In this document: positions 1-64,000 of the stretch, one piece after another
Layout of the letters: every line of letters starts with the position of its first letter
Position numbering within the stretch: position 1 is the first letter of the stretch
Assembly (NCBI GenBank): GCA_041937175.2
Contig: CP166615.1
Location: forward strand, 3,616,001-3,680,000
Reading direction: 5' to 3'
DNA: 64,000 nucleotides
From: Limnothrix sp. BL-A-16
GTDB taxonomy: Bacteria > Cyanobacteriota > Cyanobacteriia > CACIAM-69d
Notes under the pieces: model-generated
What the model was told of the DNA's origin: nothing
The model's input: only the letters and a program-made list of their open reading frames with translations
The model's database searches: none
Program-made: the position numbers and the translations under genes

Positions 1-144
1 GATTTACCTGGAGACTTTGCAGATTTAGCATTGGTAGCTATTTCAGAACGATTACGAATTGCAGAAATTGCAACTTTAGATAAGGATTTCGATGTGTATC
101 GTCGCTACCGCAAAGAGCCTTTCATTCGGGTCTTTCGCCCCTAA
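1..144 (+). CDS. PIN-domain (VapC-like) toxin, C-terminal fragment cut by the window edge
   Basis: Frame 1 reads DLPGDFADLALVAISERLRIAEIATLDKDFDVYRRYRKEPF..stop; DFAD and TLDxDF are PIN C-terminal motifs. Confidence 0.8.
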   Translation, partial: DLPGDFADLALVAISERLRIAEIATLDKDFDVYRRYRKEPFIRVFRP

Positions 145-374
145 CTTGATCAAACTCAGGTTACACATTACCCAACTATCTGCTCGCTAGTGAAGTCTAG
201 CGGCATGAGATCGCGCGGAATTTGTGGAGAGTGGGTTCCCTGAGGGCGGCCAGTTCATAAACAGGAAGTGCCCCCGCGATCGGGTAGAGCATGGGCCGCA
301 TACTGGATTTATTCGCGATCCGGCGTTCTGCCAAGTTTTGGAGGCCCGGCTGCTCACCATCAGGAGATGCTGCC

Positions 375-791
375 ATGAAAACCAACCGATTTTTCTCGAT
401 TTTGACCGCCAGCCTGGCGATCGTTACGATCGTGCCTTGGGCAGCGCCGGCCCGGGCCGATTTGATTGCCCTGGGGCCGGGCATGAGTGAACCGATTCTT
501 CGATCGGGCACGGCCGGCGGCAGCACCAGCACCAGTTGTGGCTTTGTGGCCGGTGCGCCCAACCATCGCTTGGCAGTGGGTCAGGATTTTGGCTCTCTGC
601 GGGTGAAGGTGCAGGGGGGTGATGGGTTAACGCTGTTGGTGGTGGGGCCGAGCGGTCAATTTTGCATTCCGGCGGCTAATGGGGTGGCGGAAATGCCGGG
701 CTATTGGAGCGCGGGCAACTATGAGATTTTTGTGGGCGATCGCAACCCCAGCGGCCGCCAACCCTATCAACTCTCGATTTCCACTAATTAA
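375..791 (+). CDS. Secreted hypothetical protein (signal peptide, small beta-rich domain)
   Basis: ATG at 375 follows AGGAG; hydrophobic signal ending APARA; rest of ORF 291..791. Confidence 0.7.
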   Translation: MKTNRFFSILTASLAIVTIVPWAAPARADLIALGPGMSEPILRSGTAGGSTSTSCGFVAGAPNHRLAVGQDFGSLRVKVQGGDGLTLLVVGPSGQFCIPAANGVAEMPGYWSAGNYEIFVGDRNPSGRQPYQLSISTN

Positions 792-834
792 TTGCCTAGT
801 GCTCAAGATTAGGGATCGAAAACTGCATGAGCGT

Positions 835-1248
835 TCAATAGCGTTGGTCGGGTGGGGTGGCATCCCGTAGCTCTCGTTTGCCCACCTCCACCGCTTGCAC
901 ATCGATCGTGCCGGGAGCCGATTGGCGCTGCACCGTTTGCCCCAACCCACTCAGGGTCGTGCCGCAGTTGGGACAGTTGCTGCTGAAGCCGCGCAGGGTG
1001 GTGACGGGATAGCCACAGGCGGGGCAGGGGCCGGCCACCAAGTTGCGCCGCAGCCACCATAAACCGACCACACTGAGCACGATCGGGGTCAAAATCACCA
1101 GCAACAGCAACCAACCGATCGCCTGTACCACCACCCCTAAGCCGATCGCATTCAGCAGCCCGATCGCCCCTAAAATCAGCAACCAGGGCCCCAGGGCCGC
1201 GATCAGAATGGGCCAAGCTTGGGTTGATTTCCAATTAAAACGGTTCAC
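835..1248 (-). CDS. Hypothetical membrane protein with zinc ribbon
   Basis: Two hydrophobic segments, then CPACG..CPNCG and a C-terminal GTIDV motif typical of a conserved cyanobacterial family. Confidence 0.75.
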   Translation of the reverse strand: MNRFNWKSTQAWPILIAALGPWLLILGAIGLLNAIGLGVVVQAIGWLLLLVILTPIVLSVVGLWWLRRNLVAGPCPACGYPVTTLRGFSSNCPNCGTTLSGLGQTVQRQSAPGTIDVQAVEVGKRELRDATPPDQRY

Positions 1249-1478
1249 GATCGGGTCAGCCTCTCAGCGAAACAATAGGGGCGATCGGGGTTTCTCAGAA
1301 TTTGTTATTTAACTGTTAATTAGCCCCAACAATAATCCCAAGGTGCAGCAATGCCATGTTCAGCGCTGAGCCGTCTGGAATGCAGAAAATACCCCATTTC
1401 CAGTATGGGCCGCAGGGGTGGCCAACCCAAGCCGATCGGGGGTGAGGTTGCCCGGCGAGATCGGGCGGGATCGCCCCC

Positions 1479-2774
1479 CTAGCGAAGGGTAGTTTTTGAG
1501 GCAATGCGGGTCTTTTTGCGATCGGCCTCCGACAGGTCATCGCCCGCCTGGAGTTTGGTGGCCTGGGTTTGCAGCACCGTCGCCGCGTTGCGATCGCCCA
1601 TTTGCAAAGCCGTTTGGGCCGCCGCTTGCAGCATGGTCACCGCCCCTTGGCGATCGCCCGTTTGCAGCTTGGTTTCAGCAATTTGGGTTTGGCGATATTT
1701 GGCCAATGCGCCGATGTGAGCCTGTACTGGGGCATTGGGAGCCGGGTGAAAGAGTTCGAGCGATCGCCCCATCACCGCGATCGGTTCCGACAGCACATCC
1801 ACCTGACCCGTCGCCGGATCGTCATAACAAACCTGCACCTGAACCAACCGATGATCCCCCGGCGGCACCTGGGCCACATAGGCATTCACCAACACCACCC
1901 GCGGCCCATCCACCATCAAATCGCCCAACCGCACCTCCAGCCGACCATCGGGCAACTCCTGCGCCGTCAGTTCCACCGTTTCCGGGGCCACCTGGGCGAT
2001 CGGCTTCAGCTCCGCCAAGCGCACAGGTGACTCCAACGCCAACAACAACCGCGCATTGGTTAACTGCACCGACTGCACCCGAGCCAAGAGCGTTTCAAAG
2101 GCGGCGGGTGCATCTTCCGGCTGTTCGATGTAGCAGAGGGCCCCGGCTCCCGCGTCGGCAATCTGTTCCAGGGTGTCTTGGTTCCAATGGCTGCCGAATC
2201 CGAGGCAATGGACTGAAATGCCGTAGCTCGCGGCCAATTCCGCCATCTTTAAGCAGCGGGGATCGTTGCCATGCTCGTTTTCCCCATCGGTTAGCAGGAA
2301 AATTTGCGACACCGAGGGCGCAGTGGGCAAAATTCCGCTGTGATCGACGTTGACGTTGCCCAAAAGGCCCGATTCCTTACGCGATCGCGCCAGTTCTTCA
2401 ATGCCCAGCTTCAGGCCTTCATCAATGCAAGTGCCGCCGCCGGCCGCTAAACCCTCGATCGCCTGCAAAATTGACAGCGGCTCCGGGGCCACTTCCTGAC
2501 AAGGCAAAATCACTTGGGCCTCGTGGTCAAAGGCCACCAACGACAGGCGATCGCCCAGGGCCAACTGACCCACCAACTGACGCGCCGCCGCTTTCACCAT
2601 CTCCATCGGTCGGCCGCGCATGGAACCGCTGCGATCGAGAATCAAGCACAGGTTCGATCGCACCCGCCCATGGCCGGCCTGGGCCGCCACCGAAATCGCC
2701 AGTTGCCGCTGGTTACGGGCCAACTTGGCATCCAAATTGGCATCACTGAGGGCACATTGCACAAGGGCTGGCAT
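1479..2774 (-). CDS. von Willebrand factor A domain protein
   Basis: MIDAS motif DRSGSM, GGGT, LLTDG; start after CAGGAGG at 2774. Confidence 0.9.
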   Translation of the reverse strand: MPALVQCALSDANLDAKLARNQRQLAISVAAQAGHGRVRSNLCLILDRSGSMRGRPMEMVKAAARQLVGQLALGDRLSLVAFDHEAQVILPCQEVAPEPLSILQAIEGLAAGGGTCIDEGLKLGIEELARSRKESGLLGNVNVDHSGILPTAPSVSQIFLLTDGENEHGNDPRCLKMAELAASYGISVHCLGFGSHWNQDTLEQIADAGAGALCYIEQPEDAPAAFETLLARVQSVQLTNARLLLALESPVRLAELKPIAQVAPETVELTAQELPDGRLEVRLGDLMVDGPRVVLVNAYVAQVPPGDHRLVQVQVCYDDPATGQVDVLSEPIAVMGRSLELFHPAPNAPVQAHIGALAKYRQTQIAETKLQTGDRQGAVTMLQAAAQTALQMGDRNAATVLQTQATKLQAGDDLSEADRKKTRIASKTTLR

Positions 2775-3076
2775 GATTTGCACCTCCTGCCGGAGAAAAA
2801 ACGCATTGAACGCTGGCGGGCCCCAACCATCGCCATCCAAACGATAGCAAGGAACCCAACGCTGAAACCTTCAACCGCACTGAAGACCACTCATCACCCC
2901 AGCAACCGACGCGCCGGCAGCCCAAGGAATCGCCACCCCCAGCAAACCACCCACAGCAACAATTGATTGAGAACCATTGAGCAGCCACAAGCGATGGCTT
3001 TTTTCTAGGCTATGACTGAAGCGCGACCGGAATCTATTCTGAATCGTCCCGCTTTCTCCGGTTCTAACAAAATTCT

Positions 3077-3625
3077 ATGCAGAAGATTCACCCGAATCTG
3101 CGGCGATGGTTGCTTGGCCTCGTGAGTCCCATGGTGATGATCGGGGCGATCGGGCTGCCGGCCCAAGCGGAGACCGTTGCGCCCAGCTTTTTTCAAGGAT
3201 CTACTCCCCTCAGCCTCACACTTCAGGAATTGGACGATCAGTGGCGTGTATTCAGCGTCACGGGGCAAATTGAAACCAGCAACATGCTGTCCCTAACGGC
3301 GGCAATTTTCGGCGCATCGCCCAGCGACTATTACACCAAGGGCGAGATTGCGGAGGTGGGCGGCGAGCGCTTTTTGGTTGCCTACCGTGTCATGCCCGGC
3401 AGCATTACGGAACCGGCCGCCGTCAATGGCAGCACGCCGATTCATGTGTCGCTGATTCATCTCGATCAGGTGGCTTCTTTGAATGATTTCCGGCCCTTCA
3501 GCCTGGTGACGGAGATCGATCGCCTCAAGGCCCTCATCCAAAGCCGCGCCGCTTCGCCGTTCAATATGTTCAACGGTGGCGGCCCACCGCGCTCTTTGCC
3601 GCCCCTTCCCCGATCGACTCCCTAA
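3077..3625 (+). CDS. Secreted hypothetical protein
   Basis: Signal peptide ending PAQA; 182-aa ORF with plausible composition. Confidence 0.7.
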   Translation: MQKIHPNLRRWLLGLVSPMVMIGAIGLPAQAETVAPSFFQGSTPLSLTLQELDDQWRVFSVTGQIETSNMLSLTAAIFGASPSDYYTKGEIAEVGGERFLVAYRVMPGSITEPAAVNGSTPIHVSLIHLDQVASLNDFRPFSLVTEIDRLKALIQSRAASPFNMFNGGGPPRSLPPLPRSTP

Positions 3626-3697
3626 AACCTTTTCCGAAAACTTTTCAGGGCGATCCAAACCGATCGCCCTTCCGATCGCCTCAGAGCAGCCCAACCG

Positions 3698-4678
3698 CTA
3701 CAGACCTTCCACAACGGGTTTACCAAACCAGCGATCGCTCAGCTTCACGTACCAAGCCGCCGCCTGTACCTGGATGATGTAGCTCATAGAAATAATTAGG
3801 GCAATTTCAGCGCCCGCCTTAGCCCCAAATACCGTCATTGCAATAGCCAGGGCGATCGACAAATTACGCATCACCGTGCCATAGACCAGAGCGATCGCAT
3901 CTTCGCGGGAAAACCAAATTTTGCCCACCACCGTACTCAACACAAAGTTGATCAGGTAAATCAGCATCAACGGCCCGAAATAGCCCAGAAACACGAGCGG
4001 TGAAGCCACAATCGCCTTCGCTTTCAGCGCCATTGCCACAAACACAATTCCCAACACGCCTAGGGTTGAAAAGACTGGAAACTTTTTCTTCAGGTTTCCC
4101 TCATACTTTTGTTTTCCCACCGTTGAAATCAGCACTTTTTTCGTGACCAAACCCAAAATCATGGGCAAAAACACCACGATCGCAATTTGCTTAAAGGTTT
4201 CCATCAAGGGAATTTCAATGGCTCGTCCTAGCAAAGCTTGGGCATAGAGGGGCGTGGCCAGAGAACCTAAAATCAAGCCAATCACGGTCATTTGAATTGC
4301 GGCTGTCAGGTTTCCCTTCGCAAAGCCTGTCCAAGAAATGGTCATGCCGCTGGTGGGAAGCAATCCCGTTAACAACAACCCCAGCCAAATCAGCGGTTGA
4401 TCGCGGAAGAAAAGCCAGCCAATACCATAAGCCAAAAATGGCACAAGTCCAAAGTTAATAAACTGGGCAACCCCTTGCAGTTTCCAGTTTCCCCCAGCCA
4501 CCAACTTGCCAAATTGCAAGTTGATCATCATTGGATAAACCATGAGAAAGGTGAGGGGAACAATTAGATCCTTGAGTCCCCCCGGATCAGTGACGAGTCC
4601 AAATAAAATTCCTGCAGCCATGAAAATTGGCACTGACCAAATCAGTTGATTTTGCAGCAGTGCTAGTAATTTCCACAT
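3698..4678 (-). CDS. Acr3/bile-acid:sodium symporter family transporter (arsenic-resistance-like)
   Basis: About 10 TM helices; MVYPMM, NFGLVP, PTSGM and RNLSIALAIA motifs. Confidence 0.8.
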   Translation of the reverse strand: MWKLLALLQNQLIWSVPIFMAAGILFGLVTDPGGLKDLIVPLTFLMVYPMMINLQFGKLVAGGNWKLQGVAQFINFGLVPFLAYGIGWLFFRDQPLIWLGLLLTGLLPTSGMTISWTGFAKGNLTAAIQMTVIGLILGSLATPLYAQALLGRAIEIPLMETFKQIAIVVFLPMILGLVTKKVLISTVGKQKYEGNLKKKFPVFSTLGVLGIVFVAMALKAKAIVASPLVFLGYFGPLMLIYLINFVLSTVVGKIWFSREDAIALVYGTVMRNLSIALAIAMTVFGAKAGAEIALIISMSYIIQVQAAAWYVKLSDRWFGKPVVEGL

Positions 4679-4939
4679 ATTGATTGTTCTCCAAATTCTT
4701 GATGCTTGAATGACCTAACAGGGCAAATAAATTGAAGCATTGTTCAACCGGTTTAGGCTTTACCCGATCGCCCTTGATCACGCTTTCCAGTCAGATAAGA
4801 AACTAGACAACCAGCAACAAGACCACCGTCCCCCACGATTACCGTTTTGCCTGCAAGCAACTTTGGAGCGGGGGGTGAGACATGCGGGTTGCGGGCCGAC
4901 TCACGCGGGCGGTTCACTCAGCGGGCGATCGGGCAGGAG

Positions 4940-5323
4940 CTATAGCTGTTCCATCACCTTGTCCATCAAGGTTTTGGCTTCCAGAGCAAGACCCTTGGCC
5001 TCTGGGTTTTCAAGGGCTGCAAACATGACTGTGGGGTCGATCGCAGACACTTCCACAGTTCCGCCCGCCTGTTCTTGCACCACCACATTGCAGGGATAGA
5101 AAACGCCGGCTTTGTCTTCCGCTTGCAAGATGCCGTAGGCAATGCGTGGATGGCAGGCTCCCAGGATGGTGTAGCGCCGGAATTCCGCATCGAGTTTTTG
5201 TTTAAAGGCCGCTTTGGCATCAATTTCCGTCAGCACCCCAAAGCCTTGCTGTTTGAGGGCTTCTTTGGTGTGGGTAATGGCTTCATCAAAGGGCAGATTC
5301 AGAACTTTGCTGAGGTGATACAT
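4940..5323 (-). CDS. DUF302 domain protein
   Basis: GFGVLTEID, YTILGACHP, PCNVVV and AIDP motifs. Confidence 0.9.
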   Translation of the reverse strand: MYHLSKVLNLPFDEAITHTKEALKQQGFGVLTEIDAKAAFKQKLDAEFRRYTILGACHPRIAYGILQAEDKAGVFYPCNVVVQEQAGGTVEVSAIDPTVMFAALENPEAKGLALEAKTLMDKVMEQL

Positions 5324-5560
5324 CTGAAAAAACTCCGCAATGGGTAATAGAGGTGGTTTGGGGCAATTCCGTCAGCCCCAGGGCAAAAACCCAGCAGATG
5401 GGAAAAGACGGGGCGATCGCAGGCAAGACAATCAACCCCTGGAAATCTTGCCAGCCGGGGGATTTGGGGATTCGGAGGAATTGCGATCGGGACTTGCTGC
5501 TTTCTGTATAATAAACTATATAACTAAATAAGCAAGTACGAAACAAGGGAGCACCCGGCA

Positions 5561-6883
5561 ATGGCACAGGTAATCGTGATCGGTGCAGGATTAGGCGGTT
5601 TGCCCACGGCCTATGAACTGCGACATTGGCTCAAGGGCGGGCATCAAATTACCTTGGTGTCTGACCGTCCCCAGTTCACCTTCATTCCGGGCCTGATTCA
5701 GGTGGCCTTGGGCAAAATTCCCCTGGAGCATGTGCAGCTTGATGTGGCTTCCCTCTGCCAGCGCCATGGGTTGGAGTGGGTGGACAGTGCGGTGGTGCGG
5801 GTGGATCCCGATCGACAAACGGTGCAGCTCGCCAATGATCAGGTGCTTTCCTACGACTACTTAGTCATTGCCAGCGGCCCTTCATTGGCTTTTGATGAAA
5901 TCCCCGGTTTGGGGCCCCACGGGGGTTATACCCAGTCTGTTTGCAATCCCGCTCATGCGCTGATCGCCCGGGAGGCCTGGGCAGCTTTTCTGGAAAATCC
6001 GACGGATTTGGTGGTGGGAGCCGCGCCGAAAACCGGTTGCTTGGGGCCGGGTTATGAGTTTGCACTGCTGGCCGATGAGGAATTGCGCAAACGCGGCCTG
6101 CGGGATCAGGTGACGATTACCTACATCACACCGGAACCCTACGCGGGCTATTTGGGACTGCCGGATCTGTATATGGCTCGCGAGCTAACGGAAGGAGCTC
6201 TGGCAGAGCAGGGGATACAGGTGGTGACCAATGCGGAGATCGATCGAGTGTTGCCCGATCGAGTGGAACTCGCCGATGGTCGCCAATTCCCCTTTGGCTA
6301 CGCGATGATTTTGCCCGCTTTCCGGGGAGCGGAATATGTGCAGGCTTCTGGGTTAGGGAACGATCGGGGCTTTATTCCGATCCTGCCCACCCAGCGCCAC
6401 CGAGACCACGAGCGGATCTATGCCCTGGGGGTGAGTGTGCATCTGGAGCAGCCCTATCACACACCTGTCCCGATCGGGCTACCCAAGAGCGGCCAAATGA
6501 CCGAAGCCATGGGCGCAGCGGTGGCCTACAACATCGCCGTGGACTTGGGATCTTTGCCCCGTCCACACCAAGTTCCTACCCTCGAAGCCCTTTGCTTTGC
6601 GGAATTTGGCCAAACCGGCATTGCCTACATTGCTGCCCCAATTTTGCCTGATCCCGTTAGTGGCCAACGACGCTATTCCTACGCCACCCGAGGCGCTTGG
6701 GTGAATTGGGCAAAAGCAGCCTTTGAACGCTACTTCCTACTCAAAATGCAATGGGGAATTGGGCTACCCTGGTTTGAACTGTGGGGGCTAAAGCTTTTAT
6801 TTGGCCTTTCGCTCCTGCGGCCCATTTCCCAATCCTTTGAGCCAAACACTGGCTCTCATCTTCATGCCCCGCACCACACCTAA
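5561..6883 (+). CDS. sqr: Sulfide:quinone oxidoreductase (type I-like)
   Basis: FAD motif VIGAGLGG; cysteines in QSVC, CLGPGYEF and ALCFAEFG; PKSGQMTE; KAAFERYFL C-terminus. Confidence 0.88.
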   Translation: MAQVIVIGAGLGGLPTAYELRHWLKGGHQITLVSDRPQFTFIPGLIQVALGKIPLEHVQLDVASLCQRHGLEWVDSAVVRVDPDRQTVQLANDQVLSYDYLVIASGPSLAFDEIPGLGPHGGYTQSVCNPAHALIAREAWAAFLENPTDLVVGAAPKTGCLGPGYEFALLADEELRKRGLRDQVTITYITPEPYAGYLGLPDLYMARELTEGALAEQGIQVVTNAEIDRVLPDRVELADGRQFPFGYAMILPAFRGAEYVQASGLGNDRGFIPILPTQRHRDHERIYALGVSVHLEQPYHTPVPIGLPKSGQMTEAMGAAVAYNIAVDLGSLPRPHQVPTLEALCFAEFGQTGIAYIAAPILPDPVSGQRRYSYATRGAWVNWAKAAFERYFLLKMQWGIGLPWFELWGLKLLFGLSLLRPISQSFEPNTGSHLHAPHHT

Positions 6884-7238
6884 TTCCCTGTTGAACTTGT
6901 CGGCTGAAATGACTCTCGCTGCGGCCAGCCCTGATTTAGATCGACTCGCTGACCTGTTCAAATTGTTGGGCGATCGCAGTCGATTGGGAATTCTTTGGCG
7001 CATTTGCCAAGGTGAGTGCAATGTTACCGAAATTAGCGAATCAACGAGTCTGAGCCAAGCCAACGTTTCCAAACATTTGCAAATGTTACGAATGGCTCGG
7101 TTGGTAGCCTGTCGGAAGGAAGGAAATGCGCGAATTTACTTTCTTTCTGATCAGAAATATTTAGGGCTTTGTGCTCAATCATTGATTGATCTTTCCACTT
7201 TTTCCCCACCGGAGATTTCCACATGCGACGAATCCTAA
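6864..7238 (+). CDS. ArsR/SmtB family transcriptional regulator
   Basis: FKLLGDRSRL..SQANVSKHLQML..RKEG winged HTH; several Cys; start could be 6864 or 6909. Confidence 0.88.
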   Translation: MPRTTPNSLLNLSAEMTLAAASPDLDRLADLFKLLGDRSRLGILWRICQGECNVTEISESTSLSQANVSKHLQMLRMARLVACRKEGNARIYFLSDQKYLGLCAQSLIDLSTFSPPEISTCDES

Positions 7239-7822
7239 TGGTTGGTATCAGTCTGATTTGGGCGATCGCCCTCAATTGCGCGATCGCCCCGGTAGCCCAA
7301 GCCAACGCCAGCCCCGAGCAATTGACCAAAGCGGTGGAAGCCATTGAAAACCTCGATGCTCTGCGATCGGGACTCGCCTCCACCTTGGAAGGCCAAACCG
7401 CTCCCCCCACTGCCGAAACCATGAAAGCCGTGTGTAAGCCAGTGGGAATGGAAGCCAAACGGATCGCCCAAACGGAAGGTTGGCAGTTGCGCCAAGTTTC
7501 CCAAAAGTATCGAAACCCAGAACATCGGCCCCAGAACGCCACAGAATTAGCGGTCTTAGAACAGTTTTCAGCCAATCCCGAATTACAAGGTTTGTGGCAG
7601 CGAGGCCAGGTGAATGGCCAGCCTGGAATGCACTATTTTCGCCGCATTAATGTATCGCCTGGTTGTTTAGCTTGTCATGGGCAAAAATCCCGCCGGCCCA
7701 AATTTGTAGCCGACAACTATCCCGAAGATCTGGCCTACGATTTCAAGCCCGGTGATTTGCGAGGAATGTACGCCACCTTTATTCCCGATTTAGCGGCCGC
7801 TTTGACTGAATCCGGATCATAA
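7223..7822 (+). CDS. Tll0287-like / DUF3365 exported c-type heme protein
   Basis: Signal peptide, VCKPVG, RQVSQKYRNP, CLACHG heme motif, GDLRG. Confidence 0.85.
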   Translation: MRRILMVGISLIWAIALNCAIAPVAQANASPEQLTKAVEAIENLDALRSGLASTLEGQTAPPTAETMKAVCKPVGMEAKRIAQTEGWQLRQVSQKYRNPEHRPQNATELAVLEQFSANPELQGLWQRGQVNGQPGMHYFRRINVSPGCLACHGQKSRRPKFVADNYPEDLAYDFKPGDLRGMYATFIPDLAAALTESGS

Positions 7823-7957
7823 TTTTCAGTCCACCATATTTGGCCTGTAGGGCGTTAAACGCCTGACTGAATCCCGGGTTGAAGCTTGATGATCACGCCT
7901 TTCAAAAGTATTTCCAAGCGTCACAAAAGATTCCCAAACAATTGGCAGGAAAAGACC

Positions 7958-8200
7958 ATGCAGATTCAAGCGCTCGTGACCCATGACATGACATTAATGA
8001 GCGATCGCACCAGTATGACGATCGTGGGGCAACGGATCTGTCATTTGACCAACGAGGTGCATTTGAGCTTTGCGTTAAAACAGCCTCAATCACTGGATGA
8101 TTGTTTGGGGCAAACGGAATCGCTGTGTTTGGTAATGTCCGATGAGGACGCGCGGCTGTTGGGGCGATTGCTGTTGGATTTGGCGACGACAGAGGATTGA
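7958..8200 (+). CDS. Small hypothetical protein
   Basis: ATG after AGGA; 80 aa; no motif recognised. Confidence 0.55.
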   Translation: MQIQALVTHDMTLMSDRTSMTIVGQRICHLTNEVHLSFALKQPQSLDDCLGQTESLCLVMSDEDARLLGRLLLDLATTED

Positions 8201-8711
8201 CTTAGGCCATAGGGCGATCGACCGTCGCAGCCCATTGCTCGATCGGCTCGATCGTCCACAATTCCACTCCTGAGTCACGAGCAGCCAAACCGTCTCTCAG
8301 TCCCCAATCAGCAGAAAATCAAGTCATGCAGACTCGAACAGCATCAAGATCCTGACTTGAGTGCTGTTCTTTCGGCATGGGAGGCTGTAACAAAGTTGAC
8401 TCATCCCTCAACAGAAAATAATCCCGCCCTTGCGGTTTAATAGATCGTTGTAGTGGCTCAAGGGGTAGTAGTGATTTATACATTCGCCATGTCATCATTT
8501 GCCAAATTGTAGTAACAACAGAGGGTAATGAGCTGGATATGCCCCCTATCGCAGATTAGACAAAGCATTTATTATTTTTCGCTCATGAAACTTAACTTGA
8601 TCGTCAGTGTCGGTCAGGTAATAATTCCTGTTGAAAGATGACTGACATCGTAAAGCTTTCAGGGCACTCAAGCCAATCACATTGATCAGTCCCCTTGCGG
8701 AGGAAAGGCAC

Positions 8712-9878
8712 ATGCTCAAAACAATTCTTGGTCATAGCGATGATCCTGACTCCCAAGATGCTATTGAAGAAGTGCTAGAACAATGTACCCGTGAATTAGC
8801 GGGAATGCTGCCCAAGGCAGGACTATTATTTGCGGCTATTGATTTTGATCATGCCTTAATTTTACAAAAAATCAATCAGACTTTTCCGAATTTGCAACTC
8901 ATTGGTTGCACCACTGATGGAGAGATCTCTTCGATTTTAGGGTTTCAACAAGACTCGCTGACCCTAACGTTGTTTTGCTCAGACACCGTGGAAATTTATG
9001 CGGGTGTGGGTCGCCAAACCGAACAGGACGCGATCGCCGCTGCTCGCCAGGCCGTGCAGCAAGCCACCGAAAAAAGCCTAACCCCCGCAAAGCTCTGCAT
9101 CACAGTTCCAGCCAGTTATACGGCCGATGGTTCAACAACCAGCGGCGAGCAAATTCTGAAAGGATTGGAGCTGGCTTTAGGGAAAAATGTCCCCGTTGTG
9201 GGTGGCACCGCAGGCGATCAATTTCGATTCAAAAAAACCTATCAATTTTTTGGAACAGAAGTTTTCACCGATGCTCTGCCGGTTCTGATTTTTGCTGGAG
9301 ATTTGCGCTTTTCCCATGGCACGGGCTGCGGTTGGCAGCCCATTGGCTCCAAGAGCACAGTCACCAAATCTCACAACACAGTTTTGTATGAAATTGATGG
9401 TCAATCGGCACTGAAGTTTTATCAAAAATACTTGGGCGATCGCTCTCCTACCGCAGAGCATCCTCTCTATGTTTATGAAGGAGATAGCGATCGCTGCTAT
9501 CTACGAGTCCCCAACACCTGCGACCTAGAAACCGGCAGCATTAATTTTTTGGGAAATATTCCCCAAGGCGCAACTGTGCAACTGGCTGAAATTAGCCGAG
9601 ATCAAGTGATTGCTGCCTCTGAAACTTCTTTCAAAATGGCTCTAGACAATTATCCTGGAACAGAGCCAGAGGCAGTGTTGCTTTTCTCTTGTTGTTGTCG
9701 TCGTTGGTTGTTGGGAACCCGAGCCAAGGAAGAATATGATTTAGTCAAAAATGCGCTACCTAAAATTATGCCGATCGCGGGCTTTTATACCTATGGCGAA
9801 TTTGCACCGCTTCAACAACAGGGTTCTAATTACTATCACCAAGAAACTTTCATTACCTTGCTTTTAGGCACAGCATAA
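8712..9878 (+). CDS. FIST N/C domain sensor protein (NosP-like)
   Basis: IGCTTDGEI, GGTAGD, GWQPIG, SCCCRR, GFYTYGE and HQET motifs. Confidence 0.9.
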   Translation: MLKTILGHSDDPDSQDAIEEVLEQCTRELAGMLPKAGLLFAAIDFDHALILQKINQTFPNLQLIGCTTDGEISSILGFQQDSLTLTLFCSDTVEIYAGVGRQTEQDAIAAARQAVQQATEKSLTPAKLCITVPASYTADGSTTSGEQILKGLELALGKNVPVVGGTAGDQFRFKKTYQFFGTEVFTDALPVLIFAGDLRFSHGTGCGWQPIGSKSTVTKSHNTVLYEIDGQSALKFYQKYLGDRSPTAEHPLYVYEGDSDRCYLRVPNTCDLETGSINFLGNIPQGATVQLAEISRDQVIAASETSFKMALDNYPGTEPEAVLLFSCCCRRWLLGTRAKEEYDLVKNALPKIMPIAGFYTYGEFAPLQQQGSNYYHQETFITLLLGTA

Positions 9879-9885
9879 AAGTCCC

Positions 9886-10965
9886 ATGGAAGCCAATGCT
9901 GATCAGCAAAAGCTACGAGAGTTAGAGAAGCAGGTACGAGTTCTCACGAAAAAATTAGAGCGTTCAGAGGCCGATCGGCGACAACTGGAAGATACAAGCG
10001 AAGAAAGAGAACGTATCCTTAAAGGTGTTATTCGAGATTTTGAACTAGCCCAAGCCAATCTAGAGCATCGCACTCGCGAACTAGAGGTGGCGCTGAGGGA
10101 TCTCAAGCAGTTACAAGTCAAACTAATTGAGTCTGAGAAAATGTCAGCCTTGGGTGTGCTGGTGGCTGGTGTTGCCCATGAAATCAACAATCCCATTAAC
10201 TTCATCCATGGCAATTTAACCTATATCAAAACTTACACTCAGAACCTATTAAAGCTTGTTACTGCCTATCAAAAATATGTTTCTAGCCCTATTCAGGAAT
10301 TACAAGATTTGAGGGAAGACATTGATCTTGACTTCCTGCAAGATGACATGATTAACATTCTCAGATCAATGCAAACCGGGAGTGAGCGAATTCAAAAAAT
10401 TGTGCTCTCGTTACGTAACTTCTCACGGTTAGATGAATCCAAGTTCAAAGCAGTTGATATCCACGCAGGAATGGATAATACTCTGATGATTTTGCAGCAT
10501 CGGCTTCAGGCAACTGCAACTCGTCCGGCAATTCAAGTTAGAAAACAATATGGCAACTTACCCTTAGTGGAGTGCTATGCCGGATCGCTCAATCAAGTAT
10601 TTATGAATCTGCTGAATAATGCTATTGATGCGATTGAAGAATCCAATCAAGTCTGTACTGATCAAGAAATGCAGCATAGTTCTCATGCAATTTGGTTGCG
10701 CACGGAAGTTAATGATCAAGATCAAATTAAAATTACGATCGCTGATAATGGTCAAGGAATTCCTGAAGAGGTGCGATCGCGTATTTTTGACCCCTTCTTT
10801 ACAACGAAACCCGTCGGTAAGGGTACAGGTTTGGGACTTTCCATTAGCTATCAAATTATTACTGAAAAACATAAGGGTAAACTCTACTGTCATTCAACAA
10901 GAGGAGCAGGCACGGAGTTTATGATTGAAATTCCAGTGCGGCAACAGTCCCCAACCTCTCGATGA
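9886..10965 (+). CDS. Cytoplasmic histidine kinase without an input domain
   Basis: N-terminal coiled coil; H-box [34 protein letters not shown]. Confidence 0.93.
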
Positions 10966-11010
10966 TGCAATAGCGCTGTATAGAAGCCAAGACAACTGAG
11001 GTGATGATTA

Positions 11011-11349
11011 ATGACTACACGGCAACTCGACCCTAAACTGCAATCTCGATTAGGCATTACCCCAAAGCAGCTTGCTGACTTTTGCCAACGATGGAAAGTT
11101 GTTGAACTCGCGCTCTTTGGCTCGGTTCTCAGAGATGATTTTTCCGTGAATAGCGATGTGGATTTTTTGGTCAAATTTAGCCCTCATCATTCTTGGGGTT
11201 TAGAATTTATTCAAATGCGAGAAGAATTGGCAGTGCTCTTGCAACGCCCAGTGGATTTATTGACTCATCAAAGCGTTATGAATAGTCATAATACCCTCCG
11301 TCGTCAGGCTATTTTAGATTCGGCAGAGGTCATTTATGCAGCGAGATAA
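11011..11349 (+). CDS. MNT (minimal nucleotidyltransferase) antitoxin
   Basis: FGSVLRDDF..SDVD and VDL motifs. Confidence 0.88.
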   Translation: MTTRQLDPKLQSRLGITPKQLADFCQRWKVVELALFGSVLRDDFSVNSDVDFLVKFSPHHSWGLEFIQMREELAVLLQRPVDLLTHQSVMNSHNTLRRQAILDSAEVIYAAR

Positions 11350-11677
11350 GCAGACATTAATAGATATTTCTACAGCGATTCAGCAAGCATTGCTGTATTC
11401 TCAAGGGATTGATCAAGATAGTTTGAAGCAAGATGACGAGAAGCAAGCTGCTATTTTATATCGACTCATTATCATTGGAGAAGCGACTAAACGTCTATCT
11501 AATGAATTTCGTGATCAATATCCAATGATTCCTTGGCGGCAAATGGCTGGCTTGAGAGATGTTGTGATCCATGATTACGATGAATTAGACTTTGATATTC
11601 TCTGGAACGTAGTTCACCTCAACTTGCCTGATATGCTGCCCAAAATTCAAGCAATTCTAGAAAGTTATGACAGCTAG
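11336..11677 (+). CDS. HEPN (DUF86/HepT-like) ribonuclease toxin
   Basis: IIGEA, IPWRQMAGL, RDVVIHDY (RX4HXY); overlaps the MNT gene. Confidence 0.9.
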   Translation: MQRDKQTLIDISTAIQQALLYSQGIDQDSLKQDDEKQAAILYRLIIIGEATKRLSNEFRDQYPMIPWRQMAGLRDVVIHDYDELDFDILWNVVHLNLPDMLPKIQAILESYDS

Positions 11678-12011
11678 GGCGATCGCGCTACCTATCGAAC
11701 TACCCATGGAGAAGGTCACTGAGTTTTGTCACAAGTGGCAAGTAACAGAGTTTGCCCTTTTCGGCTCTGTCCTTCGCGACGATTTTCGCCCCGACAGCGA
11801 CATCGATATTATGGTGGAGTTTGATCCAGCGGCCTGCCCCACTTTCAGCACCTTAGACCGTATGGAAGCGGAGCTGAACATTATTTTTGGTCGCGATATT
11901 GATCTAATTACCCGCCAAGGGATTGCCAGCAGTCGAAACTATCTACGCCGCCACGAAATCCTGTCTTCTGCCCAGGTGATTTATGCCACGGGATCTTCAA
12001 TTCCTGCTTGA
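11667..12011 (+). CDS. MNT antitoxin, second copy
   Basis: FGSVLRDDFRPDSDID motif. Confidence 0.88.
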   Translation: MTARAIALPIELPMEKVTEFCHKWQVTEFALFGSVLRDDFRPDSDIDIMVEFDPAACPTFSTLDRMEAELNIIFGRDIDLITRQGIASSRNYLRRHEILSSAQVIYATGSSIPA

Positions 12012-12306
12012 CATGTTGCAATCCGCAGAGCTGATCTTGACCTACACTGCTCAATGCTCGAAGGATGAATTTATTGCAAATGTACAACTGCAAGATTCAG
12101 TGATTCGGCGGCTATTGGTGATTGCTGAGGCTGCAAGACGGATTTCCAAAAATACTTGGCAGTCGTTACCGAATATCTCTTGGCAAGAAATTCATGGAAT
12201 GCGAAATTGGTTAGTGCATGACAGCGATCAATCTGCATTATCTCCTGATCGTGACCTCGTCTTGCTCAAGATAGCAGCTAGTGATCGCAGTACAAAACCC
12301 TACTGA
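11983..12306 (+). pseudogene. HEPN (DUF86) toxin, C-terminally disrupted
   Basis: Normal HEPN up to GMRNWLVHD (about 12222), then unrelated sequence replaces the Y..D.DIVW helix. Confidence 0.65.
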
Positions 12307-12415
12307 GAGAAGTTATCTTACTATTTATGGTTTCATGCACAAACATGTGCATAATCATACCAAACAAGTAATTATCATAAGAATGATTGATTTTGTCTTT
12401 CTGAAGTTGTTAGGC

Positions 12416-12970
12416 TCACCGTATTGATTTTTCCCACCAACCTAACAAAGGATGATTCCTGTGTGGTTTGTATCTTCCTTTAGCTCGTATAGACTTAAGC
12501 ACAGCACATAATTCATCCAGACTAAGATTGTCTTTGTCTGACCAAGCTTTAATTATTTCTAAAGTTGATAGAACTTGTAAATGATTCGCTTCCTTTTGAG
12601 AGAATGAAATTGCTTTTTTGTCATCAGTAGCAATTGCCCATCCTCGACTAATCGCAATGGCACAAGTTGCAGATTCTCCATCATCACCTAGCTCAAAAGT
12701 GTAGTTTACAAATGCCTCTTCCTCAGACTCCGACTCAAAATCTACTACTGAAAGAAGTCCCTGTGCGATAGCTGTTTCAAACTGAACTGCACCTTCATTA
12801 TTCTCATTTGTAAGGCGTTGAAGAGTTATAAGTTCCTTGTTTTTCACAACTTCAGTAACTACAACTTGAGCAGGTATAGATTTCAAAATTTCAATGAAAT
12901 ACTCCGAAGCGCAAAAGTTCAGGATGCAACAAGCGTCAAGAACTATATGGGAGTGTCTAATTTGCATCAT
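12416..12970 (-). CDS. PIN-domain nuclease
   Basis: IVLDAC, LGDDGESATCAIA and IATDDKKA acidic PIN motifs; RBS AGGGAGA upstream of 12970. Confidence 0.8.
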   Translation of the reverse strand: MMQIRHSHIVLDACCILNFCASEYFIEILKSIPAQVVVTEVVKNKELITLQRLTNENNEGAVQFETAIAQGLLSVVDFESESEEEAFVNYTFELGDDGESATCAIAISRGWAIATDDKKAISFSQKEANHLQVLSTLEIIKAWSDKDNLSLDELCAVLKSIRAKGRYKPHRNHPLLGWWEKSIR

Positions 12971-12986
12971 CAATCTCCCTACTTTT

Positions 12987-14180
12987 CTACGCTTGACACA
13001 AGTCCAAGTGAGCAGTCCCCTCCGTAATTTCACTTGAATGCTCACGCAGTTCCTCTGCAATACGTCGAGCATCCAAACGGTCAACATTTAGAAGGTCTGC
13101 AAATCGTCCTTCAGTTATAAGCCCCTGATCTAACGCATCAATAGCAAGATGTTGATAGTGAACAGGGACAGTGTCAGTGCGCTGTGGAATACTTTCTAGA
13201 CCTAGCTCTTGCTGTACTTCTCTCACTTTTAAACCTCGATTTTTTAATCGGTCTCCAGTTCCCGAGGGAATAAGTCTAATACTTTCTAGACGATTAATCA
13301 AAGCCTCAATAGAGACTCCATAATAGTGAGCCAGTGTAAATAAGTTGGTAGGAGTAAACTTGCCATGCGCCTGGTACATATCATTAAAGCGCTTTAACAA
13401 GCCACTAGTTGGCATTAGAAAATAGTTGGGAAAGGCATCTCCCAAGCGCTCACTCTCTGGCTTTCTTTGATATTTTTCCTGGTAGTCAATAACTGGTTTT
13501 CTTCGATGTGCAAGAAAATGCAAATATTCATGAGCTAAAGACCACCGTCGCCGCTCTTCTGGGTGGTTGGAGTTAATGGCTATACACCCACCTAGCTTCT
13601 CGTCATAACTATAAAATCCTGAGTATTTAGACGGCATCTTCAAATAGAAAATGCGGAGTCCTACACTTTGCTCTAAAATATCTCTAAGAAGTGGAACTGG
13701 GCCATCGCCCAATCCCATCCTTTGGCGTTCAGCGATTGCAATACTTTCTGCTGCAGCCTCTATGGGCATCCTGGTCACATCATACTCTTGAGGGTAGTTT
13801 CGAGGAAGCGGAGCATCCACAATCTTCTCAAGCTCTAGATAATTGCGACATAGCTCCTCCAAGCGCTGAATAATTGGGGCAATTTGTACCTCTTCTTGTT
13901 CACTACGTTGATAAGCAGCACGAAACTGAACACTGAGAGGCTCAATGACAGGGCTAGGGCGAACAAAATCACTAATAGGTCGTCCGTAAGCACGAGCTAA
14001 TTTAATCAACTCATTTGGCTTTAGGCGACGTTCTCCTTTCTCAATTGCAACAATGGTAGTACGTGCAGCCTCAATAACCTTGGCCGCATCCGCCTGAGTC
14101 ATTCCACATTTCTTACGTGCTTGTTGCAGCAGCTCTCCTAGCTGACGCAAATCAATATTACCTAGAATATTAGTAGCCAT
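12987..14180 (-). CDS. XRE HTH fused to an ImmA/IrrE metallopeptidase
   Basis: ARKKCGMTQADAA..IEKGER HTH; RRRWSLAHEYLH (HExxH); GGAGGA RBS before ATG at 14180. Confidence 0.9.
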   Translation of the reverse strand: MATNILGNIDLRQLGELLQQARKKCGMTQADAAKVIEAARTTIVAIEKGERRLKPNELIKLARAYGRPISDFVRPSPVIEPLSVQFRAAYQRSEQEEVQIAPIIQRLEELCRNYLELEKIVDAPLPRNYPQEYDVTRMPIEAAAESIAIAERQRMGLGDGPVPLLRDILEQSVGLRIFYLKMPSKYSGFYSYDEKLGGCIAINSNHPEERRRWSLAHEYLHFLAHRRKPVIDYQEKYQRKPESERLGDAFPNYFLMPTSGLLKRFNDMYQAHGKFTPTNLFTLAHYYGVSIEALINRLESIRLIPSGTGDRLKNRGLKVREVQQELGLESIPQRTDTVPVHYQHLAIDALDQGLITEGRFADLLNVDRLDARRIAEELREHSSEITEGTAHLDLCQA

Positions 14181-14224
14181 AGCGTTTTCTCCTCCAGCCT
14201 TATTAAACAATGACCAGATGATTA

Positions 14225-15628
14225 TTAAAATGGCTGCTGATCATTTACTTCATTCAAGAGCAACGAGATACGGGATTCTACAACATTCCATTCGGTAACA
14301 TAAGATTGATAGAGACGAATCAAATTTTTCCGCATGTCGCTATGTAGTAGGACTTCTATCATAGCCATTCGATCCACAATGTCATCTAAATCTGGAAATC
14401 TTCGGGTTAAAGATTTCCATTGAAGATTAAAGTTATCTGAGACACTTAATAAATCTCTGAGAGTAGAAACTTGTGCCAGCATATGTTGAAAATATGAGCT
14501 AGTATCGCCTGCTGGCTTCTTGACATGGGGAACGATATATTGAGTTTTATCTTCTATTCGTGAGGCAGCAAGCGCCTGCCTTCTTAAGATACAAGAAGAA
14601 CAATACCCGCACTGGATGGGTTGCCGTCGATGTGGACTATCGCATGACATCGTTAGCTGCGGCAGGTCGTCCCTTTTATCTTCAGCCAAGGGTATGCACA
14701 TTTCAGCTTTAGTCTGGAAAAGGAAAGGGTTTTGTATTTTGAACTTCTCTCCTAAAAGCTCTGAAATAACGTCACTGACTCTTGACAAGGTTAATGGATG
14801 AACTGATCGAGAATGATCAAGTCCTATGGCAGACTTTCGGTATGGAAGATTGATTGCACCAACACCATTTTCATACAGGTAAAGAATTCGCTGCCCCATT
14901 AAGTATGCACAGGCTGCTCCTAGTAACATAAATACAATGCCTCGTGCGCGCGAAATTTTGCTCTTTCGATGCAAACTACTATCAGAGAAGCGAATTGGAA
15001 CCCGACATAAGTTCAAGCGGCTAGGGAAAGAGAATTGTAGTTCATGGAATACTTGTTTCTGACGAGCAAGGGTACTTTCATTACCACCTGTTCCAAACAG
15101 CATGAACGATGCTTCATTACTGGCTTTAAGTCGGCTGTAAAGACCAGCAAGCGCATCAAGTCCCCCACTCCATAGTGCTACCTCTTCTACATGAGAATTT
15201 GGTGATAATAGAAGGGGTTGACACTCAACAACGCGCCCTGAGTCAAGCCTCTTACAAAAATCGAATACCCATCGACTTCCAGTAGCCCATTCAAGTAGGC
15301 CAGAAAGTTTATCTTGAAAGGAGTTGGTATTCAATAATTCTGGGTGGCGTACTGGGAGACACACACAAATATAGGTCTGTTCTTGTCGGAGGTTTTGAAT
15401 AGTCAGACGATCAGTGGCATGAATAGCGACAGCAAGATCAATAATATCGGCAATGATTGATGGAAATCCTTGTTGTACCCGACACCTAAACTCTCTATCA
15501 TCTATAGTAATTCCTACGTTGCTTTCCTTCCCTTTGGAACGGTTAATGCAACGAACATTCCCATTACTATTCACGATGGGATCAAAAATCAAGGTATAAT
15601 TTTTGCTATACATATCATGCTCATCCAT
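14225..15628 (-). CDS. QueC-family PP-loop enzyme, QatC/Cap9-like (long form)
   Basis: SGGLDA PP-loop; DLAVAIHATDR, YENG, SRSVHP, NPFLFQTKAEM; Zn motif SC..CGYCSSC; 467 aa, about twice housekeeping QueC. Confidence 0.85.
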   Translation of the reverse strand: MDEHDMYSKNYTLIFDPIVNSNGNVRCINRSKGKESNVGITIDDREFRCRVQQGFPSIIADIIDLAVAIHATDRLTIQNLRQEQTYICVCLPVRHPELLNTNSFQDKLSGLLEWATGSRWVFDFCKRLDSGRVVECQPLLLSPNSHVEEVALWSGGLDALAGLYSRLKASNEASFMLFGTGGNESTLARQKQVFHELQFSFPSRLNLCRVPIRFSDSSLHRKSKISRARGIVFMLLGAACAYLMGQRILYLYENGVGAINLPYRKSAIGLDHSRSVHPLTLSRVSDVISELLGEKFKIQNPFLFQTKAEMCIPLAEDKRDDLPQLTMSCDSPHRRQPIQCGYCSSCILRRQALAASRIEDKTQYIVPHVKKPAGDTSSYFQHMLAQVSTLRDLLSVSDNFNLQWKSLTRRFPDLDDIVDRMAMIEVLLHSDMRKNLIRLYQSYVTEWNVVESRISLLLNEVNDQQPF

Positions 15629-15633
15629 AGCAT

Positions 15634-16266
15634 TTAACCTGCCAAGAGATTCTCGTCTAAATCTATCCTTTTATGTGAAAAACGCCTAGGTAGAGACAAG
15701 TTGGCTATACTTTGTTTGTTAATCGCATCTTTAGAAAATTTACTAATGCCATCCCTCAATTTTGGCTCTATTTCCTTAATACGCTCTGAAAGAGTTACTT
15801 GATCAATGCCCGCGTGGTGCTCGAAAGTAAGTGGAATGCACTCCTTAAATTCTGATTCATATACTTCATTTATATAGCGAAAAACTAGTGAAAATGAAAG
15901 GTTATCAATATCCATTTTTTGACCGTATCTCAGATCACAAATAACACTCTTGCCTGCACGAAGGGCAAGCTCCTTAAGATCCGGTCTTCCGTCAGATTGT
16001 TGCACCAACTTATCAAAATTCATACTCAAATCAGCATAGTCTCTTGACCCAAGTTCGTTGCTTGAAGTAAGAGCTTGATCAAGCATGTCTGCCATACTTT
16101 GACAAAGCCTGATAGGAAGATCACCTTTTTGAATTAAGTCTCTTTTAAGAGACTCCAGTAAAGCCCGAGAGCATTCATCGCTAGTTGCATTTCCCTCGCA
16201 AAGCCATTTGTATGGCCGCTGGTAAAGCGTTCTGAGCCGGTTATGAACAATATCTCCATCGGGCAT
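15634..16266 (-). CDS. Hypothetical alpha-helical protein, first gene of the QueC operon
   Basis: 210-aa ORF starting MPDGDIVH; 5-nt gap to the QueC gene; no motif recognised. Confidence 0.75.
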   Translation of the reverse strand: MPDGDIVHNRLRTLYQRPYKWLCEGNATSDECSRALLESLKRDLIQKGDLPIRLCQSMADMLDQALTSSNELGSRDYADLSMNFDKLVQQSDGRPDLKELALRAGKSVICDLRYGQKMDIDNLSFSLVFRYINEVYESEFKECIPLTFEHHAGIDQVTLSERIKEIEPKLRDGISKFSKDAINKQSIANLSLPRRFSHKRIDLDENLLAG

Positions 16267-16634
16267 AGCAGAACCTTTGTTGGTTAGAGTTTGTTTCCAA
16301 TATCAAGGTAGCTCGTGTTTCTGACATTGTCAATTGCTAGCATTGATTTTTAGAAAAAATGTCAGAACTGGGGAGCGTGCAGGGGTCAAAATGGTTTTTG
16401 CGAGAAAAGCCAACTTTAAAATCACTTTTTGGGAAATTTTCATATTCTCACTTGAAGAACAATATGCATAACATATACACTTGGCTCCTGAAAGGCAGTT
16501 TGTTATACGATTGGGGCGGACTGCGGCAGGTGATAGACATTGCTAGATGGCAAAGCGTGGGCTACTGCCGTTAGAAGCTTTTGTCTCTTTTAGGAGACAG
16601 TCCTATCTAGACCCGTTGCTCAATTATTCGACAC

Positions 16635-16663
16635 AAAAGGGGCTGAGCAAATGCTCAGCCCCT
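16635..16663 (-). terminator. Rho-independent terminator of metH
   Basis: Inverted repeat AGGGGCTGAGCA/TGCTCAGCCCCT with an adjacent A-run, just downstream of metH. Confidence 0.8.
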
Positions 16664-16686
16664 GGTCATTTAGATAGGAATTGTGA

Positions 16687-19600
16687 CTACGCTGTGAAGT
16701 ACTTCGCGATCGGGTGGTAGGCAATAATCGCCGTCGTGGACTGCTCTGGATAGAGCTGCTCGCTCTCGTCCATATACATGTTGATTCGATCGGTTTGCAA
16801 CAACTGCAACTGAATCAACTGATCCTGAATATTCGGACAAGCCGGATAGCCAAAGCTATAGCGTGACCCCTGATAGCGTTGCGCCAAAATGTCCCGCAAA
16901 TTGTCCGGCTCCTGCGCACCAAACCCCAACTCCCGCCGGATGCGCGCGTGCGTCCATTCCGCCAGCCCTTCCGCCGTTTGCACCGCCATCCCGTGGAAGT
17001 ACAAATAATCGGAATATTGATTCGCCCCAAACAGCTTTTGGGCATATTCCGTGGCAACTTCGCCCACCGTCACCGCCTGCATTGGAAACACATCAAAGAT
17101 GCCCAACTCCTTCGGTGCAAAGAAATCGGCAATGCAAAGACGACGCAACGATCCTTGGCGCGGAAATTCCAATTGGGCGATCGGCTCTAGGTTGGTTTGC
17201 CCCGCGCTGACCGCTTCCGGATCGTAGATATAGAGCGTATTCCCCTCCGAATTGCAGGGAAAATAGCCATAGATCACTTGCGGTTGCAGCAGGTTTTCCG
17301 CGATCACTTTCGCCTTCCATTCCGCCAAAATCGGCCGCACTTTCGCATCAATAAAGGCATCATAATCGGCGCGCGATTGCTCCTTGGGTTTGCGGAATTG
17401 CCATTGCCCCACAAACAACGCTTGCAAGTCGAGATAGTTGAAAATTTCCTCGATCGCAATGTCCGCCGGGTTCAACAATTGGGTTCCCCAGAACGGCGGT
17501 TGGGGGCGATCGATATTCGGGTCAACCGCTTCCGATCGCCGCGTATCAATCACCTTCGGTTTCTCGGCCTTGGCGGGTTTCTCAGCCCCATCATCACCGT
17601 CGGTCTTAGCTTGGCCATAGCGCCCCAATGCCGCCGGATCATCGGCAAATTCCCCTAAAAAGCCCTCAGAATCGTCCCATTTTTCAGCGGCTTTCGCGGG
17701 CATCAACTTATCCATAAAGCTGAGATCCGAGAAGGCATCTTTGCCATAGATCACCCGACCGCGATAGGTCTTTTGGCAATCCTCATAGACAAATTTCGGC
17801 GTGAGGGCCGCACCGCCCAAAATCACAGGCACGGTGATGCCGCGATCGTTGAAGGTCTCCAGATTTTCCTTCATGAACGCCGTGGATTTCACCAACAAAC
17901 CGCTCATGGCAATGCAATCGGGTTTGTGTTGCTCATAGGCATCAATGATATTTTCCACAGGCTGTTTAATGCCCAGATTAATCACCCGATAGCCATTGTT
18001 GGTGAGGATAATATCCACCAGGTTTTTGCCAATGTCATGCACATCGCCCTTGACCGTAGCGATCACGAAAGTGCCCTTGGCGTTGTTGCTGGTTTCGGAT
18101 TTCTCCATGTGCGGCTCCAAAAAGGCCACCGCCGCTTTCATGGTTTCCGCCGACTGCAACACAAAGGGCAACTGCATTTGACCTGACGCAAACAATTCGC
18201 CCACCACCTTCATCCCATCTAACAGATAGGTGTTGATGATTTCCAGCGGGGGATATTGGGTCATGGCCTGCTGCAAGATTGTTTCGAGGCCCAGCCGTTC
18301 GCCGTCGATAATGTGGCGTTTGAGCTTCTCTTCCAAGGAGAGATTTTCATCCACGCCCGCCGCTTTTTTGGTAGTGGCTCCTTCAAAGAGCTGCGTCAGT
18401 TCAGTTAGGGGATCATAAACACAAACATCCCCCTCAAACCGGCGACGATCGAAGATCAAATCCCGGCAGACTTCCTGATGTGCTGGCTCAATTTTAGCCA
18501 GGGGCAAAATCTTGGCGGCACTGACGATCGAGGAGTCCATTCCCACTTGCATACATTCATGCAGGAACATGGAGTTCAACACCTGCCGCGCCGCCGGATT
18601 CAGACCAAAGGAGATATTGGAAACGCCGAGCAAAATGTGGCAGCCGGGTAGGTTTTCCCGAATCAGTCGAATCGATTCGATCGTGGCGGCTCCGTTTTTG
18701 CGGTCTTCTTCAATCCCGGTGGAAATCGGCAGAGCCAGGGTATCGAAGAAGATTTCATGGGCAGGAATCCCAAACTCCACCGCCTGCCGATAGGCCCGCT
18801 GGGCGATCGCGAATTTCTTCTCGGCGGTGCGGGCCATGCCGTCTTCATCGATCGTCCCGATCACCACCCCAGCGCCGTAGGTTTTCGCCAGTTCCAGCAC
18901 TTTCAAAAAGCGCTCTTCACCATCTTCATAGTTGGTGGAATTTAGCAAACATTTGCCGCCGGCCACTTTCAAACCGGCTTCCATTTTTTGCCATTCCGTG
19001 GAGTCCAACATCAACGGCAAAGTGACATTATTCACCAGCCGCGACACCAGCTCCCGCATATCCCGCTCGCCATCGCGGCCCACATAGTCCACGTTCACAT
19101 CGAGCACATGAGCGCCTTCCCGCACTTGGGCTTTGGCTAGGGAAACCAGCCCATCCCAATCTTCAGCATTCAGCAATTCTCGACATTTTTTGGAACCGCT
19201 GGCGTTCAGGCGCTCACCTACAATCAGGAAGGAATTATCTTGCTGATAAAGCTGGGTTCCATAGATCGAAGCGGCGGCGGGTTCGTAATGCAATGGGTTG
19301 CGATCGAACCGGCCCGGCTCCAGGTTTTCGGGAACGCGAATATCACGGGCTTTTGGTTGTAGAGACTCGGAAATACCGACCAATTCCTTGATGTGATCGG
19401 GGCGCGTCCCGCAGCAGCCGCCCACCACTTGCACGCCCCAATCTTCCACGAATTTATGCATCGCCATCCGCAGTTCCATCGGCGTTAGGCGATAGTGGGC
19501 ATGGCCGCCGACGTTTTCGGGCAGACCCGCGTTGGGAATGCAGGAGACCACAAAGGGCGATCGCTCGCAAAGGTAGCGAATATGTTCCGCCATTCGATCG

Positions 19601-20295
19601 GGGCCGGTGGCACAATTCAGCCCCAAAATATCGATCGGGTAGGGTTCCAAAATCGCCACCACGGCGTTAATATCCGTCCCCACCAACATCGTGCCGGTGG
19701 TTTCCATGGTCACGGAAACCATTAATGGAATCCGCGATCCTTTCTCCGCAAAAACTTCCTCGATCGCATTCAGTGCTGACTTAATTTGCAACACATCCTG
19801 GCAGGTTTCCACAATGAATAAATCTGCCCCCCCATCAAACAGGGCCGCCGCCTGTTCGGCATAGGCCGCTTTCATCGTGTCGTAGTCAATGTGGCCGAGG
19901 GTGGGCAGCTTGGTTCCCGGCCCCATGGAACCGGCCACAAAACGCGGTTTGTCGGGGGTGGAAAACTCGCGGGTCAGCTCTTTGGCCAGCTCCACGGCCT
20001 TGCGGTTGAGTTCATAGGCTTGGTCGGCTAAATCGTATTCCGCCAAGACGATCGACGTTCCCCCAAAGGTGTCGGTTTCGATTACATCTGCGCCCGCTTT
20101 CAGATATTCCCGATGCACATAGGCAACAGCTTCCGGCTTGCTTTGCACCAAATACTCATTACACCCCTCATACTGCGGGCCGCCAAAGTCTTCGGCCGTC
20201 AGGTTTTGCGCCTGGAGGAGCGTCCCCATGCCGCCGTCAAAAACGATCACCGGGCGGGAAGGATGATGCAACCGTTCCAAAAAGGGATGAGTCAT
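16687..20295 (-). CDS. metH: Cobalamin-dependent methionine synthase
   Basis: [26 protein letters not shown]12 motif, [10 protein letters not shown]. Confidence 0.97.
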
Positions 20296-20505
20296 GGTCA
20301 GGGATGGAGCAGCAATTGGAATGCGAATGGGTTGGGGCGTGGCACTGTACTGTTGACCAGCACGGTTGATTAGCCCACGGGGCCAATGTTCCTATTGTGC
20401 CGGATTTGGCCGAGAGGTCTAGGCCCGGCGTGATTTCCACAACCCAGCAGCACCGATCGCCCAGGAAGTCTGAACAGCCCAAACGGCTACCGGGTGGGTT
20501 TGATC

Positions 20506-20605
20506 GATCGACAGAGACAAGGGGCTGAGGGGCGATCGTCAAATCGCCTGAAACCCTGGTTCCACCGTGGCGAGATCGACAGAGACAAGGGGCTTAAGCC
20601 CCTTG
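20506..20605. repeat. REP-like palindrome plus partial MITE copy
   Basis: Direct repeat GATCGACAGAGACAAGGGGCT (20506, 20574); palindrome CAAGGGGCTTAAGCCCCTTG at 20586-20605; core shared with 30621-30651. Confidence 0.8.
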
Positions 20606-20638
20606 CCTAGGGCGGTGAGGGGATGGAAGAACTGTTGA

Positions 20639-23600
20639 TTAACCTTCAGCGATCAGGGCCTGGTGAATGAAGCTGGCCAGGTCGGCGCGGGTGGTGGGCT
20701 GATTGGGATTCAGGCGATCGGGACTGGGTTGCCCTTGCAGGATTTGGCGCTTGAGGGCGGCGGCAATTTTGCCCTGCACGGCACTGGGAATTTCGGCGCG
20801 ATCGTCCAGCACCGCCAAGCCTTCGGGGGACTCATCGGGCCAAGCCAGCCCTCCGGCCAGGGCCGCGGCCAACTGCCAACGGGGCACGCCCAGCTCGGGG
20901 CCAAATCGATCGGCATCCATACCCGAGAGAAATTGGCCCCGGTAGGCGCGATCGATCGCCTCAGCGGCCCAATAGCCCGCAGGCACATCTTGAAAGACCT
21001 TGCTCGATCGTCGATCGCTCGGATCAAAAGCCTTGACCAACACCGCCGCCAATTGGGCCCGGTTAATCGGCTCATCGGGATGGAACGAGCCATCCTCGTA
21101 GCCGCTGAGGATGCCCTGTGCCGCCAGGGTATTGATGAAGGGGGCGGCCCAATGGTTAGCGATGTCGCTGAAGGGGCTGCTGGACGGGTCGCTGTTGGTG
21201 GTGTTGCTGCCCAAATCGACAATGTAGGGCGATCGCAGGGCGCTGGCCAGACCCTTGGTGACCAGGGCTTGGTAAAGGAAGGCCGATACTTCCCCCCGGG
21301 TGATGGCCCGCTCGGCTTCCAGGCGGGTGAGGTCTGGATAGTTCACCACCATGCGCCGCACCGTGGCCGTGGCGATCGCATCGCGGGCAAAGTTGGGAAT
21401 CCGAATCGCATCGCTGTAATAGCTCAAAACACTCAAGGTTCCCCCCGTCAAACCCAGGCCATTCACCAGGGCGACCAACGCTTGGGCCCGGGTGAGGTTG
21501 GCATTGGGCTTAAAGCTGCCGTCGGGAAACCCTGCCAATAGTCCGCGTCGATAGCATTGGTCGATCGCCCCAGCGGCCCAAAAACTGGCCGGCACATCCC
21601 AAAATTTCGCCCCCGATCGCAGGTTAGGCAAGCTGGGAAAAGCCTTCACCAACAGGGCCGCAAACTGCCCCCGCGTCAGGTTGGTGTTGGGACGAAAGGT
21701 GCCATCCTCCTTGTAGCCGCTCATGATTTGCCGTTGGATCAACTGGCGAATAAACGCTTCGGCCCAATGGCCGGTCACGTCATCCCCCAGCGGGCCGGGA
21801 CTGGGCGTTGGGCCAGGGGTCGGAACCGGACTGCCGCCGCCCGCCCGTCGCCGGGCCTCCAACACCGCCTTGTAAGCGTTCACCTTGCCATAGCCAAACC
21901 ACCGGGAAAACCCGCGACTGTCATAGGAACCATAGCGAAATCCAAACTGTGGATCGGCATTGGTGTCCACAATTTTGTCCGTCGTTGATTCCAGAATCTG
22001 TTTCACCTCCCGCGCCGTCAGGTTGGGATTCGCGGACAACACCAGGGCTGCCACGCCCGCCACCACCGGGCAAGCGCTGGATGTGCCCCCAAAGTCGGCG
22101 GTGAAGTCCGTGCTGCTGTAGCCTGCGGATCCCAGGCGATCGGTCGTGAACACTCCGGCTCCGGCCAGGTTGCTGGTCACCTGGGGCGGAGTCAGAATGG
22201 CACCGGTTTCCGGCAACCAAATTCCCGGCGGTGCATTGTTGCTGGGGGCGCAAACGGAAATGTTATCGCCCCAATTGCTGTAGGCGGCTTTGCGGTTCAA
22301 GCTGGTGGATGCAGAAACGGCAATCACGTCCGGATGGGCCGCAAACCCCGACAGCCATTCCGTGGATCCCGACAACACCTTGTTGGGCCAACCCTGTTCA
22401 TTCACCGTGCCATTCACGGGCCGATTGGCATTGCCGGCCGCAAACACAATCACACAGCCCTTGCCATTGCGGCCCTGGGTGGCGGCCCGGCTGAGGGCGG
22501 CCCGTTGCCGGGTGGAGAGGGGAAAGTAAATGCTGCCTGGGCCCCAGCTACAGGAAACGACGGCGGCCCCCCGAGACACACACCAATCAAACAGTTCTTC
22601 CACCGCTTGGTCATCTAAGTAGCCGGTGGTGCGAATGGGCATCAAGGCACAACGGGGAGCCACCCCAACGATGCCGCTGCCGTTTTCTTCGGCCACGGCA
22701 ACCCCGGCACAGGCGGTTCCGTGGCTGTCGTCCCGCGTGCCGGGCAGGGGGTTAAAGTCATTGTCTTTAAAGTCTTTGGGGCTGACGATTTTGCCGGTTC
22801 CCTGAAAGTCCGGGTGGCTGAGGTCAATGCCATCGTCGGCGATCGCCACGATGACGGATCGATCGCCCCGGGTAATGTCCCAGGCCTTTTCCGCATCGAT
22901 ATGGGAACCGGCGGTGATGCTGCTGCCCCCGTTGTTTTGCAAATACCACTGGGAACTGAAAAACCCATCCCGCGGCCGATAGAAGGGCTGGCTTTCAAGG
23001 ATGGCATTGGGTTCGGCACTCAGAACGGCCGGATTTTCCAGCAGGGTGTTGGCAATTTTCAGGGGGTTCAGGGGCGTTCGATCGCTCAGGCGATAGATAA
23101 ACGCATTGGGAATGCCGTCCAGGGGTTTCACCAACACCAGCCCCAACCCTTGGGCGATCGCGTCCACCGCCTGGGCCACCAGGGTGGGATGAAACACGAT
23201 CGTCACCTCATCCCCCAAATAGACCCGCGTGGCTCCCCGGCCTTGGTATTGGTAAACGTGGCTCACGTAGTCAAAGGCTCCGGAGCGGCGAGCTTCGTCC
23301 ATCACCGGATCCAACCGGGCTGGAGCCACCAGCAACTCCACCAGGGGCACCCCCCGCCCTAGCGGCCGCACCTGGGTTACGTCGGGCCAGCGGGTGGGAT
23401 CGATCGGCTGGGCGGCTTTGGGGCGCACCACGAAGCGATCGGGCACTTTTTCCAGCAGCACCTCATCTCCGCCCCGTTGCAACACCAGGCCCAGAAACTG
23501 GGGCGGCACACCAACGGCCCCCACAGAGTCCAAATCGGACGGCACGGGATGAGAAGAAGGTTGCAAATCCGCCACGGGGAATATCTCCTGAAACAGGCTT

Positions 23601-23653
23601 GGAACGGGCTTGGAAGAAGATTGCGCTGCAAACGACAGGACGCTACGCCACAA
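20639..23653 (-). CDS. S8 subtilase with multiple C-terminal SLH domains
   Basis: Catalytic triad motifs IADDG, HGTACAG, GTSSACP; repeated SLH motifs (HWA..GY.DG.F.P..TR); start uncertain. Confidence 0.92.
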   Translation of the reverse strand: MWRSVLSFAAQSSSKPVPSLFQEIFPVADLQPSSHPVPSDLDSVGAVGVPPQFLGLVLQRGGDEVLLEKVPDRFVVRPKAAQPIDPTRWPDVTQVRPLGRGVPLVELLVAPARLDPVMDEARRSGAFDYVSHVYQYQGRGATRVYLGDEVTIVFHPTLVAQAVDAIAQGLGLVLVKPLDGIPNAFIYRLSDRTPLNPLKIANTLLENPAVLSAEPNAILESQPFYRPRDGFFSSQWYLQNNGGSSITAGSHIDAEKAWDITRGDRSVIVAIADDGIDLSHPDFQGTGKIVSPKDFKDNDFNPLPGTRDDSHGTACAGVAVAEENGSGIVGVAPRCALMPIRTTGYLDDQAVEELFDWCVSRGAAVVSCSWGPGSIYFPLSTRQRAALSRAATQGRNGKGCVIVFAAGNANRPVNGTVNEQGWPNKVLSGSTEWLSGFAAHPDVIAVSASTSLNRKAAYSNWGDNISVCAPSNNAPPGIWLPETGAILTPPQVTSNLAGAGVFTTDRLGSAGYSSTDFTADFGGTSSACPVVAGVAALVLSANPNLTAREVKQILESTTDKIVDTNADPQFGFRYGSYDSRGFSRWFGYGKVNAYKAVLEARRRAGGGSPVPTPGPTPSPGPLGDDVTGHWAEAFIRQLIQRQIMSGYKEDGTFRPNTNLTRGQFAALLVKAFPSLPNLRSGAKFWDVPASFWAAGAIDQCYRRGLLAGFPDGSFKPNANLTRAQALVALVNGLGLTGGTLSVLSYYSDAIRIPNFARDAIATATVRRMVVNYPDLTRLEAERAITRGEVSAFLYQALVTKGLASALRSPYIVDLGSNTTNSDPSSSPFSDIANHWAAPFINTLAAQGILSGYEDGSFHPDEPINRAQLAAVLVKAFDPSDRRSSKVFQDVPAGYWAAEAIDRAYRGQFLSGMDADRFGPELGVPRWQLAAALAGGLAWPDESPEGLAVLDDRAEIPSAVQGKIAAALKRQILQGQPSPDRLNPNQPTTRADLASFIHQALIAEG

Positions 23654-24016
23654 CGACGGACATTGGCCAGCCAGAAATCAGCCAGCCAGGACGGTCAACG
23701 CCGCCCCCAATCTAGGCTGATCCGACGCGGAGGGGCCCAAGGGCGATCGAACCTTGTCGTAGAATAGAGCCGATTTGACCATCACAACGGGTACAAGCCT
23801 CGCCCTCGGAGGGTGGCTTGATCCCAGTCGCGGGCGGGCAGTCCGAGACTCAAAACGGACGCGGGGGCCAGCGTGAATCCAGTTCGCTGGTAGCGACCCC
23901 TGAAGCGTCAACCCATGGTCTAGTCGAGCAACTCCGGTTGCTTGGTTAGCACCAGAATCCCCACGCCCTTGGGGTGGGGAGGATGTCAAGCGGCTCCTAA
24001 TCAATCCACCCAGCCC

Positions 24017-24595
24017 ATGCTAGCCCTTCGATTCCCCCGGTTGCTGCCTGTTGTTTTACCCCTGTTGGCAGTTGCGGCGCTGGCCCCCAGCGTGCGGGCC
24101 CAAGAAACGAATCTGCCCGATGCCACTCCAGCCAATCCTGAACCGGCGGTGGTTCAAGCAACGGGACTGTTGAGCATGGCCGGCGGTCAACGCTTGATGG
24201 ATGAAGCCGCCCGCGCGATCGAGTCCCAAAACTACGGTTTGGCTCAACAGCGCTTGCAGCAAGCTCGGCAGGTGTTTAACCAGTTGTCGAACTTCCATCA
24301 GCAATTGTCTGGTGCATTTTCCGCGATCGACAACCGCATTTCCCAAGAACAGCGCAAGAACGCCCTTGAAGCGGCCCAAATGCGCGATTTATCGACCTAT
24401 CAGCTTGCCTTGGTTCACCGGGCCCAAAATCAACCGGAATTAGCCATTCCTCTGTTGGTGCAGATTGTTTCAAGCCAAAGCCCCACGCGAGATTTGGGAA
24501 CCAAGGCCTATCAACAACTGGCGGAGCTGGGCTTCATCAGTCCGGGGGCCCTGCGTCCAGCGCCCGCACCGGCTCCCGCTGCCACACCTCGCTAG
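24017..24595 (+). CDS. Secreted helical (TPR-like) conserved hypothetical protein
   Basis: Signal peptide ending VRA; conserved PELAIPLLVQIV..QSPTR.LG.KAYQQL.ELGF. Confidence 0.8.
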   Translation: MLALRFPRLLPVVLPLLAVAALAPSVRAQETNLPDATPANPEPAVVQATGLLSMAGGQRLMDEAARAIESQNYGLAQQRLQQARQVFNQLSNFHQQLSGAFSAIDNRISQEQRKNALEAAQMRDLSTYQLALVHRAQNQPELAIPLLVQIVSSQSPTRDLGTKAYQQLAELGFISPGALRPAPAPAPAATPR

Positions 24596-24610
24596 CGGGA
24601 GTAGGGGCAA

Positions 24611-26083
24611 TTGAGCCGACCGCCAGCCTTGAACAATCGGCAGCGCTGGTTCCAATCCCAGTGGCTGGAGGTTGATCGGGCCCTGCGAGATGGGGCCACC
24701 TTGGCCCAACGGCGCGATCGCCCCTGGTGGGATCAGTGGGTTTTGGCGGGCCGGCAGCGCGAGTTGCGGGCGGCCCGCTCGGTTTTGAGCTGGTTGGCAG
24801 GCGGCATTCCCGACCCATCGATCAATATGGATCCAACCAATATGGATCCAACGAATCGGGACGGGAGCGGCTGGGATCCAGAGGACGATACGGCATCGGC
24901 AGCATCGGCGCTCAATTCGCCCCTGGGTCGATCGGCAACAGGCCCGATTAACCGCCCACCGGCCAATTCAGCCGCTAATCAAGCTGCGGGTGGGGGCAAT
25001 CCATCGGCCAATTCGCCACCCAATCGCCCGATCGGCTCCGGCGCGATCGACCCCAGCCGCAATCCGCCCCCGCCCCCCGAGGATCCGGCGGGTGGCTCCA
25101 CACCGACCGCCCTAGACCTAACGCTCTGGCGATCGACCCTCTTTGACGATGCGGTGGCCCGGCTGACGGTCGATCGACTGGTGAACTTGACCGGTTCTCC
25201 CCTGGAAATTGAAATTCTGCATCCCGATCGCCGCCGGGAGCTGTTGGCCCTAGTGTTGCGACGGGTGGAACGGGGTCTGGAGGAAGTGCGCCGCGATCGG
25301 CTGCGGGGCGATCGCTTATTGGCCCAACAGGAAGCCTTGCTGCAAACCTGGTGGGTTCAGCTTTTGGATGACTTTTTAGGCGACTGGCTCACGGATCGCT
25401 CAACCCTGCGATCGGGCAATGGGGCCCTGCGGCTCCAGCGCGATCGACTGCTTCAGGATTGGGCGATTGTGGCCGCAGACATTTTGAACCGGGCCGTGGA
25501 ACTGGGCCCCTTGCTGGAACACCTGCTTTGGGGGTTGCCCTTAACGGTGGATGGGGTGACGGTGGAGGCGGGAACCGGGGCTGCCCTCGATCGGGCCAGT
25601 GCCCTGCTGCATAACCTGGTGCTTTGTTTGGCCTGTGCCGTGGTGCAACCGGTTTTGAATCGCTATGGCGATCGGGAAGGTCTGAAGCTGGCCCTGTTCG
25701 ATCGGCGCTGGTTACCCACCCGGGAAGTGGAACGGTTTCGCAATGACCTGGCTTGGAAATATCGAGTGCAACGCTGGGTCAGCGAACCCAAAGCCATCTA
25801 CGAAAGTCGCTATTGGCTGCTGACGGCCAGCGATCGGGGCATTGTGGCCTTGCCGGTTTATGCGCCCCGCAACCAGGAATGGCGGGCCCTGTCCGGTGTG
25901 CCCTTGGGGGTCACGTTGCTGATTGAAGCCCGCGACGCGATCGCCCCTCGGGTGCGGGCCACGGTCACCCTGGCCGGTCGTGGGGCCCTGATGGTGCTCC
26001 AGGCGATCGGGCGCGGCCTTGGCTTCATCGGCCGCGGCATCATTCAAGGATTGGGCGATGCGCTCGATCGCCGCAAGACTTGA
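24611..26083 (+). CDS. DUF3685 (Ycf55-like) protein
   Basis: NLTGSPLEIEIL, TREVERFRNDL.W, AIYESRY and EARDAIAPR motifs. Confidence 0.8.
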   Translation: MSRPPALNNRQRWFQSQWLEVDRALRDGATLAQRRDRPWWDQWVLAGRQRELRAARSVLSWLAGGIPDPSINMDPTNMDPTNRDGSGWDPEDDTASAASALNSPLGRSATGPINRPPANSAANQAAGGGNPSANSPPNRPIGSGAIDPSRNPPPPPEDPAGGSTPTALDLTLWRSTLFDDAVARLTVDRLVNLTGSPLEIEILHPDRRRELLALVLRRVERGLEEVRRDRLRGDRLLAQQEALLQTWWVQLLDDFLGDWLTDRSTLRSGNGALRLQRDRLLQDWAIVAADILNRAVELGPLLEHLLWGLPLTVDGVTVEAGTGAALDRASALLHNLVLCLACAVVQPVLNRYGDREGLKLALFDRRWLPTREVERFRNDLAWKYRVQRWVSEPKAIYESRYWLLTASDRGIVALPVYAPRNQEWRALSGVPLGVTLLIEARDAIAPRVRATVTLAGRGALMVLQAIGRGLGFIGRGIIQGLGDALDRRKT

Positions 26084-26192
26084 TGGATCGCGAGTCAAGA
26101 CTTTTCTTTGGGGCTGCCGGATGGGCATTGCTCCCCTGCGACCCAATGCCCTTGATCGCTAGCCTTCGAGGGTAATCACTAGCCCCGATCGG

Positions 26193-26657
26193 CTAATCCG
26201 ACACAATTTTCAGCAGCCGCACAAACAACACCCCCAACAAGAAATAGGTCAGCATCGCCACGATCGAGTTCAGATCCAACGCATTGAACTGACCAAACCG
26301 AAATACCGGGAATAACGTTGAAAAAGGGCCAATGTAGGGACTGGCCAAAAACTCAATGCCCTGAGCAAAGGGACTGCGGGGATTCGCTCCCGTTAGTTGC
26401 AACAGGAATCGCATCCCAATCAAAATTTCCAGGGCCACAATCAGGTAATAGGTTCCCTGTTGCACCCGCCGCAACACCTCATTGCGCCGTGCGATCGCCA
26501 TTTGCCGGGCATCTTCCCGCAAGCGGCGCTCTTCCGCCCGCAACTGCATTTCATAGAGCTTGCGGGCGTAGTCTTCGGGGGGCAGTTGGTCACCCGGCAG
26601 GCTATCAGCGCCCGATTCAGAGGGGCGATCGTGAAACGGATTGCCGTTGGTGCTCAT
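26193..26657 (-). CDS. YggT family membrane protein
   Basis: LEILIGMRFLLQLTGANP..F..PF..LF pattern. Confidence 0.75.
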   Translation of the reverse strand: MSTNGNPFHDRPSESGADSLPGDQLPPEDYARKLYEMQLRAEERRLREDARQMAIARRNEVLRRVQQGTYYLIVALEILIGMRFLLQLTGANPRSPFAQGIEFLASPYIGPFSTLFPVFRFGQFNALDLNSIVAMLTYFLLGVLFVRLLKIVSD

Positions 26658-26774
26658 GGATTCGGGATCAGGCCCTAAAAACAGCGATCGAATCCATGCA
26701 ATCGTTTTGCGGCTCCGTCGTCAAGCGATCGCCCCTCCCAACCCATCATCCAAGCAGCGGCCATTGGCTCGGCC

Positions 26775-27524
26775 TTAAGCCAGGTCAAACAGCAACAGCT
26801 CCGCACTCTCTGAAGCCGTAATTTCCACCTGCTCCAGGGCCGTGATGGCCGCCGCGTCGCCCGCCTCCAGCGTCACCCCATTCAGGGCGATCGCCCCACG
26901 AGCCACCTGCAACCACCCGCCGCGTTCAGGGCTGGCAAATTGATGCACCACCCGATCGCCCGCCGCCAACGAACTGGCAAAAATCAGCGCATCCTGATGA
27001 ATCGTCACCGAGCCATCGCGACCATCGGGCGAAGCCACCACCCGTAACCGGCCCTGCTTGTCTTCCGGCGCAAAGAACACCTGCTCATAGCCCGGCTGCA
27101 AGTTGTTGCGATCGGGCAAAATCCAAATTTGCAACAGGTGCAGCGGCTCCGAATCCGACGCATTAAATTCGCTGTGCAAAATGCCCGTTCCGGCGCTCAT
27201 CCGCTGCACGTCGCCCGGCCGAATCAGGGAGCCGTTGCCAATGCTGTCCCGGTGCTCCAGCAACCCACTCAGCACATAGGTCACGATTTCCATATCGCGA
27301 TGGCCATGGGTGCCAAACCCTTGCTTGGGGGCAATCACATCCTCATTGATTACTCGCAACGTCCGAAAGCCCATGTGATTGGGGTCGTAGTAACTGCTAA
27401 ACGAAAAACTGTGATAGCTATCCAACCAACCGTGATTGGCATGGCCCCGATCGCCCGATCGCCGAATCGTGATGTTGCCCGCAGTGGTCGGGGCGATCGA
27501 GGCAGCAGAAGACGAAATAGTCAT
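26775..27524 (-). CDS. Pirin family protein
   Basis: [31 protein letters not shown]. Confidence 0.95.
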
Positions 27525-27729
27525 GGCTCAATTACTCCACCGTTTAACCTAATCAAACCGTGCAAAATCCAGAAATGCAAAATCCAGAAACGCAAAATTC
27601 AGCAATCAGCAAATCACATCAACAACCGAAGCCACCGGTAAGGCCAGTTCACCTCAGGAGGATGATTTGATCAGCATTTGACCATTTCAATACACCAAAA
27701 AAATCAGCCATTTTCACCAAATTTGAGTC

Positions 27730-27984
27730 CTAATTAGCCATTAGCGGCTGATGGGAACCATCACAGAAGGGCGGATTTTGAGTTTGTTTGCAATTACAAA
27801 TCGCGACCTTCTTCGTTTCTGTCACCTCAAAGGCAAAAGGCGTGAAACTCGTTCCCTGGTGGGAGCCATCGCAGAATTTCTGAGAAGCCGATCGACCGCA
27901 AGTACACCAGAAATATTTCCCCGGTGTCAGTTCAATCACCTCAGGCTTTGTATCAGCAATCACAGCCTCATTGGGAGCAGTCAT
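27730..27984 (-). CDS. CDGSH iron-sulfur domain protein (two motifs)
   Basis: WCTCGRS..FCDGSH and CNCKQT..PFCDGSH. Confidence 0.92.
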   Translation of the reverse strand: MTAPNEAVIADTKPEVIELTPGKYFWCTCGRSASQKFCDGSHQGTSFTPFAFEVTETKKVAICNCKQTQNPPFCDGSHQPLMAN

Positions 27985-28060
27985 GCTTAAAATTCTCTCT
28001 CGGTTCAGTAAACTAGGCGATTGAATTAATCCTAGGGGCTTCTCTCGGCAGCAACAAGTA

Positions 28061-28095
28061 CGCACAAAAAAGTGCGGTAGTTACCAAAAAGAAAC
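28061..28095. promoter_or_regulatory. Putative HxlR-family operator (tandem inverted repeats)
   Basis: CGCAC-N6-GTGCG followed by GTTAC-N6-GAAAC between the divergent CDGSH and HxlR genes. Confidence 0.5.
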
Positions 28096-28379
28096 CATCC
28101 GGCAACCCAATCCACTGAATCACCCCAATTAACCAATTCAATGAAGAGGCTTAAGAATAGAAGAAACTTGAGAATATTTTTGAGTCAAAACTCAATTTTA
28201 GATTTTCTTGAAAGTGCAATTTTTAAGTGTAATTTCTAAATGCAGTTTCTAAAAAATTCAAGAGAGCATTCAAGAGTATATTCAAGAGACATTTCAACTA
28301 TCAACTTGAAGAAATTGATCTATATTGCTTTTGATATGGTCTGCTATGGCTTCCTTCGCTGTATGAGGATCGATCGCCC

Positions 28380-28838
28380 ATGATTACCCCGAATCCAGCA
28401 CCCACCACGGGCTTCACGCGCCTCAGTTGTGCCGTTGAGACAACACTCAATATCATTGATGGGCGCTGGAAAGTGCTGATTTTGCGCGAGCTATTTGCAG
28501 GAACCATGCGCTTTGCTCAACTGCGCCGAGCGCTTCAGGGCGTGACGCAAAAAATGTTGACTCAGCAGCTACGGGAGTTGGAAGCCGATGGCATTGTTCA
28601 CCGGCAAGTTTATCCAGAAGTGCCGCCCAGGGTGGAGTATTCCCTCACGCCCTTGGGTGAATCCCTGTGGTCAGTCCTGGAAGCGATGCACAACTGGGGA
28701 CTGCACTATCAAACCTCCCAAGGTATCGTTGATCATCCTGCTCATGGGGAGCCAGCGTTGCCACGCTTACCGATCGACTATGACGCTCAAAACTATGGCG
28801 CTCAAGACTTGGACAATCACCAAAATTTAAGCCCCTAA
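28380..28838 (+). CDS. HxlR (DUF24) winged-HTH regulator
   Basis: CAVETTL..GRWK..QKMLTQQLRELE.DG..PPRVEYSLT. Confidence 0.93.
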   Translation: MITPNPAPTTGFTRLSCAVETTLNIIDGRWKVLILRELFAGTMRFAQLRRALQGVTQKMLTQQLRELEADGIVHRQVYPEVPPRVEYSLTPLGESLWSVLEAMHNWGLHYQTSQGIVDHPAHGEPALPRLPIDYDAQNYGAQDLDNHQNLSP

Positions 28839-28963
28839 AACACCCAGATTTCAGAATACAGAAATTGCAGGACACAGGAGCCTAGCACGCCCAATTATGA
28901 CCAAAGGTTGGCTCAATGGATTTCCACTCAGCCAACCCCTAATTTAGGATCATTATTCACAGA

Positions 28964-29419
28964 TTAAAGCGGCAAGAGCGATCGCTGACAGGAAGGGCAA
29001 ATGGCGTGGATGGTTAACTGGCAATCGAGCAGATGGTAGCCCTCTTTTTCCGATTGCTTAATTCCCATTTTCAAAACCGAATCGTTCTTGAATTCGATCG
29101 TTTTATTGCACTTAACGCAAATTAAGTGATGGTGATGATGGGGATAGGGCTGATTCAGTTCGTAGTGCTTGTGGCCCTCTGCTAATTCTAGTTCGCGCAA
29201 AATGCCCATGCGCGACATTAATTTCAGGGTTCGATAGATCGTAGAAAGGCTGATGCCTTGGTCTTGCTCTTCAAGCAAGTGATACAGATCTTCGGCGCTG
29301 AGGTGGCGACCTTCGGGCAGATCCTTGAAGACATTGAGGATCACTTCGCGTTGGGGAGTCATCCGCCAACCGCGCTCGTTTAACTCGGCTTTTAGGGACT
29401 GTGGTGTGTAGGAAAACAT
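28964..29419 (-). CDS. fur: Ferric uptake regulator
   Basis: LKAELNERGWRMTPQR, HHHHHLICVKC, CPSC, matching cyanobacterial FurA. Confidence 0.93.
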   Translation of the reverse strand: MFSYTPQSLKAELNERGWRMTPQREVILNVFKDLPEGRHLSAEDLYHLLEEQDQGISLSTIYRTLKLMSRMGILRELELAEGHKHYELNQPYPHHHHHLICVKCNKTIEFKNDSVLKMGIKQSEKEGYHLLDCQLTIHAICPSCQRSLLPL

Positions 29420-29503
29420 AGGGGTTGGCGAGGTTTGACCTGAAGCGTTTCCCTCTGCCAAATGGTAACAGGTATAAATGAGCATTTGCAAGAAGCTCGT
29501 ATT

Positions 29504-29522
29504 ATTGAGAATAAATCTTAAG
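29504..29522. promoter_or_regulatory. Putative Fur box upstream of fur
   Basis: ATTGAGAATAAATCTTAAG, an imperfect TTGAGAAT-N-ATTCTCAA inverted repeat. Confidence 0.5.
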
Positions 29523-29820
29523 TCTAGTTTTAGGGAATGGGTCGCTTGGGTCTCCCCGGGCCGATCGCCCTAACGATCGGGTGGGCCATCAAGTTGTTGG
29601 GGGGTGGGGCTTTAGGGCGATCGCGCCGGAGTCGGGCCGGGCAAATTGGGGGTCGATCGACCCTTTGCAAAAGTTGACATATCCCAAGGGATCAGAGCGA
29701 TTAACTTGCGATTAAGGGCTAGAACCGCCCTGTTTAAATGCAGATCTTTGCAAATATGGGCGCGATCGAGCTGCCTTTACAGCTCGATCGGGGAAGATTT
29801 CAGCGATCGCCTGGATTGGT

Positions 29821-30498
29821 TCAGGAGGGGTTCAAGTCCCGGAATTTGGCTTGCTTCAGTTGCTCATACCGAGCCTGGAGCGATCGAAAGTTGTGCTGAA
29901 TGAGGGGAAACAGCTTGGACGGAAAGGGTTCGTTTAAATCCATTGGGTTCACACCGCGCATGGATTCGATCGATCGCACAGCTTTGTAAATTGCCACATG
30001 TTTCAGATATTTCAGCAATTCTTCAATCAGCTCTTGGCTATTTTCTGCCTGTTCAGCCAGGTGAATTTTGGATTCGATAATTGCAACAATTTCATCGTGA
30101 TTTTTTAAAATAAAGTCTCGCTCAATAATTTCTCCGGCAGAATCCGGTAACGCGTGATCTCTTGCGCCCAAAGTGGCGATTCGCTGCCACATGGCGTTGT
30201 CTTTTTCAAGGCGTAAATAAATTGGCCAATAGAACTCGGCAATTTGGCGCTCCAAGAATTCCAGTTCCGCCTGATGACGAGCCAGCACGATTTCTTGTTC
30301 TAATTCGGCAACGCGCTGTTTCTGCTGATTTTCCAAATCGACTAGGATTTGGCGCTGGCGATATTTTTCATTGATGTCGCTTTTAAAAATTTCAAATCGC
30401 TTGTTTAACCAATAGCCAGCAATCAGCACAATGCCGCCAATGAGCACTTTATCAACAACCAGTTCAATTAGTTTTTCAGAAAGGGCCATGGTGATCAT
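29821..30498 (-). CDS. Hypothetical protein with N-terminal TM helix and coiled coil
   Basis: 225-aa ORF, more AT-rich than its flanks; LERQIAEFYWPIY. Confidence 0.75.
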   Translation of the reverse strand: MITMALSEKLIELVVDKVLIGGIVLIAGYWLNKRFEIFKSDINEKYRQRQILVDLENQQKQRVAELEQEIVLARHQAELEFLERQIAEFYWPIYLRLEKDNAMWQRIATLGARDHALPDSAGEIIERDFILKNHDEIVAIIESKIHLAEQAENSQELIEELLKYLKHVAIYKAVRSIESMRGVNPMDLNEPFPSKLFPLIQHNFRSLQARYEQLKQAKFRDLNPS

Positions 30499-30613
30499 GC
30501 TCCGTTGGCGATTTCAAGCTATTTTGAGAGAGATTTTTGAGAAGCTATTTGATTAGAAAAATTACTTTGGAAGGTTGATTCAAAGAACAACAACCACAGG
30601 GGCAAGGGGCGTA

Positions 30614-30755
30614 GGGTCTGTCGTCAAATCGCCTGAAACCCTGATTCCACCCTTGGCAGATCGTGGGGGACAAGGGGCTTAAGCCCCTTGTTATAACGAC
30701 TGGGACATGAACAATCAATCGTTTCCGCCCGATCCCAGGAAATGACGACAGGCCC
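30614..30755. mobile_element. 142-bp MITE with 13-bp TIRs and TA target duplication
   Basis: TA|GGGTCTGTCGTCA ... TGACGACAGGCCC|TA, with one TIR mismatch. Confidence 0.75.
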
Positions 30756-30844
30756 TAAGCCCCTTGTCTTCGGTGATTGCTAGCCCCTTGTCTTCGACGA
30801 TCGATCGGGTCAGCAGAGTAATCATCTAGGCTGCTCCACCATAC

Positions 30845-31741
30845 TCATTCAAGCGGAGCAGTAACTTTGGGCAAGTCGGGATAGGAACACCAGTCACTCC
30901 AACTGCCGGCGTAGAGACGAGCTTGGGGCAGTCCAGCGCGGGCCAGGGCCCACAGGTTAACGCAGGCCGTCACGCCAGAACCGCAGTAGACGATCGGGGG
31001 CGGATTGGGGGGCAAATCCTGAAAGTGGGATTTTAAGGCGGCGATCGAGTGGGCGCGGCCTTCTGGGTCGCAAACCTGCACCCAGGGATAGTTAATGGCT
31101 CCGGGAATGTGGCCCGCTACGGGGTCGATCGGCTCCACTTCGCCGCGATAGCGAGCGGGTTCTCGGGAGTCAATGATGGTTCCTTCTGCCAACCGTTGGG
31201 CTTGTTTGATTGTGTCGATCGAGGCCAGCAGTTCCAAGCGCGGGCGGGGCACAAACTGACGGACGATCGGGTGGCTGGGTTGGCTGGTGGTGGGCAAACC
31301 AGCTCTTCGCCAGGCCGACCAACCGCCATCCAGCAGCACCACCCGATCGTGGCCCAAATAGCGCAACAGCCACCAGAACCGGGCCGCAAACCCAAATTGG
31401 GAATCGTCGTAGACCGCAACCCACCGATCGGTATCAATGCCCCAAAAGCCCAGTTGATCCACCAGGCGATCGAGCACAGGCAGCGGATGCCGACCGCCAT
31501 GGGGGCCAACGGGCCCAGACAAATCCCGCTCCAAATCCGCATAGACTGCGCCGGGAATATGGGCGGTTTGATATTGCTGTTGTCCCAAGTTGCGATCGCC
31601 CAAGGAAAACCGACAGTCCACCACCACCCAATCCGGATCCGACAGCATTGGGGCCAACTGTTCCGGAGAAATCAGTTGCTCCAACAGCAATTTCGCGGCC
31701 ATGGTTGAGTTTTCCATGCTGCCCCCCAGAGCATTTGCCAA
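30845..31741 (-). CDS. Sulfurtransferase (two-domain rhodanese, SseA-like)
   Basis: HIPGA twice, GGRHPLP, VYCGSGVTAC, YAGSWSDW; start uncertain. Confidence 0.92.
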   Translation of the reverse strand: MANALGGSMENSTMAAKLLLEQLISPEQLAPMLSDPDWVVVDCRFSLGDRNLGQQQYQTAHIPGAVYADLERDLSGPVGPHGGRHPLPVLDRLVDQLGFWGIDTDRWVAVYDDSQFGFAARFWWLLRYLGHDRVVLLDGGWSAWRRAGLPTTSQPSHPIVRQFVPRPRLELLASIDTIKQAQRLAEGTIIDSREPARYRGEVEPIDPVAGHIPGAINYPWVQVCDPEGRAHSIAALKSHFQDLPPNPPPIVYCGSGVTACVNLWALARAGLPQARLYAGSWSDWCSYPDLPKVTAPLE

Positions 31742-31778
31742 AAATGGTATTACGATTAGTTGAAACTTCCACCCCTGC

Positions 31779-32507
31779 TTGATCGTGTCAGTTCTCCTTG
31801 AAGTCCAAGACGTATACGCTGGCTACCTGAAGGGCCTCGACATCTTACAAGGGGTGAATTTAACCCTGGCCCCCGGTGAACTGGTGGCCATCATTGGCCC
31901 CAACGGTGCGGGTAAATCCACCTTGGGCAAAACGATCGCGGGGCTGCTGAACCCCAATCGGGGCCAGATTTTATTTCATGGCGAGTCGATCGGGCACTTG
32001 AAGGCCAATGAGGTGGTGCAACGGGGCGTTTGCTATGTGCCGCAAATTGCCAACGTGTTTCGATCGCTCACGGTCGAAGAAAACCTGGAAATGGGCGCAT
32101 TCATCCTAGAACAACCGATCGGGTCGCTGAAGGAACGGATTTTTACCATGTTCCCCCGATTGCACGAGCGCCGCCACCAGCGAGCGGGCACATTGTCCGG
32201 CGGTGAGCGGCAAATGTTGGCCATGGGCAAGGCCCTGATGCTGGAACCGGCGTTGCTGGTGTTGGATGAGCCTTCCGCTGCGCTTTCGCCCATTTTGGTC
32301 AACGACGTGTTTGAGCAAATTAAGGCCATCAACGGCACGGGCACTTCGATTATTTTGGTTGAGCAAAACGCCCGCAAGGCTTTGGAAATGGCCGATCGGG
32401 GCTATGTGCTAGAAGCAGGGCGCGATCGCTTCACAGGGCCCGGCCAAGATCTGCTCAACGATCCAAAAGTGGCGGAACTCTACCTCGGTGGCGCTGCCGC
32501 CCACTAA
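31779..32507 (+). CDS. Branched-chain/neutral amino acid ABC ATPase (LivF-like)
   Basis: GPNGAGKST, LSGGERQ, LDEPS, VEQNA. Confidence 0.92.
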   Translation: MIVSVLLEVQDVYAGYLKGLDILQGVNLTLAPGELVAIIGPNGAGKSTLGKTIAGLLNPNRGQILFHGESIGHLKANEVVQRGVCYVPQIANVFRSLTVEENLEMGAFILEQPIGSLKERIFTMFPRLHERRHQRAGTLSGGERQMLAMGKALMLEPALLVLDEPSAALSPILVNDVFEQIKAINGTGTSIILVEQNARKALEMADRGYVLEAGRDRFTGPGQDLLNDPKVAELYLGGAAAH

Positions 32508-32842
32508 CTAGGCCGCCCATGAGTTGGTTTGGGCGATCGTGATTTGGTCTCGGTCTCTCATCGCAATTTCAAGAGCCGTTGGCTGCGACCCAATGCCCGA
32601 TCGATCGCCCCGCCAAGAACAGCCGTTGCTGAACCCACCGCCCCCGAACCTGGGCCTTGCACCCACAGATCTCGCCAGCCTTCTATACTGAATCTTTACG
32701 AGATTTTTTCGCTGGATTTTCTGCGCTGGATTTCGCAAGGCATCACTGCGCCTTCCTCGTCAGTGTTCGCCCGCATCCATTGCATTAGCCTCCACGCATT
32801 TGCATCCTTTGCATCTTTTGCATTTCATTGAGCAGCAAGCCT

Positions 32843-33943
32843 ATGTCGGTATTGGTGGCGATCGGTGTATTGGCGTTGCTGGTGTTCGTTCACGAATTAG
32901 GACACTTCGCAGCGGCTCGGTTACAGGGCATTTACGCCAACAAGTTTTCCTTGGGTTTTGGGCCCGTCCTCTGGAAATATCAGGGGCCGCAAACGGAATA
33001 CGCCATTCGTGCCATTCCCCTCGGGGGCTTTGTGGGCTTCCCGGATGACGACGAAGACAGCTCCATCCCCGCCGATGACCCCAACTTGATGCGCAATCGC
33101 CCGATCGCCGATCGAGCCATTGTGATTGCGGCCGGCGTGGTGGCCAATTTGATTTTTGCCTATGGGGTTTTGGCGGCTCAATACGGCTTCATGGGCGTGC
33201 CCAATGGCTTCCGCTACGAAGCAGGGGTGATTGTGCCCCAAGTGCTGGCTCCTGACAATCCGGCCGGGCGAGCCGGACTGAAGGCAGGGGACATCGTGCA
33301 GGCGATCGATGGGCAACCCCTCAGCGCCGAACAAGAAAGCGTGAAGGTGTTGATGGAGCAGATCAAGGCCAGCCCCGATCGCCCCCTGAGCCTGGACGTG
33401 CAACGGGGAGCCGATCGCCTCACCCTCCGAGTCACCCCCGAGCTGGACGAAGCGGGCCAAGGACGCATCGGCGTGCAACTGGCCCCCAACGGCCGACCGG
33501 TCTATCGCCCCGCCCGCAACCCGATCGAAGTGTTGACCCTGGCGGCCGATCGATTCCAAACCATGGTGACCCAAACCGCTGGCGGCTTCTTGACCCTGGC
33601 GGCCAACTTCCGAGAAACCGCGCCCCAAGTGTCTGGCCCCGTCAAAATCATTGAATGGGGAGCCAACATCGCCCAATCCGATGCCGGGAACCTCTTTCCC
33701 TTCATGGCGCTGATCAGCATTAACCTCGCCGTCATCAACATCCTGCCCCTGCCGGCCTTGGATGGTGGGCAACTCTTTTTCCTGGCGATCGAGGCCCTGC
33801 GCGGCGGTCGGCCCTTACCCCAGGAATTTCAAGAAAACGTCATGCAAACGGGTTTGGTGCTGCTGTTGGGCCTGGGCATTTTGTTAATCGTGCGCGACAC
33901 CACCCAACTGGAATGGGTGCAACGGTTGCTGCAACAACAATAG
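32843..33943 (+). CDS. rseP: RIP metalloprotease RseP with PDZ domain
   Basis: HELGH, PDZ domain, NILPLPALDGG. Confidence 0.93.
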   Translation: MSVLVAIGVLALLVFVHELGHFAAARLQGIYANKFSLGFGPVLWKYQGPQTEYAIRAIPLGGFVGFPDDDEDSSIPADDPNLMRNRPIADRAIVIAAGVVANLIFAYGVLAAQYGFMGVPNGFRYEAGVIVPQVLAPDNPAGRAGLKAGDIVQAIDGQPLSAEQESVKVLMEQIKASPDRPLSLDVQRGADRLTLRVTPELDEAGQGRIGVQLAPNGRPVYRPARNPIEVLTLAADRFQTMVTQTAGGFLTLAANFRETAPQVSGPVKIIEWGANIAQSDAGNLFPFMALISINLAVINILPLPALDGGQLFFLAIEALRGGRPLPQEFQENVMQTGLVLLLGLGILLIVRDTTQLEWVQRLLQQQ

Positions 33944-34051
33944 GCTCGCCAATCCAATCAGCTCGCCTAGACCACATCAGCCAACCCAGCCCAAGGATTG
34001 ACTCCATTCAGGCCCCAAAAGCCAACAGCTAACAACTCAACAGCAAAAACA

Positions 34052-34081
34052 AAACGGGGCTAACCATCGTCGGCCCCGTTT
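34052..34081. terminator. Terminator between convergent rseP and petF
   Basis: AAACGGGGC..GCCCCGTTT stem flanked by A/T runs. Confidence 0.65.
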
Positions 34082-34115
34082 CGTATGGGTTGGGCATTGC
34101 TACCCGAAGAAAGGC

Positions 34116-34409
34116 TTAGTACAGCTCTTCTTCCTTGTGGGTTTCGATCGTGCAGTCTGAAGTGGGGTAAGCAGCACAGGTCAGCACATAGCCCGCTTCG
34201 ATTTGATCGTCATCCAAGAAAGACTGATCCGATTGATCCACCGAACCGGCAGTTACCTTACCAGCACAGGTCGAGCAAGCGCCCGCACGGCAGGAGTAGG
34301 GCAGATCGAGGTTTGCCTCTTCAGCCGCATCGAGAATGAACTGATCGTCGGCGCAGTTGATTACCTTTTCGCCGTCGGGAGTAATGAGCGTTACCTTGAA
34401 GGTCGCCAT
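34116..34409 (-). CDS. petF: Plant-type [2Fe-2S] ferredoxin
   Basis: [28 protein letters not shown]. Confidence 0.96.
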
Positions 34410-35044
34410 GGTTGTGACTCTCTCTCTCGCGTAAAAACAGGGGCGGTATGGGGCTAACGCAACGGATTAACCGGGTCAATGGCGCAGCTTGCACGGGGTT
34501 GCCAACTGGCGACCATAGGATTTTGACTGCTGACACAACAGTCGCGATCGGGAGTCTCAGTCAACGCGATCGGCGGGATGCCCACTGAACCCTTAGTTAC
34601 GTTTGAGGCCACCGACAATTGAAGCCATGGGGTTAAGACATGGTTCAGCTCCGGCGTAGCCAACCTCGCCTTCTGATGTTACGAGAAATTTTTATTGCTA
34701 CTACGGATGAGCACAGGGATCCGAGAACGTTATTCTTAATCGTTTTTCCAGATTCGATTCTAATTACTTATACTTATTGGATATTTTTGCGAGAATCGAC
34801 AGAGTTTTTGTGGGTTCTTGGCTTAGTCTAAAGTCTTGAAACCAATATTTTCAAGGCTTTCCAGGCTTATTGTTCCGAGACTGCTTCGATTTATAACCCT
34901 AGCTAAAGCTTTGTTTTGAAATAAGAAATTTTTATAAAAACACCTCAAATTGTCGGTTTTCCGGCCCTTCCGCCACCCGAAATCAGCGCTAGGAGACCGG
35001 GGCAAAAGGCTAAGATCGGGGGGCTATGTTCGTGATCTGTAGTC

Positions 35045-36040
35045 ATGCTATTGGGTAATCCGGTGCGCGTCGGCCTGGTGGGCACGGGCTTTGTGGCAAA
35101 GTTGCGGGCGGAGGCCCTGTTGCCGGATGCACAGGGAGACTGGTTGGCGGCCAAGCTGGTAGCGGTGGCGGGACGCACACCGGAGAAGGTGGCGGATTTT
35201 GCGGCAACTTACGGGGCGATCGCCCTGGACTCTTGGCGGGAGCTGGTTAGCCACGCGGATGTGGACCTGGTGATGGTTTGCAACACCAACGCCGAGCGAG
35301 GGGCGATCGTGCGGGCAGCCCTGGAGGCCGATCGCCATGTGGTGACGGAATATCCCTTGGCACTGGATCCCAACGAGGCGGCGGAGTTGGTGGAATTGGC
35401 CCGATCGCGCGATCGGCTGTTGCATGTGGAGCACATTGAGCTGTTGGGCGGTGTGCATCAATCCTTGCGGACTTGGCTGCCCAAAGTGGGCGAGGTGATC
35501 TCCGCTCGCTACAGCACCATCGCGCCGCAAATTCCCACCCCAGGCAAATGGACCTATAACCGATCGCTGTTTGGATTTCCGCTGGTGGGGGCCCTATCTC
35601 GGCTCCATCGCCTGGTGGATGTGTTTGAAAATGTCCGCCAGGTGGGAGCTGTGGCCCGCTACTGGCCAGCGGAGGTGGAGGATTATCACGCCTGTTGGTG
35701 CGAAGCCAGGCTGATCTTTAGCAGCGGCCCGATCGCCACGGTCACCTATGGCAAGGGCGATCGATTTCACGGTTCCCAGCGGCTGCTGGAAGTGCGCGGC
35801 AGTCAGGGCACGTTGATTTATGAAGGCAATCAGGGGCAACTGATCCAAGGCGATCAGGTGACACCGCTGGCGGTGGACGGTCGGCAGGGACTGTTTGCCC
35901 GCGACACCCACGCGGTCTTGGCCTACCTGCTGAATGGCACACCGCTGTATGTGCGCCCGGAAGAGAGTTTATACACACTGCGGGTGGCGGATGCAGCGGC
36001 GCGATCGGCCCATACGGGCCGCCCGATCGACTTGCTATAG
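35045..36040 (+). CDS. bvdR: Biliverdin reductase (Gfo/Idh/MocA fold)
   Basis: VRVGLVGTG, EYPLAL, LHVEHIELLGGVHQ and FGFPLVGALSR match cyanobacterial BvdR. Confidence 0.8.
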   Translation: MLLGNPVRVGLVGTGFVAKLRAEALLPDAQGDWLAAKLVAVAGRTPEKVADFAATYGAIALDSWRELVSHADVDLVMVCNTNAERGAIVRAALEADRHVVTEYPLALDPNEAAELVELARSRDRLLHVEHIELLGGVHQSLRTWLPKVGEVISARYSTIAPQIPTPGKWTYNRSLFGFPLVGALSRLHRLVDVFENVRQVGAVARYWPAEVEDYHACWCEARLIFSSGPIATVTYGKGDRFHGSQRLLEVRGSQGTLIYEGNQGQLIQGDQVTPLAVDGRQGLFARDTHAVLAYLLNGTPLYVRPEESLYTLRVADAAARSAHTGRPIDLL

Positions 36041-36090
36041 AACTTGCTTGCAGAGAATTCGACAAAACCGGCAACTATCGGCAATTGTCT

Positions 36091-36825
36091 ATGTCCTCTC
36101 GTCCTGAATCTGTTAGCTCTGAATCTGTTAGCCCTGAATCTGTTCACCCTGAATCTGTGAGTGCTGAGCCTTTTAGTTCTAAATCCTTTAATTCTGGCTC
36201 CTGTGGCCCCGATCCAGAACAGCCCTATCCCATGCCAGGTCAAGGGCGCTTGGTTTATTTGAAGCCTTTAATTAAAAACCCTCAGATCGTCGTGGGCGAC
36301 TACACTTACTACGATGATCCCGCCGGGCCGGAACGCTTTGAAGCCAATGTGCTCTACCACTTTGACTTCATTGGCGACAAACTGCGAATCGGCAAGTTTT
36401 GTTCGATCGCCGCCGAGTGCAAATTCATCATGAACGGTGGCAACCATCGCACCGATTGGTTCACCAACTATCCCTTTCCCGTGTTTGGCCATGGTTGGGA
36501 AACCGCCATGCCCGACGACTGGCCCCACAAGGGCGACACAGTGATCGGCAATGACGTGTGGTTGGGCTATGGGGTGACGATTATGCCAGGGGTGCAAATT
36601 GGGGATGGGGCGATCGTGGCGACGGGGGCAGTGGTGACCCGATCGGTTGATCCTTACACGATCGTGGGTGGCAATCCGGCCCAACCCATTCGGAAGCGGT
36701 TTGATCAGGAAACGATCGCCGCGCTGCTAGAAATTCGCTGGTGGGATTGGGAGATTGCCAAAATCACCCGCAATTTGCCCGCCATCTGTGGTGGCGATTT
36801 AGCAGCGCTGCGATCGGCCCAATAG
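36091..36825 (+). CDS. Vat/CatB-type hexapeptide O-acetyltransferase
   Basis: VGDYTYYDD, IGKFCSIA, NGGNH, GDTVIGNDVWLG, WWDW. Confidence 0.9.
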   Translation: MSSRPESVSSESVSPESVHPESVSAEPFSSKSFNSGSCGPDPEQPYPMPGQGRLVYLKPLIKNPQIVVGDYTYYDDPAGPERFEANVLYHFDFIGDKLRIGKFCSIAAECKFIMNGGNHRTDWFTNYPFPVFGHGWETAMPDDWPHKGDTVIGNDVWLGYGVTIMPGVQIGDGAIVATGAVVTRSVDPYTIVGGNPAQPIRKRFDQETIAALLEIRWWDWEIAKITRNLPAICGGDLAALRSAQ

Positions 36826-36930
36826 CAATAGCCCAATAGCACCGGCCCAATAACCACCCTCGATCGGCTCATGGTCATGGCCATCATGGGGCGATCGCCC
36901 ACGCTGAAAACCAGAAACCGCTAAAAAACC

Positions 36931-37578
36931 TCAAGGAAGTGCGTCTTTCAGCGCCGTGCGAGCCGCCAGGTGGTTGCGCGTTGAACTCAGAATTTCGGCT
37001 TCCCGTTGCAGGCGCACCGCCGTATCTTGCATTTCCAGCAGGGCCTGTTGTTCCGCCGCCACGCCATAGAGCTTGGCCGCAACCCAGTAGGACAATTCCG
37101 TGGGCAGGGTGGGAATTTCGTCCGGTAGCTCAATTTCCCGATCGGACAGTTTGGCCGACAACCGCACCACGTCCTTCAGCAGGGTTTCCACTTCCCCGGC
37201 CAACCCATACAGATCATCACTGGGGGGATCATCTTGGATCCATTCCACCAAGCCAACGCGGTAGGGCTTGTCGCGCACATATTCCAAGAGCCGAAAGCGC
37301 TGTTGGCCGAGGGTCAACATCTTCAGCCGGCCATCGGGTAACCGTTGATAGCGCAGGACTTCCGCACAACAACCAATGGTGGCAATTTCGCCGCTTTGTT
37401 CATCGGACATCAACACCCCAAACCGTCGATCGGTTTCCAGGATGGTGTTCATCATGATCCGATAGCGATATTCAAAAATGTGCAGCGGCAGGGGTTGTCC
37501 TGGAAACAACACAAGGTCGTTAAGGGGGAACAACGGCAGTTCACGGACGGCGATCGAGGACGGAGAACCCATCGGCAA
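36931..37578 (-). CDS. LON peptidase substrate-binding domain protein
   Basis: ELPLFPL..LPLHIFEYRYRIM, GQQRFR. Confidence 0.92.
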   Translation of the reverse strand: MPMGSPSSIAVRELPLFPLNDLVLFPGQPLPLHIFEYRYRIMMNTILETDRRFGVLMSDEQSGEIATIGCCAEVLRYQRLPDGRLKMLTLGQQRFRLLEYVRDKPYRVGLVEWIQDDPPSDDLYGLAGEVETLLKDVVRLSAKLSDREIELPDEIPTLPTELSYWVAAKLYGVAAEQQALLEMQDTAVRLQREAEILSSTRNHLAARTALKDALP

Positions 37579-37679
37579 AAAGCTGAGAGAGTGAACAAAG
37601 CCGCCGCAAACCGCAATGGCGGGCGGATGCTGGCAGCCCCTAGTCTATCGCACTGGGCGGGTACTGGACGGTTTCGCCC

Positions 37680-38300
37680 CTAGGCCTTGGCTCGTTGATA
37701 GTGCCAGATCAACACAGCCAAGGCATTGGTGGTGATGTGGGCAATGGTGGGAACCAGCAAATTACTCGTCCACCAAGCACTGCCGCAGAGAATAGCCCCG
37801 GTGATGCCGGCCCAAGCGGCATAGGGCCAGTGCTTGCGTCCTGCCAAATGCAGCCAACCAAAGCAAAGGCTAGATCCCAACAGGGCCAGCCAGTCAGCGC
37901 CCAAGCCGGGAAACATCACTCCCCGAAAGAACAGTTCTTCGCTGGCTCCGGGCAACAAGCCCACCCACAGTGCATCCCAGGGCAAGAGGGAAGGCATCAG
38001 CCAGTTGAGATAGGCCTGGGCGCTGCGACGATATCCGGGCCAAACCAGGGCGATCGCGCCGCTGAGGCCGGTGATGGCGAGGCCTAGCCCCAGCCCGATC
38101 GCCGCCTCAGACCAAGACCACACCACGGGCCAGCGCTGCACTTGGCCCAACCAGAGCCACAGTTGCGCCCCTCCCCAAAAGGCCAGGGCCGTGAGGGCGA
38201 TCGTCATCAAAAGCTGCGATCGCTCTAGGGGTTCTAGATCCAAATCCTCAAAATCATTCACAGGGCTTGACGGGGCGGGGCGGGGATGGAGCGAGGGCAA
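37680..38300 (-). CDS. CPBP (CAAX/Abi) intramembrane protease
   Basis: SEELFFRG, FGWLH, AHITTN. Confidence 0.9.
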   Translation of the reverse strand: MPSLHPRPAPSSPVNDFEDLDLEPLERSQLLMTIALTALAFWGGAQLWLWLGQVQRWPVVWSWSEAAIGLGLGLAITGLSGAIALVWPGYRRSAQAYLNWLMPSLLPWDALWVGLLPGASEELFFRGVMFPGLGADWLALLGSSLCFGWLHLAGRKHWPYAAWAGITGAILCGSAWWTSNLLVPTIAHITTNALAVLIWHYQRAKA

Positions 38301-38351
38301 GGGTGCATGAAAAATGGCTCTGAAGGGCGAATCAACGGCGATGGATGGCGC

Positions 38352-39440
38352 TTAATCCCCAGGCGAATCAACCGTTGGTAATAACGGCATGATTGGACTG
38401 GATCGCAAGGCATCGGGCCAGAGGCCGGCCCGGCGGGCCGTGAGCCAACCGATCGCCTCTAAGTATGATCGCACCCGTGTGGCTCGCAAATTCAGCGCTT
38501 CGGGGGGGACTTGCATCGCTGTGGCGTTGTCGTCCACCGCGAGGATATCGGCCCCGGCAGCGGCCCAATGTAAAACGGCCGCGCCACCACAGGCACTGGT
38601 GGGCGTAATCACCACGTCGATCGAGTTGCGGGTGATGTCTAAGGGTTGCCATTGGGCCCAATCGCGCAGGAGTTGAGGCGATCGCCACAGGCCCGCCAGC
38701 ACGCAGGGCAGGAAAGTATGGCCCAATTCTTCGGCGGCCGATCGCGGGGCCAAGTCTGCCGCTGGGGGGCCGCTGACCAAGGCCGGCGCATGGGCACAGG
38801 GCACGGCAAATTCCCGCACCACCAAATGGCTGATCACCGCTTCGGCTCCAGCGATCGGATCCACTCCCCGGCCTTGACGATAGGCGGTGGTTAGGGGGGT
38901 GTCTTCGTCGGGAAAACGGGCCACCACGGCGATCGCCTCGGCTCCGGCTTCGATCGCCCGTTCCGCAGCCCTCAGCAGGCTGGCGGGCTGGGCAATGGTG
39001 CCCCAAGAGGCTCCGGAAGCGGAAATTTTGAGGGCCACTCCCAGGGGGCGATCGGTCACAATCGCCGCCATCACATCAATGCCCAAGGTGGCCCGGGCCG
39101 CATCGGCCGCTTGCAGTTGCCGCCGCTGCAATTCCGGCTCAATAGCCCGATCCAAAATCAGAGCGATCCGGTTTTGGCGCACCGGCCGCAGCCCCCAATC
39201 GCCCGCCGCGAGCCGATCGAGCGCATAGCCCTCCACATAGAGCGTATTGGGCAACGGCCAATAGAGCATGGCCCCGTTCAACACGTTGGGATGGGTGATT
39301 AAACAATCCACCGCCGAGGCCATGGCTCGCGCCACCGGTAGCCCATCGCCTGCATAACCCCCGATCGTTGCACCAATGCCGGTGGGAATCAGCAAGACCG
39401 CCGTAAACGGGCGAGTTCGGTCAACGATCGCAGATTGCAT
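38352..39440 (-). CDS. DUF3326 family protein
   Basis: PTGIGATIGGYAGD, THPNVLNG, EAVISHL, AAEELGHTFLPCVL. Confidence 0.9.
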   Translation of the reverse strand: MQSAIVDRTRPFTAVLLIPTGIGATIGGYAGDGLPVARAMASAVDCLITHPNVLNGAMLYWPLPNTLYVEGYALDRLAAGDWGLRPVRQNRIALILDRAIEPELQRRQLQAADAARATLGIDVMAAIVTDRPLGVALKISASGASWGTIAQPASLLRAAERAIEAGAEAIAVVARFPDEDTPLTTAYRQGRGVDPIAGAEAVISHLVVREFAVPCAHAPALVSGPPAADLAPRSAAEELGHTFLPCVLAGLWRSPQLLRDWAQWQPLDITRNSIDVVITPTSACGGAAVLHWAAAGADILAVDDNATAMQVPPEALNLRATRVRSYLEAIGWLTARRAGLWPDALRSSPIMPLLPTVDSPGD

Positions 39441-39606
39441 CGGGCACAGCTTGCATCAGACGTAGGACATGGAACAACAACAGCTTGGCCCCGGTCTCGC
39501 GCATCGGCCGGGCTTGATCCGGGTATTTGCGGGATGCAGCCGGGAGCCAAACAAGAGCTTCCGGTCTGAAGTTTAAGGCCTGGAGTTTAAGGCCAGCGGT
39601 GCGCCG

Positions 39607-39807
39607 TTAAACGTTCGACTCGATCGGTTCGCTGGTCACCATGCCCGTGGTCACGATTGCTTCCACATTGGCCAGATCATCCTCCACCTGGGTCACAGCC
39701 CAGCGCAACGGCTCACCCCGTTTTTGCAATTCCGTTTCGATCGCCTGGGGCAGCGCGATCGGCGACTCGTTCAAGTCAATCTCAAACTCGATGAAATGGG
39801 TGGTCAT
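39607..39807 (-). CDS. Small conserved cyanobacterial hypothetical protein
   Basis: IETELQKRGEPLRWAVT..VEAIVT. Confidence 0.8.
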   Translation of the reverse strand: MTTHFIEFEIDLNESPIALPQAIETELQKRGEPLRWAVTQVEDDLANVEAIVTTGMVTSEPIESNV

Positions 39808-39989
39808 AGGATTGGATGATCCAAATTGATGAGAAATCGGCAAGCACCAAGGTGGCTGCCAAGGGTATTTCAAGGAAAAGAGCCTTGGATTGATTGGCGC
39901 AAGAAGTTCCAAACATCTCGGCAATCAGTCCCAGTCGTTGTCCTCTATCCTAGGCAGCTCTTGGCCCACCTGGGTCAACCGAGGTCAAC

Positions 39990-41270
39990 CTAGGCTGACT
40001 TGCTGGCGGCATACATGGACTCGCGCACCTGCACCATGGCATCCACCAACCGATCCATTTCGTCTTGGGTATGGAGCGCGTTGGCCGTGATCCGCACCCG
40101 AGGCTTGGCAATGAACCAAATCGGAGAAACCCAAATTCCCTGCTCAGCCATCAGTTGACGGGCGAAATATTTTGGGTTCATGTCCGGTGGCAACAACACG
40201 GGCAACACATTGGTTTCGCCCATCACTTCAAAGTTGGCCGCCGTCAACCGCGATCGCAAATAGCGGGTGTTGTCTTGCAGGCGCTTCACCAGCTCTGGAT
40301 GTTGGCGCACTTGGCGAATACTCTCCAGGGCGGCGGCGGTCATGGGCGGCGGCAGGGAAATGGTTCCGATCGAGGTGGGCGACACATTCATCAGCGGCTT
40401 GAATTCCGCCACATGGGTGCTGATGGCCGCGCCGGCCGAAGCCGCAAACTTCGAGAAGGTGGTCATGATCAGGGGCACAACGCCTTTGGCGATCGCATCG
40501 CTGGGCAAAATCCCAAAATGCTCATAGATGCCGCGGCCCGTGGGCCCCAGCGCGCCGCTGGCGTGGGCTTCGTCCATCAACAGCACAGAGCCGGGATAGC
40601 GACTGAGCACCTCGATCATCTCCGGCAGAGGAGCCACGTCCCCATCCATCGAAAACACCGCATCCGACACCACAAAAATGCGATCGCCGGGCCGCGCATG
40701 GCGCTCCAGCTTGCGAGCCAAATCCTGCGCGTCGCAGTGGCGGTAAGCCTTCACCCGCACATTGGGGCTATAGCTGAAGGTTTTGCCCGATCGCGTCCGG
40801 GCGTGGGCCAGGGCCGAGATGATGCAGCCATGGTTCAACACGTCCGACATGATCAGGGTTTCGCGATCGTGGGTAAAGCCCGGCACCTGAATGGCCAAGT
40901 GGCAAAAACCATCAATCACCGCCTGCATCGCCATCCAGGCATTCATGAACAGTTGCGTGTGAGGCAAATGCTTGAAGCCGGAAATTTCATCTTCCAGTTG
41001 GCGGTGCAGATCAATCCGACCACTTAACACCGAGCAGGAACTATTCGAGGTGCCGTATTGCAAAATTGAGTCGATGGCAGCCTGGCGCACGGCCGGGTTC
41101 ATCGTTAACCCCAGTACGTCATTCGTACAAAAGGTCAGCACCTCGAAGCGTTCCCCCGTTGTCGCCTCCTCAATTTCGACCCAGTTGCCCTGCTTCTGGT
41201 GGCAAATATATTCATCTGGATCGAGATCGCTCTCATACCAGCGCTGGACGTACTCTTTGACGACTTCCAC
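39990..41270 (-). CDS. PLP-dependent alpha-oxoamine synthase family enzyme (BioF/Kbl/SPT-like)
   Basis: NDVLGL, DVLNHG, VFSMDGD, DEAHA, TFSK. Confidence 0.85.
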   Translation of the reverse strand: MEVVKEYVQRWYESDLDPDEYICHQKQGNWVEIEEATTGERFEVLTFCTNDVLGLTMNPAVRQAAIDSILQYGTSNSSCSVLSGRIDLHRQLEDEISGFKHLPHTQLFMNAWMAMQAVIDGFCHLAIQVPGFTHDRETLIMSDVLNHGCIISALAHARTRSGKTFSYSPNVRVKAYRHCDAQDLARKLERHARPGDRIFVVSDAVFSMDGDVAPLPEMIEVLSRYPGSVLLMDEAHASGALGPTGRGIYEHFGILPSDAIAKGVVPLIMTTFSKFAASAGAAISTHVAEFKPLMNVSPTSIGTISLPPPMTAAALESIRQVRQHPELVKRLQDNTRYLRSRLTAANFEVMGETNVLPVLLPPDMNPKYFARQLMAEQGIWVSPIWFIAKPRVRITANALHTQDEMDRLVDAMVQVRESMYAASKSA

Positions 41271-41619
41271 AGGTTTCTCCTCGCCTCAAATTGCTGGTTG
41301 CGATCGATCCTTATCCGACCCAGGGTGCGATCGCGTCGTTGCAGTCACTGCCGCAGATTTCCCGCCAAAACAGCGTAGGAGGGGTTAGGAGTCGGGGGGT
41401 AATGATCCGAGTCTCCTTCCCAATCACTGGGCAGGGTGTGGGATTGCGATGGTTTCGGTGTATTGCGATTTGTTGCGCTCGCAAATTGCTCTTAACTGTA
41501 TCTCAGTTCGCGCCTGCTCTTGCAAGGGGCAATGGATTGGTCATGCAACTGGGCCCCTGTTTATACCCCGCGCGATCGCGCGCAACCCCCTTTGGGACAA
41601 TTCTAAAGATTTGTATTTC

Positions 41620-41668
41620 GTAACTCTTGATACAGAAATTTGCAGGATTTTTTCATCTGCGTTACTCT
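41620..41668 (+). promoter_or_regulatory. NtcA box and sigma70-like promoter upstream of gifA
   Basis: GTA-ACTCTTGA-TAC (41620-41633), then TTGCAG-17nt-TACTCT (41640-41668). Confidence 0.65.
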
Positions 41669-41858
41669 CAGAAGTAGGACAACGGCCTGAAACCGACCTT
41701 GATTTCTGACCCAGCGGAGCCAGTAACCAAGGCCCGATCGGGCCAGGGATTGCCGCCCACCCGGCGCAATGCCTGCATCGCCCTCCAACAGTCCGGGAGT
41801 TAATCAACGGTTGTTGTCGCTATAACCCTCAATCAGTTTTTCCTCGGAGGTTGCTCCC

Positions 41859-42050
41859 ATGTCTAGTCTCGACCGCGCTCGTGCCCTGATGACCCAACGT
41901 CACCATGCCGTTAAGCACCGTCATCAATCCCTGCTAGGCCGCGCTAGCGTCACCATGGGTCTGACCGCCGATGCGGCCAACCGCCTGACCCACATTCAAG
42001 GCAAGTTGGTTAGCGATAGCTATGATCGCAGCCCAGCCACCATGAGCTAG
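41859..42050 (+). CDS. gifA: Glutamine synthetase inactivating factor IF7
   Basis: ARALM..HH..K.R.QS.L.RA pattern; GGAGG RBS; upstream NtcA box. Confidence 0.8.
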   Translation: MSSLDRARALMTQRHHAVKHRHQSLLGRASVTMGLTADAANRLTHIQGKLVSDSYDRSPATMS

Positions 42051-42231
42051 GCAAACGTCACGGGGCCAGGCGATCGATCGAGCAATCGATTCAGTCGATT
42101 ACCTGATCGCCCAGTTGATCACCCAGTTGATCGCCCAGTCCTGGTGCAGACCCAACCCACCGGCCCCCTGCTCCACAACAGGGGCGACTGAGGGAACCAC
42201 CGGGTCAAGCACAAAATCAAACACAAAATCA

Positions 42232-42267
42232 GCAGCGGGGCCGGATGTTTAAATCTGGCCCCGCTGC
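42232..42267. terminator. Strong hairpin downstream of gifA
   Basis: GCAGCGGGGCC..GGCCCCGCTGC inverted repeat. Confidence 0.55.
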
Positions 42268-42707
42268 GCTTGGGGGCTTGGCTCCGAAACCAGCTTGACG
42301 GCGGTGTCCTTGGGTGATGATCGAAAGCGATCGATCAAATCAGCGAAATCGATTGGGCGGTCGCTGAGGCGTGTAGAATGCTCTATTGGGACGCTTGGCT
42401 TGGTATATCCAGCGATCGTTGGGATTGATTGAGATTGATTGTTTTCTCAATTAACCCCAAAATTCGGATGCCTAGTGGCGTGGTGTTGCGCTGTAGATCG
42501 CTTGCTCAAGCGGATTCTTCGGGTGATTTCACGCGGGCCATCTCGAAAACCTTGGACAGCGGGCTTGGGTTTAGTAACTGCCCGATCGGGTAGCCTGCTT
42601 GCCCCTTACGGTCGTGACCCCTCGCCGATCGCTGCCACGAGACTTGTCCCAGTCTTCTTCTAATATTCCTTGAGACCTTAGCAAGACTTTAGAGATTGAG
42701 GTTCACC

Positions 42708-43538
42708 ATGCGATACAAAGCTTTGATCGCCGCGCTTCTGGCCCTGTGCCTGAGTGTGCTAACGGCGGCCTGCGGCGATGCCTCAATGGCCAGCGATCGC
42801 CCCCTGACCTACGAAGAAATTCGGAACACCGGTTTGGCGAATAACTGCCCTGATGTCGATACCGTCACGCGCGGTTCGATCGCCCTTGAAGCAGGTAAAA
42901 ATTACAGCATTCAAGCCCTGTGCTTACAGCCCCTTAATTACTACGTAAAAGAAGAAGGCCTTAACAAGCGCAGAGAAGCGGAATTTGTGGAAGGCCGTTT
43001 GCTAACCCGCAAAACCAGCTCCCTCGACCAAATTCAAGGCTCCCTGGCCGTGAACAGCGATGGCTCGCTGACCTTCACCGAAGAAGATGGCTTTGACTTC
43101 CAGCCTTCAACCGTGCTGCTGCCCGGTGGCGAAGAAGTGCCCTTCCTGTTCACGATCAAGCAACTGGTGGCCACCAGCCAAGCCGGTCAAGCGGCCATCA
43201 CCTCTTCCACCGACTTGAAGGGTCAATTCCGCGTTCCCTCCTATCGTGGTTCCACCTTCCTGGATCCGAAGGGTCGTGGCTTGGCCAGCGGCTATGACAA
43301 TGCCGTGGCGCTGCCCGCTGATGCTGACAGTGATGAGCTGGTGAAAGAAAACGTCAAGAAATACGACATCGGCACGGGCAACATCTCGCTGCAAGTGTCG
43401 AAGGTGGACGCTGACACCAACGAAATTGCTGGCACTTTCGTTAGCTACCAACCCTCAGATACCGACATGGGTTCCAAGAAGCCGAGCGACATGAAGATTG
43501 TCGGTCGCTTCTATGCCCGTGTGGATAGCGATGCCTAG
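42708..43538 (+). CDS. psbO: Photosystem II manganese-stabilising protein
   Basis: LTYEEIRNTGLANNCP, GGEEVPFLFTIK, FLDPKGRG. Confidence 0.97.
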   Translation: MRYKALIAALLALCLSVLTAACGDASMASDRPLTYEEIRNTGLANNCPDVDTVTRGSIALEAGKNYSIQALCLQPLNYYVKEEGLNKRREAEFVEGRLLTRKTSSLDQIQGSLAVNSDGSLTFTEEDGFDFQPSTVLLPGGEEVPFLFTIKQLVATSQAGQAAITSSTDLKGQFRVPSYRGSTFLDPKGRGLASGYDNAVALPADADSDELVKENVKKYDIGTGNISLQVSKVDADTNEIAGTFVSYQPSDTDMGSKKPSDMKIVGRFYARVDSDA

Positions 43539-43669
43539 ACCATAACGAGAAACAAGGGGCAAGTGAACGGCAAGCGCTAGGCGGGGGAAATTGAATCCCC
43601 ATGACAACGCAGCCCTCACACCAAGCCCCCTAATTCTTTGCTTGGGAACTCTTTGCTCGGAAGCCATGC

Positions 43670-44650
43670 CTAATCGGCGTGGCTTCCTTGTTTTTGCACG
43701 TTGTTTTTGGTGGGAATGGCTCCACTGCTTGAGGTTCCTGAGTTTACTGAATTGACTGAAGCGGAAGCTGAGTTGGCTGAGTTTAGAGAGTGGGCTTCGG
43801 GGGCAAAAAAGGGCGTGTATTGCTGGTGTTCGACCCGGAAGACGTTGGCATAGAGGTTGGCGGCGATTTGCTTGCCGGTTTGGGTTAGCTCCAACAGGCC
43901 AAGAGCTGGCTCAATGTACCGGTAAACCACATTCCAATAGAAGCTGGGGTATTTAGCGCGCAAATCATCGGGGCTGTGGTAGCCCAACTGCTGATTGGTG
44001 CCAATTTCCTCAAATTCGTAATAGAGGGCGGGAATTTTTTGTAAATAGCGCGGGTCGGATAGCTGACCGATCAAGTCAGCGGCTCGCACCAGGCCGGGAT
44101 AGCCCACGGTGTCGGCGTGGTCGTTGTCTTGGGGAACGGGGAAGCGGGTGAGTTCAATGTTGTCTTGCACGGCCTGGGTGTCGATGAGGCGGTGCTTTTT
44201 GAAGCGGTCTTTGATGAAGCGTTTGCCCCGATCGACGTGGTAAGGGGCCATGCTGGCATCGGTGGCTCCGGTGGGGAGGGCGATGGTTTCGTCATCAATG
44301 CCGGTGGCGTAAATCCGCTGCTGGGGGCGATCGCGGTGACAAACGCCGCGAACGTAGCCAATGTCGTGACACAGCAGCGAGACATGAAAGAGCAGCCAAT
44401 CTTCGCAGGTCACGCCGCCTTGGCGAATATGCTTGCCTTTCAGGATTTCTTGGCCCACCAGGGTGACGTACATGGTGTGCTCAACGTTGTGGTAGAGCGC
44501 GTCACTGTTGGCGATGTTTTCTAGGGCCATGTTGGCAACCCACCCGAGAATTTCCGCATAGTCCGGTTTCATACCGCCGTAGGTTTGGCGGTAGCCGTCT
44601 GCTAGTTCTCGGGTGAGTTCGTCCACGATCGACTTTGTGGGGTTGAGCAC
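43670..44650 (-). CDS. HD-domain metal-dependent phosphohydrolase
   Basis: YHNVEHT, CHDIG, HVDRG, RAADLIGQL. Confidence 0.88.
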   Translation of the reverse strand: MLNPTKSIVDELTRELADGYRQTYGGMKPDYAEILGWVANMALENIANSDALYHNVEHTMYVTLVGQEILKGKHIRQGGVTCEDWLLFHVSLLCHDIGYVRGVCHRDRPQQRIYATGIDDETIALPTGATDASMAPYHVDRGKRFIKDRFKKHRLIDTQAVQDNIELTRFPVPQDNDHADTVGYPGLVRAADLIGQLSDPRYLQKIPALYYEFEEIGTNQQLGYHSPDDLRAKYPSFYWNVVYRYIEPALGLLELTQTGKQIAANLYANVFRVEHQQYTPFFAPEAHSLNSANSASASVNSVNSGTSSSGAIPTKNNVQKQGSHAD

Positions 44651-44964
44651 GATCGCTACCTCCGCATGAGTCGGCTGAATTGAGAGGGCAAGGCACTCAA
44701 GGGGTTCAAGGCAGTGGTTAAGAAATTGACTGGCGCGAAATCAATTGGTGCGAAATCAATTAGCGCAAAATCAACCTGCATGATGTTTCTATCCTAGCGA
44801 GTGGCCAGCGGGATACGGTGACAGGGGCTGGGATGGGTGGTGATGATGGTGGGGGCCCGGGGCGATCGTATCTTGGTTGTTGCTGCGATCGAACTCGCGA
44901 TCGTTGGTGACCCATACCCCACGTCTGAATTTACACATCCGCTCAACTCCCCCCGCATCTCCCT

Positions 44965-46644
44965 ATGGCGATCGATGAGTTTTCTAGCTCCATGCCTCAT
45001 CAGCCTTCATCTTTCCCATCGCAGCCCGATCGGGATCAGTTTGCCCAGGCGGCGATCGCCCAAATCCCCAAAATTTTGACCCTGTGCGATCGCAACCCCC
45101 ATAGCCCCACCTATGGTTGCTTCGATCGCAACTACTGGCAATACAAAATCGTTGACTTTCCCAGCGGCATGAGCCAGGAATTTGTGCTGCCTCTGGCGCT
45201 GGTTTGGGCCTTGCCTTTACCGAATAATCCTTTTTATCAGCAACCTAACCTCCGGCGCTGGGTTGAAGCAGGCATTCGCTACGGGGCCCAAAGCTCTCAT
45301 CCAGATGGCTCCTGTGATGATTATTTTCCCTTTGAGCGGGCTGGGGGGGCGGCGGCCTTTTCTTTGCTGGCCTGCATTGATGCCTGTGAGCTGATTGGGC
45401 TGGACGATCCGCAAGTTTGGCAATTTTTGAGTCGGCGGGCCGATTGGTTGGCCCATCACCAAGAAAGCGGCCGACTCACCAACCACCAAGCCTTGATTGT
45501 GCTGTGTTTGGAGTTGCTGGGGCAACGGCTCCAGACCGATCGATGGCAACGGGCCAAGGTCGATCGCCTCAATCAGGTGTTGTCTTGGCAAAGTACCGAG
45601 GGCTGGTTTCAAGAATATGAAGGGTGCGATCCGGGCTACCACACCCTCACCATTTCCTGTTTGGCGCGGTTGCTGACTTTACAAGGCGACAAGGCTGATC
45701 CAAGGTTGCAACCCGCCTTAGCCCAAGCGGTGGAATTGGTGCAATGGTTTGTGCATCCCGATGGCTCTTTCGGGGGGGAATATACGAGCCGAAATACCTA
45801 TAATTTCTTTCCCCATGGCTTTGAATTGGTGGGGCAGTGGATGCCTTCGGCTCTGGCAATTAATGACCAAATCTTGCAAGGACTCGCACGGGGATTAGGA
45901 GCCTGTTATGCGGATGACCATATTGTGGGTCATCACACTTGGAATTATTTGTTAGCTTGGCGAGATTTTGTGCCCGATCGCCCGCCTATTCCAGATCCCA
46001 AGCCCCTGCGAGTTTGGCTACCGGAAGCCAGAATTTTGATCGATCGTCGCCAAAACCATGAAGGACACTGGCTGACCTTACTGTTGGCGTTGAACAAAGG
46101 CGGCACTTTCAAAATTTTCCGAAACCAAGAATTATTGGCATCCGATACCCAATTTTCACTGCAAGTTCAGCAGGGCAAAAAACTGAAGAATGCCGTAGGT
46201 CACCTAGTGGATCAATATGATCTGCAAGTGGAACCCGATCGCATTGGCATTTGTGGACAACTGGGCTGGGCAAAACAAACCCTGATGACCCCTAGCAAGT
46301 TAATGATTTTGCGGTTGGTGATGTTGAGCGTGGGGCGCTTTTTTCCGAACCTCATTCGGCGCATTTTGCAGCAGATTTTGATCGTGGGCAAGCGATCGAC
46401 CCCCTATCGCTTCATTCGTCGTTTGGAATGGGTGGAGCAAGGCTGGCGGGTGCAAGATGAGTTGGTCGCTCCCGATTGGCAACCCGTGCAGGAGGTGCAG
46501 ATCGGCACCGATCAAACTTCGATTTATGTGGTGATGAGCCGCACTTACCAAGCAGGTCAGCTCCAAAAAAGCTGGAATTTGACAGCTCAGGTTCAGCATC
46601 TCCAGCCCGGTGAACCCCTGAAGGTCGATCGCCTGTTTTCCTAA
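44965..46644 (+). CDS. Hypothetical protein, probable alpha/alpha-toroid (heparinase/lyase-like)
   Basis: QSTEGWFQEYEGCDPGYHT, HPDGSFGGEYTSRNT; fold is inferred. Confidence 0.7.
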   Translation: MAIDEFSSSMPHQPSSFPSQPDRDQFAQAAIAQIPKILTLCDRNPHSPTYGCFDRNYWQYKIVDFPSGMSQEFVLPLALVWALPLPNNPFYQQPNLRRWVEAGIRYGAQSSHPDGSCDDYFPFERAGGAAAFSLLACIDACELIGLDDPQVWQFLSRRADWLAHHQESGRLTNHQALIVLCLELLGQRLQTDRWQRAKVDRLNQVLSWQSTEGWFQEYEGCDPGYHTLTISCLARLLTLQGDKADPRLQPALAQAVELVQWFVHPDGSFGGEYTSRNTYNFFPHGFELVGQWMPSALAINDQILQGLARGLGACYADDHIVGHHTWNYLLAWRDFVPDRPPIPDPKPLRVWLPEARILIDRRQNHEGHWLTLLLALNKGGTFKIFRNQELLASDTQFSLQVQQGKKLKNAVGHLVDQYDLQVEPDRIGICGQLGWAKQTLMTPSKLMILRLVMLSVGRFFPNLIRRILQQILIVGKRSTPYRFIRRLEWVEQGWRVQDELVAPDWQPVQEVQIGTDQTSIYVVMSRTYQAGQLQKSWNLTAQVQHLQPGEPLKVDRLFS

Positions 46645-46688
46645 AGCCGCCCATCTATCCCTATCATCCTCCCCGCCTGAGACTTGCT

Positions 46689-47750
46689 ATGAAGCGTTGG
46701 GTTTCAATTGCCGTTAGCTTGCTGATTTTGATTGTGATTTACACCCGCATTGACTTTGCTGGGTTGGTGCAGGTGTTTCAGCAATGCGATCCGGTATGGA
46801 TGGCCATCAGCTTAGGAATGGTTGTGCCCTTAACCTTGCTGACCTCCTGGCGGCTGCAACAGTTAATGCCTCGGGGAATGCCCAAAAGCGGGATGCCGCT
46901 AGCCAACCCAGACAGTCGAGAGGATTCAGGATTTGCGAGATCCTCCGCGATCGATCCGGCGGCGGCTTCCGCTGCAACCTTGAGCTTTGGAGAAGCCAAT
47001 CGGCTGATTTTGGCGGCCAGTGTGTTGAATATGGTGCTGCCGTCCAAGATGGGCGACCTGGCCAAGTCCTATTTCATGCGCGATCGAGGCCATTTAGAGG
47101 GTTCCCTGGCCTTTTCGTTGGTGGTGTTTGAAAAGGCTTGCGATATGTTGTCGTTGCTGGTGTGGTGCGGGTTTGGCCTGCTGCTCTATCCCAGCAAGGA
47201 TCCGCTGTTTTGGATCATGACGTTGGCCACGATCGGGGGATTCGTGTCCGGGGTGGCGCTGTTGAGTTGGCCCGCCTTTGCCCGATCGGTCTTTGCCGCC
47301 GGTCAGCGAATCGCCCCCGGCAAGATGCGCCGCAAGCTCGATCGGCTCAGCGACTCCTGGCAACTGATGCATGACTACTTTTGGAGCGATCGCCGCCAAC
47401 TCGCGATCGTCACCCTCACCTCGATCGTGATTTGGTTTCTGCATCTTTTGCAAATCTGGTTTTTCATCTTGGCCCTGCGTGCCTTCGCGCCTTTCCTGGC
47501 TAACTTAGCCCTCTCACCGCTGGCCATTCTGGCTGGTCTGTTGCCCTTAACCTTCGCGGGCGTAGGCACTCGGGATGCGGCCCTCATTTTGTTTTACCAA
47601 CCCTACTTCGCCGCCCCGATCGGGGCCGCCCTTGGGCTGTTGTGTACCTCCCGCTACCTGCTCCCCGCGATCGGAGGGCTACCGTTTTTGGGGCAATACC
47701 TACTTCAGCTCAAACGCTGGCAGCAGCCCCCAGCCGGCCCAGACCAATAA
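46689..47750 (+). CDS. Lysylphosphatidylglycerol synthase TM / flippase-like membrane protein
   Basis: NMVLPSKMGD, EKACD, LPLTFAGVGTRD. Confidence 0.85.
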   Translation: MKRWVSIAVSLLILIVIYTRIDFAGLVQVFQQCDPVWMAISLGMVVPLTLLTSWRLQQLMPRGMPKSGMPLANPDSREDSGFARSSAIDPAAASAATLSFGEANRLILAASVLNMVLPSKMGDLAKSYFMRDRGHLEGSLAFSLVVFEKACDMLSLLVWCGFGLLLYPSKDPLFWIMTLATIGGFVSGVALLSWPAFARSVFAAGQRIAPGKMRRKLDRLSDSWQLMHDYFWSDRRQLAIVTLTSIVIWFLHLLQIWFFILALRAFAPFLANLALSPLAILAGLLPLTFAGVGTRDAALILFYQPYFAAPIGAALGLLCTSRYLLPAIGGLPFLGQYLLQLKRWQQPPAGPDQ

Positions 47751-48616
47751 AACCCGCCCCGTTCGTCAGATGTGCCGCACACCCACTTGCAACCCCATCT
47801 TTGCAACCCCCGCCGCCAGTGAATTAGCCAACAAAGCGAATCTCGCATAGGAGCCATGCAAAGTGCGCGAAACCAACCGTCAGAGGATGCCAACAGCCAC
47901 AACCGAGATCCATCAGGCCTTTGCGCGAATTGACCTTGCCCCTTGACCGATTCGCCAGCTCTAACGGGGTCATTTCACAGCCAGGAGCCAACATCGATTT
48001 TTGTTAAAGGTTTTGACCTTTTTTAAAGGAAACATTAAGGATTTCTGACGAAATTCTAGACAATTACCGTTTTTGATCGGGGCAATTTCAGTCTCTTATT
48101 CGCCAGACTAAGTTTTTATACCTAACCTTTGCAAAAAAGCACAAAACTCAGTAAATCCCCACACCACAAAACCCTGAGTTCCCAACAGCCCAGAAATCCA
48201 CCTTCATCACCCTCAGGCTTTAACAACACGGGAGTTTCCTTAATCCTTCGTTGCTCATGCCGAACATCCCTGAAGAAACTTAACAACTTGTAATGACCAA
48301 ACCCCTTTTTGCGTTGTATAAAGAAATAGCCGAGAGGTGTTTAACAAGCAAACGTTAGTCAACGCGCTACTGCTAGGGATTTTTTTCGGTTCTCATAAAA
48401 CTTGAAAAGTCTCTCAGATTTTGAGCCATGACTGCGGTTAATTTAACCGGCAGATTTGCCATGGCTACCCATTGAGATCCCCAATTTAAGCAAAGCGTTG
48501 CTGAACTAAGACGGAGCTGAAAAACCTTCTCGCACTGCGCTAGCAGGTGAAGGCAGCGAACTGAGTTGTCTACAGCGCAAAACCACAACCAACCTCGACA
48601 AACACCTATTCCTTAG

Positions 48617-49147
<531 letters not shown>

Positions 49148-49213
49148 TCGAAGCTGCCGTGAAGTCACTTAGAATTTCAATTTTCTTTTGACTTCAATCT
49201 CGTCTCGATTTAT

Positions 49214-49406
49214 CGGAAAACAGGGTTTAAAGCCCCGCCCTTTAGGGCGTTTTAGTCGATGGATGGCCGCTAGGCTAGCGGTTTCAGTCTGCGAAGCAGC
49301 CACAAGGCCCAAGAACCTTTCGAGGTGGAGTCGGGTGCTGTGACGTAGAAACCCAAATCGTGAGGTTTGGGAATCCCCGTTCGCTTGCGGCGGGTGAAGA
49401 TGTCAA
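49214..49406 (+). mobile_element. Non-autonomous IS200/IS605-family element in the cpcB-cpcA spacer
   Basis: TTTAT then CGGAAAACAGGGTTTAAAGCCCCGCCCTTTAGGGCG left-end hairpin; right end GAATCCCCG..CGGG..ATGTCAA. Confidence 0.75.
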
Positions 49407-49440
49407 CAACGCTAACTTTAGAGACACCTAACACGGGACT

Positions 49441-49929
49441 ATGAAGACTCCGATCACCGAAGCTATCGCAGCTGCTGATTCGCAAGGTCGTTTCCTGAGC
49501 AACGCTGAACTGCAATCGGCTCGCGGTCGCTTCGAGCGCGCTCAAGCCAGCATGGAAGCTGCTCGCGCCCTGACCACCAAGGCTGACAGCCTGGTGAGCG
49601 CTGCTGTGCAAGCTGTGTACGGCAAGTTCCCCTACACGACCCAAATGAACGGCGCTAACTACGCCTCGACCCAAACCGGCAAGGACAAGTGCGCTCGTGA
49701 CGTGGGCTACTACCTGCGCATGATCACCTACTGCTTGGTTGCTGGTGGCACCGGCCCCATGGATGACTACCTCATCGCTGGTTTGGCTGAAATCAACAGC
49801 ACCTTCGAACTGTCCCCCAGCTGGTACGTTGAAGCTCTCAAGAGCATCAAGGCTAACCACGGTCTGAGCGGTCAAGCTGCTAACGAAGCAAACACCTACA
49901 TCGACTACGCTATCCAAGCCCTAAGCTAG
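49441..49929 (+). CDS. cpcA: C-phycocyanin alpha subunit
   Basis: [32 protein letters not shown]. Confidence 0.98.
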
Positions 49930-49938
49930 TTGATGCAA

Positions 49939-50029
49939 TCCCGGAAGAGTGTCCGAGCCGGTTGTGGCTGGTTTGCCCAGCAACGGTAACCTGGTTCAAT
50001 TGGTTGGCTCCTCTTCCGGGAGCTTTTTT
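49939..50029 (+). terminator. Long hairpin/attenuator after cpcA
   Basis: TCCCGGAAGAG..CTCTTCCGGGA followed by a T-run. Confidence 0.7.
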
Positions 50030-50067
50030 GTAAGCCGTGCTTGCTGTGATTTTTGGGAGATTTGTTC

Positions 50068-50934
50068 ATGGCCGTTACTGTTGCTGCTTCGCGCCTGGGG
50101 ACGGCAGCTTATGCAGATGCTGCACCCGTTGAGCTGCGGGCCTATGCTTCGGCAGATGATGTTGAACTGGTGATCCGGGCGGTTTACCGTCAGGTACTGG
50201 GCAACGATTATGTGATGCAATCCCAGCGATTGGTTAGCTCTGAGTCGCTGCTGCGCAATCGTTCGATCACGGTGCAGGAATTTGTCCGCTCCGTGGCGAA
50301 GTCCGATCTATACAAAGAGAAGTTTTTGTATAACAACTTCCAAACTCGGACGATCGAGTTGAATCTGAAGCATCTGTTGGGTCGTGCGCCCTACGATGAG
50401 TCGGAAGTGATTGAACACCTCGATCGCTACCAAAACGAAGGCTTTGATGCTGATATCGATTCCTACATCGATTCCGCAGAATATCAAAACGCTTTTGGCG
50501 AAAATATTGTTCCCTACTACCGCGGTTTCGCGACCCAAACGGGTCAGAAGACCGTGGGCTTTACGCGTATGTTCCACCTGTACCGGGGCTATGCCAATAG
50601 CGATCGGGCACAGATTGAAGGAATCAGCCCGCGTCTAGCCACGGAGTTGGGACGCAATTCCGCTTCGGCCATTGTGGGCCCCTCGGGCAGCAACATTGGT
50701 TGGGCCTTCCGTAATTCGCAAGACCTGGGCCAAGGCAGCCTCACCCCCACCTCTTTTGGCCAAAGCCAAAGCGATCGCCTGTATCGCGTGGAAGCAACGG
50801 GCCTGTTGGGCGCTGGCTATCCGGCCGTGCGTCGCAGCAGCCGCACCTTCACGGTTCCCTACTCGCGGTTGTCGGATCAAATGCAAAAGATCCAACGCCA
50901 AGGCGGCAAAATCGCCAGCGTTACCCCTGTTTAG
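50068..50934 (+). CDS. cpcC: Phycocyanin rod linker
   Basis: [32 protein letters not shown], CpcD-like C-terminus. Confidence 0.96.
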
Positions 50935-51285
50935 GGTCTTGGCTTGAAATAAATGGAATGATGACTCAGCCCCATTGGAAGGTTGTGTTGCTTGGTCGCC
51001 CTGCCCTGTACCCAGCTCGATCGGCTTGGATTGTCGGATGGCAACGGCTGCTGACTGGGCTGATGCAGCACAGCGGTGACATGCCGCAACAGGGCCAAAC
51101 CATGAATGGCTGGGACTTGTTTGCTTGCTCCTGTTTGCTTGTAGTGGTTGCGATTGACGAGGTGCAATGATCATGATTCATTCATGCGTTGTACCTCGTT
51201 TTCTATCGTCTTGAGAAAGACAGTATTCCACAGTTAAACTGCGACATTTAACTGCGAAGTTTTTTAACAGTTTGAGGGAGAGTTT

Positions 51286-51540
51286 ATGCTCGGTCAAGCG
51301 CTTGCGGGTTCGTCGGCCAACACCACTGCTGGGGCCCGTGTGTTCCGTTATGAAGTGACGGGTTTGGCTCAAAATGACCAAACCGATCGCCAGTCCTATT
51401 CTGTGCGCAATAGCGGCAGTATCTTCATTAACGTGCCCTATAGCCGCATGAACCAAGAAATGCAACGGATTCTGCGGTTGGGCGGCAAAATCGTCAACAT
51501 CACTCCTGTGGTTGTGGGCGACGAAGGCGCGGCTGAATAG
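51286..51540 (+). CDS. cpcD: Phycocyanin rod-capping linker
   Basis: RVFRYEVTGL..VPYSRMNQEMQRILRLGGKIV. Confidence 0.96.
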   Translation: MLGQALAGSSANTTAGARVFRYEVTGLAQNDQTDRQSYSVRNSGSIFINVPYSRMNQEMQRILRLGGKIVNITPVVVGDEGAAE

Positions 51541-51703
51541 TTACGGTTCTATCCCCAGATTCTCGGATCGATTCTTGAATCTGTAGGGGTTGGTTCCGGT
51601 GGGCATTAGCCCATGGATCAGGTTCCGTGACTTGCTTGCCAGTTTCATGCCTCTTCGGCATTCCTTTCAATCGCGAAGATCCATCACTACGATCCGTCTC
51701 GTA

Positions 51704-51746
51704 AGCGGGAGTCCAGCTTCAAAATCCGAAGTGGCTCCCGCTTTTT
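51704..51746. terminator. Terminator between the cpc operon and the convergent peptidase
   Basis: AAGCGGGAG..CTCCCGCTTTTT. Confidence 0.7.
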
Positions 51747-51765
51747 GCATAACAAACCGCATTCC

Positions 51766-53544
51766 CTAGGCAGCTCCCAACCAGCCGGCCAGGAGTTTTT
51801 CCTGAAGCGGGCTGATGTCTTTGAGGAGGGTCACTTCATAGCGACTGGGCTTGGGATCAGCCAGTTCTACGGTGGTGGATTGGAGTTGATCTTGATGGAA
51901 ATAGGTAATGGTGAGTCGATCGCCCGGTTGATAGTCTCGGAGGCGATCGGGCAATTGTCCCGCTGCTAGGCGAATGCCATCTAAAGCCAGAATTTCATCA
52001 CCAGGATCGATACCGGCGTGATGAGCAGGTGATTGCGCTTCGGTAAATTTCACCATTTCGCGGCCCTGCTCGGTGGCCAGACGCAAGCCCAAGTAGGGGA
52101 CTGCGCGATCGACAATTCCCCTTAGCTCTAAGCCAAAGGGTTGCAGATAGGTTTGGAGTGGCAATTCTTCGGTGGTGTGCAAATAGCGCTGGAAGAAATC
52201 GCTCAGGTTTTCTTCAGCCACTTCAGCAATCATGGACTCCAATTGTTGAGTGGTGAAGCCCACTTCTGGTTGGCCAAACACTTGCCACAAGCGCTGCAAA
52301 ACATCATCAAGCGATCGAGCATTGTCAAACTTGGCCCGAATTTTTAAATCCAACAGCAAAGAAACCATTTCTCCCTTCAGGTAATAGGAAATTTGGTTGT
52401 TGCCGCTGTGGGCTTCGGCCCGATAAAGCTTAATCCAAGCATCAAAGCTCGACTCGGCCAAAGGCTGAACCAACCGTCCCGGTGTATTCAGATAGCGCGT
52501 GATTTCCTTGCTCAATTGCGTTAGGAAATCTGCTCGGTTATAGATACCCGCACGACAGGGAATTTGCAAATCATAGTAGCTAGTAGTTCCTTCGCAAAAC
52601 CACAGGGACGGCGTGTAGTTTTCCGCATCATAATCAAAGGTTTCTAGCTCTTTGGGCCGGATTCGTTTCACGTTCCACAGGTGGAAAAATTCATGGGCCA
52701 CCAGTTGCATGAACTGATGGCGCTTTTCCGTTTGCTGGAATCCATAGCGGTTATAAATCAGGGAACAGGAGTTCTTATGCTCCAGTCCGCCATAGCCCTG
52801 ACCAGTGAGATGCAAAATAAATAGGTAGCGATCGTAGGGCAGGCCGCCAAACAGGTCAGCTTCAACTTTGATGATTTTTTCAAAGTCCTCAAGAATCGAT
52901 TGAGGTTCCAGGTTGCCATCGCCCCAAATTGCTAGTTCATGGGATTTGCCCAGCACTTTAAAGCGATGTAGTTGATGGGTTCCAATTTCAAAGGGACTAT
53001 CAACCAGTTGATCAAAATTAGCAGCTTGGAAGGTTTTTTGGGTTCCTTGATCGTTGACCAAGGGCAGAGCAGTGGCCACTTGCCAGTCCGATCGGGGCAG
53101 GGCAATGGTCACTTGCAGCGGAATTTCCAACCCGCCCACGGGATAGAGGAACGTGGCTGCTCCGTTGAAGTAGGCATGGGTGCGATCGAGATGGTTCGTG
53201 CGCACGGTCAATTCATTGGCAAACAGACGATAGCGAATGGTGACCGTTTCTAGCTGCCCGATCGCCACTTGCCAGTGATTTTTAGCCAGCTTTCGCCACA
53301 GCAGTTGCTGTTGGTTTGCTCCCCAAGCACTGAAGTCTTGCAGATGCCGTTCATACTCCCGAATCAGATAGGAACCGGGAGTCCAAACGGGAAATTTGAG
53401 GTCTAAGGTGGTGCTTTGCCACCCCTCCAGCATCAGCTCAATTTCAAAGAGATGGGTTTGTGGCTCGGGCATGGCCACTTGATAGGTTAACCGTGGCAAC
53501 TGGGCTGCTCGACGATCGGGCGAAGTGGCAATTGCTTGGGTCAT
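51766..53544 (-). CDS. M61 family glycyl aminopeptidase with PDZ domain
   Basis: PVWTPGSY, GGLEH, AHEFFHLWNVKRIRP, EGTTSYY. Confidence 0.94.
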   Translation of the reverse strand: MTQAIATSPDRRAAQLPRLTYQVAMPEPQTHLFEIELMLEGWQSTTLDLKFPVWTPGSYLIREYERHLQDFSAWGANQQQLLWRKLAKNHWQVAIGQLETVTIRYRLFANELTVRTNHLDRTHAYFNGAATFLYPVGGLEIPLQVTIALPRSDWQVATALPLVNDQGTQKTFQAANFDQLVDSPFEIGTHQLHRFKVLGKSHELAIWGDGNLEPQSILEDFEKIIKVEADLFGGLPYDRYLFILHLTGQGYGGLEHKNSCSLIYNRYGFQQTEKRHQFMQLVAHEFFHLWNVKRIRPKELETFDYDAENYTPSLWFCEGTTSYYDLQIPCRAGIYNRADFLTQLSKEITRYLNTPGRLVQPLAESSFDAWIKLYRAEAHSGNNQISYYLKGEMVSLLLDLKIRAKFDNARSLDDVLQRLWQVFGQPEVGFTTQQLESMIAEVAEENLSDFFQRYLHTTEELPLQTYLQPFGLELRGIVDRAVPYLGLRLATEQGREMVKFTEAQSPAHHAGIDPGDEILALDGIRLAAGQLPDRLRDYQPGDRLTITYFHQDQLQSTTVELADPKPSRYEVTLLKDISPLQEKLLAGWLGAA

Positions 53545-53638
53545 GGGTTGGGGAAATGGAAAACGTCATCAAAAGAATGCAATCACGGCCGAGGAAAGGG
53601 TCAGGGGCCAACTGACCATTCTGCTCGATAGCCTCTCA

Positions 53639-54343
53639 CTAACCTTGGCTCGCCAGTTGTCGTAACTGTGGCAAAAAGGGCAAGTGCATAATTTTTTCGT
53701 GCGGATCGATCTTCACCCAACCTTTTTCTTGCAGCTTCGCCATGATTTTGGCAGTTTCTTCGAGGGTAATGTCACTGACTTCTGCCAAATCCCTGAGCGG
53801 GATATTGAGAATGTCGCGTCCCCGATCGGCCGGTTGTCCGTAGTCATCGGCCAAAGAAGCCAAGGTGTTTGCTAATTTGACGGCGCTCGGTTTTCGGCGC
53901 AACTGTAAGCGGGTGTTGGCATTCCGAACCCGGCGCACCATGAGTTGCAGCAGTCGGTGATGCAGTTGGGAATCTTTAAACAGGGTTTGGACAAATCGTT
54001 GAGCGGAGATGCTAAATAATTCCACTTCGCTCAGGGCCAGCACATCGGTCGATCGCGGTGATTCGTCCAAGATGGCCATTTCTCCAAAAAAGTCACCCTG
54101 ACCCAAAATAGCCAAGGTCATGTCTTTGTCCCCCGAGAGCCGACGGACTTTCACCCATCCGGAGGCAATGAAATAGACCGCATTTCCCCAAGAGTCTTCC
54201 ATTAAAACGGCGCGTCCTGCGGGGTAATCATGCTCGACTGCGGCCGCCAACAGCCAATCGAGCGTTTCTTGACTGGCCGCATTGAACAATGGAAAAAGCT
54301 CTGTAAAGGTTTCAGTTTGCATTGCCGGAGAGTTAGTTGGCAT
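53639..54343 (-). CDS. Crp/Fnr family transcriptional regulator
   Basis: cNMP domain FFGEMAILDESPRS plus C-terminal HTH; start 54343 or 54322. Confidence 0.9.
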   Translation of the reverse strand: MPTNSPAMQTETFTELFPLFNAASQETLDWLLAAAVEHDYPAGRAVLMEDSWGNAVYFIASGWVKVRRLSGDKDMTLAILGQGDFFGEMAILDESPRSTDVLALSEVELFSISAQRFVQTLFKDSQLHHRLLQLMVRRVRNANTRLQLRRKPSAVKLANTLASLADDYGQPADRGRDILNIPLRDLAEVSDITLEETAKIMAKLQEKGWVKIDPHEKIMHLPFLPQLRQLASQG

Positions 54344-54883
54344 GGTTCTTTGAGCCTAGCAAGATTCTGTCCTAGATGGCAGATGAAACACCCAGAGTCT
54401 TGACGAATTGCGGTTGGGTTTCGGTGGTTCGGGATGGGGCGATCGCCCCATTCTCCTAGGCTGAGTTACGAGTCTGAATTATGACTCTAAGTGCCTGGCC
54501 CCATGACTCAACGCAAGGACACTCAATCACTGGCCACAACCGACCACCATCAACCATCCGTTGAATTTAAGGCCCAACGGTTCTCTTCTGGCCATTGGTT
54601 GAATGGTGGTGTTGAATCATCTTCTATGACGTTCTGAAGCAGCATTCGGGCCAGCCTGAATTAACCCTAGTTGCTGAGGGTTAATTCCCGTTAATCATCT
54701 CTTCCTTAGGATCTTCGTCGTTGAACGAGGAAAATCCTCCCAAAACCGAACAAAATTCCGGTCTTTTGGGCGAAGCACCGATTAACAATCTTCAGGACAT
54801 CTTGGGGCTGACGAGGCTTGCGCGATCGCCCCCATCGTGATGCACTAAAGGGTGTCGTTGCGTTCTGTAAAGAAATCTGTTCT

Positions 54884-55639
54884 GTGAAGATTTCTGTATT
54901 TCATACCCCGGAGTTAACCCCCCAATTTTCGGGGAGCGAGTCGCCGACGACCCCAGCGCCGGACTGTGCGATCGCCATTGATGTGTTGCGGGCCACGACC
55001 ACGATCGCCACAGCGCTAGCCGCCGGAGCGGAATCGGTGCAGGCCTTTTGCACCCTTGAAGAATTGATGACCACCAGCGAGGCTTGGCCGGCTGATCGCC
55101 GCATTCGGATTGGCGAGCGGGGCGGCAAAACCGTGGAAGGCTGTGATTTGGGCAACTCTCCCCTAGACTGTACCCCCGATCGGGTGGCGGGCAAACGTCT
55201 GTTCATGAGCACCACCAACGGCACGCGGGCCCTGCAAACCATCCAAAACGCCCCGGTTGTTTTGGCGGCGGCCCTGGTGAATCGACGGGCGATCGTGGAT
55301 TTTGTGTTGGCCCAACAACCCGCCACCCTCTGGATGACCGCTTCCGGCTGGGAAGGCAGCTTTTCCCTGGAAGATACGGTCTGTGCGGGGGCGATTATTT
55401 CTGCCCTGTTGGAAAAACTGGGTCAGGACGCAGATTGGTTCGGCAACGATGAGGCCGTGGCGGCGTTGGCGCTCTATGACCAATGGCGCGATCGACTGCT
55501 GCAACTGTTTCACCAGGCAAGCCATGGCCAACGCTTGCTGCGGCTAGGTTTGCTGGAGGATTTGGAATATTGCGCCAGTCAGGATCGGCTGGACGTGGTG
55601 CCCATTCAAACGGCTCCGGCAGTATTAACCCGTGCGTAG
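54884..55639 (+). CDS. comB: 2-phosphosulfolactate phosphatase family protein
   Basis: [35 protein letters not shown] start. Confidence 0.9.
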
Positions 55640-55708
55640 GTCGCGTCCAGGTCGCGCTTAGTGCGGCTTGAGTTCGTGCCGAGTTGACCAAAACCAGCGC
55701 CCAGTTAG

Positions 55709-56281
55709 CTATCGGCCCCGGCTGATGGCTGGCTGCACCATGGACAGGGCCAATTCACTAAAGATCTCATCCACATTGCTGCCACTTTTGGCGGAAGTCC
55801 AATAGAGGGAGTAGGTCACGCCGGCCAGGAGGGTTTCCACCTGAAGCTGGAGATGATGTTTATGGGACTCGTCCATCAAATCGACTTTGTTGATGGCCAA
55901 AATCACGACACTGGTGGGCGAGACCGATCGCACCAAATTGGCATGGTCACGCAGATGACTCACCGTGTCGGGGCGGGTGGCATCGGCCACCACGATCGCC
56001 CCAGAGGATCCTTGAAGATAGCTGGGGGCAATTCGCTGAAACTTGGTTTGGCCCTCCACATCCCAAATCAGCAACTGCAATTCCATCGGCTCCGGCCGCT
56101 CAGCAGCCCGATCGAGGGACATCTCTGGCAGCGGCACGGGCACAATCTTCCGCGAAATCTTCACCCCAATGGTGGACAAGTAGCGATCGCTAAATTGCCG
56201 ATCCACAAATCGACGAATCAGGCTGGTTTTGCCAACTGCATAATCACCGACCAAACAAATTTTTTTTGAAAGGGTTTGCAT
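55709..56281 (-). CDS. Rab-like small GTPase
   Basis: G1 GDYAVGKTS, G2 YLSTIG, G3 WDVEG, G4 NKVD, G5 SAK. Confidence 0.92.
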   Translation of the reverse strand: MQTLSKKICLVGDYAVGKTSLIRRFVDRQFSDRYLSTIGVKISRKIVPVPLPEMSLDRAAERPEPMELQLLIWDVEGQTKFQRIAPSYLQGSSGAIVVADATRPDTVSHLRDHANLVRSVSPTSVVILAINKVDLMDESHKHHLQLQVETLLAGVTYSLYWTSAKSGSNVDEIFSELALSMVQPAISRGR

Positions 56282-56704
56282 GGCTTTAGGGGGTTGGCAA
56301 ACGCACCGGCGACTGGGCCGATTGTAGAAGACAGGATGGAAACTGGCCTAAATTCAACGGCAAAACTCCCGATTTTCGGGCCCCCTGGCGATCGCTGATC
56401 AGCAATTCAGCGGTCAGGGTTTGCCGCTTGTGAACAGTTGATTAGCCCTCGCCCACCAAGCCTCTGCAACCCATCCATGGACTTGGGGGATTGTGGGGAA
56501 ATGATGGGGATTGTTCAAAGCAAGGCGATCGCCCTGCAGCGGCATTCCAGCCGGTTAATGATCCAAAGTTGACGATCCCAATCGGACGCATCAGGGGACT
56601 TGGGCCAGCCGGGTCAACCGGAGCAATCACCCATTAACCGTTGAGTAGGGGAAAAACATCGTAAACGGATTGGCTTCACGATGGATGGGGAATGGATCAG
56701 AAAT

Positions 56705-59158
56705 TTAAGGCGCTGGGATTGCTTCAAAGCGCACGCAACGACTCATCCATTCCCCATCGCCTTGGGTCACGTCTGGCGGAGGCCCAACCTGGGCGCTAGG
56801 CACTAACCGCTGGGCCGAAATGCCTCGGCTAATGAGGGCCGATCGCACCAATTGTGCTCGCTGCAAGGCCAGGGCCGACGCATTGGGTTCGGTGGGGGCG
56901 CTGTGACCCACCACGCGCAGGTTGAGATCCGGATAGCTTTGCAGGAATTGGCGAATGGGGTCGATTTTGCCAGCGATATCGATATCGACAAACCGATCGG
57001 CTCCTAACTCAAAGTACAACCGAACGGTCAGACTCGGAATCACAATTTGCAACGAATTGACGACACGGTTGGTGCCGGGCACTCGCTCAAAGGCCGCCGC
57101 GATCGCGCTGGCTTCGGCCCGGCTGCGGGCCGAGCCGGTGACGGTGACCGTTCCGCCGGATTGCGCATCAATGCTGTAGCTGGCGTTGACCACATTGCCA
57201 TCCCGGTTCAAGGTTTTGGCAATCCGCTGCACCTCAGCAGCAGCCAGAATGGGATCCGTGGGCAACTGCACAGCAATGATTTGATTTTTGGGGGGTGTGG
57301 CTTGCTGAAATCGTTTTGGATCGATCGCCCGATAGGTGTCGGTGGCCGTGCGTTCGGCCTGGAATCGCAGCCAAGGATAGGGAACTTTGCCCCGCAATCG
57401 CAGTTGATCGCCTTGTAAGTCAACGGAGAGGTTATACACCGCCAATTGGGGAGAGGTATTCAAGGCCCCTTGCACAGCCGCCAACAGGCTCCGGTTGCGC
57501 TGGTTTTGATAGTTCCACCAAATCCAAGGGGCCGCGATCGCCGCACTCAGCACCAAAATTAGCCCCGTCAAAGCCCAAGGAAACCCACCCCGCCGATTCA
57601 GGTACGAACGCTGTTGGATGGGGCGCACCAAGCCGGTCACGGCCGTGTGAACGGGGGCCGGCAGGGTGCGGGAGTCGCCATCAAAGGATTGCAGGGGGCG
57701 ATCGTACCGTTCCACCAACCGCTCCAGGGTCGATCGCAACTGGCGGTAAAACCCCTTGGAGGGTTGCCCTTTTACAATCACCGCTAAATAGCAGTAGCCG
57801 GCCACCTCCATGGCAATTTGCGAATCGTTGTACTGAATTTCGTGCAGTTCGGACACGTTGTCGCCTTGCACCATGCAATCATTCACGAAACTGCGAATGG
57901 CCGTGAGCATTCCCGCCAGCATGTCCCCTTCGAGGGGATCTTGGTCAGCGGATTGACATTCGCTCATCACCAGGCCCGAGGCCTTGTGAATCAAAAAAGC
58001 CGCCTGAACCCGATAGGGCATGGCTTCCCGCAAAATCAGCTCCGCTTCGGATACCCCTTGCACTTTGGCTCGCATCTTGCGGCTTACCCCTTCCATGCTC
58101 AGGGTGTTATGCACCTTTTCGTTGATGGATTCGATCGCGTCTTTCATGTACTTGGCGATCGTATTGCCAATGACGGGATAGAGCGCATCCACCATGGCAT
58201 CCCGTTCTAGGGCAATTTGCTCTTTAATCGAAGCGCCCATCATCGGCCCGAGAGCTTGAATCATCGAGTCCGAATCAAGCTGGTATTGCTCCCGCATGGC
58301 GGAGGCGGTTTCGGGAGCAATTGCATGGGCGATCGCCAGGGCCAAATCAGCGGGCGCATCCTGCATTCGCTGCACGATCGCCGCATCCAGCACCGGGGCG
58401 ATCGCCTCGGCCATGGCTTGTCGATCCTGAAGCGATCGCTCGTAAATCAGGCGATCGATCGTGGGCAACAGGGCTTGGCAAATTTCTTCGCGGGCATCCA
58501 GCACCCGCCGTTCAATCAACCGGGCAATCAGGGGCGACAGGTGCGCCACCAGTTGATCGGCATTTTGCAGCAGGGACTCAATCGCATCCACCTGCTGCTG
58601 AACCCGTTGCATTTTGCCGCGCAGGGCTTCCACCCGATCTTCCACGCGGACAAAGTTGTCACCAATCAACAGGGACTGCAACTGCTCCCAGGCATCTTCC
58701 CCCGAGCTGCCGCTACCTTCGGAGGGTGCGCCGTTGCCGTTGGCCCCGTTAGCCGCTTTTGGGGTGGCGGTGTCTGGCCCCGATCGCTCGGCTAGGGGCG
58801 ATCGACCCGTCGCGGGCAAAGGCGGGGTCAACAAATCCGGATCGGCCCCAAACGGATTGATCGGTGGCTGATTACGGTCTGCCAAGTTGTCTGCCAAATT
58901 TTCTGCCAAATCGGCTGCTAAGTCGGCGGCCAAGTCGGCTTCTACCAAGATCGAGCGAGATCCTGTTAAGTCGGATCCCGCTCGATCTTGAGGTGTTTCA
59001 TCAGGAGCCGCGAGACGACTCGCCACCGAACCTTGGGGTTGCGGGGCGATCGAACTGGGCGGCCGCTCCGTGGGCGACTGAGACGATCGGCCCAACTGAC
59101 TCAGCAGATCTAGCCAATCCTCCACCGGCTCCGACTCGGAATGATTGCGATCGGGCAT
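56705..59158 (-). CDS. Single-TM protein with BON and OmpA-like C-terminal domains
   Basis: Helical repeats, LAGMLTAIRSF domain, TM FPWALTGLILVL, BON-like segments, OmpA-like VVGHS..LALQRA..VR..SRCVRF. Confidence 0.85.
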   Translation of the reverse strand: MPDRNHSESEPVEDWLDLLSQLGRSSQSPTERPPSSIAPQPQGSVASRLAAPDETPQDRAGSDLTGSRSILVEADLAADLAADLAENLADNLADRNQPPINPFGADPDLLTPPLPATGRSPLAERSGPDTATPKAANGANGNGAPSEGSGSSGEDAWEQLQSLLIGDNFVRVEDRVEALRGKMQRVQQQVDAIESLLQNADQLVAHLSPLIARLIERRVLDAREEICQALLPTIDRLIYERSLQDRQAMAEAIAPVLDAAIVQRMQDAPADLALAIAHAIAPETASAMREQYQLDSDSMIQALGPMMGASIKEQIALERDAMVDALYPVIGNTIAKYMKDAIESINEKVHNTLSMEGVSRKMRAKVQGVSEAELILREAMPYRVQAAFLIHKASGLVMSECQSADQDPLEGDMLAGMLTAIRSFVNDCMVQGDNVSELHEIQYNDSQIAMEVAGYCYLAVIVKGQPSKGFYRQLRSTLERLVERYDRPLQSFDGDSRTLPAPVHTAVTGLVRPIQQRSYLNRRGGFPWALTGLILVLSAAIAAPWIWWNYQNQRNRSLLAAVQGALNTSPQLAVYNLSVDLQGDQLRLRGKVPYPWLRFQAERTATDTYRAIDPKRFQQATPPKNQIIAVQLPTDPILAAAEVQRIAKTLNRDGNVVNASYSIDAQSGGTVTVTGSARSRAEASAIAAAFERVPGTNRVVNSLQIVIPSLTVRLYFELGADRFVDIDIAGKIDPIRQFLQSYPDLNLRVVGHSAPTEPNASALALQRAQLVRSALISRGISAQRLVPSAQVGPPPDVTQGDGEWMSRCVRFEAIPAP

Positions 59159-59331
59159 AGGGCCAGCACTCCAACCAACTCAATCCAACAGTGACAACGG
59201 GTTCCATCCAGTCTAGGAAATCTTCCTAAGAAAAACCCACCGTTGGCCCAATGCCCGATCGGCCAGGATTGGCGAACCGGCCCGCATGATGGTTGCGCCT
59301 CAGTCCGGTTAACCATTGATTAACCCTCTGA

Positions 59332-59925
59332 TTAACCCTCCGGCGACACCAGTTCCACCGACAGGGCACTTGGCGGATCGATCGCCGCTTGCAACGCCGG
59401 AACCACATCCTGACCCTTCAGGCGCATTCCCAGCTCAAACATCAACTCCGCCAACGTTTCGCGCTCCACCTTGTTATCGCGCAAGGACGAGAACCGCGCA
59501 TCCAGCTCCTCAAAAATTTGAGCACGCAGGGTGCGGATGTCCTCTTGCAGCTTGTCGCGGCTTTCGTTCAAGCGACCATCGATCGCCGTGGTTTTTTCCT
59601 CAAAGGCCCGATCCAGCTCCTCAAAGATGGCCTGAACCCGCCGCCCCAAGCGATCGTTCTGTTGTTGCAAGTCCGTTGTTTCCTCTTGCATCTTGGTGGT
59701 GAACCCCTTCAAACGCTTATCCAGCGCCTCCAGGGAAGCTTGCAATTGGGTTGAGAGGGAAACCTTCACCTCCTCAATCCGATCCTGCAAATCCTGATGC
59801 ACCAGATTGAGTTCCGACTCCATTTGCGCAAAGCGATTTTCATAGTCGCGAAGCTGGGAGCCGACCAAGATGTCGCGGATTTGATCAATGTTGCCTAACC
59901 GTTCCCGAATGTCTTGGCGATCCAT
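59332..59925 (-). CDS. Coiled-coil (apolipoprotein-like) protein
   Basis: IDQIRDILVG..YENRF heptads; similar to the N-terminal helix of the neighbouring BON/OmpA protein. Confidence 0.8.
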   Translation of the reverse strand: MDRQDIRERLGNIDQIRDILVGSQLRDYENRFAQMESELNLVHQDLQDRIEEVKVSLSTQLQASLEALDKRLKGFTTKMQEETTDLQQQNDRLGRRVQAIFEELDRAFEEKTTAIDGRLNESRDKLQEDIRTLRAQIFEELDARFSSLRDNKVERETLAELMFELGMRLKGQDVVPALQAAIDPPSALSVELVSPEG

Positions 59926-60215
59926 GGCTTGCCTCGCTGTTGCTGATACCTAAAAACAAACGACAGAGCTTGTCAGAAAAAGAGGGTGGGTGTGGTTCGG
60001 CAGGAGCGCGCTGCAAAAGCCGATCTGTGATGGCACAGGGTGCGATGGCACAGAAATAGCCCCGAACGGCCTGATTGTATCTCGATCGCCCCCTAGGGCC
60101 GGCCCCAGATTCGTTAACCATGGGTGCAAAACCACAGGTTTAAAACCACTTTATGGGCTGCTGCATAGGCTCAGGCAGCGCCAGAGCGAATTAAAGGGAG
60201 ATCGACTAAACCGGC

Positions 60216-60425
60216 TTAAACACTCAGCTTCAGGGCCGCCACGGGCACATCGTCCCAGGAATCCACGGTGCGCATGGTTACCACCCAACCCTCCTGGCGC
60301 TGTTCATCGGTCAGATTTTCTTGAAAAGACTCATAGCAGGCCTGGGCCTGTTCTTCGCTGGTAGAAGCAATGCAAGCGTGGGAAATGCCTGCGGGGTCAA
60401 TTTGTTCGTTTACCCAAATGGTCAT
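60216..60425 (-). CDS. Small conserved cyanobacterial hypothetical protein
   Basis: WVNEQIDP.G...ACIA..GW...R.V.SWDDVPV.ALKL. Confidence 0.8.
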   Translation of the reverse strand: MTIWVNEQIDPAGISHACIASTSEEQAQACYESFQENLTDEQRQEGWVVTMRTVDSWDDVPVAALKLSV

Positions 60426-61140
60426 GACGACTGATTCTCAATGGCTGCAAGGAGTAGCAATGGATAGATTGCAATATCCGCCTCCAGTCTACTCATTCCC
60501 ACCCAGCGCCCTGGGGAATGTGTCAGGTCGGCAATGCAAGGGTTGGGGCGATCGGGGCGCTTCCCCAGAAAATCAACCGTCCGGAAATTTTGACAAAAAT
60601 TTGAGTTGGGGACTAGAAAAATAACGAACGTTCGATTTAAAATAAATTCGAGTTCAGAACCCCAACCCTCAACTCATCAACCGGCAGCCTGCGACCCCAT
60701 GCGGAGGGTTCGAGTCCTGAAGATGCAAATTGAATGCAAATTGAATGCAAATCTTTTGGTCTGGAATCTTTCGGCTGAGGATTCGTCCCAAGTTGCCACC
60801 ATTTCGGTTACAAGATTCAGTCATCCAAGCCTGAAAACAATGACCAACCATCCTTAACCGTCTCTTGATCGTAATTCCTAACAATCATGATCAAGAATTA
60901 TCGAGAGAGTTAGTCAATAAGTCGTTTGTAATTCCGTTGGTGATCCCATTGATGTAACCCTTGGTTCAGCATCAATTTGGCACCGATTCGGCATGAACAC
61001 GGCATTCATCGAGCATTGATCGACCCCCTGATCATGCATTACAAAATGTCGATTTCAATGCCAGTTCCAGTGCCAATTTTGCGCAGGTGAGGTAGTGTGG
61101 CTGCACAAAAACCGATTAAAAACACTTGCGTATTGAGCCA

Positions 61141-61758
61141 ATGCCCAAAATTGTTGATCACGAAAGCTATCGCCAAGAACTCCTGAGTCGTTGCTTTGCT
61201 TTGTTTGCCGAACGGGGCTACCACGCACTCACGATTCGGGAAATTGCAAAGGGACTCGGTGTTTCCACCGGAACCCTTTACCACTACTTCGAGAGCAAAG
61301 AAGACCTCTTCATCCAACTCATGGACTACCTGAGCTTGGAGGATACGGGAGAGCAAGCGCTCAGCCAGTTGAGCCATCCGCTGACCCTCGCTGAACGAAT
61401 TGTGGTGGTGATGGATTGCGTGATGGACAACGAGGAATATTTTCGCCAGCAGGATCTATTAATTGCGGAGTTTTGCCGCCACCAAGGGGAAGTGGTGCGC
61501 AAAAATCCCTTGATTCAGGGGGCCCACGATCGCTATGTTCAGGCGCTGGCAGACTTTTTGGGAATTCACGATCGTCCGGTTTTGGAGTGTTTTTTGGCTT
61601 GGGTGAGTGGCTTGCTGTACCGCCGAATGCTTTTGGGTGAGCAGTTGGATTTGGCGGAACAGGCAGTTTTGATGTCCAAAATGCTAGCGGGCTACTGGGA
61701 GCAAACCAATCGTGATTGCAAAGTTCAGGAATTTCAACACGCTGGCTCTGGCGGCTAG
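61141..61758 (+). CDS. TetR/AcrR family regulator
   Basis: MPKIVDH, IREIAKGLGVSTGTLYHYFESKEDL. Confidence 0.93.
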   Translation: MPKIVDHESYRQELLSRCFALFAERGYHALTIREIAKGLGVSTGTLYHYFESKEDLFIQLMDYLSLEDTGEQALSQLSHPLTLAERIVVVMDCVMDNEEYFRQQDLLIAEFCRHQGEVVRKNPLIQGAHDRYVQALADFLGIHDRPVLECFLAWVSGLLYRRMLLGEQLDLAEQAVLMSKMLAGYWEQTNRDCKVQEFQHAGSGG

Positions 61759-63010
61759 CGCGGCGGCGGCTAGCATTGCCCTCGGGGCGATCGGGCTGTC
61801 GCAGTGGAACCGGGCGACGGCGGAACAACAGGCCCAAAGCGCAACCCCGGGGCCAGTGGTGCGATCGGGCGTGACGGCCCTGGGGCGGCTGGAGCCGGAG
61901 TCGGAGGTGGTGCGGTTGGCGGCTCCCTTGGCGCTGGATGGCGATCGGGTCAGTGAGTTGCGTGTGCGGGAGGGCGATCAGGTGCGGGAGGGGCAAGTGG
62001 TGGCCTTGTTGGCTTCGGAAACCGTGCTGGCCGCCGAATATAACGAAGCGAATCGCCAACTACAGGTGGCTGAAGCGCGCCTGGCCCAAGTGCGAGCCGG
62101 AGCCAAAACCGGCGACATCAACAGCCAGCGGGCCGCCGTGAACCGAGTGCAAGCCGAATGGCAAGGGAACACCGATGCTCAACGGGCCCAGCTCAGTCGG
62201 TTGCGGGCCCAGTGGCAAGGGCAGTTGGCCCAACAGTCGGCCGCTGTTCGCCGCTTGGAAGCGGAGTTAGCCAATGCCCAATCGGAATATCGGCGCTATG
62301 AGGCGCTTTATCAGGAAGGGGCGGAATCTGCCTCCCGGTACGATTCCAAGCGGCTGTCGGTGGAAACCTTGTTTCGGCAGCTTCAGGAAGCCCGGGCGGA
62401 ACTGAACCGGCTCGATCGCACCGGTCGCCAGGAAGTGCAAGAGGCCACGGCGGTGCTGAGTCGGGTTGAGCGGGCGGGCCAACAACAATGGCAAGAGGCC
62501 AAGTCCACCCTCAGCAGTGTGTCGGAAGTGCGGACGGTGGATGTACGCACGGCGTTGGCGGAAGTGGCGGCCGCCCGGGCCGCACGCGATCGGGCGGCGG
62601 CGGCCTTGGAACGGGCTTATCTGCGGGCCCCCAGCGATGGGCAAATTTTGAAGATCCATGCCCGGGCGGGCGAAAAGATTGGTGAGAGCGGCCTGCTTGA
62701 TCTGGCTCAGACCGATCGAATGGTGGCCGTGGCAGAGGTTTACCAAACCGATGTGGGGCTGGTGCGCGTTGGTCAACCGGCAACCGTTGTGGGTCAAGCT
62801 GTTCAGGGTAGCTTGCGCGGCACGGTGACCCAAGTGGGGCTGCAAGTGTTGCAACAAAACGTGTTTAGCAATCAGCCGGGCGAAAACCTTGATCGGCGGG
62901 TGGTGGAAGTGCGCATTTTGCTCGATCCCGCCAGCACGGCCCGCGTGCGATCGCTCACCAATTTGCAAGTGGAAGTGAGCATCGAAACCGGCACGGGCAA
63001 CGCTCGCTAA
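61712..63010 (+). CDS. devB: DevB-family ABC exporter membrane fusion protein
   Basis: VTALGRLEP, coiled coil, AEVYQTDV, DRRVVEVRI, TNLQVEV. Confidence 0.88.
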   Translation: MIAKFRNFNTLALAASAAAASIALGAIGLSQWNRATAEQQAQSATPGPVVRSGVTALGRLEPESEVVRLAAPLALDGDRVSELRVREGDQVREGQVVALLASETVLAAEYNEANRQLQVAEARLAQVRAGAKTGDINSQRAAVNRVQAEWQGNTDAQRAQLSRLRAQWQGQLAQQSAAVRRLEAELANAQSEYRRYEALYQEGAESASRYDSKRLSVETLFRQLQEARAELNRLDRTGRQEVQEATAVLSRVERAGQQQWQEAKSTLSSVSEVRTVDVRTALAEVAAARAARDRAAAALERAYLRAPSDGQILKIHARAGEKIGESGLLDLAQTDRMVAVAEVYQTDVGLVRVGQPATVVGQAVQGSLRGTVTQVGLQVLQQNVFSNQPGENLDRRVVEVRILLDPASTARVRSLTNLQVEVSIETGTGNAR

Positions 63011-63133
63011 CTCGCTAATTCGTAGTCACTGGATTAATAATCATTTGATTAATGGTCACCTGATTAGCGGTCATTTGATTGTGATTGAATCAATTCTTTT
63101 GCCAGCGCGCTCACTAGCGTTGCAACCGACCCC

Positions 63134-64000
63134 ATGCCCAAAAAAACTCCCCTTTCCTGGCTATTATTGGTGCGCCAGAAAAGTCGCCTCATTGTAGCCA
63201 CCGCTGGCATTGCCTTTGCTGATATTTTGATGTTCATGCAGTTGGGGTTCCAAAGTGGCCTGTACGACGCAGCCATCAAGCCTCACCGTAACCTTGACGC
63301 GGATTTAATCCTGATTAATCCTCAGTTTCGGACACTGTTTTCGGTCAAAAGCTTCCAACGCGAACGGCTCTATCAGGCTCGAGCATTGCCCGACGTGAAA
63401 GAGGTCAGTTCCATTTACATCAACACCGGTCAATGGCGTAATCCAGAAACCCGTGAAAGTCGCGCCATTTTGGTTTGGGGCGTGGAACCTGGAAAGCCCA
63501 GTTTCAAGCTGCCGGAAGTGGAACAGCAACTCACCGAAATTACCCTGCTGAAAACAGTTTTATTTGATCAGGCGGGACGACCAGAATATGGCACGGTGGC
63601 CGATTGGTTAGCCCGATCGCCCCAGGGCTTAGAAGTGGAGTTGAGCGATCGGCTCTTGAATGTCAGCGGTACTTTCACCCTGGGGGCATCGTTTGCGGCG
63701 GATGGCAACACGATCGTCAGTGATTCCACCTTTTTGCATTTGTTTCCCGATCGCTCCGCCAGCAACATTGAAGTGGGTTTGATTCAACTGCAACCGGGTA
63801 GCGATCCGGTGGTAATGCAACAAAAACTATCTGCCTTTTTGCCCAAAGATGTGCGAGTTTTGACCGTTGAAGAATTTGCCAACGTTGAAAAGCAATATTG
63901 GGCTGAAGGAACCGGCATTGGTTTCATTTTTGGGCTTGGGGCCATCATGGGCTTCATTGTGGGCATCGTAATTGTTTATCAGATTCTCTATTCTGATGTG
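63134..64000 (+). CDS. devC: DevC-family ABC exporter permease (runs off the window)
   Basis: Translated by eye from ATG 63134: MPKKTPLSW..AGIAFADILMFMQLGF..IVYQILYSDV. Confidence 0.9.
   Translation, partial: MPKKTPLSWLLLVRQKSRLIVATAGIAFADILMFMQLGFQSGLYDAAIKPHRNLDADLILINPQFRTLFSVKSFQRERLYQARALPDVKEVSSIYINTGQWRNPETRESRAILVWGVEPGKPSFKLPEVEQQLTEITLLKTVLFDQAGRPEYGTVADWLARSPQGLEVELSDRLLNVSGTFTLGASFAADGNTIVSDSTFLHLFPDRSASNIEVGLIQLQPGSDPVVMQQKLSAFLPKDVRVLTVEEFANVEKQYWAEGTGIGFIFGLGAIMGFIVGIVIVYQILYSDV

Follow-up and report, generated by a model that had tools for sequence, protein, structure and literature searches.

Protein deazaguanylation by enzymes of the QueC family is a very recent discovery. 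Enzymes of this family occur in two described conflict systems, QatABCD and type IV CBASS. For the Qat system, published reports place the N-terminus of QatB within the active site of QatC (PMC13279940, PMC13376578) and describe QatBC by itself as enough for defense against some phages (PMC13279940). PMC13639016 reports no ATP pyrophosphatase activity for QatC with CDG. Cap9 from type IV CBASS is described in PMC13329287 as a minimal enzyme of ~185 aa that retains the canonical QueC active site. Here, we describe a compact and apparently self-repressed four-gene cassette, conserved in a range that extends from cyanobacteria to soil-bacterial plasmids, that seems to be related to the Qat anti-phage system and not to have been described before. 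Its best reading is that of a conflict system akin to Qat, with a PIN nuclease as the putative effector that an autorepressor/antitoxin keeps in check.

The cassette lies in a 64-kb stretch of the genome of Limnothrix sp. BL-A-16, referred to below as the window. Four minus-strand open reading frames were found at positions 15634-16266 (gene 1, 210 aa), 14225-15628 (gene 2, 467 aa), 12987-14210 (gene 3), and 12416-13087 (gene 4). The ATG starts of genes 3 and 4 were taken at 14180 and 12970, which gives coding regions of 12987..14180 (397 aa) and 12416..12970 (184 aa) and intergenic gaps of 5, 44, and 16 nt between genes 1 and 2, 2 and 3, and 3 and 4, respectively. The open reading frame list thus bears out an earlier sequence-only reading of this DNA, which had described four close minus-strand genes at 12416-16266 with these gaps. 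That reading had also placed them in an AT-rich block devoid of HIP1 sites, between metH and toxin-antitoxin pairs, and this description was found to be correct. The GC content is 0.37-0.46 over positions 12000-16500, compared with 0.52-0.63 over 16500-24000. The window contains 66 copies of the HIP1 sequence (GCGATCGC), against an expectation of 1.8, and a count over the entire 64 kb found none between 11686 and 18803. MetH flanks the cassette on one side, and two nucleotidyltransferase/HepT (MNT/HepT toxin-antitoxin) pairs flank it on the other. A terminator-like hairpin after metH (16638..16663, minus strand) delimits the four genes on their upstream side; its 11-bp stem contains 8 G-C pairs and precedes a T run.

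From its sequence, the product of gene 2 is identified as a QatC-type PP-loop enzyme of the QueC family, distinct from the housekeeping enzyme of the same genome. It matches the PADLOC model for QatC at 2.8e-44 and the QatC structure 9vlk_A in the PDB with an E-value of 2.2e-33 over residues 59-377. The score against the NCBIfam QatC model (NF041925) is 161.6 bits, below the equivalog cutoff of 280. An identity as the housekeeping QueC (preQ0 synthase) was rejected with a score of 12.6 bits against TIGR00364, for which the cutoff is 150.3. The Pfam QueC model covers only residues 293-355 of gene 2, and a true housekeeping QueC is encoded elsewhere in the genome (255 bits). These scores agree with the original assignment of gene 2 to the long QatC/Cap9-type architecture rather than the short form. 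The QatC-specific motifs RxRxxxF, ExG, HP, P(x)4TK, and CGxCxxC, as listed in section 7 of PMC13329287, are invariant in the gene 2 family (47 homologues). The motifs quoted earlier for this protein (DLA..A.DR, SGGLD, ENG, SR..HP, NPF..TK.EM, and CGxCxxC) are invariant or nearly so in the same set. The PP-loop reads SGGLDA rather than SGGxDS. In a quick tree, a test that had been set in advance, the gene 2 family grouped with QatC as a clade apart from the QatCs of six QatABCD systems, and the genome's own QueC fell far outside on a long outgroup branch.

The cassette resembles QatABCD in that gene 2 encodes a PP-loop enzyme of the QatC family that is extended at both termini and carries the QatC-specific motifs, the gene directly upstream encodes a helical partner whose N-terminus is flexible and strictly conserved, and the operon includes a nuclease. 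It differs in that gene 2 forms a separate clade, scores under the NCBIfam QatC cutoff, and carries the SGGLDA PP-loop. The likeness to type IV CBASS is a QueC-family enzyme whose presumed target is the N-terminus of a partner; however, the gene 2 product, at 467 aa and with the QatC motifs, differs from the ~185-aa Cap9. As had been stated from the sequence, no KAP ATPase (QatA), TatD (QatD), CD-NTase, or TGT (Cap10 in type IV CBASS) was found within the cassette or among its direct neighbors, and an XRE-M78 protein and a PIN-fold protein are present instead of QatA and QatD.

Gene 1 (15634..16266, minus strand) encodes an all-helical protein that is QatB-like by position and possibly by fold. 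Its product opens with M-P-D-G-D and ends in a conserved C-terminal tail, LPRR..IDLDE.LL. The N-terminal pattern M-x-D-x-D is kept in 71/71 full-length homologues; 68 of them have P, A, T, or S as the second residue, each of which allows removal of the initiator methionine. The predicted structure (pLDDT 86.4) has seven helices and is disordered at both ends. With VIA-align, the top fold match was QatB (9y01_A; Z 7.8, rmsd 5.0, 165 residues aligned), and the runner-up was an unrelated protein with a Z of 7.2 over 76 residues; QatB is the sole whole-domain fold match, with a Z-score that is within reach of unrelated helical proteins. Foldseek returned no match for the model at E <= 0.001. Sequence homology was not found by hhalign against six QatBs (probability 1.9%), no match was obtained among PDB sequences, and none of the PADLOC v2 models fit. 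Across loci, gene 1 lies directly upstream of gene 2 and frequently overlaps it, and in one protein (P0192) a region matching the gene 1 family with an hhalign probability of 99.1% is fused to QueC, although this fusion is a singleton on a 5.7-kb contig. Gene 1 had been labeled an unknown protein; the label holds for its sequence and for the PADLOC models, but by predicted fold, N-terminus, and position gene 1 is best read as a QatB-like partner and the probable substrate of the QueC enzyme. The MPDGD start differs from the MGTS of QatB, found in 6/6 QatBs fetched, where Gly2 is essential. The partner N-terminus recognized by a QueC-type enzyme may not need to be glycine.

Gene 3 (12987..14180, minus strand) combines an XRE-type HTH (Pfam HTH_3, 4.2e-15, 56 bits), an M78 (ImmA/IrrE) domain (Peptidase_M78, 1.7e-23, 83.2 bits), and a C-terminal helical part, in agreement with its first description as an XRE-ImmA/IrrE protein. 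It matches the PADLOC models for RmrA (1.8e-25), capP (1.4e-14), and capH (3.8e-8), and it scores 51.8 against the NCBIfam spr1629 model, far under the cutoff of 335. The HExxH motif is HEYLH in this protein, with the glutamate present. Residues H217, H221, and E244 are found in 76/76 homologues, but the catalytic E218 is retained in 23 and replaced in 53 (by G in 46, D in 6, and A in 1). The protease role first proposed fits the motif of this protein but is doubtful for the family as a whole: because the HExxH glutamate occurs in only 23/76 homologues, proteolysis is not the general switch. Gene 3 is the best conserved of the four genes and is presumed to be both an autorepressor and an antitoxin.

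Gene 4 (12416..12970, minus strand) had no match to sequence models in Pfam (including no PIN model), PADLOC, or NCBIfam. The predicted structure (pLDDT 93) was matched by Foldseek to PIN/VapC structures with a probability of 1.0, a best E-value of 5.4e-4, and TM values of 0.5-0.7. Residues D12, E46, G98, E99, T115, and D116 do not vary across 48 sequences. The predicted fold and conserved acidic residues uphold the initial call of a PIN nuclease, and the protein is presumed to act as the effector or toxin. Genes 3 and 4 also occur alone in nine cyanobacterial genomes, at 62-81% identity. These two-gene forms are dispersed over the tree of four-gene loci, where the starred branches imply at least six changes, and some of them retain remnants of gene 1 or carry the operator shifted beside gene 3. 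The two-gene loci are deletion derivatives of the four-gene cassette, and genes 3 and 4 appear to form a core of toxin-antitoxin type that is sufficient by itself and survives the loss of genes 1 and 2.

Upstream of gene 1, the 13-mer TTGACAATGTCAG (16321..16333, minus strand) contains a -35 hexamer, TTGACA, that overlaps the palindrome TGACA-A-TGTCA. A candidate -10 hexamer, TACCTT, would follow after 17 nt (16305..16310, minus strand); it falls below the threshold of a consensus scan, and TAnCTT is found at the matching place in many loci. A distal operator box with the half-site CTGACAT was read from the upstream sequence at 16359..16365 (minus strand), and most related loci have such a box some 22-30 nt farther upstream than the palindrome. 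In 41 loci, among them members of Chloroflexota, Gemmatimonadota, and Rhodothermota as well as two alphaproteobacterial plasmids, gene 1 is preceded by a single exact copy of the 13-mer. When up to 2 mismatches are allowed, 58/71 loci have the site, in most cases 64-71 nt ahead of the start codon. In the 4.56-Mb genome, the 11-mer palindrome is present as a single copy. On this pattern, the palindrome is presumed to be the operator of the XRE-HTH protein.

A total of 80 related loci were collected from Cyanobacteriota, Chloroflexota, Armatimonadota, Gemmatimonadota, Balneolota, and Rhodothermota. Three of these are cut by contig ends and were left out; in the remaining 77/77 with enough sequence (74 by tblastn and 3 more through an in-place open reading frame beginning MPD.D), the four genes are in identical order, as would be expected if the proposed unit is real. 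The same architecture is present on four plasmids of Alphaproteobacteria, where QueC is ~24% identical to the protein in the window. The median intergenic gaps across loci are -4, 16, and 18 nt. The loci have different neighbors, with singletons making up 262 of the 288 flank-gene clusters, and over the 80 loci no fifth conserved gene was found, nor were genes 1 and 2 found without genes 3 and 4 or with another partner. One scan of species-representative genomes detected the family in 136 of them. Among 401 cyanobacterial genomes, 18 have a match, which is full-length in 14. On chromosomes, most flanking genes are housekeeping genes, and about a dozen of 117 scanned flank open reading frames carry domains of defense or mobile type; the plasmid copies adjoin restriction-modification, AbiE, AbiJ, and AAA_13 genes. 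Hardly any copies were found in viral collections, and close plasmid copies are likewise scarce. The QueC reading frame is interrupted in about 7 loci. The frequent loss or breakage of genes 1 and 2 indicates that they are dispensable for the upkeep of the cassette. The low GC content, the lack of HIP1, and the patchy spread are best explained by a foreign origin and a horizontally moving family.

The second half of the cassette has its own relatives. Like RosmerTA and other XRE-M78 (COG2856/ImmA-IrrE) pairs, it consists of an HTH-M78 fusion followed by a small toxin-like gene; the RmrA models match gene 3, and genes 3 and 4 persist alone. Unlike RosmerTA, gene 4 has a predicted PIN fold and matches neither RmrT nor any other PADLOC model, and in contrast to both RosmerTA and the spr1629-family repressor/antitoxin, QatBC-like genes normally precede genes 3 and 4 under one operator; gene 3 is also far under the spr1629 cutoff. 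In CapH/CapP from CBASS and ImmR/ImmA from ICEBs1, an HTH repressor and an M78 peptidase similarly control a conflict operon through a palindromic operator at the promoter, and the capP and capH models match gene 3. Here, however, the two functions are fused in one protein inside the operon, and the catalytic glutamate is mostly lost. Gene 4 shares with the VapBC toxins a predicted PIN fold and the conserved acidic residues D12, E46, E99, and D116, but it lacks a Pfam PIN match, is longer by about 45 C-terminal residues, and is partnered by an XRE-M78 protein rather than a VapB-type antitoxin. Known systems were compared protein by protein with the PADLOC HMM library. That the combination was not recognized as a named system agrees with the lack of any PADLOC v2 match for gene 1 or gene 4 and with literature searches that found no description of this four-gene operon.

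The explanation that we favor, at somewhat better than even confidence, is a single autoregulated operon that belongs to a widespread, horizontally moving, Qat-related family of different build. The HTH domain of gene 3 would bind the palindrome observed over the -35 box and hold expression low. The QatC-type ATP-pyrophosphatase would associate with the helical product of gene 1 in a complex and act on the free N-terminus of that product, Pro/Ala-Asp-Gly-Asp after removal of the initiator methionine, probably by ATP-dependent conjugation of a 7-deazaguanine-type carboxylate. We infer this step because of the analogy with QatC-QatB and Cap9-CdnD. In the toxin-antitoxin-like core, the XRE-M78 protein would restrain the PIN effector. 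A trigger such as infection may change the state of the gene 1/gene 2 complex, which would be relayed to the M78 domain, and the released nuclease would halt growth or phage replication. All of these steps beyond repression are suggested by the anatomy of the cassette and its conservation patterns. Counting against this explanation, gene 1 lacks sequence homology to QatB and the Gly2 required by QatB and CdnD, the PP-loop is SGGLDA, the chromosomal flanks are mostly housekeeping, genes 1 and 2 are frequently lost, and the fusion is a singleton. The reported lack of ATP pyrophosphatase activity of QatC with CDG (PMC13639016) also counts against it.

It could be argued that two unrelated modules simply travel together, a minimal QatBC-type defense pair and an XRE-M78/PIN toxin-antitoxin pair, with no biochemical cross-talk and with the latter merely stabilizing the island and supplying promoter control. 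The protection against some phages by QatBC unaided (PMC13279940), the nine genomes with genes 3 and 4 alone, and the fit of the XRE-M78 protein to RosmerTA antitoxin models are all consistent with this arrangement. We consider it unlikely, given that the pairing, order, and single upstream operator are constant over seven phyla, down to ~24% QueC identity, that genes 1 and 2 were never found alone or otherwise partnered in 80 loci, and that being the most conserved of the four genes is unusual for a plain antitoxin.

The matches of gene 3 to capP and capH and the overlap of the conserved operator with the -35 box could also indicate a three-part variant of Qat that has its own regulator. In it, the PIN protein would replace QatD and be handled by the gene 1 protein, much as QatD is bound by the QatB N-terminus (PMC13639016), and the XRE-M78 protein would be a CapH/CapP-like transcription switch only, without neutralizing the nuclease. 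This proposal is quite doubtful, since the two-gene derivatives keep an intact PIN gene with gene 3 only, which is a better fit to direct neutralization than to repression alone, and CapP-type switching requires proteolysis, for which the catalytic glutamate is absent in 53/76 homologues. We find it very improbable that the cassette is non-immune, that is, a mobile addiction or stress-response cassette or an RNA-processing regulator in which the QueC-type enzyme makes a small molecule. The mostly housekeeping flanks, the few viral-collection and close plasmid copies, and a QatC substrate still to be identified (PMC13639016) would be compatible with such a role; however, gene 2 belongs to the QatC family with extensions for a protein partner, the adjacent partner carries an invariant free N-terminus, the plasmid copies neighbor defense genes, and the distribution is patchy and transfer-like.

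Within the favored single-operon explanation, one speculative version is that the enzyme attaches a nucleobase-like group to the Pro/Ala N-terminus of its partner and that the M78 zinc site reads the acidic N-terminus modified in this way, or the conserved acidic tail of the partner, with its occupancy freeing the PIN nuclease; the M78 domain would then no longer be a protease in most members of the family. We give this version little credence. The family provides a QatBC-like pair with a second, widespread setting (136 genomes; six phyla and plasmids of Alphaproteobacteria), and the signaling step is tractable in it, with a simple and easily scored PIN nuclease output, a built-in repressor with a defined operator, and natural two-gene derivatives as controls. 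Many M78 "peptidases" of conflict systems may function without catalysis. If the nucleobase-signal version were true, an immune switch of the toxin-antitoxin type would use a protein-nucleobase conjugate as its internal signal, and the M78 "peptidases" would be ligand sensors.

The cassette occupies positions 12416–16266 of the window and consists of four genes on the minus strand, numbered here in the order of transcription. Gene 1 (15634–16266) is a 210-residue open reading frame, and gene 2 (14225–15628) is one of 467 residues. The open frame of gene 3 spans 12987–14210, with an ATG at 14180 that gives a protein of 397 residues, and that of gene 4 spans 12416–13087, with an ATG at 12970 that gives 184 residues. 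The intergenic gaps were found to be 5, 44, and 16 nt, so that the open reading frames reproduce the tight minus-strand layout described in the sequence-only reading. The AT-rich character of the block proposed there was also borne out: the GC content of the cassette is 0.37–0.46, compared with 0.52–0.63 in metH and the genes beyond it, and HIP1, a cyanobacterial octamer, is present in 66 copies in the window with none between 11686 and 18803. As that reading had also stated, the cassette lies between MetH on one side and toxin-antitoxin pairs on the other; the latter are two consecutive nucleotidyltransferase (MNT)/HepT-like pairs on the plus strand (11011–12306) that directly adjoin it. One copy of HIP1, at 11679, is located inside these pairs. 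A strong terminator-like hairpin is found at 16663–16638, 3′ of metH. Three contigs of 161–287 nt from one wastewater metatranscriptome are 99–100% identical to parts of gene 2 (15168–15352), gene 1 (15990–16276), and the upstream spacer (16480–16640). No expression was inferred from these matches, because contigs from an RNA library give no transcript start and may derive from DNA.

The conservation of the cassette was determined from a survey in which each species was represented by a single genome. A relative of gene 2 is encoded in 136 genomes, and the best 80 loci were analyzed. In 74 of these, tblastn recovered all four genes with their order unchanged. Three more (related loci L073, L076, and L079) are also complete, since each carries an in-place gene 1 reading frame that starts with MPDGD, MPDYD, or MPDSD. 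The four genes thus co-occur in the same order in 77 of the 80 loci, so that the co-occurrence elsewhere on which the sequence-only reading had made its proposal depend was found, and in the other three the cassette is truncated by the end of the contig. The phyla represented are Cyanobacteriota, Chloroflexota, Armatimonadota, Gemmatimonadota, Balneolota, and Rhodothermota, with median gaps between the cassette genes of –4, 16, and 18 nt. Gene 3 is the most conserved member (47–85% identity; 47–64% in the noncyanobacterial loci), and gene 1 is the least conserved, down to about 20% identity in other phyla. The 332 flanking reading frames of the 80 loci fall into 288 clusters, 262 of which are singletons; most flanking genes are housekeeping genes, and about a dozen of the 117 that were scanned have mobile- or defense-type domains. 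Since different loci have unrelated flanks, the unit is exactly the four genes. One locus, L043, is a 1.8-kb contig binned as Planctomycetota whose cassette is 59–73% identical to the cyanobacterial form; the contig is probably cyanobacterial and wrongly binned.

The distribution of the cassette is patchy. Among 401 sampled cyanobacterial genomes, gene 2 has a match in 18 and a full-length match in 14, and the only sampled genome from the same family as Limnothrix sp. BL-A-16 is without the cassette. A tblastn search of plasmids returned no copy at ≥60% identity and recovered classical qatABCD operons. The same four-gene architecture, with a QueC identity of about 24%, is found on plasmids of Pannonibacter, Methylocystis, Bosea, and Labrenzia; the QueC frame of the Methylocystis copy is broken. 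The neighbors of these plasmid cassettes include an Eco57I-type methylase, an AAA_13 ATPase, AbiEi/AbiEii, AbiJ, and an N6 methylase. The viral collections gave one IMG/VR match at 23% identity and, at 24.7%, two records of Listeria phages, and the cassette is not typically phage-borne.

Gene 2 belongs to the QatC clade. It is matched by the PADLOC QatC model at 2.8e-44 and by the NCBIfam QatC model at 161.6 bits, which is under the equivalog cutoff of 280, and it scores 12.6 bits against the housekeeping QueC model, for which the cutoff is 150.3. These values agree with the initial assignment of the protein to the long QatC type rather than to the housekeeping form. The solved QatC structures were found at an E-value of 2.2e-33 with a profile of 47 homologues. 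The motifs given as defining the QatC cluster in the family analysis are RxRxxxF, ExG, HP, P(x)4TK, and the zinc motif CGxCxxC (PMC13329287). All five are invariant among the 47 homologues of gene 2, and the PP-loop reads SGGLDA as opposed to SGGxDS. A separate canonical QueC is encoded elsewhere in the Limnothrix genome (255 bits). A third, weak match to the PP-loop family PF06508 is located within a 415-residue open frame of the same genome (G000:C1:2416064-2416255). In a quick maximum-likelihood tree of 37 QueC-type sequences, which combined QatC and housekeeping forms, the QueC of the genome itself is the outgroup on a very long branch, far from the clade of gene 2. The 27 four-gene sequences form a single clade (SH-aLRT 97), five of the six QatCs from QatABCD group together (SH-aLRT 97), and a third clade holds the four-gene sequences from Alphaproteobacteria (SH-aLRT 100); the tree leaves the relative order of the three undefined. 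The chemistry of QatC is itself unsettled, and CDG is reported to give no activity (PMC13639016).

None of the family models searched matched gene 1. In its predicted structure (pLDDT 86.4), seven helices form a bundle and both ends are disordered; Foldseek returned no match to this model in the PDB at E ≤ 0.001. On re-alignment of the model, the two top rows were the QatB chains of QatBC crystal structures, with an rmsd of 5.0 and a Z of 7.8, a value that unrelated helical proteins reach too. The alignment with QatB covers 165 residues and the whole domain, and the rows that follow cover only about 76. A comparison of the gene 1 family with six QatBs by hhalign was negative (probability 1.9%), a search of PDB sequences with the gene 1 profile gave only chance-level helical repeats, and the top score in the ESM Atlas, 0.82, is at noise level. 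Gene 1 thus appears QatB-like by position and predicted architecture, with homology to QatB unproven. In one protein of the representative library (P0192, 645 residues; hhalign 99.1%, E 8.4e-19), a gene 1 homologue is fused to a QueC/QatC-type domain. Because it is a singleton on one 5.7-kb contig, it was counted as a hint only, and it may be either a true fusion or a frameshift artifact.

All 71 full-length homologues of gene 1 start with M-x-D-x-D. Position 2 is proline in 54 of them, alanine in 11, threonine in 2, serine in 1, and leucine in 1, and it is absent in 2; a glycine separates the two aspartates in 66. The plasmid versions start with MSDGPH. Removal of the initiator methionine is permitted by P, A, T, or S at position 2, and the conserved feature would thus be a free α-amine followed by an acidic motif. 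This arrangement parallels the MGTS N-terminus of QatB but, unlike it, does not begin with glycine. According to the structural reports, the QatB N-terminus occupies the active site of QatC and is essential for defense (PMC13279940, PMC13376578, PMC13639016). The C-terminal tail of gene 1, LPRR..IDLDEDLL, is also conserved. Both gene 1 (15634–15700; ..RIDLDENLLAG) and gene 3 (12987–13030; ..AHLDLCQA) have a short, acidic C-terminal tail containing an (I/L)-D-L motif that is kept in homologues, and this may be a shared docking motif.

Gene 3 combines an XRE HTH with a Peptidase_M78 domain and is matched in PADLOC by RmrA (the antitoxin of RosmerTA), capP, and capH. It had been read as an XRE-ImmA/IrrE peptidase, and the domains and the HEYLH motif of the window copy uphold that family assignment, but the catalytic glutamate is present in only 23 of 76 homologues. 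Residue 218 is otherwise G (46), D (6), or A (1) and varies between close relatives; the two histidines and the downstream Glu244 are invariant, and the plasmid versions retain HELGH or HELAH. Since this glutamate is lost in most homologues, proteolysis is excluded as the general mechanism, and a zinc-dependent binding or sensing role for the M78 domain fits the sequences better. The variability of residue 218 beside invariant metal ligands suggests that many M78 domains may act as pseudo-peptidases or sensors. Trimming of gene 1 by gene 3 to expose Gly4 was also considered and dropped, as Gly4 is replaced in 5 of the 71 homologues and the catalytic glutamate is mostly missing. No sequence-family model searched matched gene 4. 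Its predicted fold (pLDDT 93) matches PIN/VapC structures at a probability of 1.0, and 48 sequences all share D12, E46, E99, and D116, in keeping with the original assignment of the fourth gene as a PIN nuclease.

Upstream of gene 1, the minus strand carries the box CTGACAT (16365–16359) and, about 25 nt beyond it, the 13-mer TTGACAATGTCAG (16333–16321), in which a –35 hexamer overlaps the palindrome TGACA-A-TGTCA. TACCTT follows 17 nt after this element. An exact copy of the 13-mer, allowing either A or T as the central base, is present a single time, upstream of gene 1, in each of 41 loci, including those of Anaerolineales, Chloroflexia, Gemmatimonadales, Rubrivirga, and two alphaproteobacterial plasmids. 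When up to two mismatches are allowed, 58 of 71 loci have it, in most cases 64–71 nt before the start codon. The 11-mer palindrome has a single occurrence in the 4.56-Mb genome, upstream of gene 1. It resembles a dedicated operator, the predicted binding site of gene 3 through its near-invariant HTH. A scan with the σ70 consensus gave no more sites than were found in shuffled sequences and missed the conserved promoter.

The profile of gene 4 matches 30 of the 401 cyanobacterial genomes, compared with 18 for gene 2, and 14 genomes have gene 4 with no match to gene 2. Nine of these 14 were analyzed (two-gene loci L086–L094), and in all nine genes 3 and 4 are both present, with identities of 62–81% and 48–71%, respectively, and the genes upstream are unrelated. 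L093 retains the first 36 codons of gene 1, L089 retains a recognizable gene 1 remnant, and in L090 and L094 the operator stands directly before gene 3. In L092, a 519-residue reading frame from a family without assignment (2976–4535, minus strand) lies directly upstream of the XRE-M78 gene and on the same strand. The nine two-gene rows are scattered among the four-gene rows in a quick tree of gene 3, where 7 changes are needed, of which at least 6 are forced by starred branches. About seven of the four-gene loci have an interrupted QueC frame. Genes 1 and 2 have been lost repeatedly, and genes 3 and 4 have survived with the promoter; genes 1 and 2 without genes 3 and 4 were never seen among the loci examined. 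This asymmetric loss is the main ground for the proposal that genes 3 and 4 make up an output module of toxin-antitoxin-like type that is sufficient by itself, and that genes 1 and 2 are an input module dependent on it.

A search of the full-text literature, with bioRxiv supplements outside its scope, found no description of a QueC/QatC enzyme in association with an XRE-M78 protein and a PIN nuclease, and none was found in the available parts of the Qat structural and family papers and the deazaguanylation preprint. No PADLOC v2 model matched gene 1 or gene 4. In the available text of the family analysis, only about 34% of the QatC-cluster genes adjoin qatA and qatD, with the remainder undiscussed, and the supplementary neighbors of the cluster are KAP_NTPase and TatD_DNase only, with no M78 or HTH entry (PMC13329287). 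We rate the four-gene cassette as a Qat-like system that differs from Qat in its partner motif, its presumed effector, and its predicted built-in repressor.

The observed anatomy, family assignments, gene order, operator sequence, and asymmetric gene loss can be accommodated in a single proposed mechanism. The protein from gene 3 would repress the cassette promoter and neutralize the PIN nuclease. The protein from gene 1 would be bound by gene 2, which would use ATP and a deazaguanine-type acid to modify the N-terminus of gene 1, and the state of the gene 1/gene 2 complex would govern release of the nuclease during infection. A role in defense is suggested by analogy and by the plasmid neighborhoods, and the two-gene forms of L086–L094 would be useful as natural controls.
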